Shown: positions 1-64,000 of the stretch, piece by piece
How positions within the stretch are numbered: position 1 is the stretch's first letter
How the letters are laid out: each line of letters starts with the position of its first letter
Source: Eledone cirrhosa
Lineage: Eukaryota
Length of the DNA stretch: 64,000 nt
Direction: 5' to 3'
Assembly: GCA_964016885.1 (NCBI GenBank)
Contig: OZ024741.1
Span: 76,756,001-76,820,000 of the forward strand
Notes under the pieces: generated by a model
What the model was told of the DNA's origin: nothing
Databases searched by the model: none
Seen by the model: only the letters and a program-made list of their open reading frames with translations
Translations under genes and position numbers: made by a program

Positions 1-1308
1 TCAATGGCCGAGCTAGAGAAGAAATTCCAAACATGGAAGCACGGCCTAGAGTCAAAAGGACTTAAAATTAACCTGGCTAAGACCAAAGTACTAGTTTTTA
101 GGAAAGAAAACAAGGCGCCGGTCCCTTCTGGGAAATGGTCGTGCTCGGTGTGTAGGAAAGGCGTAGGTAGAAACTCCGTTTTATGTCCTAAATGCAAAGT
201 ATGGGTGCATAAAAGATGTAGTGGGATCACAGTTAAGCTAACTAAGAACATAGATTTTACATGTGGCCGGTGCTCTGGTGCAAGTGCCCACAAAATACTA
301 GCTCTTTCAATTGCGCAGAGGGTTCTATAGAAATAGTGGACAGCTTCCGTTACCTGGGCGATAAAATCAGCAGTGGGGGAGGGTGCTCTGAAAGTACTGT
401 AGCTAGAGTCAGAACTGGTTGGAAAAAGTTCAGAGAGCTTATACCACTATTAGCTGCTAAAGGGTTCTCCCTAAAAATGAAAGGCAGGTTGTACGATGCC
501 TGCATACGAACAGCAATGCTGCATGGCAGTGAGACCTGGGCATTGTGTGCAGAGGATATACGCAGACTAGAGAGGAACGAAGCTTGCATGCTCCGCTGGA
601 TGTGTAACAGTAATATACGTAAACGGCAAAGCATAAACGAACTAAGGAAAAAATTAGAGATAAGAGGGATCAGATGTTGTTTACTCGAGAGAAGGCTACA
701 TTGGTATGGACACGTGATGCGCATGAAAGTCGATAGCTGTATAACAAAGTGCAGGGCAATAAAGATAGACGGTAGTCACGGAATAGGCAGACCTAGAAAA
801 ACCTGGGACGAGCTGATAAACTCCGACATCACACACTTACACCTCTCCAAGACAATGTCACTGGACCGAGACCTTTGGCGGTACTCAGTAACAGAGAAGA
901 CCCGCCTTACCTAAATATATAGTAAAACCTACTCCAGCCAGTAGGCATCTCTAACAAAATACACCCCGTCCCACCACCACCACCCCATCCACACCACCCC
1001 GTTCTATGTAAAGTTATGTTGGTGCCGCGCCATCGAGGCCGAAACAAATGAGATCGTGTAGGTGTCACGACAAAAAAACACACAGTCCACGCTGTAATGT
1101 GGCCGTGTAGGCAACACGGTAAAAACCTCCCAGACCCACACTGTAAATGTGGTTGGTGTTAGGAAGGGCATCCAACTGTAGAAAACCTGCCAGACAGTCC
1201 TATGCGAGCAAGACAATCACTCTTGCCTCAAGTGGGACTACCCCCGTCCAAACCCATGCAAGCGTGGAACACGGACGTTAAACGTTGATGATGATGATGA
1301 TGATGATA
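1..1308 (+). mobile_element. RTE-clade LINE, 3' portion (RT C-terminus, PHD-type finger, 3' UTR, (GAT)n tail)
   Basis: ORFs 4..330 and 261..914 (frameshifted) give GLKINLAKTK, a C4HC3 finger, FRYLG, MLHGSETW and RLHWYGHVMRM...GRPRKTW. The 3' UTR ends in (GAT)n at ~1287-1307. Near-identical to copies at 15.7-19.5, 28.7-30.5, 50.3-51.6 and 57.7-58.5 kb. Confidence 0.93.
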
Positions 1309-1501
1309 TAATTATGGATGGTTTTCTGGAGGGGATCAGAAAAAACCCACACTTAAATAAGGTATTAAATATGTTAGTAGAGAAGAAGCATATATATATT
1401 TTATATAGAAATAACTTCTACAGGACTAGAACTGTTACATCCTGATGATTTCACATGAATGAAACAGTTCTAGTCATCTAGAAGTCATCTCTCTCTCTCT
1501 C

Positions 1502-1533
<32 letters not shown>

Positions 1534-1715
1534 TGACTTCTAGATGACTAGAACTGTTTCATTCATGTGAAATCATCAGGATGTAACAGTTCTAGTCCTG
1601 TAGAAGTTATTTCTATATAAAATATATATATGCTTCTTCTCTACTAACATATTGAATATCTTATTTAAGTGTGGGTTTTTTCTGATCCCCTCCAGAAAAC
1701 CATCCATAATTATAT
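1306..1715. repeat. ~410-bp near-perfect palindrome carrying hammerhead-core motifs (Penelope-like fold-back insert)
   Basis: ATATAATTATGGATGGTTTTCTGGAGGGGATCAG... at 1306 is the reverse complement of ...CTGATCCCCTCCAGAAAACCATCCATAATTATAT ending 1715. The centre is (CT)n(TA)n(AG)n at ~1510. CTGATGA...TGAAACAG occurs in each arm. Confidence 0.9.
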
Positions 1716-1894
1716 ATACATATATATTGCTGTGAGGAAGAGGAGGTGAAGTCTAATGTTTCTGCTAAAGCCTTTCATTGGAGAAAGATAAAATATTTAC
1801 TGATAGTATTGAATAATGTTTGCTGATAGTGCTGAATAACTATTTATTCCACTTTGTGAGCATTTTGTGAATATCAATGCTACTGATATTAACA

Positions 1895-2525
1895 CAGCCC
1901 CCATACTCACAATCACAACAGTCACCTTTTCAAACACTACCACCACCATCACCATCACTACAACAACAAGTAACATCAGAATTACAGCAATCACTATTTC
2001 AACCATTACTAATATTACAACCACTATTACCACAGCTACTTCCATGAACAGAGCATCAACCCTGCACATCAACAACTAACACAGGCACAGCAACCATCAA
2101 CACCACAAACACCACAACAACTAAACGAACAATCATCACCTTTGCAATTACACCTAGAATCACTGCCATTGCTACAAACACTATTATTACAGCTATTTCT
2201 ACAAACAGTGCAAAAATCTCCTCAGCTTCCACACCACGACAACCACCACTAACACTATTAACAATCACTATCAAACCACCTCTAACTTCACCCCCACCTC
2301 TGCAAAAGTCACAACCATAGCAATTACATCTGCATTCACCCCCAAAACAATAACCCTCTACCAAATCCTCCCCACAACAGTTGCCCACCATCACCACCAC
2401 CACCACTACCACAACCATCACCACCACCACCACCACAACAACAACCATCACCACAACCACAACCACCACTACCACCACAACCACCACCACCGATACAACC
2501 ACCACCACCACAACCACCATTATAA
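1895..2525. repeat. Low-complexity (CAC/CAA)n-rich tract
   Basis: Degenerate ACC/ACA triplets that produce spurious poly-T and poly-V ORFs. Confidence 0.85.
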
Positions 2526-2779
2526 AACCTGATTCTAGTAGTAATGTTCTGATCCTATCAATTGAGTTGCTACTTAACCACTTGACCTCAGTCAAATGGA
2601 CAGGTCAAGAACTTGAAGCCTTTGGTTATATATTCATTTATGTATTTATTTATTTAATACTGCAATAATTTGTGAACAATGGTAACATTAATTACAAGTT
2701 TACAACTATAGGCTCATTGTATTTCTGAAAACACTGAGTATGGCAAGGGAGTGTTTGTAACTCTATAAAGAACAAATAT

Positions 2780-2978
2780 CTATTGGCAGTATCTATTGGC
2801 AAATATCTATTGGAGTGTCGGACGCCATGCTTTCCAACATAGTTACGTCCCTTTACGATCTGAATTCAAATCCTGCCGAGGTTGACTTTGCCTTTCATCC
2901 TTACGGGGTCGATAAAATAAAGTACCAGTAATGCACTGGGTAATTGCTGGCCTTGTGCCTAAAGTAGAAACAATCATT
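2780..2978 (+). mobile_element. tRNA-derived SINE (family A, Nin-domain-like)
   Basis: B-box-like GAATTCAAATCC followed by GTTGACTTTGCCTTTCATCCTTACGGGGTCGATAAAATAAAGTACCAG...GGCCTTGTGCC; multiple copies in the window. Confidence 0.8.
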
Positions 2979-3479
2979 ATACATAGATGAAAGATATATA
3001 TACACATACAAACACACAGAATACACATACAAATATACAGAAATAAGGGATCAATGGAAAATATACTGGCTGTATAAATATTGCAAAATAACCACTTTTA
3101 TCTCTAAATATGAGGTTAATTATACTGAAAGAAAAATTATCTCATTACAAAAAACTCAACCCAGACATTAAGATGAAAAACTTTTCTTTTGAACTGAGCA
3201 CTATTGCAATATCAAACACAGTGTCTTTAGATTAGCTTTTTTACTATGCTTCTGGTAATCATTATCATCACCACCTTCGGGTATCATTTGCTCTCAGTAG
3301 GCAGAATACCGTGGATGAATCTTATATTATTCATGGTTAATCATGAATGTGTACGTAATGGGGTTCCAATCTTTTTCATAGTAACTGAAAAGCCATGACA
3401 GGATTTGAATTCAGAATACAAAGAACCCAAAAAGTAGTGCACTAATCTAATCAACCACCCTTAACTGTTACCGTATTTA

Positions 3480-3600
3480 TCAGCCCTGTAAAAACAAAAG
3501 GCAAAATTGACCCTAGCAGGATTTGAATTTACAATCCAAAGAGCCAGCATGAATACCACTAAGCATTGCATCTGATGTTCTAATGACTCTGCCAATAACA
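3480..3600 (-). mobile_element. Degenerate family-A SINE
   Basis: AAAAGGCAAAATTGACC...GGATTTGAA is the reverse complement of the family-A core. Confidence 0.55.
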
Positions 3601-3604
3601 TTCT

Positions 3605-3900
3605 AAGTCTAAAGTCTGCCTTAAGCCAGTTAAGGCTCGTTAGGCCAGTGCTTACCCCAGTTTCATGGCTTGAAGCAACTGAGCATACAAGACGACCCCC
3701 TGGACAGGACGCCATGCTATCACAGGTTTAAACCCCTAGCCCTCAGCTATTTCTGATACTCATTTCCAGCTGAGTATACTGGATCAATGTGAAACAAAGT
3801 GTTTTTCTCAAGAACACAACACGCAACCAAGCCCAGGAATTGAACCCACAACATTATAATTGTAAGTCCAAGATCCTTACCACAAGGCTACGCCCCTCCC
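3605..3900 (-). mobile_element. tRNA-derived SINE (head and central domain related to family B, different tail)
   Basis: Minus strand: GTAGCCTTGTGGTAAG (A box), GGGTTCAATTCC (B box), TTCTTGAGAAAAACACTTTGTTTCACATTGATCCAGTATACTCAGCTG. A related fragment lies at ~26090-26290. Confidence 0.7.
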
Positions 3901-4094
3901 CATTGCTAATAACACATTAGTCAAGTATTTTGAAGAAATTTTGTTTTGGTGTTTTTCAGAATCTTCCTTAACTGCTTTGTTCTTTAGATTTTTTTTTATT
4001 GTTTCTTTTTAATTACTATTGATGAGGTCATTATGAAGAAATCACTGAAAGACAGGTACCGGTCATAGAATACTTATAAATTCTGTTATTTTGA

Positions 4095-4290
4095 AATAGT
4101 TGCTGTTTAGCTTCAGGTCAGTCCTGATTCAACAGATCTATGATCAAATACACTCTAGTTGTGACCATCCAACACTCATTTTATCAAGCATAGTGTATCT
4201 AGAACTACATCATCCAATAAGCCTTAAGATGGTAGAGTGTCATTTTAGTAAGATCTGGTTGCTATTTTCTAGCAATCATGATAGTATTAG
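4095..4290 (+). repeat. Unclassified interspersed repeat
   Basis: TTGCTGTTTAGC..CAGGTCAG..CTGATT..ACAGA.CTATGATCAAA...GCTATTTCTAGCA. Diverged copies at ~9385-9590 (-), ~43530-43670 (-) and ~51760-51930 (+). Confidence 0.55.
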
Positions 4291-4844
4291 TAGAAATTAT
4301 AGAAATCATTTTAAAGAAAAGCTCCCCGTTCGACCCTCTCCAAAGAACTCTGTAATGTAAAAAAATGTAGTATGTTTGAGATTATCATGGTAATTAGAAA
4401 TATCTAATATCTGGGGCTGACCACTTCTTCAGATAATTCTTCTAATGAAAGACTGATTCAAAATTTCCTTCACTCACAACAAACTAACATCATTCATTTT
4501 CTTTTTTTTTTTATTGTTTTACTGTATTCACTCATACCTACATTGGTCACCACCAGGTCATCCCTCAAATTCTAGTAGTTATATTTGACTAACAAAGTTT
4601 AAGGTAGTAGACTTAATCTATTGCCCAATTTAACACATCAACCTGGTCCTTTGGTGCCTTTAGTAGAGTTCACTCTGTTGTAAGCATTCAAGCCACCAAT
4701 CTCAGAGGCTCTGAAAAAGTTCATGGGCAGTGCACTTGATGCTGACTAAGTGATAAAAAAAGTTGTGAACAGTCATACACATTTTGTAAAGCTATGCCAA
4801 TATGCATTATATTCATTCTTACCAAATCTGACCACCATTACTCT

Positions 4845-7830
4845 TAATAATAATTAAATTATTGTGTACAGCTCTCAGGTACACCACAACACGTTAAAAG
4901 TGCCTGTATAGTACATAGAATAATATACAAATACAGGGAAGTGAATAGTGTATGAGTCATGATATACATGTGTGCGTGTGTATGGAGGGGGAATATTAGG
5001 TGTAGTGTTGGCGAATCTCAGGAAGCATGGAGGTTTTAAAGGATGCAGTGTCTCGACAGCTAATAACTGATGCAGGTAGTTTGCTCCATGCTTCAGCAAC
5101 TCTGAGCATGAAAATATGTTTCCGAAAGTCATGGGAGCTGTGCTGTTTTCTGACTTTGTGGGCATGCCCACATGTGTTAGACACAAGGAAATCAAAAAGG
5201 TACTCAGGGTTGTTGTTGGCAAGATGGTTAGTAATTTTGTGAGTGTTTACCAAGTCAGTTGCCAGACGTTGGAGCTTCAATGTATCCATTCCCAGAGAAG
5301 CAAGGCGTTCAGAGTATGGTAGATGCCTGATGGAGGGTATTCGCATGGTTGCACGTCTCTGAACAGTTTCCAGGCGATCAATGTTCTGAGCAAGATAGGG
5401 GTTCTAGACTGGTGGTGCAAATTCTAAGTGTGGCCGCACCATAGCTATATACAGCTTCAAATAGATAGCTGGAGAGTGGCTGACAAAGGTCTTACTGAGT
5501 GATGCTAAGACACCCTCGGCCTTCTTGACAATTTTAGAGATGTGCTTCATCCAACGCAAATTGCTGCTGACCGTAATGCCCAGGTCACGTTCACAAGAAG
5601 ACTCCTTGATATTAGTGTTGTGGAGGGAGTATGTGGACGCTGGGTTTTTACTCCCAAAATGCATGGTGGTACACTTGTCCACAGCTAGCTTGGGTTGCCA
5701 GTCTGTGATCCATTGTTGCATTGTGTCCACGACAGATTGCAGGCAAGATCTATAGTGTTCAGGATCGGTCCTTTTTAACTCAAGGTACAGCTTGATGTCA
5801 TCTGCATATTTCAGTACTGTGGCATTCTTTAAGTTGGCATCTATGTCATTAATATATGCCACAAACAAAAGGGGGCCAAGAACAGATCCCTGTGGTACAC
5901 CAGATGACATCTCATATGGTGAGGAATGCTGTCCTAGAACCGTGACTATCTCTCTTTGACTGAGAATGAAGGACTTCAACCAGTTAAAAAGATCATCCTT
6001 CACACCCATTGCAGAGAGTTTTGCCATAAGTCTTTTGTGTGGCACAGAATTGAAAGCTTTACCAAAGTCAAGGTAAACAACATCCACCTATGGGCCGCCA
6101 TCAGTGATCCGGGTGATGTCTTCAAGAAACTTGATAAGTTGATCACAGCAACTGGACTTAGGGATAAATCCAAATTGCGAGGGCCAGATAAGACTGTGAG
6201 AGTTCCAGAAGTTCCAAAGTGTTTCTCTGACACAGGATTCCATCAGTTTGGCGATGCAACTAGTAAGACTGACTGGACGATAGTTCACAGGTGATGTGCG
6301 GTCACCTTTTTGGAACAGACGAATGACACTGGCAGTTTTCCACTGCTCTGGAGTAGCACCGTTGTTCAAACAGAATTGGAAGAAGCATGATAGCTGGTGC
6401 AGAAGGAAGTACCCACCTTGTTTGAGAAGCAGGTACGTAACACCATCAAGACCAGGAGAGGCATGGTTCTCTTTATTTTTAAGGTGACGTCGCAGCATTA
6501 CAGCTGTAAATTCCATAGTTGTAATAGAATCCGATGTCAGAGGTGGTGGAGACGGTACACTCTGGTCTTCAATAGTGAAAAAGCCTGCATAGCATTCAGC
6601 AATGAGCTCTGCGCATTCCTTGGGGTCGTCAGTAACCTGGCTTGTGTGGGGATTGCGAAGAGGACCAACTGGAGAGTGAGGTCTCTGCTTTGAGTGAACA
6701 TACTTCCAGAACACCTTACTATCAGGGCTGGTTGCTATGCGCTGCTCAAATTGAAGCACTGCCTTTTTTGTCACCTGTTTCAGATGGTTGGATGATTTAT
6801 TTCACTTCTTCCTATTGATATCTGATTTATGCAGTTCGTACTCACGTTCAGCATTGCGACGTTCTTTTCTGGCAAGACGGACTGCTGCAGTCTCCCAAAT
6901 TGCACTTTTGGGATGGTTTTTCTGCTTACGTGGCACCGATGCTGCACATGCTGTCCATATTGAGCTCAGGATGTTCTGGAGTACAGTGTTGACATCTCCA
7001 GAGTCGTAGAACTCAAGCCAGTTTGGACTTTGCAACTCGGTGCAGTAACAGTTCCAATCTGCTTTATTCAAGTCAAAGTGAGCAGTTTGGAGATGGTTAT
7101 GGTTTTTGTTACTGCCCATGAGGGATAGATTGGCAATGATCATAGCATAATCAGAGTCACCTAAAGGTTCCTCAGTAGTAACACTAATAACCGTTTCAGG
7201 AGTAGTGGTGAAGAGTAGGTCCAAATGTTGTCACCTCTTGTTGGGGAGGTGACTACTTGGGACCAGTTCGAGTCCAGCACTAGCTCAAGGAAGTCATTTG
7301 CACTTGGTTGCCAACGAAAGGTTTCCCAGTCAATCTCAGGGTGATTGAAGTCCCCTGCAATAAAACACAAGTGGCTGTTTTCCTGGCAACAACTCTGAGG
7401 ATATCACAAAGTTGAGTGTCCTGATGGTTATTTGGGGGACGGTAAACGACTCCAAGTAGCAGTGTTGACATGGTCATACGTATATCGCAGAAAAATACTT
7501 CCTGCTGCGATTGGTTCAAATCAACACAAGGAATTGCCGAAAAATTTGACCGAACATTGACCATTACACCACCCACACGACAATTAATGCGGTCTTTACG
7601 AAACAAGTTGTAGCCAGTTATGCTGAAAACCCCATCACAGAGTAAGGAATGTGCCCATGTTTCCGTGACTGTAATGAAGTCAGGGTTGATAATTTTGACG
7701 TAGGAGTCAAAAAGATGAATCTTATTTCATAGACTACGTGCATTCAAGAACAACAGTTTATACCTTGATTCCAGTCTATGATTATGTGCAGGGGATGGCA
7801 GGTTGTTCTGATTTAGTTTCCCAGAGTTTT
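4845..7830 (-). mobile_element. CR1-group LINE ORF2 (APE endonuclease + RT), multiply disrupted
   Basis: APE motifs FLNARSL, VTETW, GVVYRPP, GDFNHP. RT motifs NYRPVSLTS, QFGF, VYLDFGKAF, GVPQGSVLGPLLF, YADD, ERDLG. C-terminal RVAEAWSKLP. AT-rich tail at ~4845-4862. Split across at least 5 ORFs. Confidence 0.92.
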
Positions 7831-8041
7831 TTCTGTTTTTTTATTGTCAGTTGTTGTGGGTACAGTGTTTTCAGACCAGCTGGTATCTCTTCTGTCAAGT
7901 TCTATTGAATATATTTAAGTGACAAAGATCAATTGTCTAGTCACATATTTTATAAGACTCTTCTAATATTGCCAACTTTCACTAAATTAACTCATACCAC
8001 CATGACCATCATTGCTCTCTCTCAGATCATTTTAGTGAATA

Positions 8042-8900
8042 CTAGCAGAATGGCCCGGCGTTGCTCGGGATTCTAAACATAGATTGGCATGTTTATCCCT
8101 CCTTTCTGAAACAGTACAGAGAAGTACGGAATACCTCAGCCTGTTGGTGGTGTCTACATTTTGTGCTTATAAAAGAAATTTGTTGTAGATTACCAGGAGT
8201 TTAACTTAATTGGGTGCCTGAGAGTAAAATGTTCAACCCACGAAAGCCAAGACGATAGGGTTAAGTAAAAGGGCATTTGACAAACCGAACATGTATTTGT
8301 TGTGCTATGGTACAATGAAAGCAATAGTTACAGAGCAGTAAGCATGTGGGACTGCAGTGTTGGAGAGCATGAAGGAATTTAGTTGGATACTTTTACGGTA
8401 ACAGGCCCTAACGCAACCAAAATGCTAAACAATGCAGTCCCCGGGCAAAAATTTGAAATCTTTTTCAGTCAAGAAAGTGTGTGAAACATAAGTAATGCAT
8501 ATGCAAAGTTTTAAAAAAATCGGTTGGGTACTTCTCGAGTTACAGACCATAACACAACCAAAATGCTTTAAAAAATCGGTTTTTTTTGTCTAATGCGGTC
8601 CCTGGGACAAAAAATTAGAAAATCTTTTTTGCTCAAAACACTTTAAATGACATAAGTAATGCAAATTTTGAAGAAATTGGCTGGCTTATTATTCTGTTAT
8701 GCCTCAAAAAAGCCTTTAAAGCCTAAAATATGCGGTTTTTCGCCTAATGCGGTCCCTAGGGCACTGAAAGTTTGAAATATATTTTGCTCAAAACACTCAC
8801 ACGATCATAAGTATTACATTGTAAAGTTTTTAAAAAATCGGTTGGGTGGTTCTCGAGTTTTAGGGAGACATACAGGCATTCTCTGTTTTAGATATATAGA
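8042..8900 (-). mobile_element. Non-autonomous Helitron (Lep1-like architecture)
   Basis: On the minus strand it starts A|TCTATATATC (8900) and ends CCCGAGCAACGCCGGG hairpin + CCATTCTGCTAG|T (8042). Inserted between A and T with no TSD. Three internal ~150-bp repeats (AATGCGGTCCC...AAAAATCGGTTGGGT) at ~8385-8870. Confidence 0.8.
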
Positions 8901-9695
8901 TATTTGAGTGACAAAGCTGTCTACAGTCACATCTTTTTAAAAACTGTACCAACCTATATAACAGTTTTTATTAGTATGATTAACCACCACTAATGTTCTC
9001 TCAAATTCTAATTAATATATCTGAGTGACTGTCAAGGCTCAGTTATTGACTGTCAGGTTTTTTTGTAAAGCTGTGCTGACATTTGAATTAATTTTCTTAC
9101 TAGAACTAATCTAAGATTGAACACTGAAGAGATGTATTTTAAGTTGCATGTACATCATTTGTTGGACAAAGTTTGCCAATGCTAGCACAAACAAAACAAA
9201 ACAACTAAGTGTGAATGAACACACAAATGCCAAAAGTGAATTAAATGTGAACAATTGCTTACTCACCAGTCTCTCACTGTTGAATATCTTTTTAAATGTC
9301 ATATGTGTCTACATCTAAAATTTTTTATAAATACATGTGTTCTATGGTAGCGTTGCCAACTTTGCTTGGTTATTGAATATAACCAATAGAGAAGCCTCTG
9401 CACAGTTGTTATACTTACAACAAATAGTAGCTAATTTTCCTTCACATCATACCATACCATCTTTAAAACGAAAAAGATACATTAGATGATGTGGTTTTAG
9501 ATGTCAGAAGAAATGATGAGATAATTCATACCAGGATCACTTTTGATCATAGGTCTGCTCAATCAAAGTAGAGGACTAAACAATAACAACTACTATAGCT
9601 TTTCCATCTCATCTTCACATGAGAGCTTATGAACAGTTGTTCAATTTGCTAGAAATACCCTTCAATTCTCCCTCATATTGCACCCTACTATATAT

Positions 9696-10043
9696 ATCAT
9701 CATCATCATCATCATTTCATTTTACGTCCGCTTTTTCCCTGCTTGCAAGGGTGGGACGGGAACTGATGCTGGCTTGATTTCTACAGCTGGATGCCCTTCC
9801 TAACACCAACCTCATTTTACAGTGAGTGCTGGGTGCTTTTTTGCCGTGGCACCTCCACGACCACTTTGCAGTGGAATGATATGGATCTCAGTCCCTATCA
9901 TCTCATTTCTACAGCTGAGTAAACTGGAGCAATGTGAAATAAAGTGTCTTGCTCAAGGAAACAACACATCACCCGGTCTGAGAATTGAACTCACAACCTT
10001 TCGATTGCAAAGCCAATGCTCTAACCACTAAGCCACGTGCCTC
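9696..10043 (-). mobile_element. tRNA-derived SINE with RTE-type 3' tail (family B)
   Basis: TGGCTTAGTGGTTAG (A box), GAGTTCAATTC (B box), TCCTTGAGCAAGACACTTTATTTCAC central domain, tail GGTTGGTGTTAGGAAGGGCATCCAGCTGTAGAAA...(ATG)n shared with the RTE 3' UTR. Confidence 0.88.
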
Positions 10044-10242
10044 TATATATGTATATATATATATATAACGAAGGAAATGTGGTAAGGAACCGGGTGGACC
10101 ATAACGCACCAAAGTACTCAATACTTAGGGTAGTAGAGTGGGTAATAGGAACCAGGTCTTACTGGTTCTTATATATATATATATGTATATATATATAAGA
10201 ATAACATTAAGAAAAATGGTGAGATTACATAAATCATTTATT

Positions 10243-10328
10243 CATTATAATTATTTCAGTGGTCCCCTATGCAATCGAAGATGTAGCATATGCATTTATT
10301 GTTGGTATGGGAATGATATCTTCAGATG
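10243..10328 (-). ncRNA. Type-I hammerhead ribozyme motif (degenerate long stem II)
   Basis: Minus strand: CAT-CTGAAGA-[~60 nt imperfect hairpin]-GAAA-TAATTA-TA-ATG. Stem I CAT/ATG; palindromic stem III ATAATTAT. Confidence 0.6.
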
Positions 10329-10450
10329 TTATTCTTATATTGAATCTCCATCATAACTACACACTACGAATGTAGAAAGCTTTCTCCTGCTTACTCCTGT
10401 TTTTACCAAAACCATTTCTCCTGAACACAATATATATATATATATATATA

Positions 10451-11943
10451 CTTAGGGTAAACATTGATGCAATTCAATTCAAGCACTCAACGTACTTATT
10501 CCACATAGGAGTGACGGAGTAAATATCGTATAAGGAAAAGCGAAGTAGTTTTAGATGTTCAAGTCTTTTAATATGAGAAAGTTGACCATTAGCTACCGCA
10601 GATTTCAACGAATTATTATTAAAAGACTTGAACATCTGAAACTACTTCGCTTTTCCTTATTCGATATTTACTCCGTCACTCCTATGTGGAATAAGTACGT
10701 TGAGTGCTTGAATTGAATTGCATCAATGTTTACCCTAAGAATTTAGCTCCAATTAGTTGAGCGCTCTATGATGTAACCGATATGATGGAGAAGAGAGGAA
10801 CCAACCACAAGCTACACCCGGAAATTCCCTCTACCATGGGGATGGAAACCCCTGACACTGGACGGACATAATAATAACTTTCGGCAGGATAAATATGCGG
10901 AAACAAAAACAAAGATAAACCCCTATTTTCCTGCACCAAATCGCATTTGAACAGAAGCCCCCTCAATTCAATCTATACATGGACAAATTGACAATCATAT
11001 GGATCATTTTGCATATATGTACTCTATGTGTTTTTGCATTTATTCATTATTGGTTCTTTTCTTTTGTGTACTTTATATCTGTTTTTTTTGGTTTGTTCCA
11101 TGTGATGGGAATTATGACTATGTACCCAATTGACTACTGCCTTGCATACTGTAATTTACCCTCCGTTCTACTGTACGGTTCTATCGTTCAGTATGTGGAT
11201 AGTGTAACTGTGACATTAGTGCCCCTTTCAGAACTTCTTACTTAAACATCTCTCTGCATATTATTTACTCACTTCAATCTATATATTTTTTTTACCCACC
11301 CCAATCCGGATTCTCACTTTAAACATTTTTTAATTTCTAATTGTTAATTTTTTAATTTTTTAATTTTTTAATTTATAATTTTCTGATATTTGATTTAGGA
11401 TTTTTGATTTTAAATTTTTATTTTTATTTCCAACTCTCACTCATAACTTCCAATGTGAAACCATGATACCTAGAATTAAGTATATTTTCTCTTAGGGGTT
11501 GATGGTCAGTTGTACTGTCCATGCTTGGTGAGAGGTAGTATTGGGACCTGTAAATACTAACACTCTCCCATCCCCTCTGGCTTTCGGCTGACTGCCACAG
11601 ACGGGATGGGTAGCAGTAAACTATGGTACAGGCCTGAATGGGTCATTGTTTTTGGCTGAGAGGGGGAACTGACTAAGCGAATTTTGTTGAAATCTGCGGT
11701 AGCTAATGGTCAACTTCCTCTGGACCTGTGGGGGTGAATTGGTACTCACAGGGGAACGGATGAAGAACCCAAAAGCACACACTTCGTCCGTTCCCATGTC
11801 GATTCAATTTGGATTGCCTCGGAAACATAACCTTATTATGTAACAAGCTGTCTGACGATGTCGCGACACTGGTACACAGAACAGTGTGGACAGTGTCGCC
11901 ATTGAAATATATATCACAGAACATCTGAAACTACTTCGCTTTT

Positions 11944-11947
<4 letters not shown>
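10451..11947 (+). mobile_element. Penelope-like / retrozyme-like non-autonomous element (5' inverted repeat, terminal direct repeat, 3' hammerhead)
   Basis: Inverted repeat 10451-10572 / 10618-10739. GAACATCTGAAACTACTTCGCTTTTCCT at ~10630 is repeated at ~11919-11946. Hammerhead at 11848-11919. Both ends abut (TA)n. Confidence 0.72.
11848..11919 (+). ncRNA. Type-I hammerhead ribozyme motif (complete)
   Basis: CTGT-CTGACGA-T-GTCGCGACACTG...CAGTGTCGCCAT-T-GAAA-TATATA-TC-ACAG. Stem I CTGT/ACAG, stem II GCGACACTG/CAGTGTCGC, stem III ATATATAT; predicted cleavage after C11915. Confidence 0.82.
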
Positions 11948-12031
<84 letters not shown>

Positions 12032-12327
12032 GGCTACTGTTTCTGCCTTGACCAGTGATGGAGTCATCTGTCACAGAAAGTAATGGTGGTGTTGGTTGTG
12101 GTGGTGATGGTTGGTTTTGAAAAAAAAATATTCAACTGACTTGTTAAAATTGTGTTAGTAGTGATGTTTAGATATCTATTCTTATATCCATCCCCTATTT
12201 GTGTTGTTGTTGTTGTTGCTACTGTCCCTTGAGACTGGCAAAGTCAGAAAATTCTTATTAAAGTTGACAAAGTAAACATTATTACTATTGTGTTATCTCA
12301 TCATTATTGTCTTTTTTGTCTCTTTCA

Positions 12328-13030
12328 GGGCAGTGGATTGGCAGTATCGGTAGAGGGTCGGATGCCATGCTTTGCAGCAAAGAGTTACGGCCCTTTATGG
12401 TCTGAGTTCAAATCTCGCCGAGGTTAACTTTGCCTTTCATCCTTACGGGGTCGATAAAATAAAGTACCAGTAATACACTGGGATAATTGCTGGCCTTGTG
12501 CCTAAAGAAGAAACAATTATTGTCTTTTTTGTTGTTAGAGCTATTTCTGATGTTGTCAATGACCACTGTAAGAGGTGATGCTGTTGTAGTTGTGATATTA
12601 ATAACTTTGAAGTCTATGACATCAATGTTGTTGTTGGTTCTAGACAAGAACACCAATAATCATGTTCTATTTCTTCCTGTTCGCATTTCTTCTTTTTCTT
12701 GTATTCCTTTCTGTAGGTGGATTGGCAGTATCGGTAGAGGGTCGGACGACATGCTTTGACGCATAGAGTTACGGCCCTTTCTAATCTGAGTTCAAATCCC
12801 GCCGAGGTTAACTTTGCCTTTCATCCTTACAGGGTCGATAAAATAAAGTACCAGTAATACACTGGGTAATTGCTGGCCTTGTGCCAAAAGTAGAAACAAT
12901 TATTTTTTCTTACATGACCCTTTATGTTCTGAGTTCAAATTCCGCCATGGTTAACTTTGCCTTTTATCCTTACGGGGTCAATAAAATAAAGCACCAGTAA
13001 TGCACTGGGGTAATTGTTGGCCTTGTGCCA
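12328..13030 (+). mobile_element. Three tandemly oriented family-A SINEs (~12328-12520, ~12715-12905, partial ~12915-13030)
   Basis: TGGCAGTATCGGTAG (A box), GAGTTCAAATC (B box), GCCTTTCATCCTTACGGGGTCGATAAAATAAAGTACCAG core. Confidence 0.85.
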
Positions 13031-13214
13031 ATGCAACTAAATGTAACTGAGCAGTTATCCTAAACAAATATAAAGAATATACAAAAACACAACAAAAAAA
13101 AGCAATTGTTGCATTCTACCAAAAACTAACAATTTTTGTCAAAACTTATAGAAGTAAAAATTAGTGTGGCTTTCTCAGTGGAGATAGATACAATTATTCT
13201 ATCTAATATTAACA

Positions 13215-14105
13215 TATGGCCAGTAATTTTGGGGTAAAATTGAATATATTGGCCCCAGGAACTAACTGATACTTTATTTTATTGACTCCAGAAGGATGAA
13301 AGGCAAAGTTGATGTCAGTGGGATTTGAACTCAATGTAGAAAGTTGTAACTAAATACTGCAAAGTATTTTGTCCAATGCTGTACCAATACTGCAAATCCA
13401 CTGTCCTAGCAGCAGCAGCAACAGCAACACCAACAGCAACAACAACAGCAGCAATGCTTTCTTTATTAACCACAAGGGTTGACACAAAGCATAACATTAA
13501 GGACAGCACAGGGCAGTACAAATGGGCATTTCTGCATGCAAAAACCAAAATAAAGGATGTAACAAAAAAAATGAAAGAAAGGAAAATTTCCCGGGGGGGG
13601 GGGGGGGGGTTCTGAGTGTCTGGAATAGGGAATGAAAACTAGGTTTGCACTTTAGAAAGAGTGAGAAGGAGTTGATTGTCCATATTTTCACCAATGATGT
13701 TCATTAGCATTAGGGCAAATTTTCAAGTTAAATAACAACAATGACTAAGATATCAAAGTAACAATAATAATAATTGTTTCTACTTTAGGCACAGGGCCAG
13801 CAATTACCCAGTGCATTACTGGTACTTTATTTTATCGACCCCCGTAAGGATGAAAGGCAAAGTCCACCTCGGCGGGAGTAACAATAATAATAATAATGAT
13901 TTCTACTATAGGCATATGACCAGCAATTTGGAGAGGAGGGAAAGTCGATTAAATCGACTCCAGTGTGTGACTGGTACTTTATTTATTGACCCCCGTAAGG
14001 ATAGAAGGAAAAGTTGATCTCAATTGGATTTAAACTCAGAATGTAAAGGGCTGTAACTAAATGCCGCAAAGCATTTTGCTCATCGCTCTAACAATTCTGC
14101 AAAAT
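13215..14105 (-). mobile_element. Cluster of minus-strand family-A SINE copies (~13215-13400, ~13760-13876, ~13900-14105)
   Basis: CTGGTACTTTATTTTATCGACCCCGTAAGGATGAAAGGCAAAG is the reverse complement of the family-A core. Confidence 0.75.
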
Positions 14106-14410
14106 AATAATAATTATAATAATAATGATGATTCCATTTATTGGCCACAAGGGCCAACATGTAGCGGACAATAATAATAGGTGCTCTAGGAATGAAAAAA
14201 AAACTAAAAAAAACAGACAAATAAATAGCCAAAACCCCAGGACTTACAAATATATACAGCATACAAAAGATAGCACTAGTAGACACTGCACACATATGAA
14301 AAGTACTTTCAATACAAAAGAAACAACATCAGCAAAAACTACACTGCTCATACCCAAGACGCACAGAGCTGCGCTCAGTAAAGCAGATGTGCAATAAAAA
14401 TAATAATGGA

Positions 14411-14447
<37 letters not shown>

Positions 14448-15278
14448 GTTTCTTTTATTGCCGTGGGGCCATGGATGAAAGGACATTACAAGAACAAATT
14501 ACAAAATGGTGGACAATGTGAAATGACAATAGTACACAATAATAGCTGCAATAATGATGACGACAACACAATTGCATCTAACAACAACAAAGATAATTAG
14601 AATGCCAATGACAACATCACCAACAATCAACAAAACAACAATAAAAACAAAATTGTTTTTCTTTTGCAATAATAATACTAATAATGATGATGATGTTATT
14701 TATTTACCACAAGGGAATAATAATAATAATTTGTTAAAAGCTGGTCTATTTCTATATTTGCTGTTTTAAGAATAAATATTTGTTTTTGTTTTCTTTCATT
14801 CTTTATTTTTTAATGTAATAATGATTCTCCTTGAGTCTTGGAGAAAGGGACAATATTCTGGTTCGTCTCTGATCATGGAACAGTCTAAGCGTCAAGGACA
14901 AGAAACAATATCTAATTTCTATGTTTCCATTATCAGCCACCAGACAAGTGCCGGAGAGAAGGCGAAAGAGAGACATTGACAGACAGACAGACACAAAGAC
15001 TTAAACAAGAAAGGAGACAATCATATTCTGTTATGAAACATGTTTGAGTGTGATTGTAAATGTTTATATGTGAGTGCGTGTATATAATCCCAGTGTGTGT
15101 GTGTATATATATATATATAATACAAGTAAATATGAATGAATATCTGTATATATGTATATAAATATGTTTATGAATATATGAGAGTATGCTTGTATGTATG
15201 CATATGTACATATGCATATATAGACAAATACATATAATGTATACACCACATACACATACATTATATACATATATATAT

Positions 15279-15732
15279 CATCATCATCATCATCTTTGTT
15301 TAACGTCCATCTTTCCCGCTAGCATGGGTTAGACGGGAGTTGTCCCACTTGAGGCAAGGTTGGTCGGGTGACCATGTCTCGCTCATATAGGACTATCTGG
15401 CAGGTTTTCTACGGCTAGATGCCCTTCCTAACACCAACCACATTTACAGTGTGGAACTGGGAACTTTTTACCGTGTTACCTACACGGCCACATTACAGCG
15501 TGGACTGTGTTTTTTGTCATGACACCTACATGATCTCGATCTCATTGTCTCATTTATTTGGACTGGATGTTGTGGTACCAACTTTACATATTAATATATA
15601 TTCATAGACATATAAATACAAGTATATACAAGGCATGGTCAGCTGACCGGACACTGCCCACAACAGGACAACCCACCTAACCCATGTTAGCGTGGAAGAA
15701 CGGACGTAAAATGGTGATGATGATGATGATGA
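15279..15732. mobile_element. Two RTE 3'-UTR fragments (minus ~15279-15585; plus ~15625-15732)
   Basis: (CAT)n + TTTAACGTCC...GATGCCCTTCCTAACACCAACC on one; CCCATGTTAGCGTGGAAGAACGGACGTAAAA + (GAT)n on the other. Confidence 0.75.
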
Positions 15733-15734
15733 TC

Positions 15735-18700
15735 ATTATCATCATCATCATCATCATCATCATCGTTTAACGTCAATATTCCACGGTTGCATGGGTTTGG
15801 ACGGAAGTTTTCCCACTTGAGGCAAGAGTAGTTGTCTTGCTCGCATAGGACTGTCTGGCGGGTTTTCTACAGCTGGATGCCCTTCCTAACACCAACCACA
15901 TTTACAGTGTGGGACTGGGAGGTTTTTACCGTGTTGCCTACACGGCCACATTACAGCGTGGACTGTGTGTTTTTTTTGCCGTGACACCTACACGATCTCA
16001 TTTGTTTCGGCCTGGATGTTGTGGTACCAACATAACTTTACATTGAAAGGGGCGGTGTGGATGGGGTGGGAGTGGTGGGACGGGGGTGTATTTTGTTAGA
16101 GATGCCTACTGACTGTAGTAGGTTTTTACTTTGTATTTAGGTAAGGCGGGTCTTCTCTATTACTGAGTACAGCCAAAGATCTTGGTCCAGTGACATTGTC
16201 TTGGAGAGGTGTAAGTGTGTGAGGTCGGAATTTATCAGGTCATCCCAGGTTTTTCTGGGTCTGCCTACTCCGTGGCTACCGTCTATCTTTATTGCCCTGC
16301 ACTTTTTTATACAGCTGTCGTCTTTCATGCGCATCACGTGACCATACCAATGTAGCCTTCTCTCGAGTAAACAACATCTGATCCCTCTTATTTCTAATTT
16401 TTCCCTTAGTTCGTTTATGCTTTGTCGTTCACGTATATTACTATTACACATCCAGCGGAGCATGCAAGCTTCGTTCCTCTCTAGTCTGCGTATATCCTCT
16501 GCACACAATGCCCAGGTCTCACTGCCATGCAACATTGCTGTTCGTATGCAGGCATCATATAGCCTGCCTTTCATTTTTAGGGAGAACCCTTTAGCGGCTA
16601 ATAGTGGTATAAGCTCTCTGAACTTTTTCCATCCAGTTCTGACTCTAGCTACTGTACTTTCAGAGCACCCTCCCCCACTGCTGATTTTGTCAGCCAGGTA
16701 ACGGAAGCTGTCCACTATTTCTATAGAACCCTCTGCGCAATTGAAAGAGCTAGTATTCTGTGGGCACTTGCTGCTACTTATTGCACCAGAGCACTGGCCA
16801 CATGTAAAATCTATGTTCTTAGTTAGCTAACCTGTGATCCCACTACATCTTTTATGCACCCATACTTTGCATTTGGGACATAAAATGGAGTTTCTACCTA
16901 CGCCTTTCCTACACACTGAGCATGGCCATTTCCCAGAAGGGACCGGCGCCTTATTTTCTTTCCTACAAACTAGAACTTTAGTCTTAGCCAGGTTAATTTT
17001 AAGGCCTTTTGATTCTAGGCCGTGCTTCCATGTTGGGAATTTCTTCTCTAGCTCGGCCATTGATTCAGCTATGAGCATTATATCATCTGCGTATAGGAGT
17101 TCCCATGGGCAGCCGGTCTTGAACTCCACTGCTATAGCCTGAAGGGCAATAATAAATAGTAGGGGGCTAAGAACAGAGCCCTGATGAACACCAACTTTTA
17201 CGCTAAACTCTTCACTATATTCGTTGTTAATTCTAACCTTGCTGACTGTTTCTTTATACATGGCTTGTATAGCTCTCACAAGCCATTCGTCAACACCTAG
17301 TTTTCTAAGAGCCCACCAGATAATGGAACGGGGGACTCTGTCGAAGGCTTTCTCCAAGTCAACAAAAGCTAAGTATAGGGTTTACTTTTAGCTAGGTACT
17401 TCTCCTGTAGTTGTCGTACAATGAAAAGAGCGTCTGTGGTACTTTTGCCTGACACAAACCCGAACTGCATTTCATCTAGGTCAATTCTCTCTCTGATTAG
17501 TTGCGCTATTACTTTTTCCGTGACCTTCATGACCTGGTCGATTAATTTAATGCCTCTATAGTTACTCCTATCTAGGGCATCTCCTTTACCCTTGTAACAG
17601 TTAATGATGATGCTGCTACGCCAGTCCTTCGGAACAACCCCATTCTGTATGACTTGGTTTACTATCCAGGTGACCATGGTGTGTCCCACCGTTCCAGAGG
17701 CTTTCAGCATCTCAGCAACTATTTCCGAAGGCCCAGCCGCCTTACCCGTCTTCATATCTTTGATTGCCTTACTTATTATACTACCTTCGACTAACACTGC
17801 TGGTCCCTCTATTGGGTCGATGTGGGGGAGACTGTCTTTCTCCCATTTATTCTCCTCATCTAGTAGCCTTTCGTAGTGACACTTCCAAGCTACCTTCTTA
17901 TCAGCGTCAGTGATGGCAAGTACGCCATCATCATTAAGTACACACTTCTCCCCGACAATATCATGGTTTTCCTTGACGCATTGCCTAGCAATCCTGAACA
18001 CCTCACGTTTTTGGTCCTCGCGTTGTAGAACATGCTTCAACTTTCTTTCCTCTGCTTCCCTTCTTGCGAAGTACACTTGTCTCCTAGCTTCCCTCCTGGC
18101 CACTTGATAGTCTTCTCTACTTCCCCCATCCCGCCATACTTTCCAAGTCTGCTTTTTGGCCTTAACTGACTCCTCCACCTTACTGTTCCATCACCATGTT
18201 ACTCTTCTCCTGCCTACAGGCCTGCTCCAGCCACAGAGTTCGTCTGCCGCCATCAGCAGGTTTGCTTTCAGGAATTCCCACTGTTTCTCTATATTGTACG
18301 ACTCTAATTGCTCTTCCTTACTGTCGAAAGCATCAAGTAATATGCTTTGAAATTTATTTCTGGCTGTGGGGTCCTTTAGCTTCCATATTTTTCTCCTGAG
18401 GATAGTCCTCTTCTGCTGTCTAGTACGTCTCGTCCTGACTATGAGGTCGCTAATTATCAGTCAATGTTGGGAGGTGCATTCTTCATGGGGGAGGGATTTA
18501 GTGTTTATAACAGACACTCTGTCACGTCTTCTGGTAAGGATATAATCTACCTGGCTGGTATGTTCCCCTGATCTGTAGGTGATCAAGTGATTGTCTCGTT
18601 TTTTGAAGTTAGTGTTACAGATAGTTAGGTTATTTGCATCACAGAATTCCAGGATTCTGGAGCCTTCCTCGTTTCTAGTACCAAACTCATAGCCTCCGTG

Positions 18701-19480
18701 GATTCCGTCATAGCCGTCACAATGTTGTCCAATGTGGCCATTTAGGTCGCCAGCAATAATTATATAGTCACTGTCGGTTATTTGGGAGGTAGTGAGCATC
18801 AGTGTCTCATAGAATCTGTCTTTTATAGTGCCAGGCAGTCCGGATTGGGGCGCGTATGCAGATATTACTGTCACAGTAGTTCTATTTAGAACAAGTCTTA
18901 TTTTAATTATTCTGTCATTCACTCTATTTACATCTATTATCTTATCCACCCATTTTTCTGCTAACATGATTCCTACCCCACCTATCTCATTGTTATTTCC
19001 CACCCAGAAAAGCTTATAGCAACGTTTTTTACCCACAATGAATCTAGCAGACCCGCCCCTCCACCTGGTCTCTTGGATACAGCAAACATCAACCTCCTTA
19101 CGTTCAAGCATTTCTACAACCTCGTTAGAGCGGCCTTTTAAGGTGCCTACATTCATGGTACCAACTCTGAAGTTTTGGATTGTGTTTGGAGGATGGGGCG
19201 CAGGGAGGAGTGAGGGGGTTGGGGTTATGTTGGCCATCCGCGGCCAAAACAAAGAGGAGAGGGCCTTGCCCTTTCGTCTGGCAGCATGAGGTGAATTTGT
19301 CGTTATCTTTGGCATTGTCATCGAGTGTCCAGATTCTTCAGACTCTCCAGAAATTCCTTAGTCCATCCATCATATCGAAAAGCAGCCAGAAGTGATAGCA
19401 TAGGCCATTGACTTGTGATTGGTCCAAATAATAAAGGTGGAGAGTGGGGGCGGGAGGGAGGGGTATGGGGTAATTGAGAA
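15735..19480 (-). mobile_element. Near full-length RTE LINE (APE + RT + PHD-type finger), inactivated by several frameshifts
   Basis: ORF 18461..19321: GTMNVGTL, CCIQETRW, SAYAPQ, GDLNGH, QVDYIL (APE). ORFs 17369..18178 and 16827..17357: NYRGIKL, QFGF, HQGSVLSP, YADD (RT). ORF 16137..16715 is the C-terminus. (CAT)n tail at 15735-15764. 5' boundary approximate. Confidence 0.95.
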
Positions 19481-19596
19481 GCTTATTTAGAACAAGCGTG
19501 GGGAAGATTATTTAGAACAGTGAGACAGAATTATAGGATAGCAACAATTGTAGATATATGGATGAATGAACCGAAGGTTAAGGGGACAAGAAGAAA

Positions 19597-19802
<206 letters not shown>

Positions 19803-19927
19803 TGTATAATAAACAATTTATTATACATTAAATTTAGCTTTGTAACTTACATAGAGCACTCTTCACTCCTATGACTTTTTCAATTTTCAACGGAAACTTT
19901 CCATACTTATACATATATATATATATA

Positions 19928-20150
19928 TCATCATCATCATCACCGTTTTACGTCCGTTCTTCCACGCTAGCATGAGTTAGACAGGTTGTCCTGTTGTGGG
20001 CAGTGTCCGGTCGGCTGACTATGCCTTGCTCATACGGGAACTGATTCTGGCTTGATTTCTACAGCTGGATGCCCTTCCTAACACCAACCTCATTTACAAT
20101 GAGTGGTGGGTGCTTTTTTTCCGTGGCGCCTACACATCCACTTTACAGTG
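19928..20150 (-). mobile_element. RTE 3'-UTR fragment (second subfamily)
   Basis: (CAT)n + CCGTTTTACGTCCGTTCTTCCACGCTAGCATG...GGATGCCCTTCCTAACACC; matches the reverse complement of 62940-63167. Confidence 0.75.
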
Positions 20151-20151
20151 G

Positions 20152-20470
20152 ATGTGGCTTTATGGTTAGGGAATTTGGCTCACAATCGTAAGGTCGTGGG
20201 TTCGATTTCCAGTGGTGCCTTGTGTCCTTGAGCAAGACACTTTATTTCATGTTGCTCCAGTCCACTCAGCTGGCAAAAATGAGTTGTTCCTTTAATTTGA
20301 AAGGTCAGCCTTGTCACATTCTGTGTCTTGTTGAATCTCCCAGAGAACTACATTAAGGATATTCATATCTGTGGAATGCTCAGCCACTTGCACGTTAAAA
20401 TTTCACAAGCAGGCTGTTCCGTTGATTGGATCAACTGGAACACTCATCCTCGTAACCGACGGAGTGCCAG
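20152..20470 (+). mobile_element. tRNA-derived SINE (family C)
   Basis: GTGGCTTTATGGTTAGG, GGGTTCGATTTCC, TCCTTGAGCAAGACACTTTATTTC, then a distinct tail (..GATCAACTGGAACACTCATC..). A degenerate relative lies at ~31100-31415. Confidence 0.7.
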
Positions 20471-20499
20471 ACTTCTTGTCAGAGAGTGCCATCCCTTCA

Positions 20500-21375
20500 T
20501 TGAACATTGCACGATAATGTGAATGCAGGTGACTTTTCAGACCCACTTTTGTTTTCCAGGCATGTTCATAGATGTGACACTTGAACTGCCTGTCTCCTGT
20601 CAATACTGGCTGAGGTGTGTCTTCATGCATTCTGTCATGTCTGGTCAGCTGACTTGTAAATTAAGCCACACCCACTGCAAATGTACCATGGAGTACATGG
20701 CAGTAGAACCACCTCACAAGTGGCTCGATTTCTTCCTGGCTCATGTGATTTCAGATAGTTGACAAATCCAGCTTTTGATAGAAGAAATTGGTTACATACA
20801 TTGCACCTCAGTTTCTACTGGAATTTTTGCAGGTATTGCACTTGAGTCACATTTACAAAGTGAATGCTACAGAACAACATACTCCACTTGGATTTTCTCA
20901 AAGACATCACATCCATACTTGATGATCATTTTCCATGATGTATGGCCTTCAGCCAGTCTCTCCCAGGTCTCCATATCTATCTTTAGAGCTTTAAGATTGT
21001 CTTTTATGACATCCTTAAACTGTATGCTGTGGCTTTTCCCTCTGGTCAGCTCCCCATAAAATAACTATTAAGGTAGCCTTCCATCTTCCATCTTGACCAC
21101 ACGAGCAGGCTAATACATTTGTTTCATATCAATCTCAATTCTGGTGCTTCTTGTTTTCTCAAGTACAGCAGCATCAGATGTGTAAGAGGACCAGGTCATT
21201 TTTCAAGATGCTTCAGATACAATGCTGATGAAACCTTTCAAGCTGTCTGATGTGATGCCTGTAAGTTGTCCACATTTCACATCCATGTAGCAGGGCTGTA
21301 AGAATACGGTCCTCATACACAGAGAGCTTTGTGTTTCTTGTGATCTACCAGACTCACTTCTCAAGCTGGAGAGGC
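20500..21375 (-). mobile_element. Old degenerate RTE (BovB-like) LINE C-terminal fragment
   Basis: Minus-strand translation near 21225-21300 gives LLHGCEMWTTYRHHIRQLERFHQHCI; many stops. Confidence 0.65.
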
Positions 21376-21384
21376 ATCAGAGGT

Positions 21385-22770
21385 GATGAAGAAGTGTGAT
21401 TTTGATGACATCATCCTGGAGTTCTGTAACCAGGCACTGGAGAAGGGAGTTGCCCCAGATCAATGGAGGATCAGTGACATCGTCCCAATACCAAAGAAGT
21501 GAGATCTCTCTGACACCAACAACTACAGGGGGATCTCACTGACGTCACTTGTGGCAAAGACCCTCAACAGGATGATTCTTAACATGATCCAGCATGAGAT
21601 GGAGAAGAAGCTCAGGGACAACCAGAATGGCTTCAGAGAGGGAAGATCAACCATCGGTCACATCCTGATGCTGAGGAGAATTCTAGAGGGAGCTAGAGCA
21701 AACAGCCTTCCTGTGGGCATGGTTTTCATTGACTTTAGGAAGGCCTTTCATTCTGTGGATTGAGACTGTCTGATGATCTTACAGGCTTATGGAACCCCAA
21801 GACAATAATGGACCTGATATCACTGCTCTACACCAACACCAGAACCCAAGTCATCACACCTGACAGGATGACAGAGTTCTTTGAAATACTGACTGGAGTA
21901 CTCTAAGACGATACATTGGCTCCCTACCTTTTCATTATCGCAATGGACTATTGTATGCACCTTGCACTGAGAAACACCGGGACCCAGACTTCACTGTAAC
22001 ACCGGTTCAGAGCTGAAGAGTTAAGGCTAAAAAGATATCAAATGCTGAATTTGCTGATGACATAGTTCTGGTGACAAACACAGTAAAAGAGGCAGAGGAG
22101 TTGAGAGAGGTGGAGACTGTGTCGATGAGTGTAGAGCTGAGAATGAATGAGAGTAAGCCTAGGTATCTGGTAGAGAACATCAAGGAGCCAGAGAAGATTA
22201 TGAATGTGGACGGGAAGCCACAAGAGCTGGTTGAGGTATTCCTGTATCTGAGAGTAAAGATTAGGAACACAGAGTGTGATGTAGTGGAGAGGAAGAGCAA
22301 AGCCTGGGTGGTTAGTCACAATTTGAGGTTGGTGAGGAAGTCGGACCTTCATAAAGACCTGAAAATCTGTCCTTTCATCGCTTCAGTTGAATCTGTGCTG
22401 CTGTATGGGTCTACGACTTGGACACTGACCAAGAGACTCACTCAGATGGTGATGGGTGCAACATGGGGATGCTGAGCATGGTTCTGAACATTAATCAGTA
22501 TGCACTGAGGATGAAAATCTCAGCTGTACAGGAACCTCCTAAAATACAGCTCAAAGTCACACATAGGAGACTGAGGTTAGCTGGACATGCTCACCAACAT
22601 TCAAAGTTGACACTGCACTCAGTGGTCCTGTAGGAACTCCTACATGGACACACTGGAAGAGAGAGACCGAGGACGACATATGTTGATGCCCTAAGGACAG
22701 ACACTGGTCTCTGGGAGACATGGGACATAGCAGCAATGATGAAGGACAGAGAATATTGGAGAAAACTAGA
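21385..22770 (+). mobile_element. Degenerate RTE/RTEX-type LINE RT fragment
   Basis: IVPIPKK*DLSDTNNYRGISLTS, QNGFREGRST, FIDFRKAFHSV, EFADDIVL, VESVLLYGSTTWTLT, RRLRLAGH. Confidence 0.85.
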
Positions 22771-23050
22771 TCAGATCAAATCGGATCTGATAGTGTTGAC
22801 TAATAATACAGACATCAGATCCGTTTCCAGATCAGATCAGATTTTGGATCGGATCCGATCTGATAATACCGGCATTCTGATACTGTTGACTAATAATACA
22901 GACATCAGATCTGATCTCGGACCAGATCCGATAATACAGGGAGTCTAATAGTGTTGACTAATAATACAGACATTAGATCAAATGCCAGCTCAGATCCGAT
23001 GACAGATCAGATTTGATAATACAGGCAACCTGATAGTGTTGACTAATCAT
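22769..23050. repeat. GATC-rich tandem repeat (4 copies of TGATAGTGTTGACTAATAATACAGACATCAGATC-like unit, 67-90 bp spacing)
   Basis: GTTGACTAAT recurs at ~22796, 22886, 22953 and 23038. Confidence 0.8.
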
Positions 23051-23316
23051 ATTATACACACACACACATATATATATATATATATTTATATATATATGCC
23101 AGTATGCAGTTCTTAAGAAGTTAAGCGCCAAAAAACTTGCTTGAGTGGGGGTTTCTTCTCTGAAGATCTACTATCCCACTATCCTTAGACTTTCTTACTG
23201 CTATATACATATATGTATATGCCAGCATGCAGCTTTATTTCATTTACAAATACCTTGGTTGATATAAGATAATGTCTTCAGCAACTTCAACAAGTATAAC
23301 ATGACACATCTCTTAC

Positions 23317-23502
23317 CTGCAGTGCGTATGACACAGAATAGTCCTGCTGCTTTTTCCCTTGTATCTCAAGGTAATTATTAGCTTCCAACTGTTTCACACC
23401 TGCTGCTTTGGCTTTGTAACCAGAATAATAGCTTGCAGGGTCAGTTTTGTAAACATGGGGGACTTTCTCATCATCAATGCCAATCAGGATGATACAACAA
23501 CC
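23317..23502 (-). pseudogene. PSMA6: Proteasome subunit alpha type-6 (alpha1) exon fragment, probably non-functional
   Basis: [46 protein letters not shown] aligns with recalled human PSMA6 [46 protein letters not shown]. It ends at a CAG|GTAAGA donor. No AG acceptor upstream (runs into a microsatellite); no other PSMA6 exons seen. Confidence 0.8.
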
Positions 23503-24654
23503 ATAGATATATGTGTGTGAGTGTGTGTGTGTGCGTGTGTATGTGTGTACGTGTGTGCGAGTGTGTATATGTATATTAGGGTGTTTCATATTTATAGGGA
23601 AAGTTTTTTGTTGGCATGTCAATTGCACCCTGAATCCATTTCACATAAAAGCTACACAGGCAAAAATATAAGGAGATACAAGTATATTTAGGTTTGGTGC
23701 TTTTTGAATGCTATGACAAAAATATGAAAAAATTTACTTCAACTCTTGTTGATTGTATCCAGGTTGCATTTTTGTCTGTTTTCGACTGTGTAAATGCAGT
23801 AGATATTTCTACTGTTTATAGGATCCAAAATGAAAAAGAAATGAACCATAAACTTAAACTAAGTGTGTAAACATAATTTTATATCAGTGATTTGTTTTCA
23901 TTCTTCATACAAAGAATAAGTATTTTATATCATGTTGTGAGGTTTTAGATATTTGTTTTGATAATTCAGCAAGTTAATGAGTTAACACTAAGGTTTGAAT
24001 GCAAGGTTCATTGCATTGTTGGTTCAGTGCTAGTTTTGTTAGCGAGTAGTAAACACACTGGTTTTTATCAAGTTCCATCCATTGTTATAAAGTTATGAAA
24101 TAATTTTCTTGTCTTTTGCTTTTGCTGAAAGGGTACCAGAAATGTGAGAACCTAAAGGCTCTTTAAAATATAATTGATTAATTGATTTTGCTTGTCATCT
24201 TTCACGGTGATAAGAAAATGGAAACCAGAAAAGCCAGTTGGCTGCTTAAGAGAAAGCTCGAGTGGCAGTTAACTCAGACATGACTCTCCTCCAAACAGCA
24301 AATGCTCTTTGTGTTTTCTATGCCATCACGTCAATGGGTGACAATTTCAGTTGCCATAAAAAAACACTAGCCAGAAGATCCAGAAAGTGTTGGGAAGTGT
24401 TGGATAGAGTGGATTATAATGATGATACAAACAGCTACTAAGGAGTTGTGACTGGTGCTTTAGGACTTAAACGGAGTGGAGTTTTTCCTAGGTAGAATGA
24501 GAGAGGGGTGGGGTGTAGAGCAAGGGTGACGATAGTTACTATGAGCAGGGAGGACAAAGATGGATCAGGTTAAATTTATGCTGGAAGGTGGGTCTTCTTC
24601 AGTGAAGCATGTTGCCAATCCTCACCTGTCATGAGATTCTGCTTCTTAAGGTCG

Positions 24655-24900
24655 GTCATCACTATTTCATCCCATGTCTTCCTAAGTTTACCTCTTTCAC
24701 AGAGACTTCTCTGAACTTCTTTATACCACTGTCATCTTAAATACGCATCACATACCCACACCAGCACAGTCGTCTCTCTTGCACACTACATTCAATTTGC
24801 CTTATGCCTAGTTTTCCTCTCAGCTCACATATGCTATATTATTCATTCACAATCACACTACACATCAACTGGAACATACTTGCTTCATTTTGTCAAGCTT
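24655..24900 (-). mobile_element. Old RTE C-terminal remnant
   Basis: Reverse complement gives ERRLCWCGYVMRI..GKLRKTWDE-like sequence, similar to the RTE C-terminus. Confidence 0.6.
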
Positions 24901-25406
24901 TTAATAATCATAACTATCATAGAAACTACAAAGACAATAAGGTAGCGAGTCACCTATACATAGTCACTTGACTTGCAAGAAATGCCTCAATCAGGACTGA
25001 CCTGAGACTAAACAATAACAACAACTGTAGTCATAACAACAACTATTGTCTCTCTCCTCTCATCCTGAAATTCAGAGGCCCCTGTTGCTTAAATAAGAGA
25101 ATGTAGCTCAGAACTCTCCAAACATTCCACATTTCTTTTTTTTAGTAACATTTTTCATGACACATTAATCAATTTTTATTAGCAGCACGAAACTAATATT
25201 TAAACAATTAAATATCATATCCTGTGCCACCTGTCGCGTGTCTAATTGTACGCAGAGTTATAAGATTACAAATATATTCCAGAGTCAAATATTTGTTAAA
25301 AAAAAATAAAATGATCAGATTTGATTTAATTTCACAACACACTAAAGTGTTGTGACACAATTAGCAAACTTCTGAAATCAGTAAATAGAAAAAAAACCTC
25401 ACTTAC

Positions 25407-25545
25407 CTGAAAGTACAACTTCCACCAAACAGTTCTCTTTAACAACAGATGCTGACGTAATGAGACTAAGCATGTTTGGATTTGAACTGTCATGACGAAA
25501 AAGCAAAATTTTATCCACCAAGCCATAGAAACGATGTTCAGGGAA
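25407..25545 (-). CDS. PRKD: Protein kinase D (PKD/PRKD family) internal exon, N-terminal ubiquitin-like domain
   Basis: Polypyrimidine acceptor TTTTTTGTTCCATTCCAG|, 139-bp exon encoding [46 protein letters not shown], donor G|GTAAGT. Matches recalled human PRKD1 [47 protein letters not shown]. Confidence 0.93.
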
Positions 25546-26525
25546 CTGGAATGGAACAAAAAAATAGAAAAAAATATCAATACTGAAATTTAAATCTTTG
25601 AGTGCACAATATTTATTTATGCTTATTTATGTTATTATTTATTTTGCATTTTATGAAAAAATAGTGGCATTGGTTATTGGTTTCCCATAGGCTAAATACT
25701 GGGTCACTGCATTTCTACTGTGGAGATTAATAAAGGAGAGAGTTTCTGTGCAACTCAGGTGAAATAAATACCACAAGTTATTTCTGTTTGACATACTGGT
25801 TTATCAGCAATTTTCTCACTTGTGTATATATATCATTTACCAATATATATCATCATTTAACGTCAGTTTTCCATCCAAGCAAGGGTTGGATGAGTCGTCA
25901 CAGACAGAGTCAGTACCCAAGTGGAGTTACAGACCTCTCAGATGAACAGGGAGCCTGCATTTCGCTTACATTTATTCCCCACTTTGAGTGCGTGTCCAGC
26001 CATTGGTTAGCTAGGAAAATGGACATTAAACGATGATAATTCTTTTTAACATTAGCACAAAGCCAATAATTTGTCTCTAAATTCTAAAGTTTGTCTCAAG
26101 CCTGGAGGTCCATTAGGCCAATGCTTATCCCAGTTTCCTTGGTGTTTAGCAAATAAGAGTACAAGACTCTGCCTGGACATAACACCAATCCATTTGAGGG
26201 TTAAACCCATCTACTGCTGATACTTATTTTCAGCTGAATATACTGGAGCAATGAAATGTTTTGCTGAGGAACACAACATACCACCCAGTCCAGCTATTTG
26301 TAGGAAGGGGAAAATCAATGATATCGAACCCAGGACTTAACTGGTACATTCTTTTATTGACCCAGAGAATGAAAGGCAAAGATTTGAACTCAGAACTTAG
26401 AAAGTTGTAAAGCATTGTGTCCGACACACTACCAATACTACTAATCTGTTGTTCTACATTAAATGATGATAATTATCATATATATGTGTGTGTGTGTGTG
26501 TGTATTATATGTATATATATATATA

Positions 26526-26873
26526 TGGAGGCACATGGTTTAGTGGTTAGAGCATTGGCCTTGCAATCGAAAGGTTGTGAGTTCAATTCTCAGACCGGGT
26601 GATGTGTTGTTTTCTTGAGCAAGACACTTTATTTCACATTGCTCCAGTTTACTCAGCTGTAGAAATGAGATGATAGGACTGGGGTCCCTATCATTCCACT
26701 GCAAAGTGGTCATGGAGGTGCCACGGCAAAAAAGCACCCAGCACTCACTGTAAATGAGGTTAGTGTTAGGAAGGGCATCCAGCTGTAGAAATCAAGCCAG
26801 AATCAGTTTCCGTCCCACTCTTGCAAGCAGGGAAAAAGCGGACGTAAAATGAAATGATGATGACGATGATGAT
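26526..26873 (+). mobile_element. Family-B SINE (tRNA head, RTE tail)
   Basis: Same sequence as the 9696-10043 copy; starts directly after (TA)n and ends in (GAT)n. Confidence 0.88.
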
Positions 26874-26879
26874 AGTTTT

Positions 26880-27555
26880 AATATAGACTAGAGCTGTTTC
26901 ATTCATGAGAAATCATCAGGAAGCTGGCTGTCCAAGTAAAATGGTAGTATTTATATCTTTCCTTATCTGGTGGTAGGAGAGGGTGGGGATTGGGATGGGT
27001 GGAGGTCATTGGTTGAAGGAATTAAAGAAAAGGGAGTTCATTAAAAGCTAATTCTTTAAAGCTATAAAATTAACAAAGGCAGAAAGAATACAGTAAGCAA
27101 GTTCAAAATTGGAATACCAATCCTTGTTTATCACTTAGACTAACAATGCCTGTAAGACAGGTGTCTACAGGATGGGTGGGGTTCAATGGTTTAAAGAAAA
27201 GGGAAATTCTTTAGAAGCTAATTCTGGTGTGGTGTTGTGTGTGTGCCTGTGTGTGCGTGCGTGTAAGTGTGTGTACATGTGTAAGTGCGCGCGTGTGTGA
27301 ATGTGTTTGTCGACACCTGGAATATATATTAAGAGAAACTTCACAATAAAGGGGTTCACCCCAACACTTGAATCTGTTGATGGAACCCTTTCTGCCTTTG
27401 TCACCCTTATTTCAGCCTTAAAGAATTAGCTTCTAAAGAATTTCCCTTTTCTTTAAACCATTGAACCCCACCCATATATTAAAACTTTTATACTCTGCAA
27501 TGTATTGAGTACTTTACTTACTGTGGTTACCTCCGATCCAACCCAAAATAACTAA
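26880..27555 (-). mobile_element. Penelope-like terminal remnant with partial hammerhead, diverged direct repeat and inverted repeat
   Basis: Reverse complement of 26886-26923 is TTCCTGATGATTTCTCATGAATGAAACAGCTCTAGTC. Inverted repeat 27173-27226 / 27422-27475. 27478-27540 is similar to the reverse complement of 56307-56370. Confidence 0.6.
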
Positions 27556-27567
27556 TATATATATATA

Positions 27568-27568
27568 G

Positions 27569-27650
<82 letters not shown>
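27568..27650. repeat. (GATA)n microsatellite
   Basis: Direct read. Confidence 0.95.
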
Positions 27651-27794
27651 TTTAAAACTAGTTAGACAATTAGTCAACAGAGTACTCGACAGTTGGGGTA
27701 GTAGAATATGGCTACATTACAAACAATCAAGACCCGAGGGCTGACCCCTTTCCGTTGCAACAGCTGATTCTACTTTGGAACTATCATCATCTGC

Positions 27795-27980
27795 ATTGGC
27801 AGTATCGGTAGAGGGTCGGACGCCATGCTTTCCAGCATAGTTACGTCCCTTAACGATCTGAGTTCAAATCCCGCTGAGGTTGACTTTACCTTTCATCCTT
27901 ACGGGGTCGATAAAATAAAGTACCAGTAATGCACTGGGTAATTGCTGGCCTTGTGCCAAAAAGTAGAAACAATTATTATC
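27795..27980 (+). mobile_element. Family-A SINE
   Basis: TTGGCAGTATCGGTAGAGGGTCGG...GAGTTCAAATCC...GGGGTCGATAAAATAAAGTACC. Confidence 0.85.
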
Positions 27981-28260
27981 ATCATCACTGTTTAACGTCC
28001 ATTTTCCATGCTTGTATGGGTTAGACGGGCCGCCCACATCATGAGACAAGTCTAGCCAGCTGGTCGGTGAACAGTTAAGAGAAGATGGTTAGAAGAGAAA
28101 ATGACTGTATTGGATGTAATGTTTGGTTTACAGTATGACATATAAGTGTGTGTGTATTATATCTGTATATATATATATTTACACACACACACATATATAT
28201 ATATATATATGTATATTATAAATATATATTATATATATGCTTATTATATATATAAAATAA

Positions 28261-28600
28261 TGGAGATACATGGCTTAGTGGTTAGAGCATTGGCCTTGCA
28301 ATCGAAAGGTTGTGAGTTCAATTCTCAGACCGGGTTGTTTCCTTGAGCAAGAGACTTTATTTCACATTGCTCCGGTTTACTCAGCTGTAGAAATGAGATG
28401 ATAGGGACTGGGGTCCATATCATTCCACAGCAAAGTGGCCGTGGAGGTGCCATGGCAAAAAAGCACCCAGCACTCACTGTAAATGAGGTTGGTGTTAGGA
28501 AGGGCATCCAGCTGTAGAAATCAAGCCAGAATCAGTTCCCGTCCCACCCTTGTAAGCAGGGAAAAGCGGACATAAAATGAAATGAAATGATGATGATGAT
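28261..28600 (+). mobile_element. Family-B SINE
   Basis: As 26526-26873, with a small internal deletion. Confidence 0.87.
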
Positions 28601-28658
28601 ATATACATATAATATATATAATATATAATTGTTTCTATATATATATAATATAATATTC

Positions 28659-30533
28659 ATCATCATCATCATCATCATCATCGTTTAACGGCCGTGTTCC
28701 ATGCTTGCATGGGTTTGGACGGGAGTTTTCCCACTTGAGGCAAGAGTGGTTGTCTTGCTCGCATAGGACTATCTGGCGGGTTTTCTACAGTTGGATGCCC
28801 TTCCTAACACCAACCACATTTACAGTGTGGGACTGGGAGGTTTTTACCGTGTTGCCTACACGGTCACATTACAGCGTGGACTGTGTGTTTTTTTGTCGTG
28901 ACACCTACACGATCTCATTTGTTTTGGCCTGGATGGTGTGGCACAAACACAACTTTACATAGAAGGGGGCGGTGTGGATGGAGTGGGGGTGGTGGGATGG
29001 GGGTGTATTTTGTTAGAGATGCCTACTGACTGTAGTAGGTTTTACTATGTATTTAGGTAAGGCGGGTCTTCTCTATTAATGAGTACCGCCAAAGGTCTCG
29101 GTCCAGTGACATTGTCTTGGAGAGGTGTAAGTGTGTGAGGTCGGAGTTTATCAGCTCGTCCCAGGTTTTTCTAGGTCTGCCTATTCCGTGGCTACCGTCT
29201 ATCTTTATTGCCCTGCACTTTGTTATACAGCTATCGATTTTCATGCGCATCACGTGTCCATACCAACATAGCCTTCTCTCGAGTAAACAACATCTGATCC
29301 CTCTTATTTCTAATTTTTTCCTTAGTTCGTTTATGCTTTGCCGTTCACGTATATTACTATTACACATCCAGCGGAGCATGCAAGCTTCGTTCCTCTCTAG
29401 TCTGCGTATATCCTCTGCACACAATGCCCAGGTCTCACTGCCATGCAACATTGCTGTTCGTATGCAGGCATCATACAACCTGCCTTTCATTTTTAGGGAG
29501 AACCCTTTAGCGGCTAATAGTGGTATAAGCTCTCTGAACTTTTTCCATCCAGTTCTGACTCTAGCTACTGTACTTTCAGAGCACCCTCCCCCACTGCTGA
29601 TTTTGTCACCCAGGTAAGGGAAGCTGTCCACTATTTCTATAGAGCCCTCTGCGCAGTTGAAAGAGCTAGTATTTTGTGGGCACTTGCTGCTACTTATTGC
29701 ACCAGAGCACCAGCCACATGTGAAATCTATGTTCTTAGTTAGCTTACCTGTGATCCCACTACATCTTTTATGCACCCATACTTTGCATTTCTGACACAAA
29801 ATGGAGTTTCTACCTACGCCTTTCCTACACACTGAGCATGGCCATTTCCCGGAAGGGACCGCCGCCTTATTTTCTTTCCTACAAACTAGAACTTTGGTAT
29901 TAGCCAGGTTAATTTTAAGGCCTTTTGATTCTAGGCCGTGCTTCCATGTTGGGAATTTCTTCTCTAGCACGGCCATTGATTCAGCTATGAGTGTTAGGTC
30001 GTCTGCATATAGGAGTTCCCATGGGCAGCCGGTCTTGAACTCCTCTGTTATAGCCTGAAGGGCTATAATAAATAGTAGGGGGCTGAGGACAGAGCCCTGA
30101 TGGACGCCAACTTTTACGCTAAACTCTTCACTATATTCGTTGTTAATTCTAACCTTGCTGACTGTTTCTTTATACATGGCTTGTATAGCTCTCACAAGCC
30201 ATTCGTCGACACCTAGTTTTCTAAGAGCCCACCAGATAATGGAACGGGGGACTCTGTCGAAGGCTTTCTCCAAGTCGACAAAAGCTAAGTAAAGGGGTTT
30301 ACTTTTAGCTAGGTACTTCTCCTGTAGTTGTCGTACAATGAAAAGAGCGTCTGTTGTACTTTTGCCTGACACAAACCCGAACTGCATTTCATCTAGGTCA
30401 ATTCTCTCTCTGATTAGTTGCGCTATTACTTTTTCCGTGACCTGCATGACCTGGTCGATTAATTTAATGCCTCTATAGTTACTCCTATCTAGGGCATCTC
30501 CTTTACCCTTATAACAGTTAACGATGATGCTGC
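28659..30533 (-). mobile_element. 5'-truncated RTE LINE with uninterrupted 464-aa RT/C-terminal ORF (29053..30447)
   Basis: QFGF, FVDLEKAFDRV, HQGSVLSP, YADD, C4HC3 finger, RLCWYGHVMRM, GRPRKTW. (CAT)n tail at 28659-28683. The 5' end abuts (TA)n. Confidence 0.95.
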
Positions 30534-32384
30534 TATATATATATATATATTATGTATGTGTATTATATATTATATATGTATATGTATATGTATATGTATA
30601 TATATATATATATGTGTGTGTGTGTATACACACACACATATAGCCAATTGAAGTGGGTGATAGCTTCTGCTATCTAGGCGACTGAATTAGCAACAGAGGA
30701 TGTTGCTCTGAGAACATTATAGATAGAATACAGATAGGATGGAAATAGTTTTGAGAGCTATTCCCACTGTTGACAACAAAAGATTTCTACCTTTGTACAA
30801 AAGGACGACTGTATTATGCTTGTGTGCAAAATGTGATGCTGCATGGTAGTGAAACATGTGCTGTGACTGCAGAGGACATGCATAGATGAGTGGAAAGAAA
30901 TGAAGCAACCATGCTTCATTGAATGAACAATGTAAGTGTGAGAGAATTGCAGAGCTTGGACAAGTTGAGGTAGAAGCTGGGTAACAAGAAACCTGCTCTC
31001 TCAGATGTTTCCCTATTTTTTTTTCTAAAGAAAATATATTGAGATACATTTTAATAGGTGTTTATAAAATTCATGTTTGTTTGGGAGGAGGAGCTGTATA
31101 CCAAGCATGGGTGGGTGATTAAGAAGTTTGGTTTGCATTATAAGGTTCCAGTTTTGATCCAACTGCATGGCATCTCGGGCAAGGTAGCCTCAGCTCAACC
31201 CAAGCCGGATGAGTGAAATTGGGTAGATGAAAACTGTATAGAAGTCCATTGGATAGACTGTAGCTGTAATTCAAAGAACCAGCCTTGTTGCAGCATGTCT
31301 TGCTGATTTTACTTGAGAATTATGTTAAGGGTAGTTTGCACAATAATATAATGAATAGATTGTTCAGTTGATCAAACAACTGGATACTCATCCATTGTTC
31401 TCAACAAGAGTCCGCCCATAATATATATATATATCATCAACACTCACACACACACACACACACAGATATTGTCTTGTAGCATGTGATATCGGCAGATGTA
31501 TATTTGCTATAGTAGTAGAAGTCGATATAGGATCATAACCAATATCAATCTCATCATTGCTTACAATTGATTCTTACTGTTGCTGACAACAACAACAAAT
31601 TCACAGAACAGGGACCGCTCCTTGTGAATGTCTGTATATGTGTCTATGTGAAAATATATATGTAAGATAGAGAAAAAGGTATGTATATAGAAGAAAGAAT
31701 GTGTGAAAAATAGTGTTTGTGTGTGTGTGAGAGAGAGAGGGGGGGGAGAGAGAGGGAGAGAGAGAGAGAGAATGGGACAAGGACCCTAAGTGTGGAAAAA
31801 TCTATCATAGATTTTACATCTGTCTGCTTTTCCATACTAGCATGGACTAGAGAAGAAATTTTAAAGTAATTTTTCTAGATCTGGATGCTCTTTCTGACCT
31901 CAACCCCAATATTCATTCTAAGTATGATATATACAGTTGACCTACATCAAACAACTACACTGCAGATTCTAGTGTTTATGGGATAAATAGACAAATATCA
32001 CCACTGGCTTTGGTGAAGACATTCATGGTGACACATACACATGCACATTAACATATATAGATCAGTAGCTCCAACTAAGTACTGACTTGGTCTGAGACAA
32101 CCCTGTCCAACACATTAAATGATGAGCAAGATATGTTTTTATACATGTGTGTATGCGTTTGTGCCTGTGTCTGTATTTCTGCATGTGTGTGCACGCCAGC
32201 CTTTGTCACAATTTCCATCAACCAAATTCACTAACAAGACATGTCGGTTCAACACTATGATAAAAGATACTTGCCCAAGGTGCCACGCAATTGGATTGAT
32301 CTTGAAAAAACTCAGTCCGAAAGCAAAACTTCTTAACCACAAAGCCATGTGTATGCTATGTTTATGAAAGGCAGAAAGACAGAG

Positions 32385-35300
32385 AGAGAGAGAGATGAGA
32401 GAAAGTGTAATGGTGATTGAGAGTAAGTGGAAGAGAGATTGAGAATGTGTAACAGATTAGAGAAAGTGTATGAGAGATGAGAAAAAGTGTTACAGATATT
32501 GAGACAAAGTGTAAGAGGGATGAGAGAAGGAGGAAGAGAGATTGAGAGGAAGTGTAAGAGAGATTGAGAGGAAGTGTAAGGGAGATGAGAGACAGTGGAA
32601 GATAGATGAGAGAAAGTATAAGAAAGATGAGAGTAATTGTAAGAGAGATTGAGAAAAAGTAGAAAAGAGATTGAGAAAAAGTGTAAAAGAGAATGAGAGA
32701 AAGTAGAAGAGAGATTGAGAGAAAGTTTAAGAAAGATTAGATGAAGTGTAAGAGAGATGAGTGAAAGTATAAGAGAGATGAGAGAAAGTGTAAGAGAGAT
32801 GAGTGAAAGTATAAGAGAGATGAGAGAAAGTGTAAGAGAGATGAGTGAAAGTATAAGAGAGATGAGAGAAAGTGTAAGAGAGATGAGTGAAAGTATAAGA
32901 GAGATGAGAGAAAGTGTAAGAGAGATTGAGAGGAAGTGGATCAGAGATTGATAGAAAGCAGAAGAGAGATTGAAAGAAAGTATCAGAAGGGTGAGAGAAA
33001 GTGTCAGAGAGATTGAGAGAAAAGGTGTAAGAGAGATTGAAATAAAGTGTAAGAGAGGAAGTGGAAGAGTGATTGAGAGGAAGTGGAAGAGAGATTGAGA
33101 GGAAGTGGAAGAGAGATTGAGAGGAAGTGGAAGAGTGATTGAGAGGAAAGGGAAGAGTGATTGAGAGGAAGTGGAAGAGTGATTGAGAGAAAGTATGAGA
33201 GAGATTCAGAAAAAATGAAAGAGTGATTGAGAGGAAGTGGAAGAGAGATTGAGAGGAAGTGGAAGAGTGATTGAGAGGAAGTGGAAGAGTGATTGAGAGG
33301 AAGTGGAAGAGTGATTGAGAGGAAGTGGAAGAGTGATTGAGAGGAAGTGGAAGAGAGATTGAGAGGAAGTGGAAGAGTGATTGAGAGGAAGTGGAAGAGA
33401 GATTGAGAGGAAGTGGAAGAGTGATTGAGAGGAAGTGGAAGAGTGATTGAGCGGAAGTGGAAGAGAGATTGAGAGGAAGTGGAAGAGTGATTGAGAGGAA
33501 GTGGAAGAGAGATTGAGAGGAAGTGGAAGAGAGATTGAGAGGAAGTGGAAGAGTGATTGAGAGGAAATGGAAGAGTGATTGAGAGGAAGTGGAAGAGTGA
33601 TTGAGAGGAAGTGGAAGAGAGATTGAGAGGAAGTGGAAGAGTGATTGAGAGGAAGTGGAAGAGAGATTGAGAGGAAGTGGAAGAGAGATTGAGAGGAAGT
33701 GGAAGAGTGATTGAGAGGAAGTAGAAGAGAGATTGAGAGGAAGTGGAAGAGTGATTGAGAGGAAGTGGAAGAGAGATTGAGAGGAAGTGGAAGAGTGATT
33801 GAGAGGAAGTGGAAGAGTGATTGAGAGGAAGTGGAAGAGAGATTGAGAGGAAGTGGAAGAGTGATTGAGAGGAAGTGGAAGAGAGATTGAGAGGAAGTGG
33901 AAGAGTGATTGAGAGGAAGTGGAAGAGAGATTGAGAGGAAGTGGAAGAGAGATTGAGAGGAAGTGGAAGAGTGATTGAGAGGAAGTGGAAGAGTGGTTGA
34001 GAGGAAGTGGAAGAGTGATTGAGAGGAAGTGGAAGAGTGATTGAGAGGAAGTAGAAGAGAGATTGAGAGGAAGTGGAAGAGTGATTGAGAGGAAGTGGAA
34101 GAGAGATTGAGAGGAAGTGGAAGAGTGATTGAGAGGAAATGGAAGAGTGATTGAGAGGAAATGGAAGAGTGATTGAGAGGAAGTGGAAGAGTGATTGAGA
34201 GGAAGTGGAAGAGTGATTGAGATGAAGTAGAAGAGAGATTGAGAGGAAATGGAAGAGTGATTGAGATGAAGTGGAAGAGTGATTGAGAGAAAGTATGAGA
34301 GAGATTCAGAAAAAATGAAAGAGTGATTGAGAGGAAGTGGAAGAGAGATTGAGAGGAAGTGGAAGAGTGATTGAGAGGAAGTGGAAGAGTGATTGAGAGG
34401 AAGTGGAAGAGTGGTTGAGAGGAAGTGGAAGAGTGATTGAGAGGAAGTGGAAGAGTGATTGAGAGGAAGTAGAAGAGAGATTGAGAGGAAGTGGAAGAGT
34501 GATTGAGAGGAAGTGGAAGAGAGATTGAGAGGAAGTGGAAGAGTGATTGAGAGGAAGTGGAAGAGTGATTGAGAGGAAGTGGAAGAGAGATTGAGAGGAA
34601 GTGGAAGAGTGATTGAGAGGAAGTGGAAGAGAGATTGAGAGGAAGTGGAAGAGTGATTGAGAGGAAGTGGAAGAGAGATTGAGAGGAAGTGGAAGAGAGA
34701 TTGAGAGGAAGTGGAAGAGTGATTGAGAGGAAATGGAAGAGTGATTGAGAGGAAGTGGAAGAGTGATTGAGAGGAAGTGGAAGAGAGATTGAGAGGAAGT
34801 GGAAGAGTGATTGAGAGGAAGTGGAAGAGAGATTGAGAGGAAGTGGAAGAGAGATTGAGAGGAAGTGGAAGAGTGATTGAGAGGAAATGGAAGAGTGATT
34901 GAGAGGAAGTGGAAGAGTGATTGAGAGGAAGTGGAAGAGTGATTGAGATGAAGTGGAAGAGTGATTGAGAGAAAGTATGAGAGAGATTCAGAAAAAATGA
35001 AAGAGTGATTGAGAGGAAGTGGAAGAGAGATTGAGAGGAAGTGGAAGAGTGATTGAGAGGAAGTGGAAGAGTGATTGAGAGGAAGTGGAAGAGAGATTGA
35101 GAGGAAGTGGAAGAGTGATTGAGAGGAAGTGGAAGAGAGATTGAGAGGAAGTGGAAGAGTGATTGAGAGGAAGTGGAAGAGAGATTGAGAGGAAGTGGAA
35201 GAGAGATTGAGAGGAAGTGGAAGAGTGATTGAGAGGAAATGGAAGAGTGATTGAGAGGAAGTGGAAGAGTGATTGAGAGGAAGTGGAAGAGAGATTGAGA

Positions 35301-38300
35301 GGAAGTGGAAGAGTGATTGAGAGGAAGTGGAAGAGAGATTGAGAGGAAGTGGAAGAGAGATTGAGAGGAAGTGGAAGAGTGATTGAGAGGAAATGGAAGA
35401 GTGATTGAGAGGAAGTGGAAGAGTGATTGAGAGGAAGTGGAAGAGAGATTGAGAGGAAGTGGAAGAGTGATTGAGAGGAAGTGGAAGAGAGATTGAGAGG
35501 AAGTGGAAGAGAGATTGAGAGGAAGTGGAAGAGTGATTGAGAGGAAATGGAAGAGTGATTGAGATGAAGTGGAAGAGTGATTGAGAGGAAATGGAAGAGT
35601 GATTGAGATGAAGTGGAAGAGTGATTGAGAGAAAGTATGAGAGAGATTCAGAAAAAATGAAAGAGTGATTGAGAGGAAGTGGAAGAGTGATTGAGAGGAA
35701 GTGGAAGAGAGATTGAGAGGAAGTGGAAGAGTGATTGAGAGGAAGTGGAAGAGAGATTGAGAGGAAGTGGAAGAGTGATTGAGAGAAAGTGGAAGAATGA
35801 TTGAGATGAAGTGGAAGAGTGATTGAGATGAAGTGGAAGAGTGATTGAGAGAAAGTATGAGAGAGATTCAGAAAAAATGAAAGAGTGATTGAGAGGAAGT
35901 GGAAGAGAGATTGAGAGGAAGTGGAAGAGTGATTGAGAGGAAGTGGAAGAGTGATTGAGAGGAAGTGGAAGAGAGATTGAGAGGAAGTGGAAGAGAGATT
36001 GAGAGGAAGTGGAAGAGTGATTGAGAGGAAATGGAAGAGTGATTGAGAGGAAGTGGAAGAGTGATTGAGAGGAAGTGGAAGAGAGATGGAAAGAAAGTGT
36101 AAGAGATTGTGAAAAAGTGCAAGGGAGATTAGAGAAAGTTTAAGAGGGATTGAGTTACAGTAAGAGAGATGATAAAGAGTATAAGAACCTTTGAGAGAGA
36201 ATGTAAAAGAGATTGAAAAAAAGTGGAGGGAGATTGAGAGAAAGTAGAAGAGAGATTGAGTGAGTGTAAGAGAGATTGATAGAGAGTAGAAGAGAGATGA
36301 GAGAGGGTGTAAGAGAGATTGAGAGAAAGTGGAAGGAGATTGAGTGACAGTGTAAGAGAGATTGAGAGAGAGTAGAAGAGAGAGGGTGTAAGAGAGATTG
36401 AGAGAAAGTGGAAAAGACATTGGGAGAAAGTGCATGAGAGATGAGAGAAAGTATAAAAGTGTAAGAGAGACTGAGGGAAAATGGAAATGAGATTAGAGAA
36501 AGTATAAGAAAGATAAGAGGAAGTGTAAGAGAGATAGGAGGAATTGTAAGGGAGATTGAGAGAAAGTGGAAGAAAGATAGGAGGAATTGGAAGGGAGATT
36601 GAGAGGAAGTGGAAGAGAGATAGGAGGAATTGTAAGGGAGATTGAGAGAAAGTGGAAGAGAGATAGGAGGAATTGGAAGGGAGATTGAGAAGAAGTGGAA
36701 GAGAGATAGGAGGAATTGGAAGGGAGATTGAGAGAAAGTGGAAGAGAGATAGGAGGAATTGTAAGGGAGATTGAGAGAAAGTGGAAGAGAGATAGGAGGA
36801 ATTGGAAGGGAGATTGAGAGGAAGTGGAAGAGAGATAGGAGGAATTGGAAGGGAGATTGAGAGAAAGTGGAAGAGAGATAGGAGGAATTGGAAGGGAGAT
36901 TGAGAGGAAGTGGAAGAGAGATAGGAGGAATTGGAAGGGAGATTGAGAGAAAGTGGAAGAGAGATAGGAGGAATTGGAAGGGAGATTGAGAGAAAGTGGA
37001 AGAGAGATAGGAGGAATTGTAAGGGAGATTGAGAGGAAGTGGAAGAGAGATAGGAGGAATTGGAAGGGAGATTGAGAGGAAGTGGAAGAGAGATAGGAGG
37101 AATTGGAAGGGAGATTGAGAGAAAGTGGAAGAGAGATAGGAGGAATTGTAAGGGAGATTGAGAGGAAGTGGAAGAGAGATAGGAGGAATTGGCAGGGAGA
37201 TTGAGAGGAAGTGGAAGAGAGATAGGAGGAATTGGAAGGGAGATTGAGAGGAAGTGGAAGAGAGATAGGAGGAATTGGAAGGGAGATTGAGAGGAAGTGG
37301 AAGAGAGATAGGAGGAATTGGAAGGGAGATTGAGAGAAAGTGGAAGAGAGATAGGAGGAATTGTAAGGGAGATTGAGAGAAAGTGGAAGAGAGATAGGAG
37401 GAATTGGAAGGGAGATTGAGAGAAAGTGGAAGAGAGATAGGAGGAATTGGAAGGGAGATTGAGAGAAAGTGGAAGAGAGATAGGAGGAATTGGAAGGGAG
37501 ATTGAGAGAAAGTGGAAGAGAGATAGGAGGAATTGGAAGGGAGATTGAGAGGAAGTGGAAGAGAGATAGGAGGAATTGGAAGGGAGATTGAGAGAAAGTG
37601 GAAGAGAGATAGGAGGAATTGGAAGGGAGATTGAGAGAAAGTGGAAGAGAGATAGGAGGAATTGGAAGGGAGATTGAGAGAAAGTGGAAGAGAGATAGGA
37701 GGAATTGTAAGGGAGATTGAGAGGAAGTGGAAGAGAGATAGGAGGAATTGGAAGGGAGATTGAGAGGAAGTAGAAGAGAGATAGGAGGAATTGGAAGGGA
37801 GATTGAGATAAAGTGGAAGAGAGATAGGAGGAATTGGAAGGGAGATTGAGAGGAAGTGGAAGAGAGATAGGAGGAATTGGAAGGGAGATTGAGAGGAAGT
37901 GGAAGAGAGATAGGAGGAATTGGAAGGGAGATTGAGAGGAAGTGGAAGAGAGATAGGAGGAATTGGAAGGGAGATTGAGAGAAAGTGGAAGAGAGATAGG
38001 AGGAATTGGAAGGGAGATTGAGAGAAAGTGGAGGAGAGATAGGAGGAATTGTAAGGGAGATTGAGAGAAAGTGGAAGAGAGATAGGAGGAATTGGAAGGG
38101 AGATTGAGAGGAAGTGGAGGAGAGATAGGAGGAATTGTAAGGGAGATTGAGAGAAAGTGGAAGAGAGATAGGAGGAATTGGAAGGGAGATTGAGAGGAAG
38201 TGGAAGAGAGATAGGAGGAATTGGAAGGGAGATTGAGAGAAAGTGGAAGAGAGATAGGAGGAATTGGAAGGGAGATTGAGAGGAAGTGGAAGAGAGATAG

Positions 38301-41300
38301 GAGGAATTGGAAGGGAGATTGAGAGAAAGTGGAAGAGAGATAGGAGGAATTGTAAGGGAGATTGAGAGGAAGTGGAAGAGAGATAGGAGGAATTGTAAGG
38401 GAGATTGAGAGGAAGTGGAGGAGAGATAGGAGGAATTGTAAGGGAGATTGAGAGAAAGTGGAAGAGAGATAGGAGGAATTGTAAGGGAGATTGAGAAGAA
38501 GTGGAAGAGAGATAGGAGGAATTGTAAGGGAGATTGAGAGGAAGTGGAAGAGAGATAGGAGGAATTGGAAGGGAGATTGAGAGAAAGTGGAAGAGAGATA
38601 GGAGGAATTGGAAGGGAGATTGAGAGAAAGTGGAAGAGAGATAGGAGGAATTGGAAGGGAGATTGAGAGAAAGTGTAAGAGAGATAGGAGGAATTGGAAG
38701 GGAGTTTGAGAGAAAGTGGAAGATTGATGAGAGAAAGTGAAAGAGAGATTGAGTAACAGTGTAAGAGAGATGAGTGAAAGTGTAACAGAGATTGATAGAA
38801 ACTTGAAGAGTGATTGAGAAAGTGTAAGACAGATTGGGAGAAAGTGTAAGACAAATTGGGTGAAAATGTAAGACAGATTGGGAGAAAGTGTCAGACAAAT
38901 TAGGAGAAAGTGTAAGACAGATTGGGAGAAAGTGTAAGACATATCAGGAGAAAGTGTAAGACAAATTAGGAGAAAGTGTAAGACACATTGGGAGAAAGTG
39001 TAAGACAGATTGGGAGAAAGTGTAAGACAGATTGGGAGAAAGTGTAAGACAAATTGGGAGAACATGTAAGATAAATTGGGTGAAAATGTAAGATAAATTG
39101 GGAGACAGTGTAAGACAAATTGGGAGAAAATGTAAGACAAATTGGGAGAAAGTGTAAGACAGATTGGGAGAAAGTGTAAGACAAATTAGGAGAAAGTGTA
39201 AGACAGATTGGGAGAAAGTGTAAGACAGATTGGGAGAAAGTGTAAGACAGATTGGGAGAAAGTGTAAGACATATCAGGAGAAAGTATAAGAGAGATTGGG
39301 AGAAAGTGTAAGACATATCAGGAGAAAGTGTAAGACAGATTGGGAGAAAGTGTAAGACAGATTGGGAGAAAGTGTAAGACAGATTTGGAGAAAGTGTAAG
39401 ACATATCAGGAGAAAGTGTAAGACAGATTGGGAGAAAGTGTAAGACATATCAGGAGAAAGTGTAAGACAGATTGGGAGAAAGTGTAAGACAGATTGGGAG
39501 AAAGTGTAAGACATATCAGGAGAAAGTGTAAGACAGATTGGGAGAAAGTGGAAGAGAGATTGGGAGAAAGTGTAAGACCAATTGGGAGAAAGTGTAAGAC
39601 AGATCAGGAGAAAGTGTAAGACAGATTGGGAGAAAGTGGAAGAGAGATTGGGAGAAAGTGTAAGACCAATTGGGAGAAAGTGTAAGACAGATCAGGAGAA
39701 AGTGTAAGACAGATTGGAAGAAAGTGTAAGACAGATTGGGAGAAAGTGTAAGAGAGATTGGGAGAAAGTGTGAGACAGATTGGAAGAAAGTGTAAGACAG
39801 ATTGGGTGAAAGTGTAAGACAGATCAAGAGAAAATGTGAGACAGATTGGAAGAAAGTGTAAGACAGATTGGGAGAAAGTGTAAGAGAGATTGGGAGAAAG
39901 TGTGAGACAGATTGGAAGAAAGTGTAAGAGAGATTGGGAGAAAGTGTAAGAGAGATTGGGAGAAAGTGTGAGACAGATTGGAAGAAAGTGTAAGACAGAT
40001 TGGGTGAAAGTGTAAGACAGATCAAGAGAAAATGTGAGACAGATTGGAAGAAAGTGTAAGACAGATTGGGAGAAAGTGTAAGAGAGATTGGGAGAAAGTG
40101 TGAGACAGATCAGGAGAAAGTGTAAGAGAGATTGGGAGAAAGTGTAAGACAGATTGGGAGAAAGTGTAAGACATATCAGGAGAAAGTGTAAGACAGATTG
40201 GGAGAAAGTGTAAGACAGATTGGGAGAAAGTGTAAGACATATCAGGAGAAAGTGTAAGACAGATTGGGAGAAAGTGGAAGAGAGATTGGGAGAAAGTGTA
40301 AGACCAATTGGGAGAAAGTGTAAGACAGATCAGGAGAAAGTGTAAGACAGATTGGAAGAAAGTGTAAGACAGATTGGGAGAAAGTGTAAGAGAGATTGGG
40401 AGAAAGTGTGAGACAGATTGGAAGAAAGTGTAAGACAGATTGGGTGAAAGTGTAAGACAGATCAAGAGAAAATGTGAGACAGATTGGAAGAAAGTGTAAG
40501 ACAGATTGGGAGAAAGTGTAAGAGAGATTGGGAGAAAGTGTGAGACAGATTGGAAGAAAGTGTAAGACAGATTGGGTGAAAGTGTAAGACAGATCAAGAG
40601 AAAATGTGAGACAGATTGGAAGAAAGTGTAAGAGAGATTGGGAGAAAGTGTAAGAGAGATTGGGTGAAAGTGTAAGACAGATCAAGAGAAAATGTGAGAC
40701 AGATTGGAAGAAAGTGTAAGACAGATTGGGAGAAAGTGTAAGAGAGATTGGGAGAAAGTGTGAGACAGATTGGAAGAAAGTGTAAGAGAGATTGGGAGAA
40801 AGTGTAAGAGAGATTGGGAGAAAGTGTAAGAGAGATTGGGAGAAAGTGTGAGACAGATCAGGAGAAAGTGTAAGAGAGATTGGGAGAAAGTGTAAGACAG
40901 ATTGGAAGAAAGTGTAAGACAGTTTGGGAGAAAGTGTAAGAGAGATTGGGAGAAAGTGTAAGACAGATCAGGAGAAAGTGTAAGAGAGATTGGGAGAAAG
41001 TGTAAGAGAGATTGGGAGAAAGTGTAAGAGAGATTGGGAGAAAGTGTGAGACAGATCATGAGAAAGTGTAAGAGAGATTGGGAGAAAGTGTAAGACAGAT
41101 CAGGAGAAAGTGTAAGACAGATTGGGAGAAAGTGTAAGAGAGATTGGGAGAAAGTGTAAGAGAGATTGGGAGAAAGTGTGAGACAGATCAGGAGAAAGTG
41201 TAAGACAGATTGGAAGAAAGTGTAAGACAGATTGGGAGAAAGTGTAAGAGAGATTGGGAGAAAGTGTAAGATAGATCAGGAGAAAGTGTAAGAGAGATTG

Positions 41301-41315
41301 GGAGAAAGTGTAAGT
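32385..41315. repeat. Compound purine-rich satellite, ~9 kb (21/22-bp monomer family)
   Basis: 32750-32925: 42-bp dimer. 33055-36085: GAGAGGAAGTGGAAGAGWGATT (22 bp). 36520-38700: 43-bp dimer GAGAGRAAGTGGAAGAGAGATA+GGAGGAATTGKAAGGGAGATT. 38820-41315: GGGAGAAAGTGTAAGACAGATT (22 bp). Confidence 0.96.
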
Positions 41316-41639
41316 GGAGTAACTATTTAAGCCAGTCAGTCAACCAGCCAGATAGCCAAACATTAGCTTGAAAAATCGGGCAGGAATTTCTCTCCATGAT
41401 ATTTTCTCTTCAAAGTGTCCTGTTCTATGTATTGTTTTTATTGTTATGTTGTTCTTTATTCAGACCGCAATAACCCCCCCCCCCCCCCGCTAAATTTTAT
41501 TACATGTGTGTGTGTGTTTAATTCCATGTTAGTCCACTCAGCTGAAAAGTAATGAGTATATATATATAGAAAAGGAAGGAGCTGATCATCAGATCAAACC
41601 ACTGGTCTTTCCATTGCTGATACATACTTGATGAACCAG

Positions 41640-42130
41640 TTTATGAAAGTTATTGTAAGAGTTACTGTATAGCTAATTTGGAACAGAATTAACTGAGATA
41701 AAATGCAGTTTGCCTTTGTGCCAGGAAGAGCTATTACCAATACTCATTTCCTAGTAATAACAGGAGAAATACTTATCTAGTAGTAAGCATCTCTGCTTAG
41801 TATTCATTGTGCTGGAGATGTTCTTACTAGATGTTCCATAATCTGCAGGCTGTTAAGAAAACTAGGGGTAGATTGATGGCATGTATGGGCTGTGTGTGCC
41901 ATGTAAAAAGGCAGTCAATAAAATGAAGATTAAGAAGTATAGTGACAAATTTAGAAATTAAAAGATGTCCACTAGCACTTAGTCCTCAGTCCTGTTTGTT
42001 TGATAATCCTTCAGGCCATAACAGGAGTTTTAAGACTAGCTGTCCATGGAAATTCCTATACTCTAAAAACCTACTCCTTATAGCTGAATCTGTAATAGAG
42101 TTAAAGAAGAATTTCCAGAAATAGAGGCAT
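41640..42130 (+). mobile_element. Highly decayed RTE RT remnant
   Basis: ATGCAGTTTGCCTTTGTGCCAGGAAGA (MQFAFVPGR), CAGGAGAAATACTTA, TTTAAGACTAGCTGTCCATGGAAATTCCTATAC (FKTSCPWKFLY). Confidence 0.65.
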
Positions 42131-43019
42131 GGTTTCTATGGCTATTTGCCCTTCTTAATGCTAACCGTGTTTCAGAGTGTACTGGATGCATTAGAGAGGT
42201 TGCCAAATCTTTGTCTCAGTTTGTTCATCAACCACTTTATAGAGATTAGTGAGCGTGCTCCATTGTAATACCAAAACTAGATAGATTGTCTCATCCACAG
42301 CAGACTAAAAGAGATCTCTTCACTCTATGTCATCATCAATCCCTCATCGCATTTATCTTTATCATTGCAATGAATGCTGCATGGCATTACATGTAAAATA
42401 CATAAAGGAAACATTGCACATGGGAAATGGAAACCAAATACAGAAAATGAAGGGGGAGTAAACTGCCTCAAATAGATCATTACAATTTTTTGTACAGCCA
42501 TAGGTGAGATTACTACTTTATTTCTAGTACGAACAATGGCTAAGAAAAAACTGCAACTGGGAAAGATGTGTGTGGGACAATATAACAACACAATAGCCAC
42601 AATGTACAGAAAATACACATGTAAAGGTCTTGCTAAATAGGCAAAATAGCACAATGAACAATGGAATTACAATTAAAATAACACATTCCAAGAGATGACT
42701 GACAAGGTTTATAGATGCTTTTCATTCATTCTTCATCTTCTGTATTTGTTTTTCTTCCCTCTCCAGTATGTGTGTATGAGTGTAATCCATGTCTACAAGT
42801 TTTAAATTATAAACTTCGCTGTGAAATGTAAACAAATGTAAATATATTTTTATATCTTTCCGTAAGCAGAAAAATATTGCAATTGCTCTTCCTAATTTAA
42901 TTTCTACTTGGAAATTCACCAGAGAAAAAGTGCCCTCATTTTCGGACCACAGAGAGATTGATATCTTAGAGCTATTATATTAAACACAAACCTGGTCTCA
43001 GCTGAAATGATCAGTTTAA

Positions 43020-43127
43020 CCTTTAACATGCTCTATACAACATAAGGTACTAATAGAGTAATTTCCTCTTAATACATAATGCAGTTTCAAGGGAAGCAAT
43101 TCATAAAAATGTCTAGCATGCTAAAGG
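43020..43127. mobile_element. Small TTAA-flanked MITE
   Basis: TTAA|CCTTTAACATGCT ... AGCATGCTAAAGG|TTAA. Confidence 0.55.
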
Positions 43128-43813
43128 TTAATTTGCACAACTATGCATACATTGCCAATGTGGTTATTGGACAACACATTGTATATTGGATAATATGAAT
43201 TTCTTTTCTGTAGGTATACCTGCAATGTTTAATTTAGAAGCCTTGCTGTATAAAGAAAACAAATGTAAATACATTTCCTATATCTTTGCATAGCCAGGAA
43301 AATATTGGGATTGTTCTGGCTATATTCATTTTGATTCATGGTTGTCTGTCACAGTTGCAGCAAACCAGTGATTGATTAGCTGGAACCCTATAACCAACAG
43401 TTGCTATTGTTCATAAAATGTGATATTAAACAAATAAATAGGTCTGAATGTTAGAAAATAAAGACAGGGTTCCCCTCCACCCACCACACACACACACATG
43501 CACATACAGAAACAGCAATAAGCCAATGTTAAAGCTGCTACTTGATCACTCAACCTGCTAGAAATAGCAGTCGAATCACCTTCAAATTACATCCTACTAT
43601 CTTTAAAAAAAGGGAAGAGCCACATTTGATGATGTATTTCTGAAATCATCAAAATGAGAGGATTCTCTGGGATAGAATATTAGTTAGAATACTAAACTTG
43701 CATTGATTAGTTTCATAAGGTTATTTATCCTTTGTCACCATATTTCTAATGAAATACACTGCCTGTGTATTTCAATTAAGTTTGAAAATAATCAAAAATT
43801 TAGAGGAATTTAA

Positions 43814-44023
43814 CCCTTTACTCTATACATACTATTGTATTTTTATGGTAAAGGCTTTCTTTATCTTACATAATTATCTCACATATCAAAGCCATGAGAT
43901 TTTGATATCATTTATCTTGAGAATAATACCTTAACATTGGTATGAGCGGCCGGTTACAGTCAATTTGAACAGAAAGAGCTGCGAGAATTCTGGCTATATA
44001 CGGCCAGTTTAAATGTTAAAGGG
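43814..44023. mobile_element. piggyBac-like MITE (TTAA TSD, CCCTTTA termini)
   Basis: TTAA|CCCTTTA ... TAAAGGG|TTAA; the body matches the 60715-60935 copy. Confidence 0.72.
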
Positions 44024-44284
44024 TTAATACAATAACTAAGTTTTTCATTAGTAAATTGGTGTTGGTAACATCACTTACCAAATATTACTTAAATAAAATT
44101 ATGGAGAGAGGTTTTGATATCAACATTTTAACATGATCAGTTTTCTATCATAAAATATGGGCCAGTTTCAGGTGTCCAATTGGTTGTGAGTGGATATTTA
44201 TAGTGTGAGTGAGTGATTGAAGTGTGAGTGAAAACACAAGAGTGCATTAGAATGAGTGAACTAGTGAGTGAATGCAGGTGTGTG

Positions 44285-47200
44285 TAATTGTGGTGTAGTG
44301 GTTGTAGTGTAGTAGTTGTAATGTAGTGGTTGTAGTGTAGTGGTTGTAGTGTGGGTGGTTGTAATCTAGTGGTTGTAGTGTATTGGTTGTAGTGTACTGG
44401 TTGTAGTGTATTGGTTGTAGTGTAGTGGTTGTAGTGTAGTGGTTGTAGTGTAGTAGTTGTAATGTAGTGGTTGTAGTGTAGTTGTTGTAGTGTGGGTGGT
44501 TGTAATCTAGTGGTTGTAGTGTATTGGTTGTAGTGTACTGGTTGTAGTGTAGTGGTTGTAGTGTATTGGTTGTAGTGTAGTAGTTGTAATGTAGTGGTTG
44601 TAGTGTAGTGGTTGTAGTGTAGTGGTTGTAATGTAGTGGCTGTAGTGTACTGGTTGTAATGTAGTGGTTGTAGTGTAGTGGTTGTAGTGTAGTGGTTGTA
44701 ATGTAGTGGCTGTAGTGTACTGGTTGTAGTGTAGTGGTTGTAGTGTATTGGTTGTAGTGTAGTAGTTGTAATGTAGTGGTTGTAGTGTAGTGGTTGTAGT
44801 GTACTGGTTGTAGTGGTTGTAGTTTAGTGGTTGTAGTGTATTGGTTGTAGAGTAGTAGTTGTAATGTAGTGGTTGTAGTGTAGTGGTTGTAGTGTACTGG
44901 TTGTAGTGTAGTGGTTGTAGTGTACTGGTTGTAGTGTACTGGTTGTAGTGTAGTGGTTGTAGTGTAGTGGTTGTAGTGTAGTGGTTGTAGTGCAGGGGTT
45001 GTAGTGTAGTGGTTGTAGTGTAGTGGTTGTAGTGTAGTGGTTGTAGTGTAGTGGTTGTAGTGTAGTGGTTGTAGAGTAGTAGTTGTAATGTAGTGGTTGT
45101 AGTGTAGTGGTTGTAGTGCAGTGGTTGTAGTGTAGTGGTTGTAGTGTAGTGGTTGTAGTGTAGTGGTTGTAGTGTAGTGGTTGTAGTGTAGTGGTTGTAG
45201 TGTAGTAGTTGTAATGTAATGGTTGTAGTGTAGTGGTTGTAGTGTACTGGTTGTAGTGTAGTGGTTGTAGTGTAGTGGTTGTAGTGTAGTGGTTGTAGTG
45301 TAGTGGTTGTAGTGTAGTGGTTGTAGTGTACTGGTTGTAGTGTAGTGGTTGTAGTGCAGGGGTTGTAGTGTAGTGGTTGTAGTGTAGTGGTTGTAGTGTA
45401 GTGGTTGTAGTGTAGTAGTTGTAATGTAGTGGTTGTAGTGTAGTGGTTGTAGTGTAGTGGTTGTAGTGTAGTGGTTGTAGAGTAGTAGTTGTAATGTAGT
45501 GGTTGTAGAGTAGTGGTTGTAGTGTAGTAGTTGTAGTGTGGGTGGTTGTAGTGTAGTGATTGTAGTGTAGTGATTGTAGTGTAATGGTTGTAGTGTAGTG
45601 GTTGTAGTGTAGTGGTTGTAGTGTGGGTGGTTGTAGTGTAGTGGTTGTAGTGTAATGGTTGTAGTGTAGTGGTTGTAGTGTAGTGGTTGTAGTGTAGTGG
45701 TTGTAGTGTAGTGGTTGTAGTGTAGTGGTTGTAGTGTGGGTGGTTGTAGTGTAGTGGTTGTAGTGTAGTGGTTGTAGTGTAGTGGTTGTAGTGTAGTGGT
45801 TGTAGTGTAGTGGTTGTAGTGTAGTGGTTGTAGTGTAGTAGTTGTAGTGTAGTGGTTGTAGTGTAGTGGTTGTAGTGTAGTGGTTGTAGTGTAGTGGTTG
45901 TAGTGTAGTGGTTGTAGTGTAGTGGTTGTAGTGTGGGTGGTTGTAGTGTAGTGGTTGTAGTGTAGTGGTTGTAGTGTAGTGGTTGTAGTGTGGGTGGTTG
46001 TAGTGTAGTGGTTGTAGTGTAGTGGTTGTAGTGTAGTAGTTGTAGTGTAGTGGTTGTAGTGTAGTGGTTGTAGTGTGGGTGGTTGTAGTGTAGTGGTTGT
46101 AGTGTAGTGGTTGTAGTGTAGTGGTTGTAGTGAGTGTGGTTGTTGTGTAGTGGTTGTAGTGTAGTGGTTGTAGTGTGGGTGGTTGTAGTGTAGTGGTTGT
46201 AGTGTAGTGGTTGTAGTGTAGTAGTTGTAGTGTAGTGGTTGTAGTGTAGTGGTTGTAGTGTAGTGGTTGTAGTGTAGTGGTTGTAGTGTAGTGGTTGTAG
46301 TGTAGTGGTTGTAGTGTAGTAGTTGTAATGTAATGGTTGTAGTGTAGTGGTTGTAGTGTACTGGTTGTAGTGTAGTGGTTGTAGTGTAGTGGTTGTAGTG
46401 TAGTGGTTGTAGTGTACTGGTTGTAGTGTAGTGGTTGTAGTGCAGGGGTTGTAGTGTAGTGGTTGTAGTGTAGTGGTTGTAGTGTAGTAGTTGTAATGTA
46501 GTGGTTGTAGTGTAGTGGTTGTAGTGTAGTGGTTGTAGTGTAGTGGTTGTAGAGTAGTAGTTGTAATGTAGTGGTTGTAGAGTAGTGGTTGTAGTGTAGT
46601 AGTTGTAGTGTGGGTGGTTGTAGTGTAGTGATTGTAGTGTAATGGTTGTAGTGTAGTGGTTGTAATGTAGTGGTTGTAGTGTGGGTGGTTGTAGTGTAGT
46701 GGTTGTAGTGTAATGGTTGTAGTGTAGTGGTTGTAGTGTAGTGGTTGTAGTGTAGTGGTTGTAGTGTAGTGGTTGTAGTGTAGTGGTTGTAGTGTGGGTG
46801 GTTGTAGTGTAGTGGTTGTAGTGTAGTGGTTGTAGTGTAGTGGTTGTAGTGTAGTGGTTGTAGTGTAGTGGTTGTAGTGTAGTGGTTGTAGTGTAGTAGT
46901 TGTAGTGTAGTGGTTGTAGTGTAGTGGTTGTAGTGTAGTGGTTGTAGTGTAGTGGTTGTAGTGTAGTGGTTGTAGTGTAGTGGTTGTAGTGTAGTGGTTG
47001 TAGTGTGGGTGGTTGTAGTGTAGTGGTTGTAGTGTAGTGGTTGTAGTGTAGTAGTTGTAGTGTAGTGGTTGTAGTGTGGGTGGTTGTAGTGTAGTGGTTG
47101 TAGTGTAGTGGTTGTAGTGTAGTAGTTGTAGTGTAGTGGTTGTAGTGTAGTGGTTGTAGTGTGGGTGGTTGTAGTATAGTGGTTGTAGTGTAGTGGTTGT

Positions 47201-48660
47201 AGTGTAGTGGTTGTAGTGAGTGTGGTTGTTGTGTAGTGGTTGTAGTGTAGTGGTTGTAGTGTGGGTGGTTGTAGTGTAGTGGTTGTAGTGTAGTGGTTGT
47301 AGTGTAGTAGTTGTAGTGTAGTGGTTGTAGTGTAGTGGTTGTAGTGTAGTGGTTGTAGTGTAGTGGTTGTAGTGTAGTGGTTGTAGTGTAGTAGTTGTAA
47401 TGTAATGGTTGTAGTGTAGTGGTTGTAGTGTACTGGTTGTAGTGTAGTGGTTGTAGTGTAGTGGTTGTAGTGTAGTGGTTGTAGTGTACTGGTTGTAGTG
47501 TAGTGGTTGTAGTGCAGGGGTTGTAGTGTAGTGGTTGTAGTGTAGTGGTTGTAGTGTAGTAGTTGTAATGTAGTGGTTGTAGTGTAGTGGTTGTAGTGTA
47601 GTGGTTGTAGTGTAGTGGTTGTAGAGTAGTAGTTGTAATGTAGTAGTTGTAGAGTAGTGGTTGTAGTGTAGTAGTTGTAGTGTGGGTGGTTGTAGTGTAG
47701 TGATTGTAGTGTAATGGTTGTAGTGTAGTGGTTGTAATGTAGTGGTTGTAGTGTGGGTGGTTGTAGTGTAGTGGTTGTAGTGTAATGGTTGTAGTGTAGT
47801 GGTTGTAGTGTAGTGGTTGTAGTGTAGTGGTTGTAGTGTAGTGGTTGTAGTGTAGTGGTTGTAGTGTGGGTGGTTGTAGTGTAGTGGTTGTAGTGTAGTG
47901 GTTGTAGTGTAGTGGTTGTAGTGTAGTGGTTGTAGTGTAGTGGTTGTAGTGTAGTGGTTGTAGTGTAGTAGTTGTAGTGTAGTGGTTGTAGTGTAGTGGT
48001 TGTAGTGTAGTGGTTGTAGTGTAGTGGTTGTAGTGTAGTGGTTGTAGTGTAGTGGTTGTAGTGTGGGTGGTTGTAGTGTAGTGGTTGTAGTGTAGTGGTT
48101 GTAGTGTAGTAGTTGTAGTGTAGTGGTTGTAGTGTAGTGGTTGTAGTGTGGGTGGTTGTAGTGTAGTGGTTGTAGTGTAGTGGTTGTAGTGTAGTGGTTG
48201 TAGTGTGGGTGGTTGTAGTGTAGTGGTTGTAGTGTAGTGGTTGTAGTGTGGGTGGTTGTAGTGTAGTGGTTGTGGTGTAGTGGTTGTAGTGTAGTAGTTG
48301 TAGTGTAGTGGTTGTAGTGTAGTGGTTGTAGTGTAGTGGTTGTAGTGTAGTGGTTGTAGTGTAGTGGTTGTAGTGTAGTGGTTGTAGTGTAGTGGTTGTA
48401 GTGTAGTAGTTGTAGTGTAGTGGTTGTAGTGTAGTAGTTGTAGTGTAGTGGTTGTAGTGTAGTGGTTGTAGTGTAGTGGTTGTAGTGTAGTGGTTGTAGT
48501 GTAGTGGTTGTAGTGTAGTGGTTGTAGTGTAGTGGTTGTAGTGTAGTGGTTGTAGTGTAGTAGTTGTAGTGTAGTGGTTGTAGTGTAGTAGTTGTAGTGT
48601 AGTGGTTGTAGTGTAGTGGTTGTAGTGTAGTGGTTGTAGTGTAGTAGTTGTAGTGTAGCA
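44285..48660. repeat. 14-bp satellite (GTAGTGTAGTGGTT)n, ~4.4 kb
   Basis: Direct read. Variants include GTAGTGTGGGTGGTT and GTAGTGTACTGGTT. Source of the spurious TTTTTLQPLHYNHY ORFs. Confidence 0.97.
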
Positions 48661-49350
48661 TATGGCATTTTTGGAGATCAGATTCAGATTTTGTGTGTGA
48701 GAGAATGTGTGTGAATGTGAGCATATGTAAATATGTGAATGTGTGCATGTGGTATGTGTGTGAATACGTGTGTGTGTATGTATGCATCAGTATTTGAATA
48801 TGTGTATGTGTATACATGAGTATGTGTGTGAGTGAGTGTGAGTGTGTGAATTGAGCTAAGATTTAACCCCAGGGCCATCCACCCTGTGTGAATGTGTATG
48901 TGTGTGTGTGCGCGCAGGGTATGAATGTGCCTATGAGTGTAATTGTGTGTGTGTGTGTGTGTGTGAGAATCTGTTTGTTTGTGTGTGTGAGTGTGTGAAT
49001 GTTTGTGTGAGTGTCAATATGTACTGTGTGTGTGTGTGCTTTTGAATGTTTTCTTTTTCTAAAGCCCATTTATTAAAGCACTATAGTACAATGCATTGAT
49101 CTGTTACTGTATTGTGGTGTAGAAAGGAGTAGTGTGGGTAGTATGGTGTAGAAGTATGTTCAGATCTTGTGTTACAACTGACGCTTTGTCGTATAAATCC
49201 TTACACAAAGCATTATACACACAGATGCACATACACACACGTTTATACATATAAATATGCATAGATACATTTATATGTGAATATATATACATATATACAC
49301 ACATAAATAAACACACATTAACATATATATATACATACATATATATATGT

Positions 49351-49985
49351 GTCATCGTCATCATCATCACCGTTTAACATCCATTTTTCCATGCTAGCAT
49401 GGGTTAGACAAGTTGTCTAGATGTGAGCCAAGCCAGATCAGATGACCGTGTCTGGCTCACACTGGACCGATTTGGGCTTGGCTTCTATGGCTGGATGCCC
49501 TTCTTAATGCCAACCACATTTACTGGTGCTTTTTATTGTGACACCAAAACGACCCCTTTACAGTGTGGAATGGGTGCTTTTTGTTGTGACACCTACATGA
49601 TCATTTTACATTATGGACTGGGTGCTTTTTGTTGTGATACTTACACAACCACTTTATTGTATGAACAGGGTGTTTTTTGTTGTGACATCTACATGACCAC
49701 TTTACAATGTGGACAGGGCGTTTTTTGTCATGACACCTACACAACCATATTACAGTGTGGACTCAGGTAGGGGAGATACATGGGGATTGGAGAAGTATAT
49801 CTTGGGTGGGGCACTTATCAGGTGAGTGGTGGATCAATGGAAGTGTGTTCGGGCGTTGGAGTGTAAGGAAAGGAGAGGTAATGGAGAGTAGTGCATAATA
49901 GATGTATGCTTCAACCTGTGCACATGGGAAGGTGAGTATTCTGTATTATTGCATAATACCAGAGATCTCGACCCTGTGTCATATA
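49351..49985 (-). mobile_element. RTE 3' end with expanded ~40-bp UTR tandem module
   Basis: (CAT)n + CCGTTTAACATCC..., GGATGCCCTTCTTAATGCC, then ~6 copies of GGTGCTTTTTGTTGTGACACCTACA.GACCACTTTACAGTGTGGA. ORF end remnant (CCAGAGATCTCG) at ~49960. Confidence 0.75.
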
Positions 49986-49999
49986 TACATATATATATA

Positions 50000-50112
50000 A
50001 TATAGAAATAGTTCTACAACTGTTTCATTCGAAGGAAATCATCAGGAAAGCCCTTTCCTGATGATTTCCTTCTAATGAAACAGTTCTAGTCCTGTAGAAG
50101 CCATTTCTATAT
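50000..50112. ncRNA. Back-to-back hammerhead motifs in a short palindrome
   Basis: CTGTTTCATTCGAAGGAAATCATCAGGAAAG-CC-CTTTCCTGATGATTTCCTTCTAATGAAACAGTTCTAGTCCTGTA|GAAG. The plus copy has stem III ACAG/CTGT and a GUA site. Confidence 0.65.
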
Positions 50113-50311
50113 TTATAGAAATTTATAATAAATCGAAGTGAAAACCAACAGGTGAGTGTGTTTTTATTGGCAGCATGACCCTCCCAAAGTATAACAATAT
50201 ATATCTATATATAGCTCTCTCTCTGTATATATATAAATAAACATATATATAAATATATATCTATATAGAAATATACATATATATATATACATATACATAT
50301 ATATATATATA

Positions 50312-51586
50312 TCATCATCATCATCATCGTTTAACGTCCATCTTCCACGCTTGCATGGGTTTGGACGGGAATTTTCCCACTTGAGGCAAGATTGGTTGTC
50401 TTGCTCGTATAGGACTGTCTGGCGGGTTTTCTACGGCTGGATGCCCTTCCTAACACCAACCACTTTTACAGTGTGGACTGGGAGGTTTTTACCGTGTTGC
50501 CTACACGGCCACATTACAGCGTGGACTGTGTGTTTTTTTGTCGTGACACCTACACGACCTCATTTATTTCGGACTGGATGTTGTGGTACCAACATAACTT
50601 TACATCGAAAGGGGTGGTGTGGATGGGGTGGGGGTAGTGGGACCAGGGTGTATTTTTGTTAGAGGTGCCTACTGACTGTAGGTTTCGCTTTGTACTTAGG
50701 CAAGGGGGGGGGGGGTCTTCTGTATTACTGTGTAGCGCCAAAGATCTCGGTCCAGTGACATTGTCTTGGAGAGGTGTAAGTGTGTGAGGTCGGAATTTAT
50801 CAAGTCATCCCAGGTTTTTCTGGGTCTGCCTACTTCGTGGCTACCATCTATTTTTATCGCCCTGCACTTTTTTATACAGCTGTCGTCTTTCATGCGCATC
50901 ACGTGACCGTACCAACGTAATCTTCTCTCAAGTAAACAACATCTGATCCCTCTTATTCCTAATTTCTCCCTTAGTTCGTTTATGCTTTGCCGTTCACGTA
51001 TATTACTATTACACATCCAGCGGAGCATGCAAGCTTTGTTCCTCTCCAGTCTGCGTATATCCTCTGCACACAATGCCCAAGTCTCACTGCCATGTAACAT
51101 TGCTGTTCGTATGCAGGCATCATACAGCCTGCCTTTCATTTTTAGAGAGAACCCTTTAGCGGCCAATAGTGGTATAAGCTCTCTGAACTTTTTCCATCCC
51201 GTTCTGACTCTAGCTACTGTACTTTCAGAGCACCCTCCACCACTGTTGATTTTGACACCCAGGTAACGGAAGGTGTCCACTATTTCTATAGAACCATCTG
51301 TGCAATGGAATGAACTAGTATTCTGTGGGCACTTGCTGCTACTTATTGCACCTGAGCACCGGCCACATATAAAATCTATATTCTTAGTTAACTTACCTGT
51401 GGTCCCACTACATCTTTTATGCACCCATAATTTGCATTTTGGACATAAAATGGAGTTTCTGCCTACTCCTTTGCTACACACTGAGCATGGCCATTTCCCA
51501 GATGGGACCAGTGTTCTATTTTCCTTCCTACAAACTAGAACTTTAGTCTTAGACAGGTTAATTTTAAGACCTTTTGATTCTAGGCC
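50312..51586 (-). mobile_element. 5'-truncated RTE LINE
   Basis: ORF from GLESKGLKINLSKTK through the C4HC3 finger to GRPRKTW. (CAT)n tail at 50312-50328. The 5' end abuts (TA)n. Confidence 0.93.
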
Positions 51587-51619
<33 letters not shown>

Positions 51620-52518
51620 TAGCTCAAGATTAGAAAAGACAAACACAGAGATACAAATATACAAAGTCTTATTAGTATTATGCTTGTTGGAAAAGGAAAA
51701 TATCCCAAGATATCAGACGTTAATGCTTCATCAGGGGGTGAAAAATATGAAGATATATAAATCCATCCTGATTCAACAAACATAATCAAAAGCATTCAAA
51801 TCAGCAATAAACATCCTATCCCATCTATTTTTATGCATCTAGAACAACATTACCCAATGTGTCTAAATTTTTAAAGCTTGTACGGTTTGATCTTAGGAAT
51901 ATTTACCTTCTATTGCTAGCAAGTTAAGCAAACAAATAAAACGGTAACTTCATTCACTGACTTCATTGACTTAGGCCCCACGGCAAAGTGGTACTGGTGG
52001 TGTCACGATAAAATACAACCTGTCCTTCCTGTAAAGCTGTAGAGCTGGTGCCACAATAAAAAAGCACCCTGTCTACCATGTCAGGTTGTAGTGGTGGTAC
52101 CATGATAAAACACACTTAGTAAATGCTGTAAAGTGGTTAGCTTATGAAGAGAATCCAGCTGTAGCAACAATGTCATAATTTATTGTATGGGTGAGACACA
52201 GTCATCTTGATCTGTCTAACCTCATAAGGTAACTCATGTCAAATTCACATAAGCATGGAAAATAGATGTAAAATGATAATAATGATGATATATGTGTTGT
52301 CTATGTGTATAGCTCTTTTAACAAAATGTTTTTTTTCCATTTCGAGTAGACGTGCTCCATAATCCACTTTTCTAAAAAAATAAATCATACACAATACGCC
52401 AGCACCAACAGTTTTGCAAAAGATGTCAACATGAATGGACCTGTTATTTTTATCTAAAGACATTTTTTTCCAATTCCATCCTGCCCGTTCCCCTCAATCT
52501 ATCTTATTTCTCATTCTT

Positions 52519-52554
52519 TCTTCTGATGAAGGACTAGCGTCCAAAACGTTAAGA
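52519..52554 (+). ncRNA. Minimal type-I hammerhead motif, core G12>A (likely inactive)
   Basis: TCTT-CTGATGA-A-GGAC-TAGC-GTCC-AAAA-CG-TT-AAGA. Stems I and II intact, palindromic ACGT stem III; GAAA has become AAAA after a C (CpG decay pattern). Confidence 0.68.
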
Positions 52555-52654
52555 CCCTCTTCCTGCTATATCAAGCGTTAACCTAATATATCCCTTCCAT
52601 ATACTGTACCGATTGTGTTGTTATTTCTGTTTACCTTTTACATATATATATATA

Positions 52655-52829
52655 CCGTATTTCCCGGCATCGAAGACGCTAGCTACTTTTATCCTAAAAT
52701 AAGTCTAAAAAATCTACCATGTGTCCTGGAGGCCGAAGGTTGTTGTTTATTTTTTTTTTTCAAATTTTTAGTTGTCAAAATTAGGGTGTGTCCTCGAGCA
52801 CGAAGCGTCTTCGGCACCGGGAAATACGG
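52655..52829. mobile_element. Tc1/mariner-superfamily (Tc2/pogo-like) MITE
   Basis: TA|CCGTATTTCCCGGCATCGAAGACGCT ... AGCGTCTTCGGCACCGGGAAATACGG|TA: 26-bp TIRs (23/26 match) and TA TSD. Confidence 0.88.
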
Positions 52830-52944
52830 TATGTATATATATATATATATATTTATTTTCCATTTTGACATTATAGTCACTTATATATTATGAAATGCTG
52901 TTGGCTTCACGCTCACAATAATTTTTATACTTTCATTTATATAT

Positions 52945-53241
52945 ATATATAATGTGGAAAGTGATATAAAGCTAAACAATGCAGAATGGACAGTAAGATG
53001 AAAGTAACAAAAAAATTTAGTTACCTGGTAATCTTTTTTTTTTATTTTTTGTTGCTGTTGTTTCTTTCGTCCTAATATTTTGGGACTTAAAATTCACTCC
53101 TTCAAAGTATAAGGAACAACAGCAACAAAAAAACAAAAACAAAAAAAAAACGAAGATTACCAGGTAACTAAATTTTTCGTTACCTTCATCTTACCATCCA
53201 TGTTCATTGTTTAGCCTTATATGACATTCCACATTATATAT
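52945..53241. repeat. Imperfect inverted repeat (~120-bp arms, ~45-bp spacer) between (TA)n runs
   Basis: TATATAATGTGGAA...AAATTTAGTTACCTGGTAATCTT...TTGTTGCTGTTGTT versus AACAACAGCAACAA...AAGATTACCAGGTAACTAAATTT...TTCCACATTATATA. Confidence 0.85.
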
Positions 53242-53704
53242 AATATACAATGCTTCAAGCAAACTACAGCATTTTATTATATATTTATTTCTATATGTAA
53301 GTAGAGCTTCTTAAGTTGAATGGTTCTCAGCTGCTGTTTTTAGCGGTCTTTTGGTCCATTCACACCCTCATGGGCCCGTATACTAGTTATCTGATATATT
53401 TTTAGAAGTGTGGCTCGTATTGTTGATCCACCCTGTTGATAAGCCGTCAACGGTATTATTCTACACTTTATTTGAGGCAAAACATACAGCATGTCCAGGA
53501 GATATAGTTATAAACGAATGGTCTGTACATTTTAATTTATTTTTTTAATTGATATGTATTCTCCATTCTGTTCGTAGACATGATTTTCACTCTGGTGGTA
53601 TTATATCCCCTATAATTGAACACATACCTCTTTGTGTATTTTTCTCTATATACTGTCTTATAAAGAGCCCGGAATCTATTCATTGAGCTCATTAAATTAT
53701 AGGT

Positions 53705-55924
53705 GATTAATAATAATAATGAAATTATTGTGTAAAGTGCTCAGGTGCACTACAACTCGTCAAAGGTGTATGTATAGTACATAGAATAATACACAAATGT
53801 CAGGGAAGTGAATAGTGTATGAGTCATGGTGTACATGTGTGTATGGAGGGGGAACATTAGGTGTAGTGTTGGCGGATCTCGGGAAGCATGGAGGCCTTAA
53901 AGGATGCAGTGTCTCAACAGCTAACAACCGATGCAGGTAGTTTGTTCCATGCTTCAGCAACTCTGAGCGTGAAAAAATGTTTCCGAAAGTCATGGGAACT
54001 GTGCTGTTTTCTGACTTTGTGGGCATGCCCATGTGTGTTAGACACATGGAAATCAAAAAGGAACTCTGGGTTGCTGTTGGCAAGATGGTTGATAATTTTG
54101 TGGGTGTTTACCAAGTTAGTTGCCAGGCGTTGGAGCTTCATAGTATCCATGCCCAGGGAAGCAAGGCGTTCAGAGTATGGTAGATGCCTGATGGAGAGTA
54201 TTCGCTTGGTTGCACGTCTCTGAACAGTTTCTAGGTGGTCAATGTTCTGAGCAAGATAGGGGTTCCAGACTGGTGATGCAAATTCTAAGTGTGGCCGCAC
54301 CATAGCCATGTACAGCCTTAAATAGATAGCTGGAGAGCGGCTGACAAAGGTCTTGCTGAGGGATTCTAAGACACTCTCGGCCCTCTTGACAATTTTAGAG
54401 ACGTGCTTCGTCCAACGCAAATCGCTGCTGACCGTAATGCCCAGGTCACGTTCACAAGAAGACTTCTTGATATTAGTGCTGTGGAAGGAGTATGTGGACG
54501 CTGGGTTTTTACTCCCAAAATGCATGGTGGTGCACTTGTCCACAGCTAGCTTGAGTTGCCAGTCTGAGATCCATTGTTGCATTGTGTCCAGGTCAGACTG
54601 CAAGCAAGATCTCTAGTGTTCAGGATCTGTCCTTTTTATCTCAAGGTACAGCTTGATGTCATCTGCGTACTTTAGTACCGTGGCATTCTTTAAGTTGGCA
54701 TCTATGTCATTAATATATGCCACAAACAAAAGGGGGCCAAGAACAAATCCCTGTGGTACACCAGATAACATCTCATATGGTGAGGAATGCTGTCCCAGAA
54801 CCGTGACTACCTCTCTTCGACTGAGAATGAAGGACTTCAGCCAGTTAAAAAGATCATCCTTCACACCCATTGCAGAGAGTTTTGCCATAAGCCTTTTGTG
54901 TGGCACAGAATTGAAGGCTTTCGCAAAGTCAAGGTAAACAACATCCACCCATGAGCCGCCATCAGTGATCTGGGTGATATCCTCAAGAAACTCGATAAGT
55001 TGATCACAGCAGCTGGAGTTGGGGATAAATCCAAATTGCAAGGACCGGATAAGACTGTGAGAGCTCCAGAAGTTCCAAAGTGTTTCTCTGACACAGGATT
55101 CCATCAGTTTGGCAATGCAACTAGTAAGACTGACTGGACGATAGTTCACAGGTGATGTGCGGTCACCCTTTTTGAACAGAGGAATGACACTGGCAGTTTT
55201 CCACTGTTCTGGAGTAGCACCGTTGTTCAAACAGAATTGGAAGAAGTGTGATAACTGGTGCAGAAGGAAGTACCCACCACGTTTAAGAAGCAGGTACGTA
55301 ACACCATCAAGACCAGGAGAGGCATGGTTGCGTTTATTTTTTAGGTGACGTTGCAGCATTGCAGGTGTAAATTCCATGGTTGTAATAGGGTCCGATGTCA
55401 TAGGCGGTGGAGACGGTACATTCTGGTCTTCAATAGTGAAAATGCCTGCATAGCATTCAGCAATGAGCTCTGCACATTCCTTGGGGTCGTCAGTAACCTG
55501 GCTTGTGTGGGGATTGTGATGAGGACCAACTGGAGAGTGAGGCCTCTGCTTTGAGTGAACATACTTCCAGAACACCTTACTGCCAGGGCTGGTTGCTATG
55601 CGCTGCTCAAATTGAAGCACTGCCTTTTTTGTAACCTGTTTGAGGTGGTTGGACGATCTATTTCACCTCTTGCTATTAATGTCTGATTTGTGCAGTTTGT
55701 ACTCCCGTTCAGCATTGCAACGTTCTTTTCTGGCAAGACGGACTGCTGCAGTCTCCCAAATTGCACTTTTGGGATGTTTTTTCCGTTTACGTGGCACCAA
55801 TGATGCACATGCTGTCCATATTGAGCTCAGGATGCTCTGGAGTACAGTGTTGACATCTCCAGAGTCATAGAACTCAAGCCAGTTTGGTCGTTGCAACTCG
55901 GTGCAGTAACAGTTCCAGTCTGCT
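53705..55924 (-). mobile_element. 5'-truncated CR1-group LINE (same family as 4845-7830)
   Basis: ORFs 54613..55620 and 53914..54603 carry the RT motifs (YLDFAKAF, GVPQG, YADD) and FFTLRVAEAWNKLP. (TAA)n tail at ~53709-53720. Confidence 0.93.
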
Positions 55925-56227
55925 AATGTCAGTCTTCAACTCCATTTATTAATTTGATATATTTATATATATATACACAGTCCTCAACTTTTCTATGATG
56001 ACTTTCTTAACACAAAACTTTTTAGTTGCTTTTTAGATATGCAGAAATATGGTGTTCCTATTCTAAATCAGATACACACAGCATATATGTGTGTGTGTGT
56101 GTGTGTATATGTGTGTGTGCATGTAACTATATATATATATATATATATATATAAATATATATATAGATATATATATGTATATGTATATATGTGTATATAT
56201 AAATATATATAGATATATATATATATA

Positions 56228-56302
<75 letters not shown>

Positions 56303-56369
56303 CCTGGGATCAATCAGGGGTAACCACGGTAAGTAAGGTACTCAATACATAACAGAGTATAAATTTTTG

Positions 56370-56441
56370 ATATAGAAATGGCTTTCCTGATGATTTCCTT
56401 CAAATGAAACAGTTCTAGTCCTGTAGAAGCCATTTCTATAT
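56370..56441 (+). ncRNA. Type-I hammerhead motif with long stem I
   Basis: ATATAGAAATGGCTTTC-CTGATGA-TTTCCTTCAAAT-GAAA-CAG-TTCTAGTC-CTG-TA-GAAGCCATTTCTATAT. Stem I ~16 bp with one bulge, stem III ACAG/CTGT, GUA site at 56425; stem II weak. Confidence 0.72.
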
Positions 56442-57199
56442 TTTTAAAAATATATATATACATATATATAGAGAGAGAGAGATTAAGAGAGACAGACAAA
56501 CAGATACATACAAATACTCACATACAATATTATGCATAGCTATACTTAGATCAATATATTTATAGGGGTATATGAATGCGAGGGTGGTTAATAGGGTGTG
56601 TTTAGTTTGTGATCGTGACAGTGGCACAATGAAGTCAATAACACACCTACACCCAAAACAACACCTGCAATATAACAGGGTCTATTTTTTTTAGAACTGA
56701 ACATGATCTAGATAATTTTTACTCCACCCAATGACATCATTTGTACATTGTATACCTATGTGTGTGTAAACAGGCATATATATACATACATATGTATTTG
56801 TGTGTGTTGTTGTAGATTTATAGGTGAATAACTGACAATAAACATGAACTGATGTGGTGACTCCAAACTTTTGGTAGAGTAATATTTATTATATATATCT
56901 TGAGTTTTGCCATTGCTGACTAGTCATCCATGTGTGTGTGTGTGTGTTCTTCTTTGCCCACTTATCCCTGAGAAGGTCATGGAGGCAGAATCCTCAAACA
57001 CACTCTCCAGCAGATCCTGTCAGATGCGACTCTCTCCAATTGATCTGGTTGGATCCCCAAGCAAGACCACCCAAACTCATGAATGTTACCCAACCATCTT
57101 GCTTGTGTTCTACCTCTGGGTCTCCTGATGGCTGGATATATATATATATATATATCCAACCATCAGGATATATATATATATCCTTTAATGTTGCATAAA

Positions 57200-57243
57200 T
57201 ACACAATATATATTTCTATTGCCGGCTTACATCATCAGGTGTA
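57200..57243 (-). ncRNA. Type-I hammerhead motif (stem II eroded) within a diverged inverted repeat (57171-57240 / 57396-57458)
   Basis: Minus strand: TACAC-CTGATGA-TGTAAGCCGGCAATA-GAAA-TATATA-TT-GTGTA. The mirror arm at 57396 reads CCTGATGATTATACCCAGCCACAGAAATACGTAT. Confidence 0.55.
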
Positions 57244-57656
57244 AATTAACTTAAAAAATTTAGTAATCAGCTACTGGATCATGACAAAATATAAACAAAG
57301 AATAAATGCAGAGGCAGTCTGTCAATCGATGTGATCACTGCGACAGATGGCCTAAATCTTTAACCTGATGATGTTGCCTAATGTCTTACAGCATAACCTG
57401 ATGATTATACCCAGCCACAGAAATACGTATATATTTATACAACATTAAAGGAATATATTGGAATCTGGCCGTCTTTTTTCATTGAAGTATTTAACTCTAT
57501 TCCTACACCAACTATGAGATACCACATCTTTGATGGATGATATACATAATATTGAGAGCTTTTGCTTATTGCATCATGGTCTAATCAGAATAACTAGATC
57601 TACCCATTAGTCAAAGCATCTGACATAAATCATATATATATATATATATATATATG

Positions 57657-58541
57657 AACAGGATGGAAAAAGTTCAGAGAGCTTATACCACTATTGGCCG
57701 CTAAAGGTTCTCTCTAAAAATGAAAGGCAGGCTGTATGATGCCTGCATACGAACTGCAATGTTACATGGCAGTGAGACTTGGGCATTGTGTGCAGAGGAT
57801 ATACGCAGACTGGAGAGGAACGAAGCTTGCATACTCCACTGGATGTGTAATAGTAATATACGTGAACGGCAAAGCATAAACGAACTAAGGGAGAAATTAG
57901 GAATAAGAGGGATCAGATGTTGTTTACTTGAGAGAAGACTACGCTGGTATGGTCACGTGATGCGCATGAAAGACGACAGCTGTATAAAAAAGTGCAGGGC
58001 GATAAAAATAGACGGTAGCCACGGAGTAGGCAGACCCAGAAAAACCTGGGACGACTTGATAAATTCCGACCTCACACACTTACACCTCTCCAAGACAATG
58101 TCACTGGACCGAGATCTTTGGCGCTACACAGTAATACAGAAGACCCGCTTTGCCTAAGTACAAAGCGAAACCTACAGTCAGTAGGCACCTCTCACAGAAA
58201 TACACCCCCGTCTCACTACCCCACCCCATCCATATCACCCCTTCCAATGTAAAGTTATGTTGGTACCACAACATCCAGTCCGAAATAAATGAGGTTATGT
58301 AGGTGTCATGACAAAAAAAAAAACACACAGTCCACGCTGTAATGTGGCTGTGTAGGTAACATGGTAAAAACCTCCCAGTCCACACTGTAAACGTGGTTGG
58401 TGTTAGGAAGGGCATCCAGCTGTAGAAAACCTGCCAGACAGTTCTATACGAGCAAGACGACCAATCTTGCCTCAAGTGGGAAAATTCCCGTCCAAACCTA
58501 TGCAAGCGTGGAAGATGGACGTTAAACGATGATGATGATGA
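57657..58541 (+). mobile_element. 5'-truncated RTE LINE
   Basis: ORF 57720..58157 is the RTE C-terminus, followed by the 3' UTR and (GAT)n tail. The 5' end abuts (TA)n. Confidence 0.93.
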
Positions 58542-58544
58542 ATC

Positions 58545-59380
58545 AAGAGAAGGGTGCCCAAGAAGGCTGTTAATGCAAACTTGACTGTAACAGATCGGGA
58601 TCTAAGCACTGACTTCAATGTGAGCCAAACCACCATTGAAAAGGCTTGGTAACATATCAAAGGTTGGAAAATGGGTTCCACATAATCTCTCTGCTGACAA
58701 TTGCAAACAACATGTTGACTGCTGTGCATTATTGTATTCTCATAGCTGCAAATGCCTTTTTTAACAGTCATTAATGGAGATGAGAAATGGCTACTTTATC
58801 AAAATGTTAAGTGAAGAGGTCACTGGCTCAGTCATGCCAGCTCAGCATCCCAGAAGTGGCCTACATTCAAGGAAGATTCTTCTGAGTGTGTAGTGGGATA
58901 AGCAGGGAATAATTCATCATGAGCTGCTAGGCAATAATCAAACAATAACCACTGAAGTCTATTGTCAACAGCTAAAACGTTTAACAGCAGCTTTGCAGCA
59001 AAAACACATATCATTAACAAAGAGAAAGGGAGTCATCCATCATCATGATAATGCTAATCTCACACTGCACAAATGACCAAAGATCTTCTAGAAAAATATG
59101 CCTGGGAAATTATACTTCACTCACAATATTCCCTGGACCTCACATCAACAGATTACCATCTCTTTAAAGGTTTGCAAAAACATTTGAGTGGATTAAAACT
59201 TACTTCAAGAGAAAAAGTAAAAAATTAGTTAGTTTCAGCATAACATTAAAAAGCTTCTTGACAGATAGAGAAAGGTCATAGAGAAGAATGGTGACTACAT
59301 TAACAAATAAAAATATCTGATATTTTTTATTGTTTTATTGCGCCTTAAAAAATGAACAGAACTTTTGTTACAACCTGATA
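58545..59380 (+). mobile_element. Mariner (DD34D-type) transposase pseudogene with right TIR
   Basis: INGDEKWLLYQN (~58770), HHDNA (~59041), HSQYSLDLTSTDYHLF (YSPDL motif, ~59120-59165). End ACTTTTGTTACAACCTGATA is mariner-TIR-like. Many stops. Confidence 0.85.
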
Positions 59381-59382
59381 TA

Positions 59383-60073
59383 TCTGTATATATATAAAGA
59401 CGAAGTTTTCTGTATGTGTGTGTGTGGACAATTTTTAATGAAGACTCATATATTCTAAACCATTCATGCGATTTCTTTGAAATCTTTTACAGAGCTTCTC
59501 CTTGCACAAAACCTGTACATGATCTACAAAGGCTTTCAAAAATCGATATTGGGGCCTTTGGAGACATTAAAAAAGTTTCGGTTATTTGTGGCAATTTTCG
59601 TGATTAAGTAAGACAAGAGTTATCTTTCGTAATTCGGCTCGTTCGGATTTTAATTTACTCTTTGTACTTGAAACAAAAGGTATGCTTCCTTGAGACTAAC
59701 AATATCATTTTGTATATTTCACAACCAGCAATTTCTAACAGATTACTAAGTTAAGTTATAGATTTGACATTGTATAATTTATCGTTTCAAGGCTGATGTT
59801 CATACATTAAGTGATGTCATAACTTTTACAATATTATGCTTTGTACATAATAGTGTCTATTATTCACTTCACTTCTCTATTTCATGATGCGCTTTTACTG
59901 TTGTCAAAAAAGACACTGAGCTTACATATTAATTATTTCGCTGGAATAGTGCCTAAGGTTTTCATGTTTACATAAAGTATGTTTTTCTTCTATGTATTCA
60001 AATTTACTTTGTTTAGTTTAATGACCTACATCGAAAGCTACTTGAACCATCCAAATGACGGGTAGTTTAGCTA

Positions 60074-60074
<1 letters not shown>
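59383..60074 (+). mobile_element. Non-autonomous Helitron
   Basis: A|TCTGTATATATATAAAG...(TG)n 5' end; 3' end ACCATCCAAATGACGGGT (degenerate hairpin) AGTTTAGCTAG|T. Confidence 0.65.
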
Positions 60075-60129
<55 letters not shown>

Positions 60130-60714
60130 TCAAAATTAATTGAAGGAAAATCAACCAACTTTCATTTAAAACTGTTTAATCATTTACAATTATTTCTGGT
60201 TATATATATATATATATAATGTATTTATATATGTGTACGCACATACACACACGCACACAGACATACACACACACACTCACACACACACACACACATACAT
60301 AATATCTGTACACATGACACAACAATGCTGGATAGGAAAATCCTAGTGGCTGATACATCACAAAAATACCCAATTAACACAAATTTTGTCCATAAACTCT
60401 ACATTAATATAAACAAAATAAACACAGAATTAATGATGTATAAATCTAATGATGAAACCGAAATTTTTAATTCTGGCAATAAAGTTAACACAAATTTTGT
60501 TCATAAACTCTACACTTGTCTTCATTTAAAAAAAAAGGGGCAGTATAGAATGTAACAACACTTTGTATGTTGATGGTGAGACTGGATACCTCTAGAAATG
60601 ATGATAGATTTAGAAACTTTGTTGTTCTAAATAAGCTAGAAAGAATTCATGAGACAATATACAAATAAAAAATACAACTGGAACATAGTTATGTCTTTAA
60701 TGTAACAAGTTTAA

Positions 60715-60935
60715 CCCTTTAGCATTTACATTACTCTATATTTACTATTGCATTTTTACAGTAAACACTTTATTCCACATAATTATCTCATATAATATCG
60801 AATCTATGAGGTTTTGACATTATTTATTTTGAGAACAATACCTTAACATAAATATGAGCAACCTGTTATGGCCGGTTTGATCAGAAAGAGGTGAGAGAAT
60901 TCTGGCAGTATACAGTCAGTTTAAATGCTAAAGGG
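60715..60935. mobile_element. piggyBac-like MITE
   Basis: TTAA|CCCTTTAGCATTTA ... TAAATGCTAAAGGG|TTAA: perfect 14-bp TIRs. Confidence 0.82.
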
Positions 60936-61249
60936 TTAACACAAAAGCTGTTTCCCAATATAAACATATGTATGTATGCATCCAGTGCACTTTGCAAAGT
61001 GATGGTGCGGATGTTATGATAAAATGCACCCAGCCCACTTTGAAAAAAGTGGTAGTACTAATGCCATGATTAAATAGACCCGGTACACACTGTAATGTGG
61101 TTGATGTTAAGAAAGTCATCCAGCTGAAACATATGTCATGTAACCTGTCTAGTCTCAGAATCGAACAACCCATTCAATCATGCCAGCATAAAACCTGGAC
61201 ATAAAACTGATGATAATGAATATTATACATATAAATATATATAGAGAGA

Positions 61250-61415
61250 GAGGGTCGGAGGCCATGCTTTGACGCATAGAGTTACGGTCCTTGCCATTCT
61301 GAGCTCAAATCCCGCCAAGGTTTACTTTGCTTTTCATCCTTACGGAGTTGATAAAATAAAGTGCCAATGATGCACTGGGTAATTGCTGGCCTTGTGCCAA
61401 AAGTAGAAACAATTA
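61250..61415 (+). mobile_element. Family-A SINE (5' truncated)
   Basis: GAGGGTCGGAGGCCATGCTTTG...TTTCATCCTTACGGAGTTGATAAAATAAAG...GGCCTTGTGCC. Confidence 0.78.
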
Positions 61416-61450
61416 TATATATATATATAGAGAGAGAGAGCGAGAGAAGG

Positions 61451-61502
<52 letters not shown>

Positions 61503-61558
61503 ATATATATATTATTCAGAATATTAATAAATGAATACGTTCACATAATCAAAATATG

Positions 61559-61620
61559 TTTTATTATATATATTTCGGAGGTACTGTGCTGTTTTTTCAG
61601 TACGCTCTCATCAGATAAAA
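61559..61620 (-). ncRNA. Type-I hammerhead ribozyme motif (complete)
   Basis: Minus strand: TTTTAT-CTGATGA-GAGCGTACTG-AAAAAACAGCA-CAGTACCTCC-GAAA-TATATA-TA-ATAAAA. Stem I TTTTAT/ATAAAA, stem II GAG(C)GTACTG/CAGTACCTC, stem III ATATATAT, AUA site. Confidence 0.8.
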
Positions 61621-61625
61621 TATAT

Positions 61626-61933
61626 GGAGGCACATGGCTTAGTGGTTAGAGCATTGGCCTTGCAATCGAAAGGTTGTGAGTTCAATTCTCAGACTGTTCC
61701 AGTTTACTCAGCTGTAGAAATGAGATGATAGGGACTGAGGTCCATATCATTCCACTGCAAAATGGTCGTGGAGGTGCCACGGCTAAAAAAGCACCCAGCA
61801 CTCACTGTAAATGAGGTTGGTGTTAGAAAGAGCATCCAGCTGTAGAAATCAAGCCAGAATCAGTTCCCGTCCCACCCTTGCAAGCAAGGAAAAAGCGGAC
61901 GTAAAATGGAATGATGAAATGATGATGAAATGA
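61626..61933 (+). mobile_element. Family-B SINE with internal deletion
   Basis: GGAGGCACATGGCTTAGTGGTTAGAGC...RTE-type tail, (ATG)n. Confidence 0.85.
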
Positions 61934-62290
61934 TATTTATATTATATATATAAAATATATGAAATATATATATATTATATATATACATATGATTTATTTA
62001 TTTTGGTCATTTTGGAAGCCTCAACAATGCAGATGGGTAAATCTCCATGTAACAGAATCCGGTGGTGAAGAGAGAGATGTAAGGGAATGTAGAATGAGAT
62101 GTATAGTGTGTAGAGGAACGTAGGAAAGAGCGTAAAAATAAAAATAATACCACGAGATAGAGTTACCTTGGGAGAGATTTAATTGTCCCTATATTTCGGA
62201 TTCGCATCTATCAACTGGGGGGTTTTCCGGGAGGGAAAAGTTATCTGTCGGAGAGGAACGGTACGTGTCCTCTGCTGTCCGCTGTTTGTG

Positions 62291-62327
<37 letters not shown>

Positions 62328-62406
62328 GGAAAAAGTATGACCCCAATGGCAGAGCTCAAGCCGTTTCGATGGCTATTTCTGGACTCTAATTTGTTATATA
62401 TATATG

Positions 62407-63167
62407 AATGAAAGGCAGACTGTATGATGCATGTATCCGAACAGCAATGTTGCATGGTAGTGAGACCTGAGCGCTGAAGGTGGAAGACTTACGTAGATTA
62501 GACAGAAATGAAGCCTGCATGCTCCGATGGATGTGTAACAGTAATATACGTGAACGACAAAGCATAAATGAATTGAGAGAGAGACTGAGCATAAGAGGAA
62601 TCAAATGCTGTGTGCAGGAGAGGCGGTTGCGCTGGTATGGCCATGTGATGCGTATGAAGGATGACAGCTGCATAAAAAGGTGCAGAGCACTAGAAGTTGA
62701 TGGAAACCGCGGAGTGGGGAGACCCAAGATGACCTGGGATGAGGTGATAAAAGCCGACCTTACCCAATTACACCTCTCAAAGGCGATGACACATGACCAT
62801 GACCGTGACCTCTGGCGTCATGCAGTAATACAGAGTACCCGACCTCCCATGGGTACAAGCTGAAGCATATAGACAATATGCCCCCCCCCCCCCCACTGCA
62901 AGGTGGTCGTGGAGGTGCCACGGCAAAAAAGCACCCAGCCCACACTGTAAAGTGGATGTGTAGGCGCCACGAAAAAGCACCCCGCACTCACTGTAAATGA
63001 AGTTGGTGTTAGGAAGGGCATCCAGCTGTAGAAATCAAGCCAAATCAGTTCCTGTATGGGCAAGGCATGGTCAGCCGACCAGACACTTCCCACAACAGAA
63101 CAACCCGTCTAACCCATGCTAGTGTGGAAGAACGGACGTAAAACGGTGATGATGATGATGATGATGA
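62407..63167 (+). mobile_element. 5'-truncated RTE LINE, second subfamily
   Basis: MKGRLYDACIRTAMLHGSET*...ERRLRWYGHVMRM...GRPKMTW, followed by the UTR and (GAT)n tail. Confidence 0.9.
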
Positions 63168-63176
63168 CACCTCTCT

Positions 63177-64000
63177 CATCATCATCACTCTTATACGTCC
63201 ATTCTTCCATGCTAGCATGAGTTAGACGGGTTGTCCTGTTGTGGGCAATGCCAGGTCAGTTGACCATCTCTTACTCATACAGGAACTGATTTGGGCTTGA
63301 TTTCTACAGCTGGATGCCCTTCCTAACACCAATCTCATTTACAGTGAGTGCTGCGTGCTTTTTACCATGGTGTCTACACGACCACTCTACAGTGTGAACT
63401 GAGGGTTTTTTTGTTGACACCTACATGATCACTTTACAGCGGGAGGGGCGTGGGGGCATACTATCTATATGCTTCAGCTTCGGCTTGTACCCATGGGAAG
63501 TCGTGTCTTCTGTATTACTGCGTGATGCCAGAGATCCCAGTCATGTGTCATCGCCTTTGAGAGGTGCAATTGGGCAAGATCAGCTTTTATCACCTCATCT
63601 CAGGTCTTCTTGAGTCCCCCCCCCACTCCAAGGCTTCATCGACTTTTAGTGCTCTACACCTTTTTATGCAGCTGTTATCCATCATATGCATCCCATGTCC
63701 ATACCAACGTAATCTCCTATCCTGCACACATCTCTCTCTCAATTCATTTATGCTTTACCGTTCGTGTATATTACTATTACACATCCATCAGAGCATGTAA
63801 GCTTCATTTCTTTCTAATCGACACATGTCTTCTGCACACAACGCCCAGGTCTCACTACCATGCAACATTGCTGTTCGTATGCACGCATTATACAGTCTGC
63901 CTTTCATTTTGAAGGGAAAACCTTTTGCAGCTAGCAGTGTTAGTAGCTCCCTGAACTTTTTCCATCCGTTCTTACCCTGGTTACTGTACTTTCAGAACAC
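63177..64000 (-). mobile_element. RTE LINE 3' portion, second subfamily, running off the window
   Basis: Diverged reverse complement of 62407-63167; (CAT)n at 63178-63187. Confidence 0.88.

What the first reader, a model, noticed from the sequence alone, without database searches (positions are those of the whole stretch)
10451..11947. 1.5-kb element with full pseudo-LTR logic: inverted 5' copy, ~1.3-kb unit, hammerhead cleaving just before the terminal direct repeat
Predicted self-cleavage after C11915 is followed within a few nt by GAACATCTGAAACTACTTCGCTTTTCCT, the same sequence found near the start of the unit at ~10630. The repeat boundary thus nearly coincides with the ribozyme site, as expected if a self-cleaved (possibly circular) RNA is the template. 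The first ~120 bp are duplicated in inverted form upstream. No intact ORF; 10830-10990 may be a decayed GIY-YIG C-terminus (..SHLNRSPLNSIY..), which is weak inference.
Basis: partly seen in the sequence, partly recalled or inferred. Interest (0 to 1): 0.75.

Follow-up and report, generated by a model that had tools for sequence, protein, structure and literature searches.

The report
Protein-less Hydra-Penelope passenger with ribozyme
This is one of many hundreds of scattered copies of a 1.3-kb non-coding jumping element with a hammerhead-ribozyme motif; it carries the same twin start signals as protein-coding Penelope-type retrotransposons of the same genome and likely borrows their enzyme, which likely copies one RNA from both cut DNA strands at once.

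Summary
The locus is one copy of a dispersed non-coding family (1321-nt unit; 1731 exact copies of its hammerhead core) that inserts into (TA)n. Copies end at two fixed points, A and B, 77 nt apart, each 6-7 nt before a small bulged hairpin; autonomous Hydra-clade Penelope-like elements here carry the same ribozyme-hairpin-hairpin-ATG layout. Two-armed insertions join one A with one B end in 30 of 31 unbiased cases, and both arms share the same variant haplotype: likely one RNA primed from both target strands. Two first-reader points fail. The repeat starts beside the cleavage site only because this copy lost 20 nt, and copying runs through that site in 60 of 64 full-length arms. No GIY-YIG remnant was detected. 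Cleavage and circles are untested. Verdict: a non-autonomous Hydra-dependent element, like a large retrozyme. Twin hairpins and A+B pairing were not found in print, but this scan noted them before on other DNA.

The parts
10430..10450 (.). left (TA)n target tract
   Evidence: sequence
10451..10573 (-). inverted arm, unit 133 down to 11; its outer end is start point B
   Evidence: end B
10575..10612 (-). second piece of the inverted arm, unit about 1109-1073, reached by a jump that skips the hammerhead
   Evidence: (I6)
10613..11946 (+). main arm: one full 1321-nt unit from unit position 6/7, then the terminal repeat; 96% identical to the family majority sequence
10662..10662 (+). internal copy of start point A (unit 56)
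10670..10705 (+). bulged hairpin A (ACUC-CGU...ACG-UU-GAGU), 7 nt 3' of start point A; structure predicted
10739..10739 (+). internal copy of start point B (unit 133)
10746..10762 (+). bulged hairpin B (GCUC-C...G-UU-GAGC), 6-7 nt 3' of start point B; structure predicted
10782..10784 (+). ATG at the place where Hydra elements start their ORF; no coding homology follows
11848..11919 (+). type I hammerhead motif with minimal stem III; predicted cut after 11915; activity untested
11918..11919 (+). private 20-nt deletion (unit 4-23) that shortens stem I to 4 bp and moves the repeat next to the cut site
11919..11946 (+). terminal direct repeat (unit 24-51); right end is an A-type end, 5 nt short of the usual point
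11947..12027 (.). right (TA)n(GA)n target tract

Best explanation
This is a copy of a dispersed, protein-less 1321-nt element with a hammerhead motif that carries the terminal signals of Hydra-clade Penelope-like elements and is likely mobilised in trans by their reverse transcriptase-endonuclease. Shown: constant non-coding unit, head-to-tail partial repeats, head-to-head arms, (TA)n targets, two fixed ends each 6-7 nt before a conserved hairpin motif, one A plus one B end per two-armed insertion, shared haplotype of the two arms, and read-through of the ribozyme site. Inferred: a Hydra protein (probably a dimer) binds the two hairpins on one RNA, nicks both strands of a (TA)n tract and starts one cDNA at A and one at B; both run 5'-ward through the uncut or re-ligated ribozyme site, stop or jump at variable points and are joined head to head. 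The H2 Hydra group, whose head is collinear with this element's, is the most likely helper.
For: Family: 29 other loci 86-93% identical over 1.0-1.37 kb, 1731 exact core copies, control 0, older subfamilies at 70-75% with the same unit size. Ends: last shared base 7 nt before hairpin A in 51 of 73 A ends, 6-7 nt before hairpin B in 56 of 65 B ends; the commonest start of the TA run lies 5-8 nt before the hairpin at all 8 sites of 4 families. Pairing: 30 A+B, 1 B+B, 0 A+A of 31 (p=3e-8); 47 of 48, 15 of 15, 23 of 25, 8 of 8 in this family, a sister family and two Hydra families. Arms agree at 9.55 of 10 polymorphic sites vs 5.81 shuffled, 33 pairs. Helper: four Hydra families with ribozyme-A-B-ATG heads; hairpin B upstream of 54 of 61 Hydra N-termini; collinear 70-88% blocks between this head and H2 heads; no such motif at Neptune-type ends among 50 GIY-YIG loci. 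Two internal RT starts, both-strand extension and dispensable ribozyme cleavage were shown in vitro for a Poseidon element (PMC11167929).
Against: No protein or long DNA homology to any Hydra family, so the helper is assigned from short signals only; most blocks have weak E-values (best 8e-4). Hairpins were collected with a pattern that fixes three of four outer pairs; the bulged form is the minimum-energy fold in 12 of 22, and hairpin A of this family folds otherwise in a longer context; families are related, so the covariation reflects few independent events. Shared haplotypes of arms could also come from one dominant source locus at a time or from gene conversion. In vitro, the Poseidon start sites did not differ by strand and the strict pairing was not examined. 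22 of 62 insertions are one-armed. No expression, cleavage or binding data.
Confidence: 0.8

Rival explanations
1. Retrozyme cycle in the strict sense: the hammerhead cuts dimeric transcripts to monomers, a ligase closes a 1.3-kb circle, and the circle is the template (rolling circle). This differs from the best explanation only in the template and could be true alongside it.
For: Arms pass the cut site once or twice without a seam; tandem copies share haplotypes, 9.45 of 10 vs 6.23 shuffled; subfamily-level variation in the ribozyme falls on the free N7 position and stem II only; stem I covaries across families; the unit folds as a circle at z about -3 against 12 shuffles; metazoan retrozymes make circles (PMC7229834, passages).
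Against: The one long array (10 ribozyme copies, 8 units compared) grew by local duplication: p2/p4 differ at 2 sites, p3/p5 at 13, other pairs of the plus arm at 69-92, so it is no rolling-circle product. Few arms exceed 1.5 units. Stem III has 2 bp, so monomer cutting is likely weak (inference). Uncut RNA was the main substrate for PAc in vitro.
Confidence: 0.3
2. One reading: a self-cleaved linear RNA is the template and its 5' end sets the repeat boundary.
For: In this copy the main arm stops at unit 6/7, the inverted arm jumps at unit 11 and the deletion covers unit 4-23: three breaks beside the cut site. Indels of 5 nt or more are somewhat frequent at unit -10..29 (7.8 per 100 copies).
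Against: 60 of 64 arms run through; 4 stop, about 3 expected. 5 of 98 non-SINE 5' junctions fall in unit 1-30. The region is an ATT repeat and SINE target, which explains the indels.
Confidence: 0.1
3. The copies are truncated ends or deletion remnants of a coding Penelope element and do not spread as a unit of their own.
For: Other hammerhead stubs in this genome are ends of coding Hydra elements; genome searches score only the top candidates, so a rare coding form could be missed.
Against: The unit is closed: head, body and ribozyme recur at 1321-nt spacing in independent loci, with age-graded subfamilies and no RT or EN signal in six frames of young or old units.
Confidence: 0.07
4. The inverted arm arises by fold-back self-priming (on an antisense template) and not by a second target-primed start.
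For: Proposed for Penelope inverted ends in PMC3846280 (passages); arms share haplotypes.
Against: A fold-back copy would repeat the same outer end (A+A or B+B); 93 of 96 two-ended insertions in four families are A+B, and either end can be on the long arm.
Confidence: 0.1

Closest known systems
Hydra-clade EN+ Penelope-like elements, incl. Hydra-1_Obim (Craig et al. 2021, PMC8557442; passages, section 11, supplement parts 52-53 and table rows)
   Same: (TA)n targets, type I hammerhead, partial tandem plus inverted arm, tail at one end. By eye the published consensi show the same hairpin after the ribozyme (Hydra-2_Amil, Hydra-2_Ajap) and twice before the ATG (Hydra-1_Ajap).
   Different: No ORF; tail of 77 nt against 30-40 nt described for PLEs in general; the main text has no mention of hairpins and I saw no non-autonomous Hydra family in the parts read.
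Metazoan non-LTR retrozymes (Cervera and de la Pena 2020, PMC7229834, passages; Li et al. 2026, 10.64898/2026.07.22.740005, parts 1-3 of 5)
   Same: Non-coding unit with one type I hammerhead, proposed to depend on PLEs.
   Different: Unit 1321 nt (170-400 nt and 51-972 bp in those papers); mostly dispersed two-armed insertions, not tandem arrays; circles not shown here.
Poseidon element PAc of Anolis (Frangieh et al. 2024, PMC11167929; parts 1-2 of 4)
   Same: Two internal RT start sites downstream of the ribozyme that define the tail; both target strands extended; AT-rich targets; predicted dimer.
   Different: PAc is autonomous and starts in one AC-rich stem loop inside the ORF; here each start has its own copy of a bulged hairpin before the ATG position, and genomic insertions use one start per strand.
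Putative non-autonomous Chlamys elements such as MRC1 (PMC8557442, passage)
   Same: Protein-less PLE dependants with pLTRs and head-to-tail copies, similar to the helper at the 3' end.
   Different: Other clade and kingdom; Chlamys lack canonical hammerheads; similarity to the helper here is reduced to short signals.

Membership tests
Penelope-like element insertion unit (non-autonomous) | partial tandem (pLTR) with adjacent inverted 5'-truncated copy | tested here: met
Penelope-like element insertion unit (non-autonomous) | tail at one end only (two fixed 3' ends) | tested here: met
   ends at unit 56 and 132/133; 30 of 31 A+B
Penelope-like element insertion unit (non-autonomous) | type I hammerhead motif in the pLTR | tested here: met
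   core, stems I-III; sequence and structure only
Autonomous PLE | ORF with RT and GIY-YIG endonuclease | tested here: not met
   controls pass
Hydra clade (dependant of) | insertion into (TA)n | tested here: met
   74 of 74 B ends in the non-TC class; A ends in TA or TC-then-TA runs
Hydra clade (dependant of) | head signals shared with Hydra elements and not with other clades | tested here: met
   short motifs only
Hydra clade (helper H1/H2 proteins) | RWK-type, DKT, CxCX5C, CxxC and CxH motifs; C-terminal EN; no CCHH | tested here: met
   H1 reads RWR, DKT, CNCRNRVDC, CDLC, CKH in a 713-codon frame against the list; read by eye, no tree built
Hydra clade (dependant of) | mobilisation by a Hydra protein | not testable with these tools
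   needs an in vitro or cell assay
Non-LTR retrozyme | non-coding unit with a hammerhead in each repeat | tested here: met
Non-LTR retrozyme | short unit (under 1 kb) in tandem arrays | tested here: not met
   1321 nt; 1 long array among 62 insertions, made by local duplication
Non-LTR retrozyme | self-cleavage and circular RNA in vivo | not testable with these tools
   no RNA data were available

The most novel reading that the evidence does not exclude
Hydra-clade Penelope proteins read a portable RNA cassette of about 170 nt, two bulged hairpins in tandem, conserved from corals and sea cucumbers to this genome; one subunit of a dimer sits on each hairpin and starts a cDNA 6-7 nt upstream from one target strand. 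The cassette alone licenses any RNA, here a 1.3-kb (and a 2.4-kb sister) non-coding passenger, possibly as a circle, for insertion into (TA)n. This would explain the Penelope tail and inverted ends and define a class of SINE-like dependants of PLEs.
Probability: 0.5. Interest if true: 0.75.

Novelty: new variant of a known kind. Interest (0 to 1): 0.5.

Why it matters
How Penelope-like elements make their tail and inverted ends is open. A protein-less family keeps only what the enzyme needs, so it points to the cis-signals (two hairpins, spacing 6-7 nt, AU-rich linker) and, with intact Hydra ORFs in the same genome, gives a matched RNA-protein pair for a direct test. It also stretches retrozyme-like elements to 1.3-2.4 kb and shows from genomic copies that the ribozyme cut does not set the element's ends.

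Tried and rejected
GIY-YIG remnant: profiles built from Hydra, Neptune-type and a third PLE group of this genome found nothing in six frames of the window, the majority sequence, 4 old units or the sister unit (best E 0.009 on the minus strand of an old unit with the N-terminal profile); EN controls passed; Pfam found nothing in 5 window peptides. Neptune-type families as helper: their ends lack the motif. Telomerase-like TC addition at end A: 15 of 91 A ends vs 0 of 74 B ends carry (TC)n, but 63 of 149 unrelated TA tracts preceded by TC do too: ordinary microsatellite drift. Rolling-circle origin of the long array: rejected. Pile-up of 5' junctions at the cut site: none. Rfam: no hammerhead hit at gathering or E<=10. 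Expression: no RNA holder listed; the contigs laid are of unrecorded kind and say nothing on RNA. The cross-family ribozyme alignment was mis-registered and not used; two of 11 rows (F2, S2) were not parsed by the script. Distances were noisy and were redone. Search by sequence in earlier findings gave nothing. Pfam PF26215 is not held.

Full report
Observation. The direct repeat (10630-10657 = 11919-11946), the 129-nt inverted repeat and the hammerhead motif are in the sequence. The inverted arm has a further 38-nt piece from unit about 1073-1109. The element lies between (TA)10 and (TA)19(GA)22. The genome is a 3.0-Gb animal assembly; earlier notes of this scan point to an octopus, which I did not test.

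Family. A search with the element gave 2526 candidates, 40 scored; 29 other loci match at 86-93% over 1.0-1.37 kb. A 20-mer of the ribozyme core occurs 1731 times, control 0. The unit, numbered from the predicted cut, is 1321 nt; the 30 copies are 92-98% identical to their majority sequence, and older subfamilies at 70-75% keep the size. Head, body and ribozyme recur head to tail in independent loci, so the non-coding unit itself is what spreads. Profiles of PLE domains from this genome find no coding remnant (controls).

What is private to this copy. It lacks unit 4-23, 20 nt; none of the other 51 ribozyme rows shows this junction, and loose ends of public contigs supply the missing stretch. 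That deletion is why the repeat seems to start at the cut.

Ends. All outer 3' ends run into (TA)n at two points: A, unit 56, and B, unit 132/133. In 62 insertions picked only for the ribozyme core (70 loci, 8 overlapping ones merged), 31 have two canonical ends: 30 A+B, 1 B+B, no A+A; 22 are one-armed and 9 have a non-canonical end (p=3e-8). The window copy is B on the left and a slightly short A on the right. A second count over all loci gave A+B in 47 of 48 (this family, overlapping the first set), 15 of 15 (a 2.4-kb non-coding sister family), 23 of 25 and 8 of 8 (two coding Hydra families). The two arms of 33 insertions agree at 9.55 of 10 polymorphic sites against 5.81 when shuffled, yet differ at 3.4 other sites on average, so they are not freshly homogenised.

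The ribozyme. In 117 copies chosen by an anchor outside the core, the core is fixed except N7 (C/T, 50%); the other nine common polymorphisms lie in stem II. Neighbouring sequence is also little variable, so this is modest evidence. Stem I changes sequence but keeps pairing across families (9 of 11 rows parsed). Stem III is 2 bp with a palindromic loop, the type that is reported to need dimers in axolotl retrozymes (PMC7229834, passages; the structural parallel is my inference). Of 76 internal heads, 64 arms come round to the cut site; 60 pass and 4 stop within 15 nt, about 3 expected. The template is therefore continuous across the site. The 10-ribozyme array on C1 grew by local duplication and is no evidence of rolling circles.

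The helper. A motif R-CUC-C...G-UU-GAG-Y follows both ends, 7 nt after A in 51 of 73 ends and 6-7 nt after B in 56 of 65. The same pair lies between ribozyme and ATG of four coding families; hairpin B precedes 54 of 61 N-terminal hits, and strict A and B forms are each found in 18 of 27 H2 heads. These proteins have the Hydra marks listed in PMC8557442 section 11: RWR, DKT, CxCX5C, CxxC, CxH (20 of 20 loci fetched for a 713-codon frame have it). Among 50 GIY-YIG loci, mostly Neptune-type, the motif appeared only in a Hydra head, an inserted sister element and one unplaced hit. The element's head aligns in four collinear blocks of 70-88% with H2 heads, down to the ATG position (best E 8e-4). 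In 14 A hairpins the second inner pair is G-C in 7 and A-U in 7; inner pairs 2-3 are paired in 24 of 28 cells against 15.2 shuffled. Caveats: the pattern fixes most outer pairs, the families are related, the bulged fold is the minimum in 12 of 22, and hairpin A of this family folds otherwise in a longer context. By eye the published Hydra consensi carry the hairpin too: after the ribozyme in Hydra-2_Amil and Hydra-2_Ajap, twice before the ATG in Hydra-1_Ajap, degenerate in Hydra-1_Obim and Hydra-1_Crog; Hydra-1_Amil ends too early to tell.

Mechanism. Shown: anatomy, ends, pairing, shared haplotypes, read-through, shared signals. Inferred: a Hydra RT-endonuclease, likely a dimer, binds both hairpins of one RNA, nicks both strands of (TA)n and starts one cDNA at each point; the cDNAs stop or jump and are joined head to head. 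This fits the in vitro behaviour of PAc (two internal starts, both strands extended, cleavage dispensable; PMC11167929). Whether the RNA is an uncut transcript or a ligated circle is open (about 30% circle). In this copy three breaks cluster beside the cut site, so a cleaved template in this one event cannot be excluded.

What is known. Non-autonomous PLE derivatives with hammerheads are described (PMC7229834, passages; 10.64898/2026.07.22.740005, parts 1-3 of 5, supplements not seen), as are the tail and inverted pLTR (PMC8557442, passages, section 11, supplement rows and parts 52-53; PMC3846280, passages). I did not find the twin hairpins, a strict A+B rule or a non-coding Hydra dependant in seven searches (listings only for papers not named here) or in the main text of PMC8557442; the library lacks most subscription papers and Repbase/Dfam were not searched. 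This scan had already noted the hairpins and two-site priming on other DNA; I reached them before those look-ups and tested them here. What this locus adds is a closed, protein-less 1.3-kb unit that uses them, the haplotype test and the read-through count.

Verdict: real; a new variant of a known kind; interest 0.5.

Noticed in passing
unit position 5/6 in family copies (e.g. L004, L007, L014, L081); same SINE at window 12333-12520, 12717-12911, 12860-13055, 13254-13407: A 190-nt SINE has inserted right behind the ribozyme cut, always in the same orientation with its own variable target duplication, in 39 of 197 ribozyme copies (42 flagged, 3 dropped by hand) against 4 of 105 other ATTATTATT sites (p=1e-4).
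   Followed up: partly
L241:2016-4427 (G000:C1:56785015-56787427): Sister non-coding family with a 2.4-kb unit, related ribozyme, same twin hairpins 144 nt apart; a pattern for its tail has 1551 matches, partly from related families.
   Followed up: partly
L251:5168-8830; L282-L301: Very abundant Hydra family H1 with many intact 713-codon frames; its ribozyme-like motif reads CAGAAGA instead of CUGANGA, and one subfamily has a C(UUCG)G loop in hairpin B.
   Followed up: partly
window 57238 (-) and 61614 (-): Two further hammerhead stubs of related families.
   Followed up: no
unit 1157-1205 (window about 11752-11800): A 14-bp hairpin; 5' junctions cluster at unit 1188-1203 just 3' of it, which may be an RT pause.
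   Followed up: no
L062, L069, L070, L073, L061: Several Neptune-type families also end in (TA)n but show no hammerhead in their 3' regions by my pattern.
   Followed up: no
window 33053-41314 and 44288-48658: Long strand-skewed satellites (22-nt and 14-nt units).
   Followed up: no
window 9974-10037 (-) and 61629-61700 (+): tRNA-like heads, probably SINEs.
   Followed up: no
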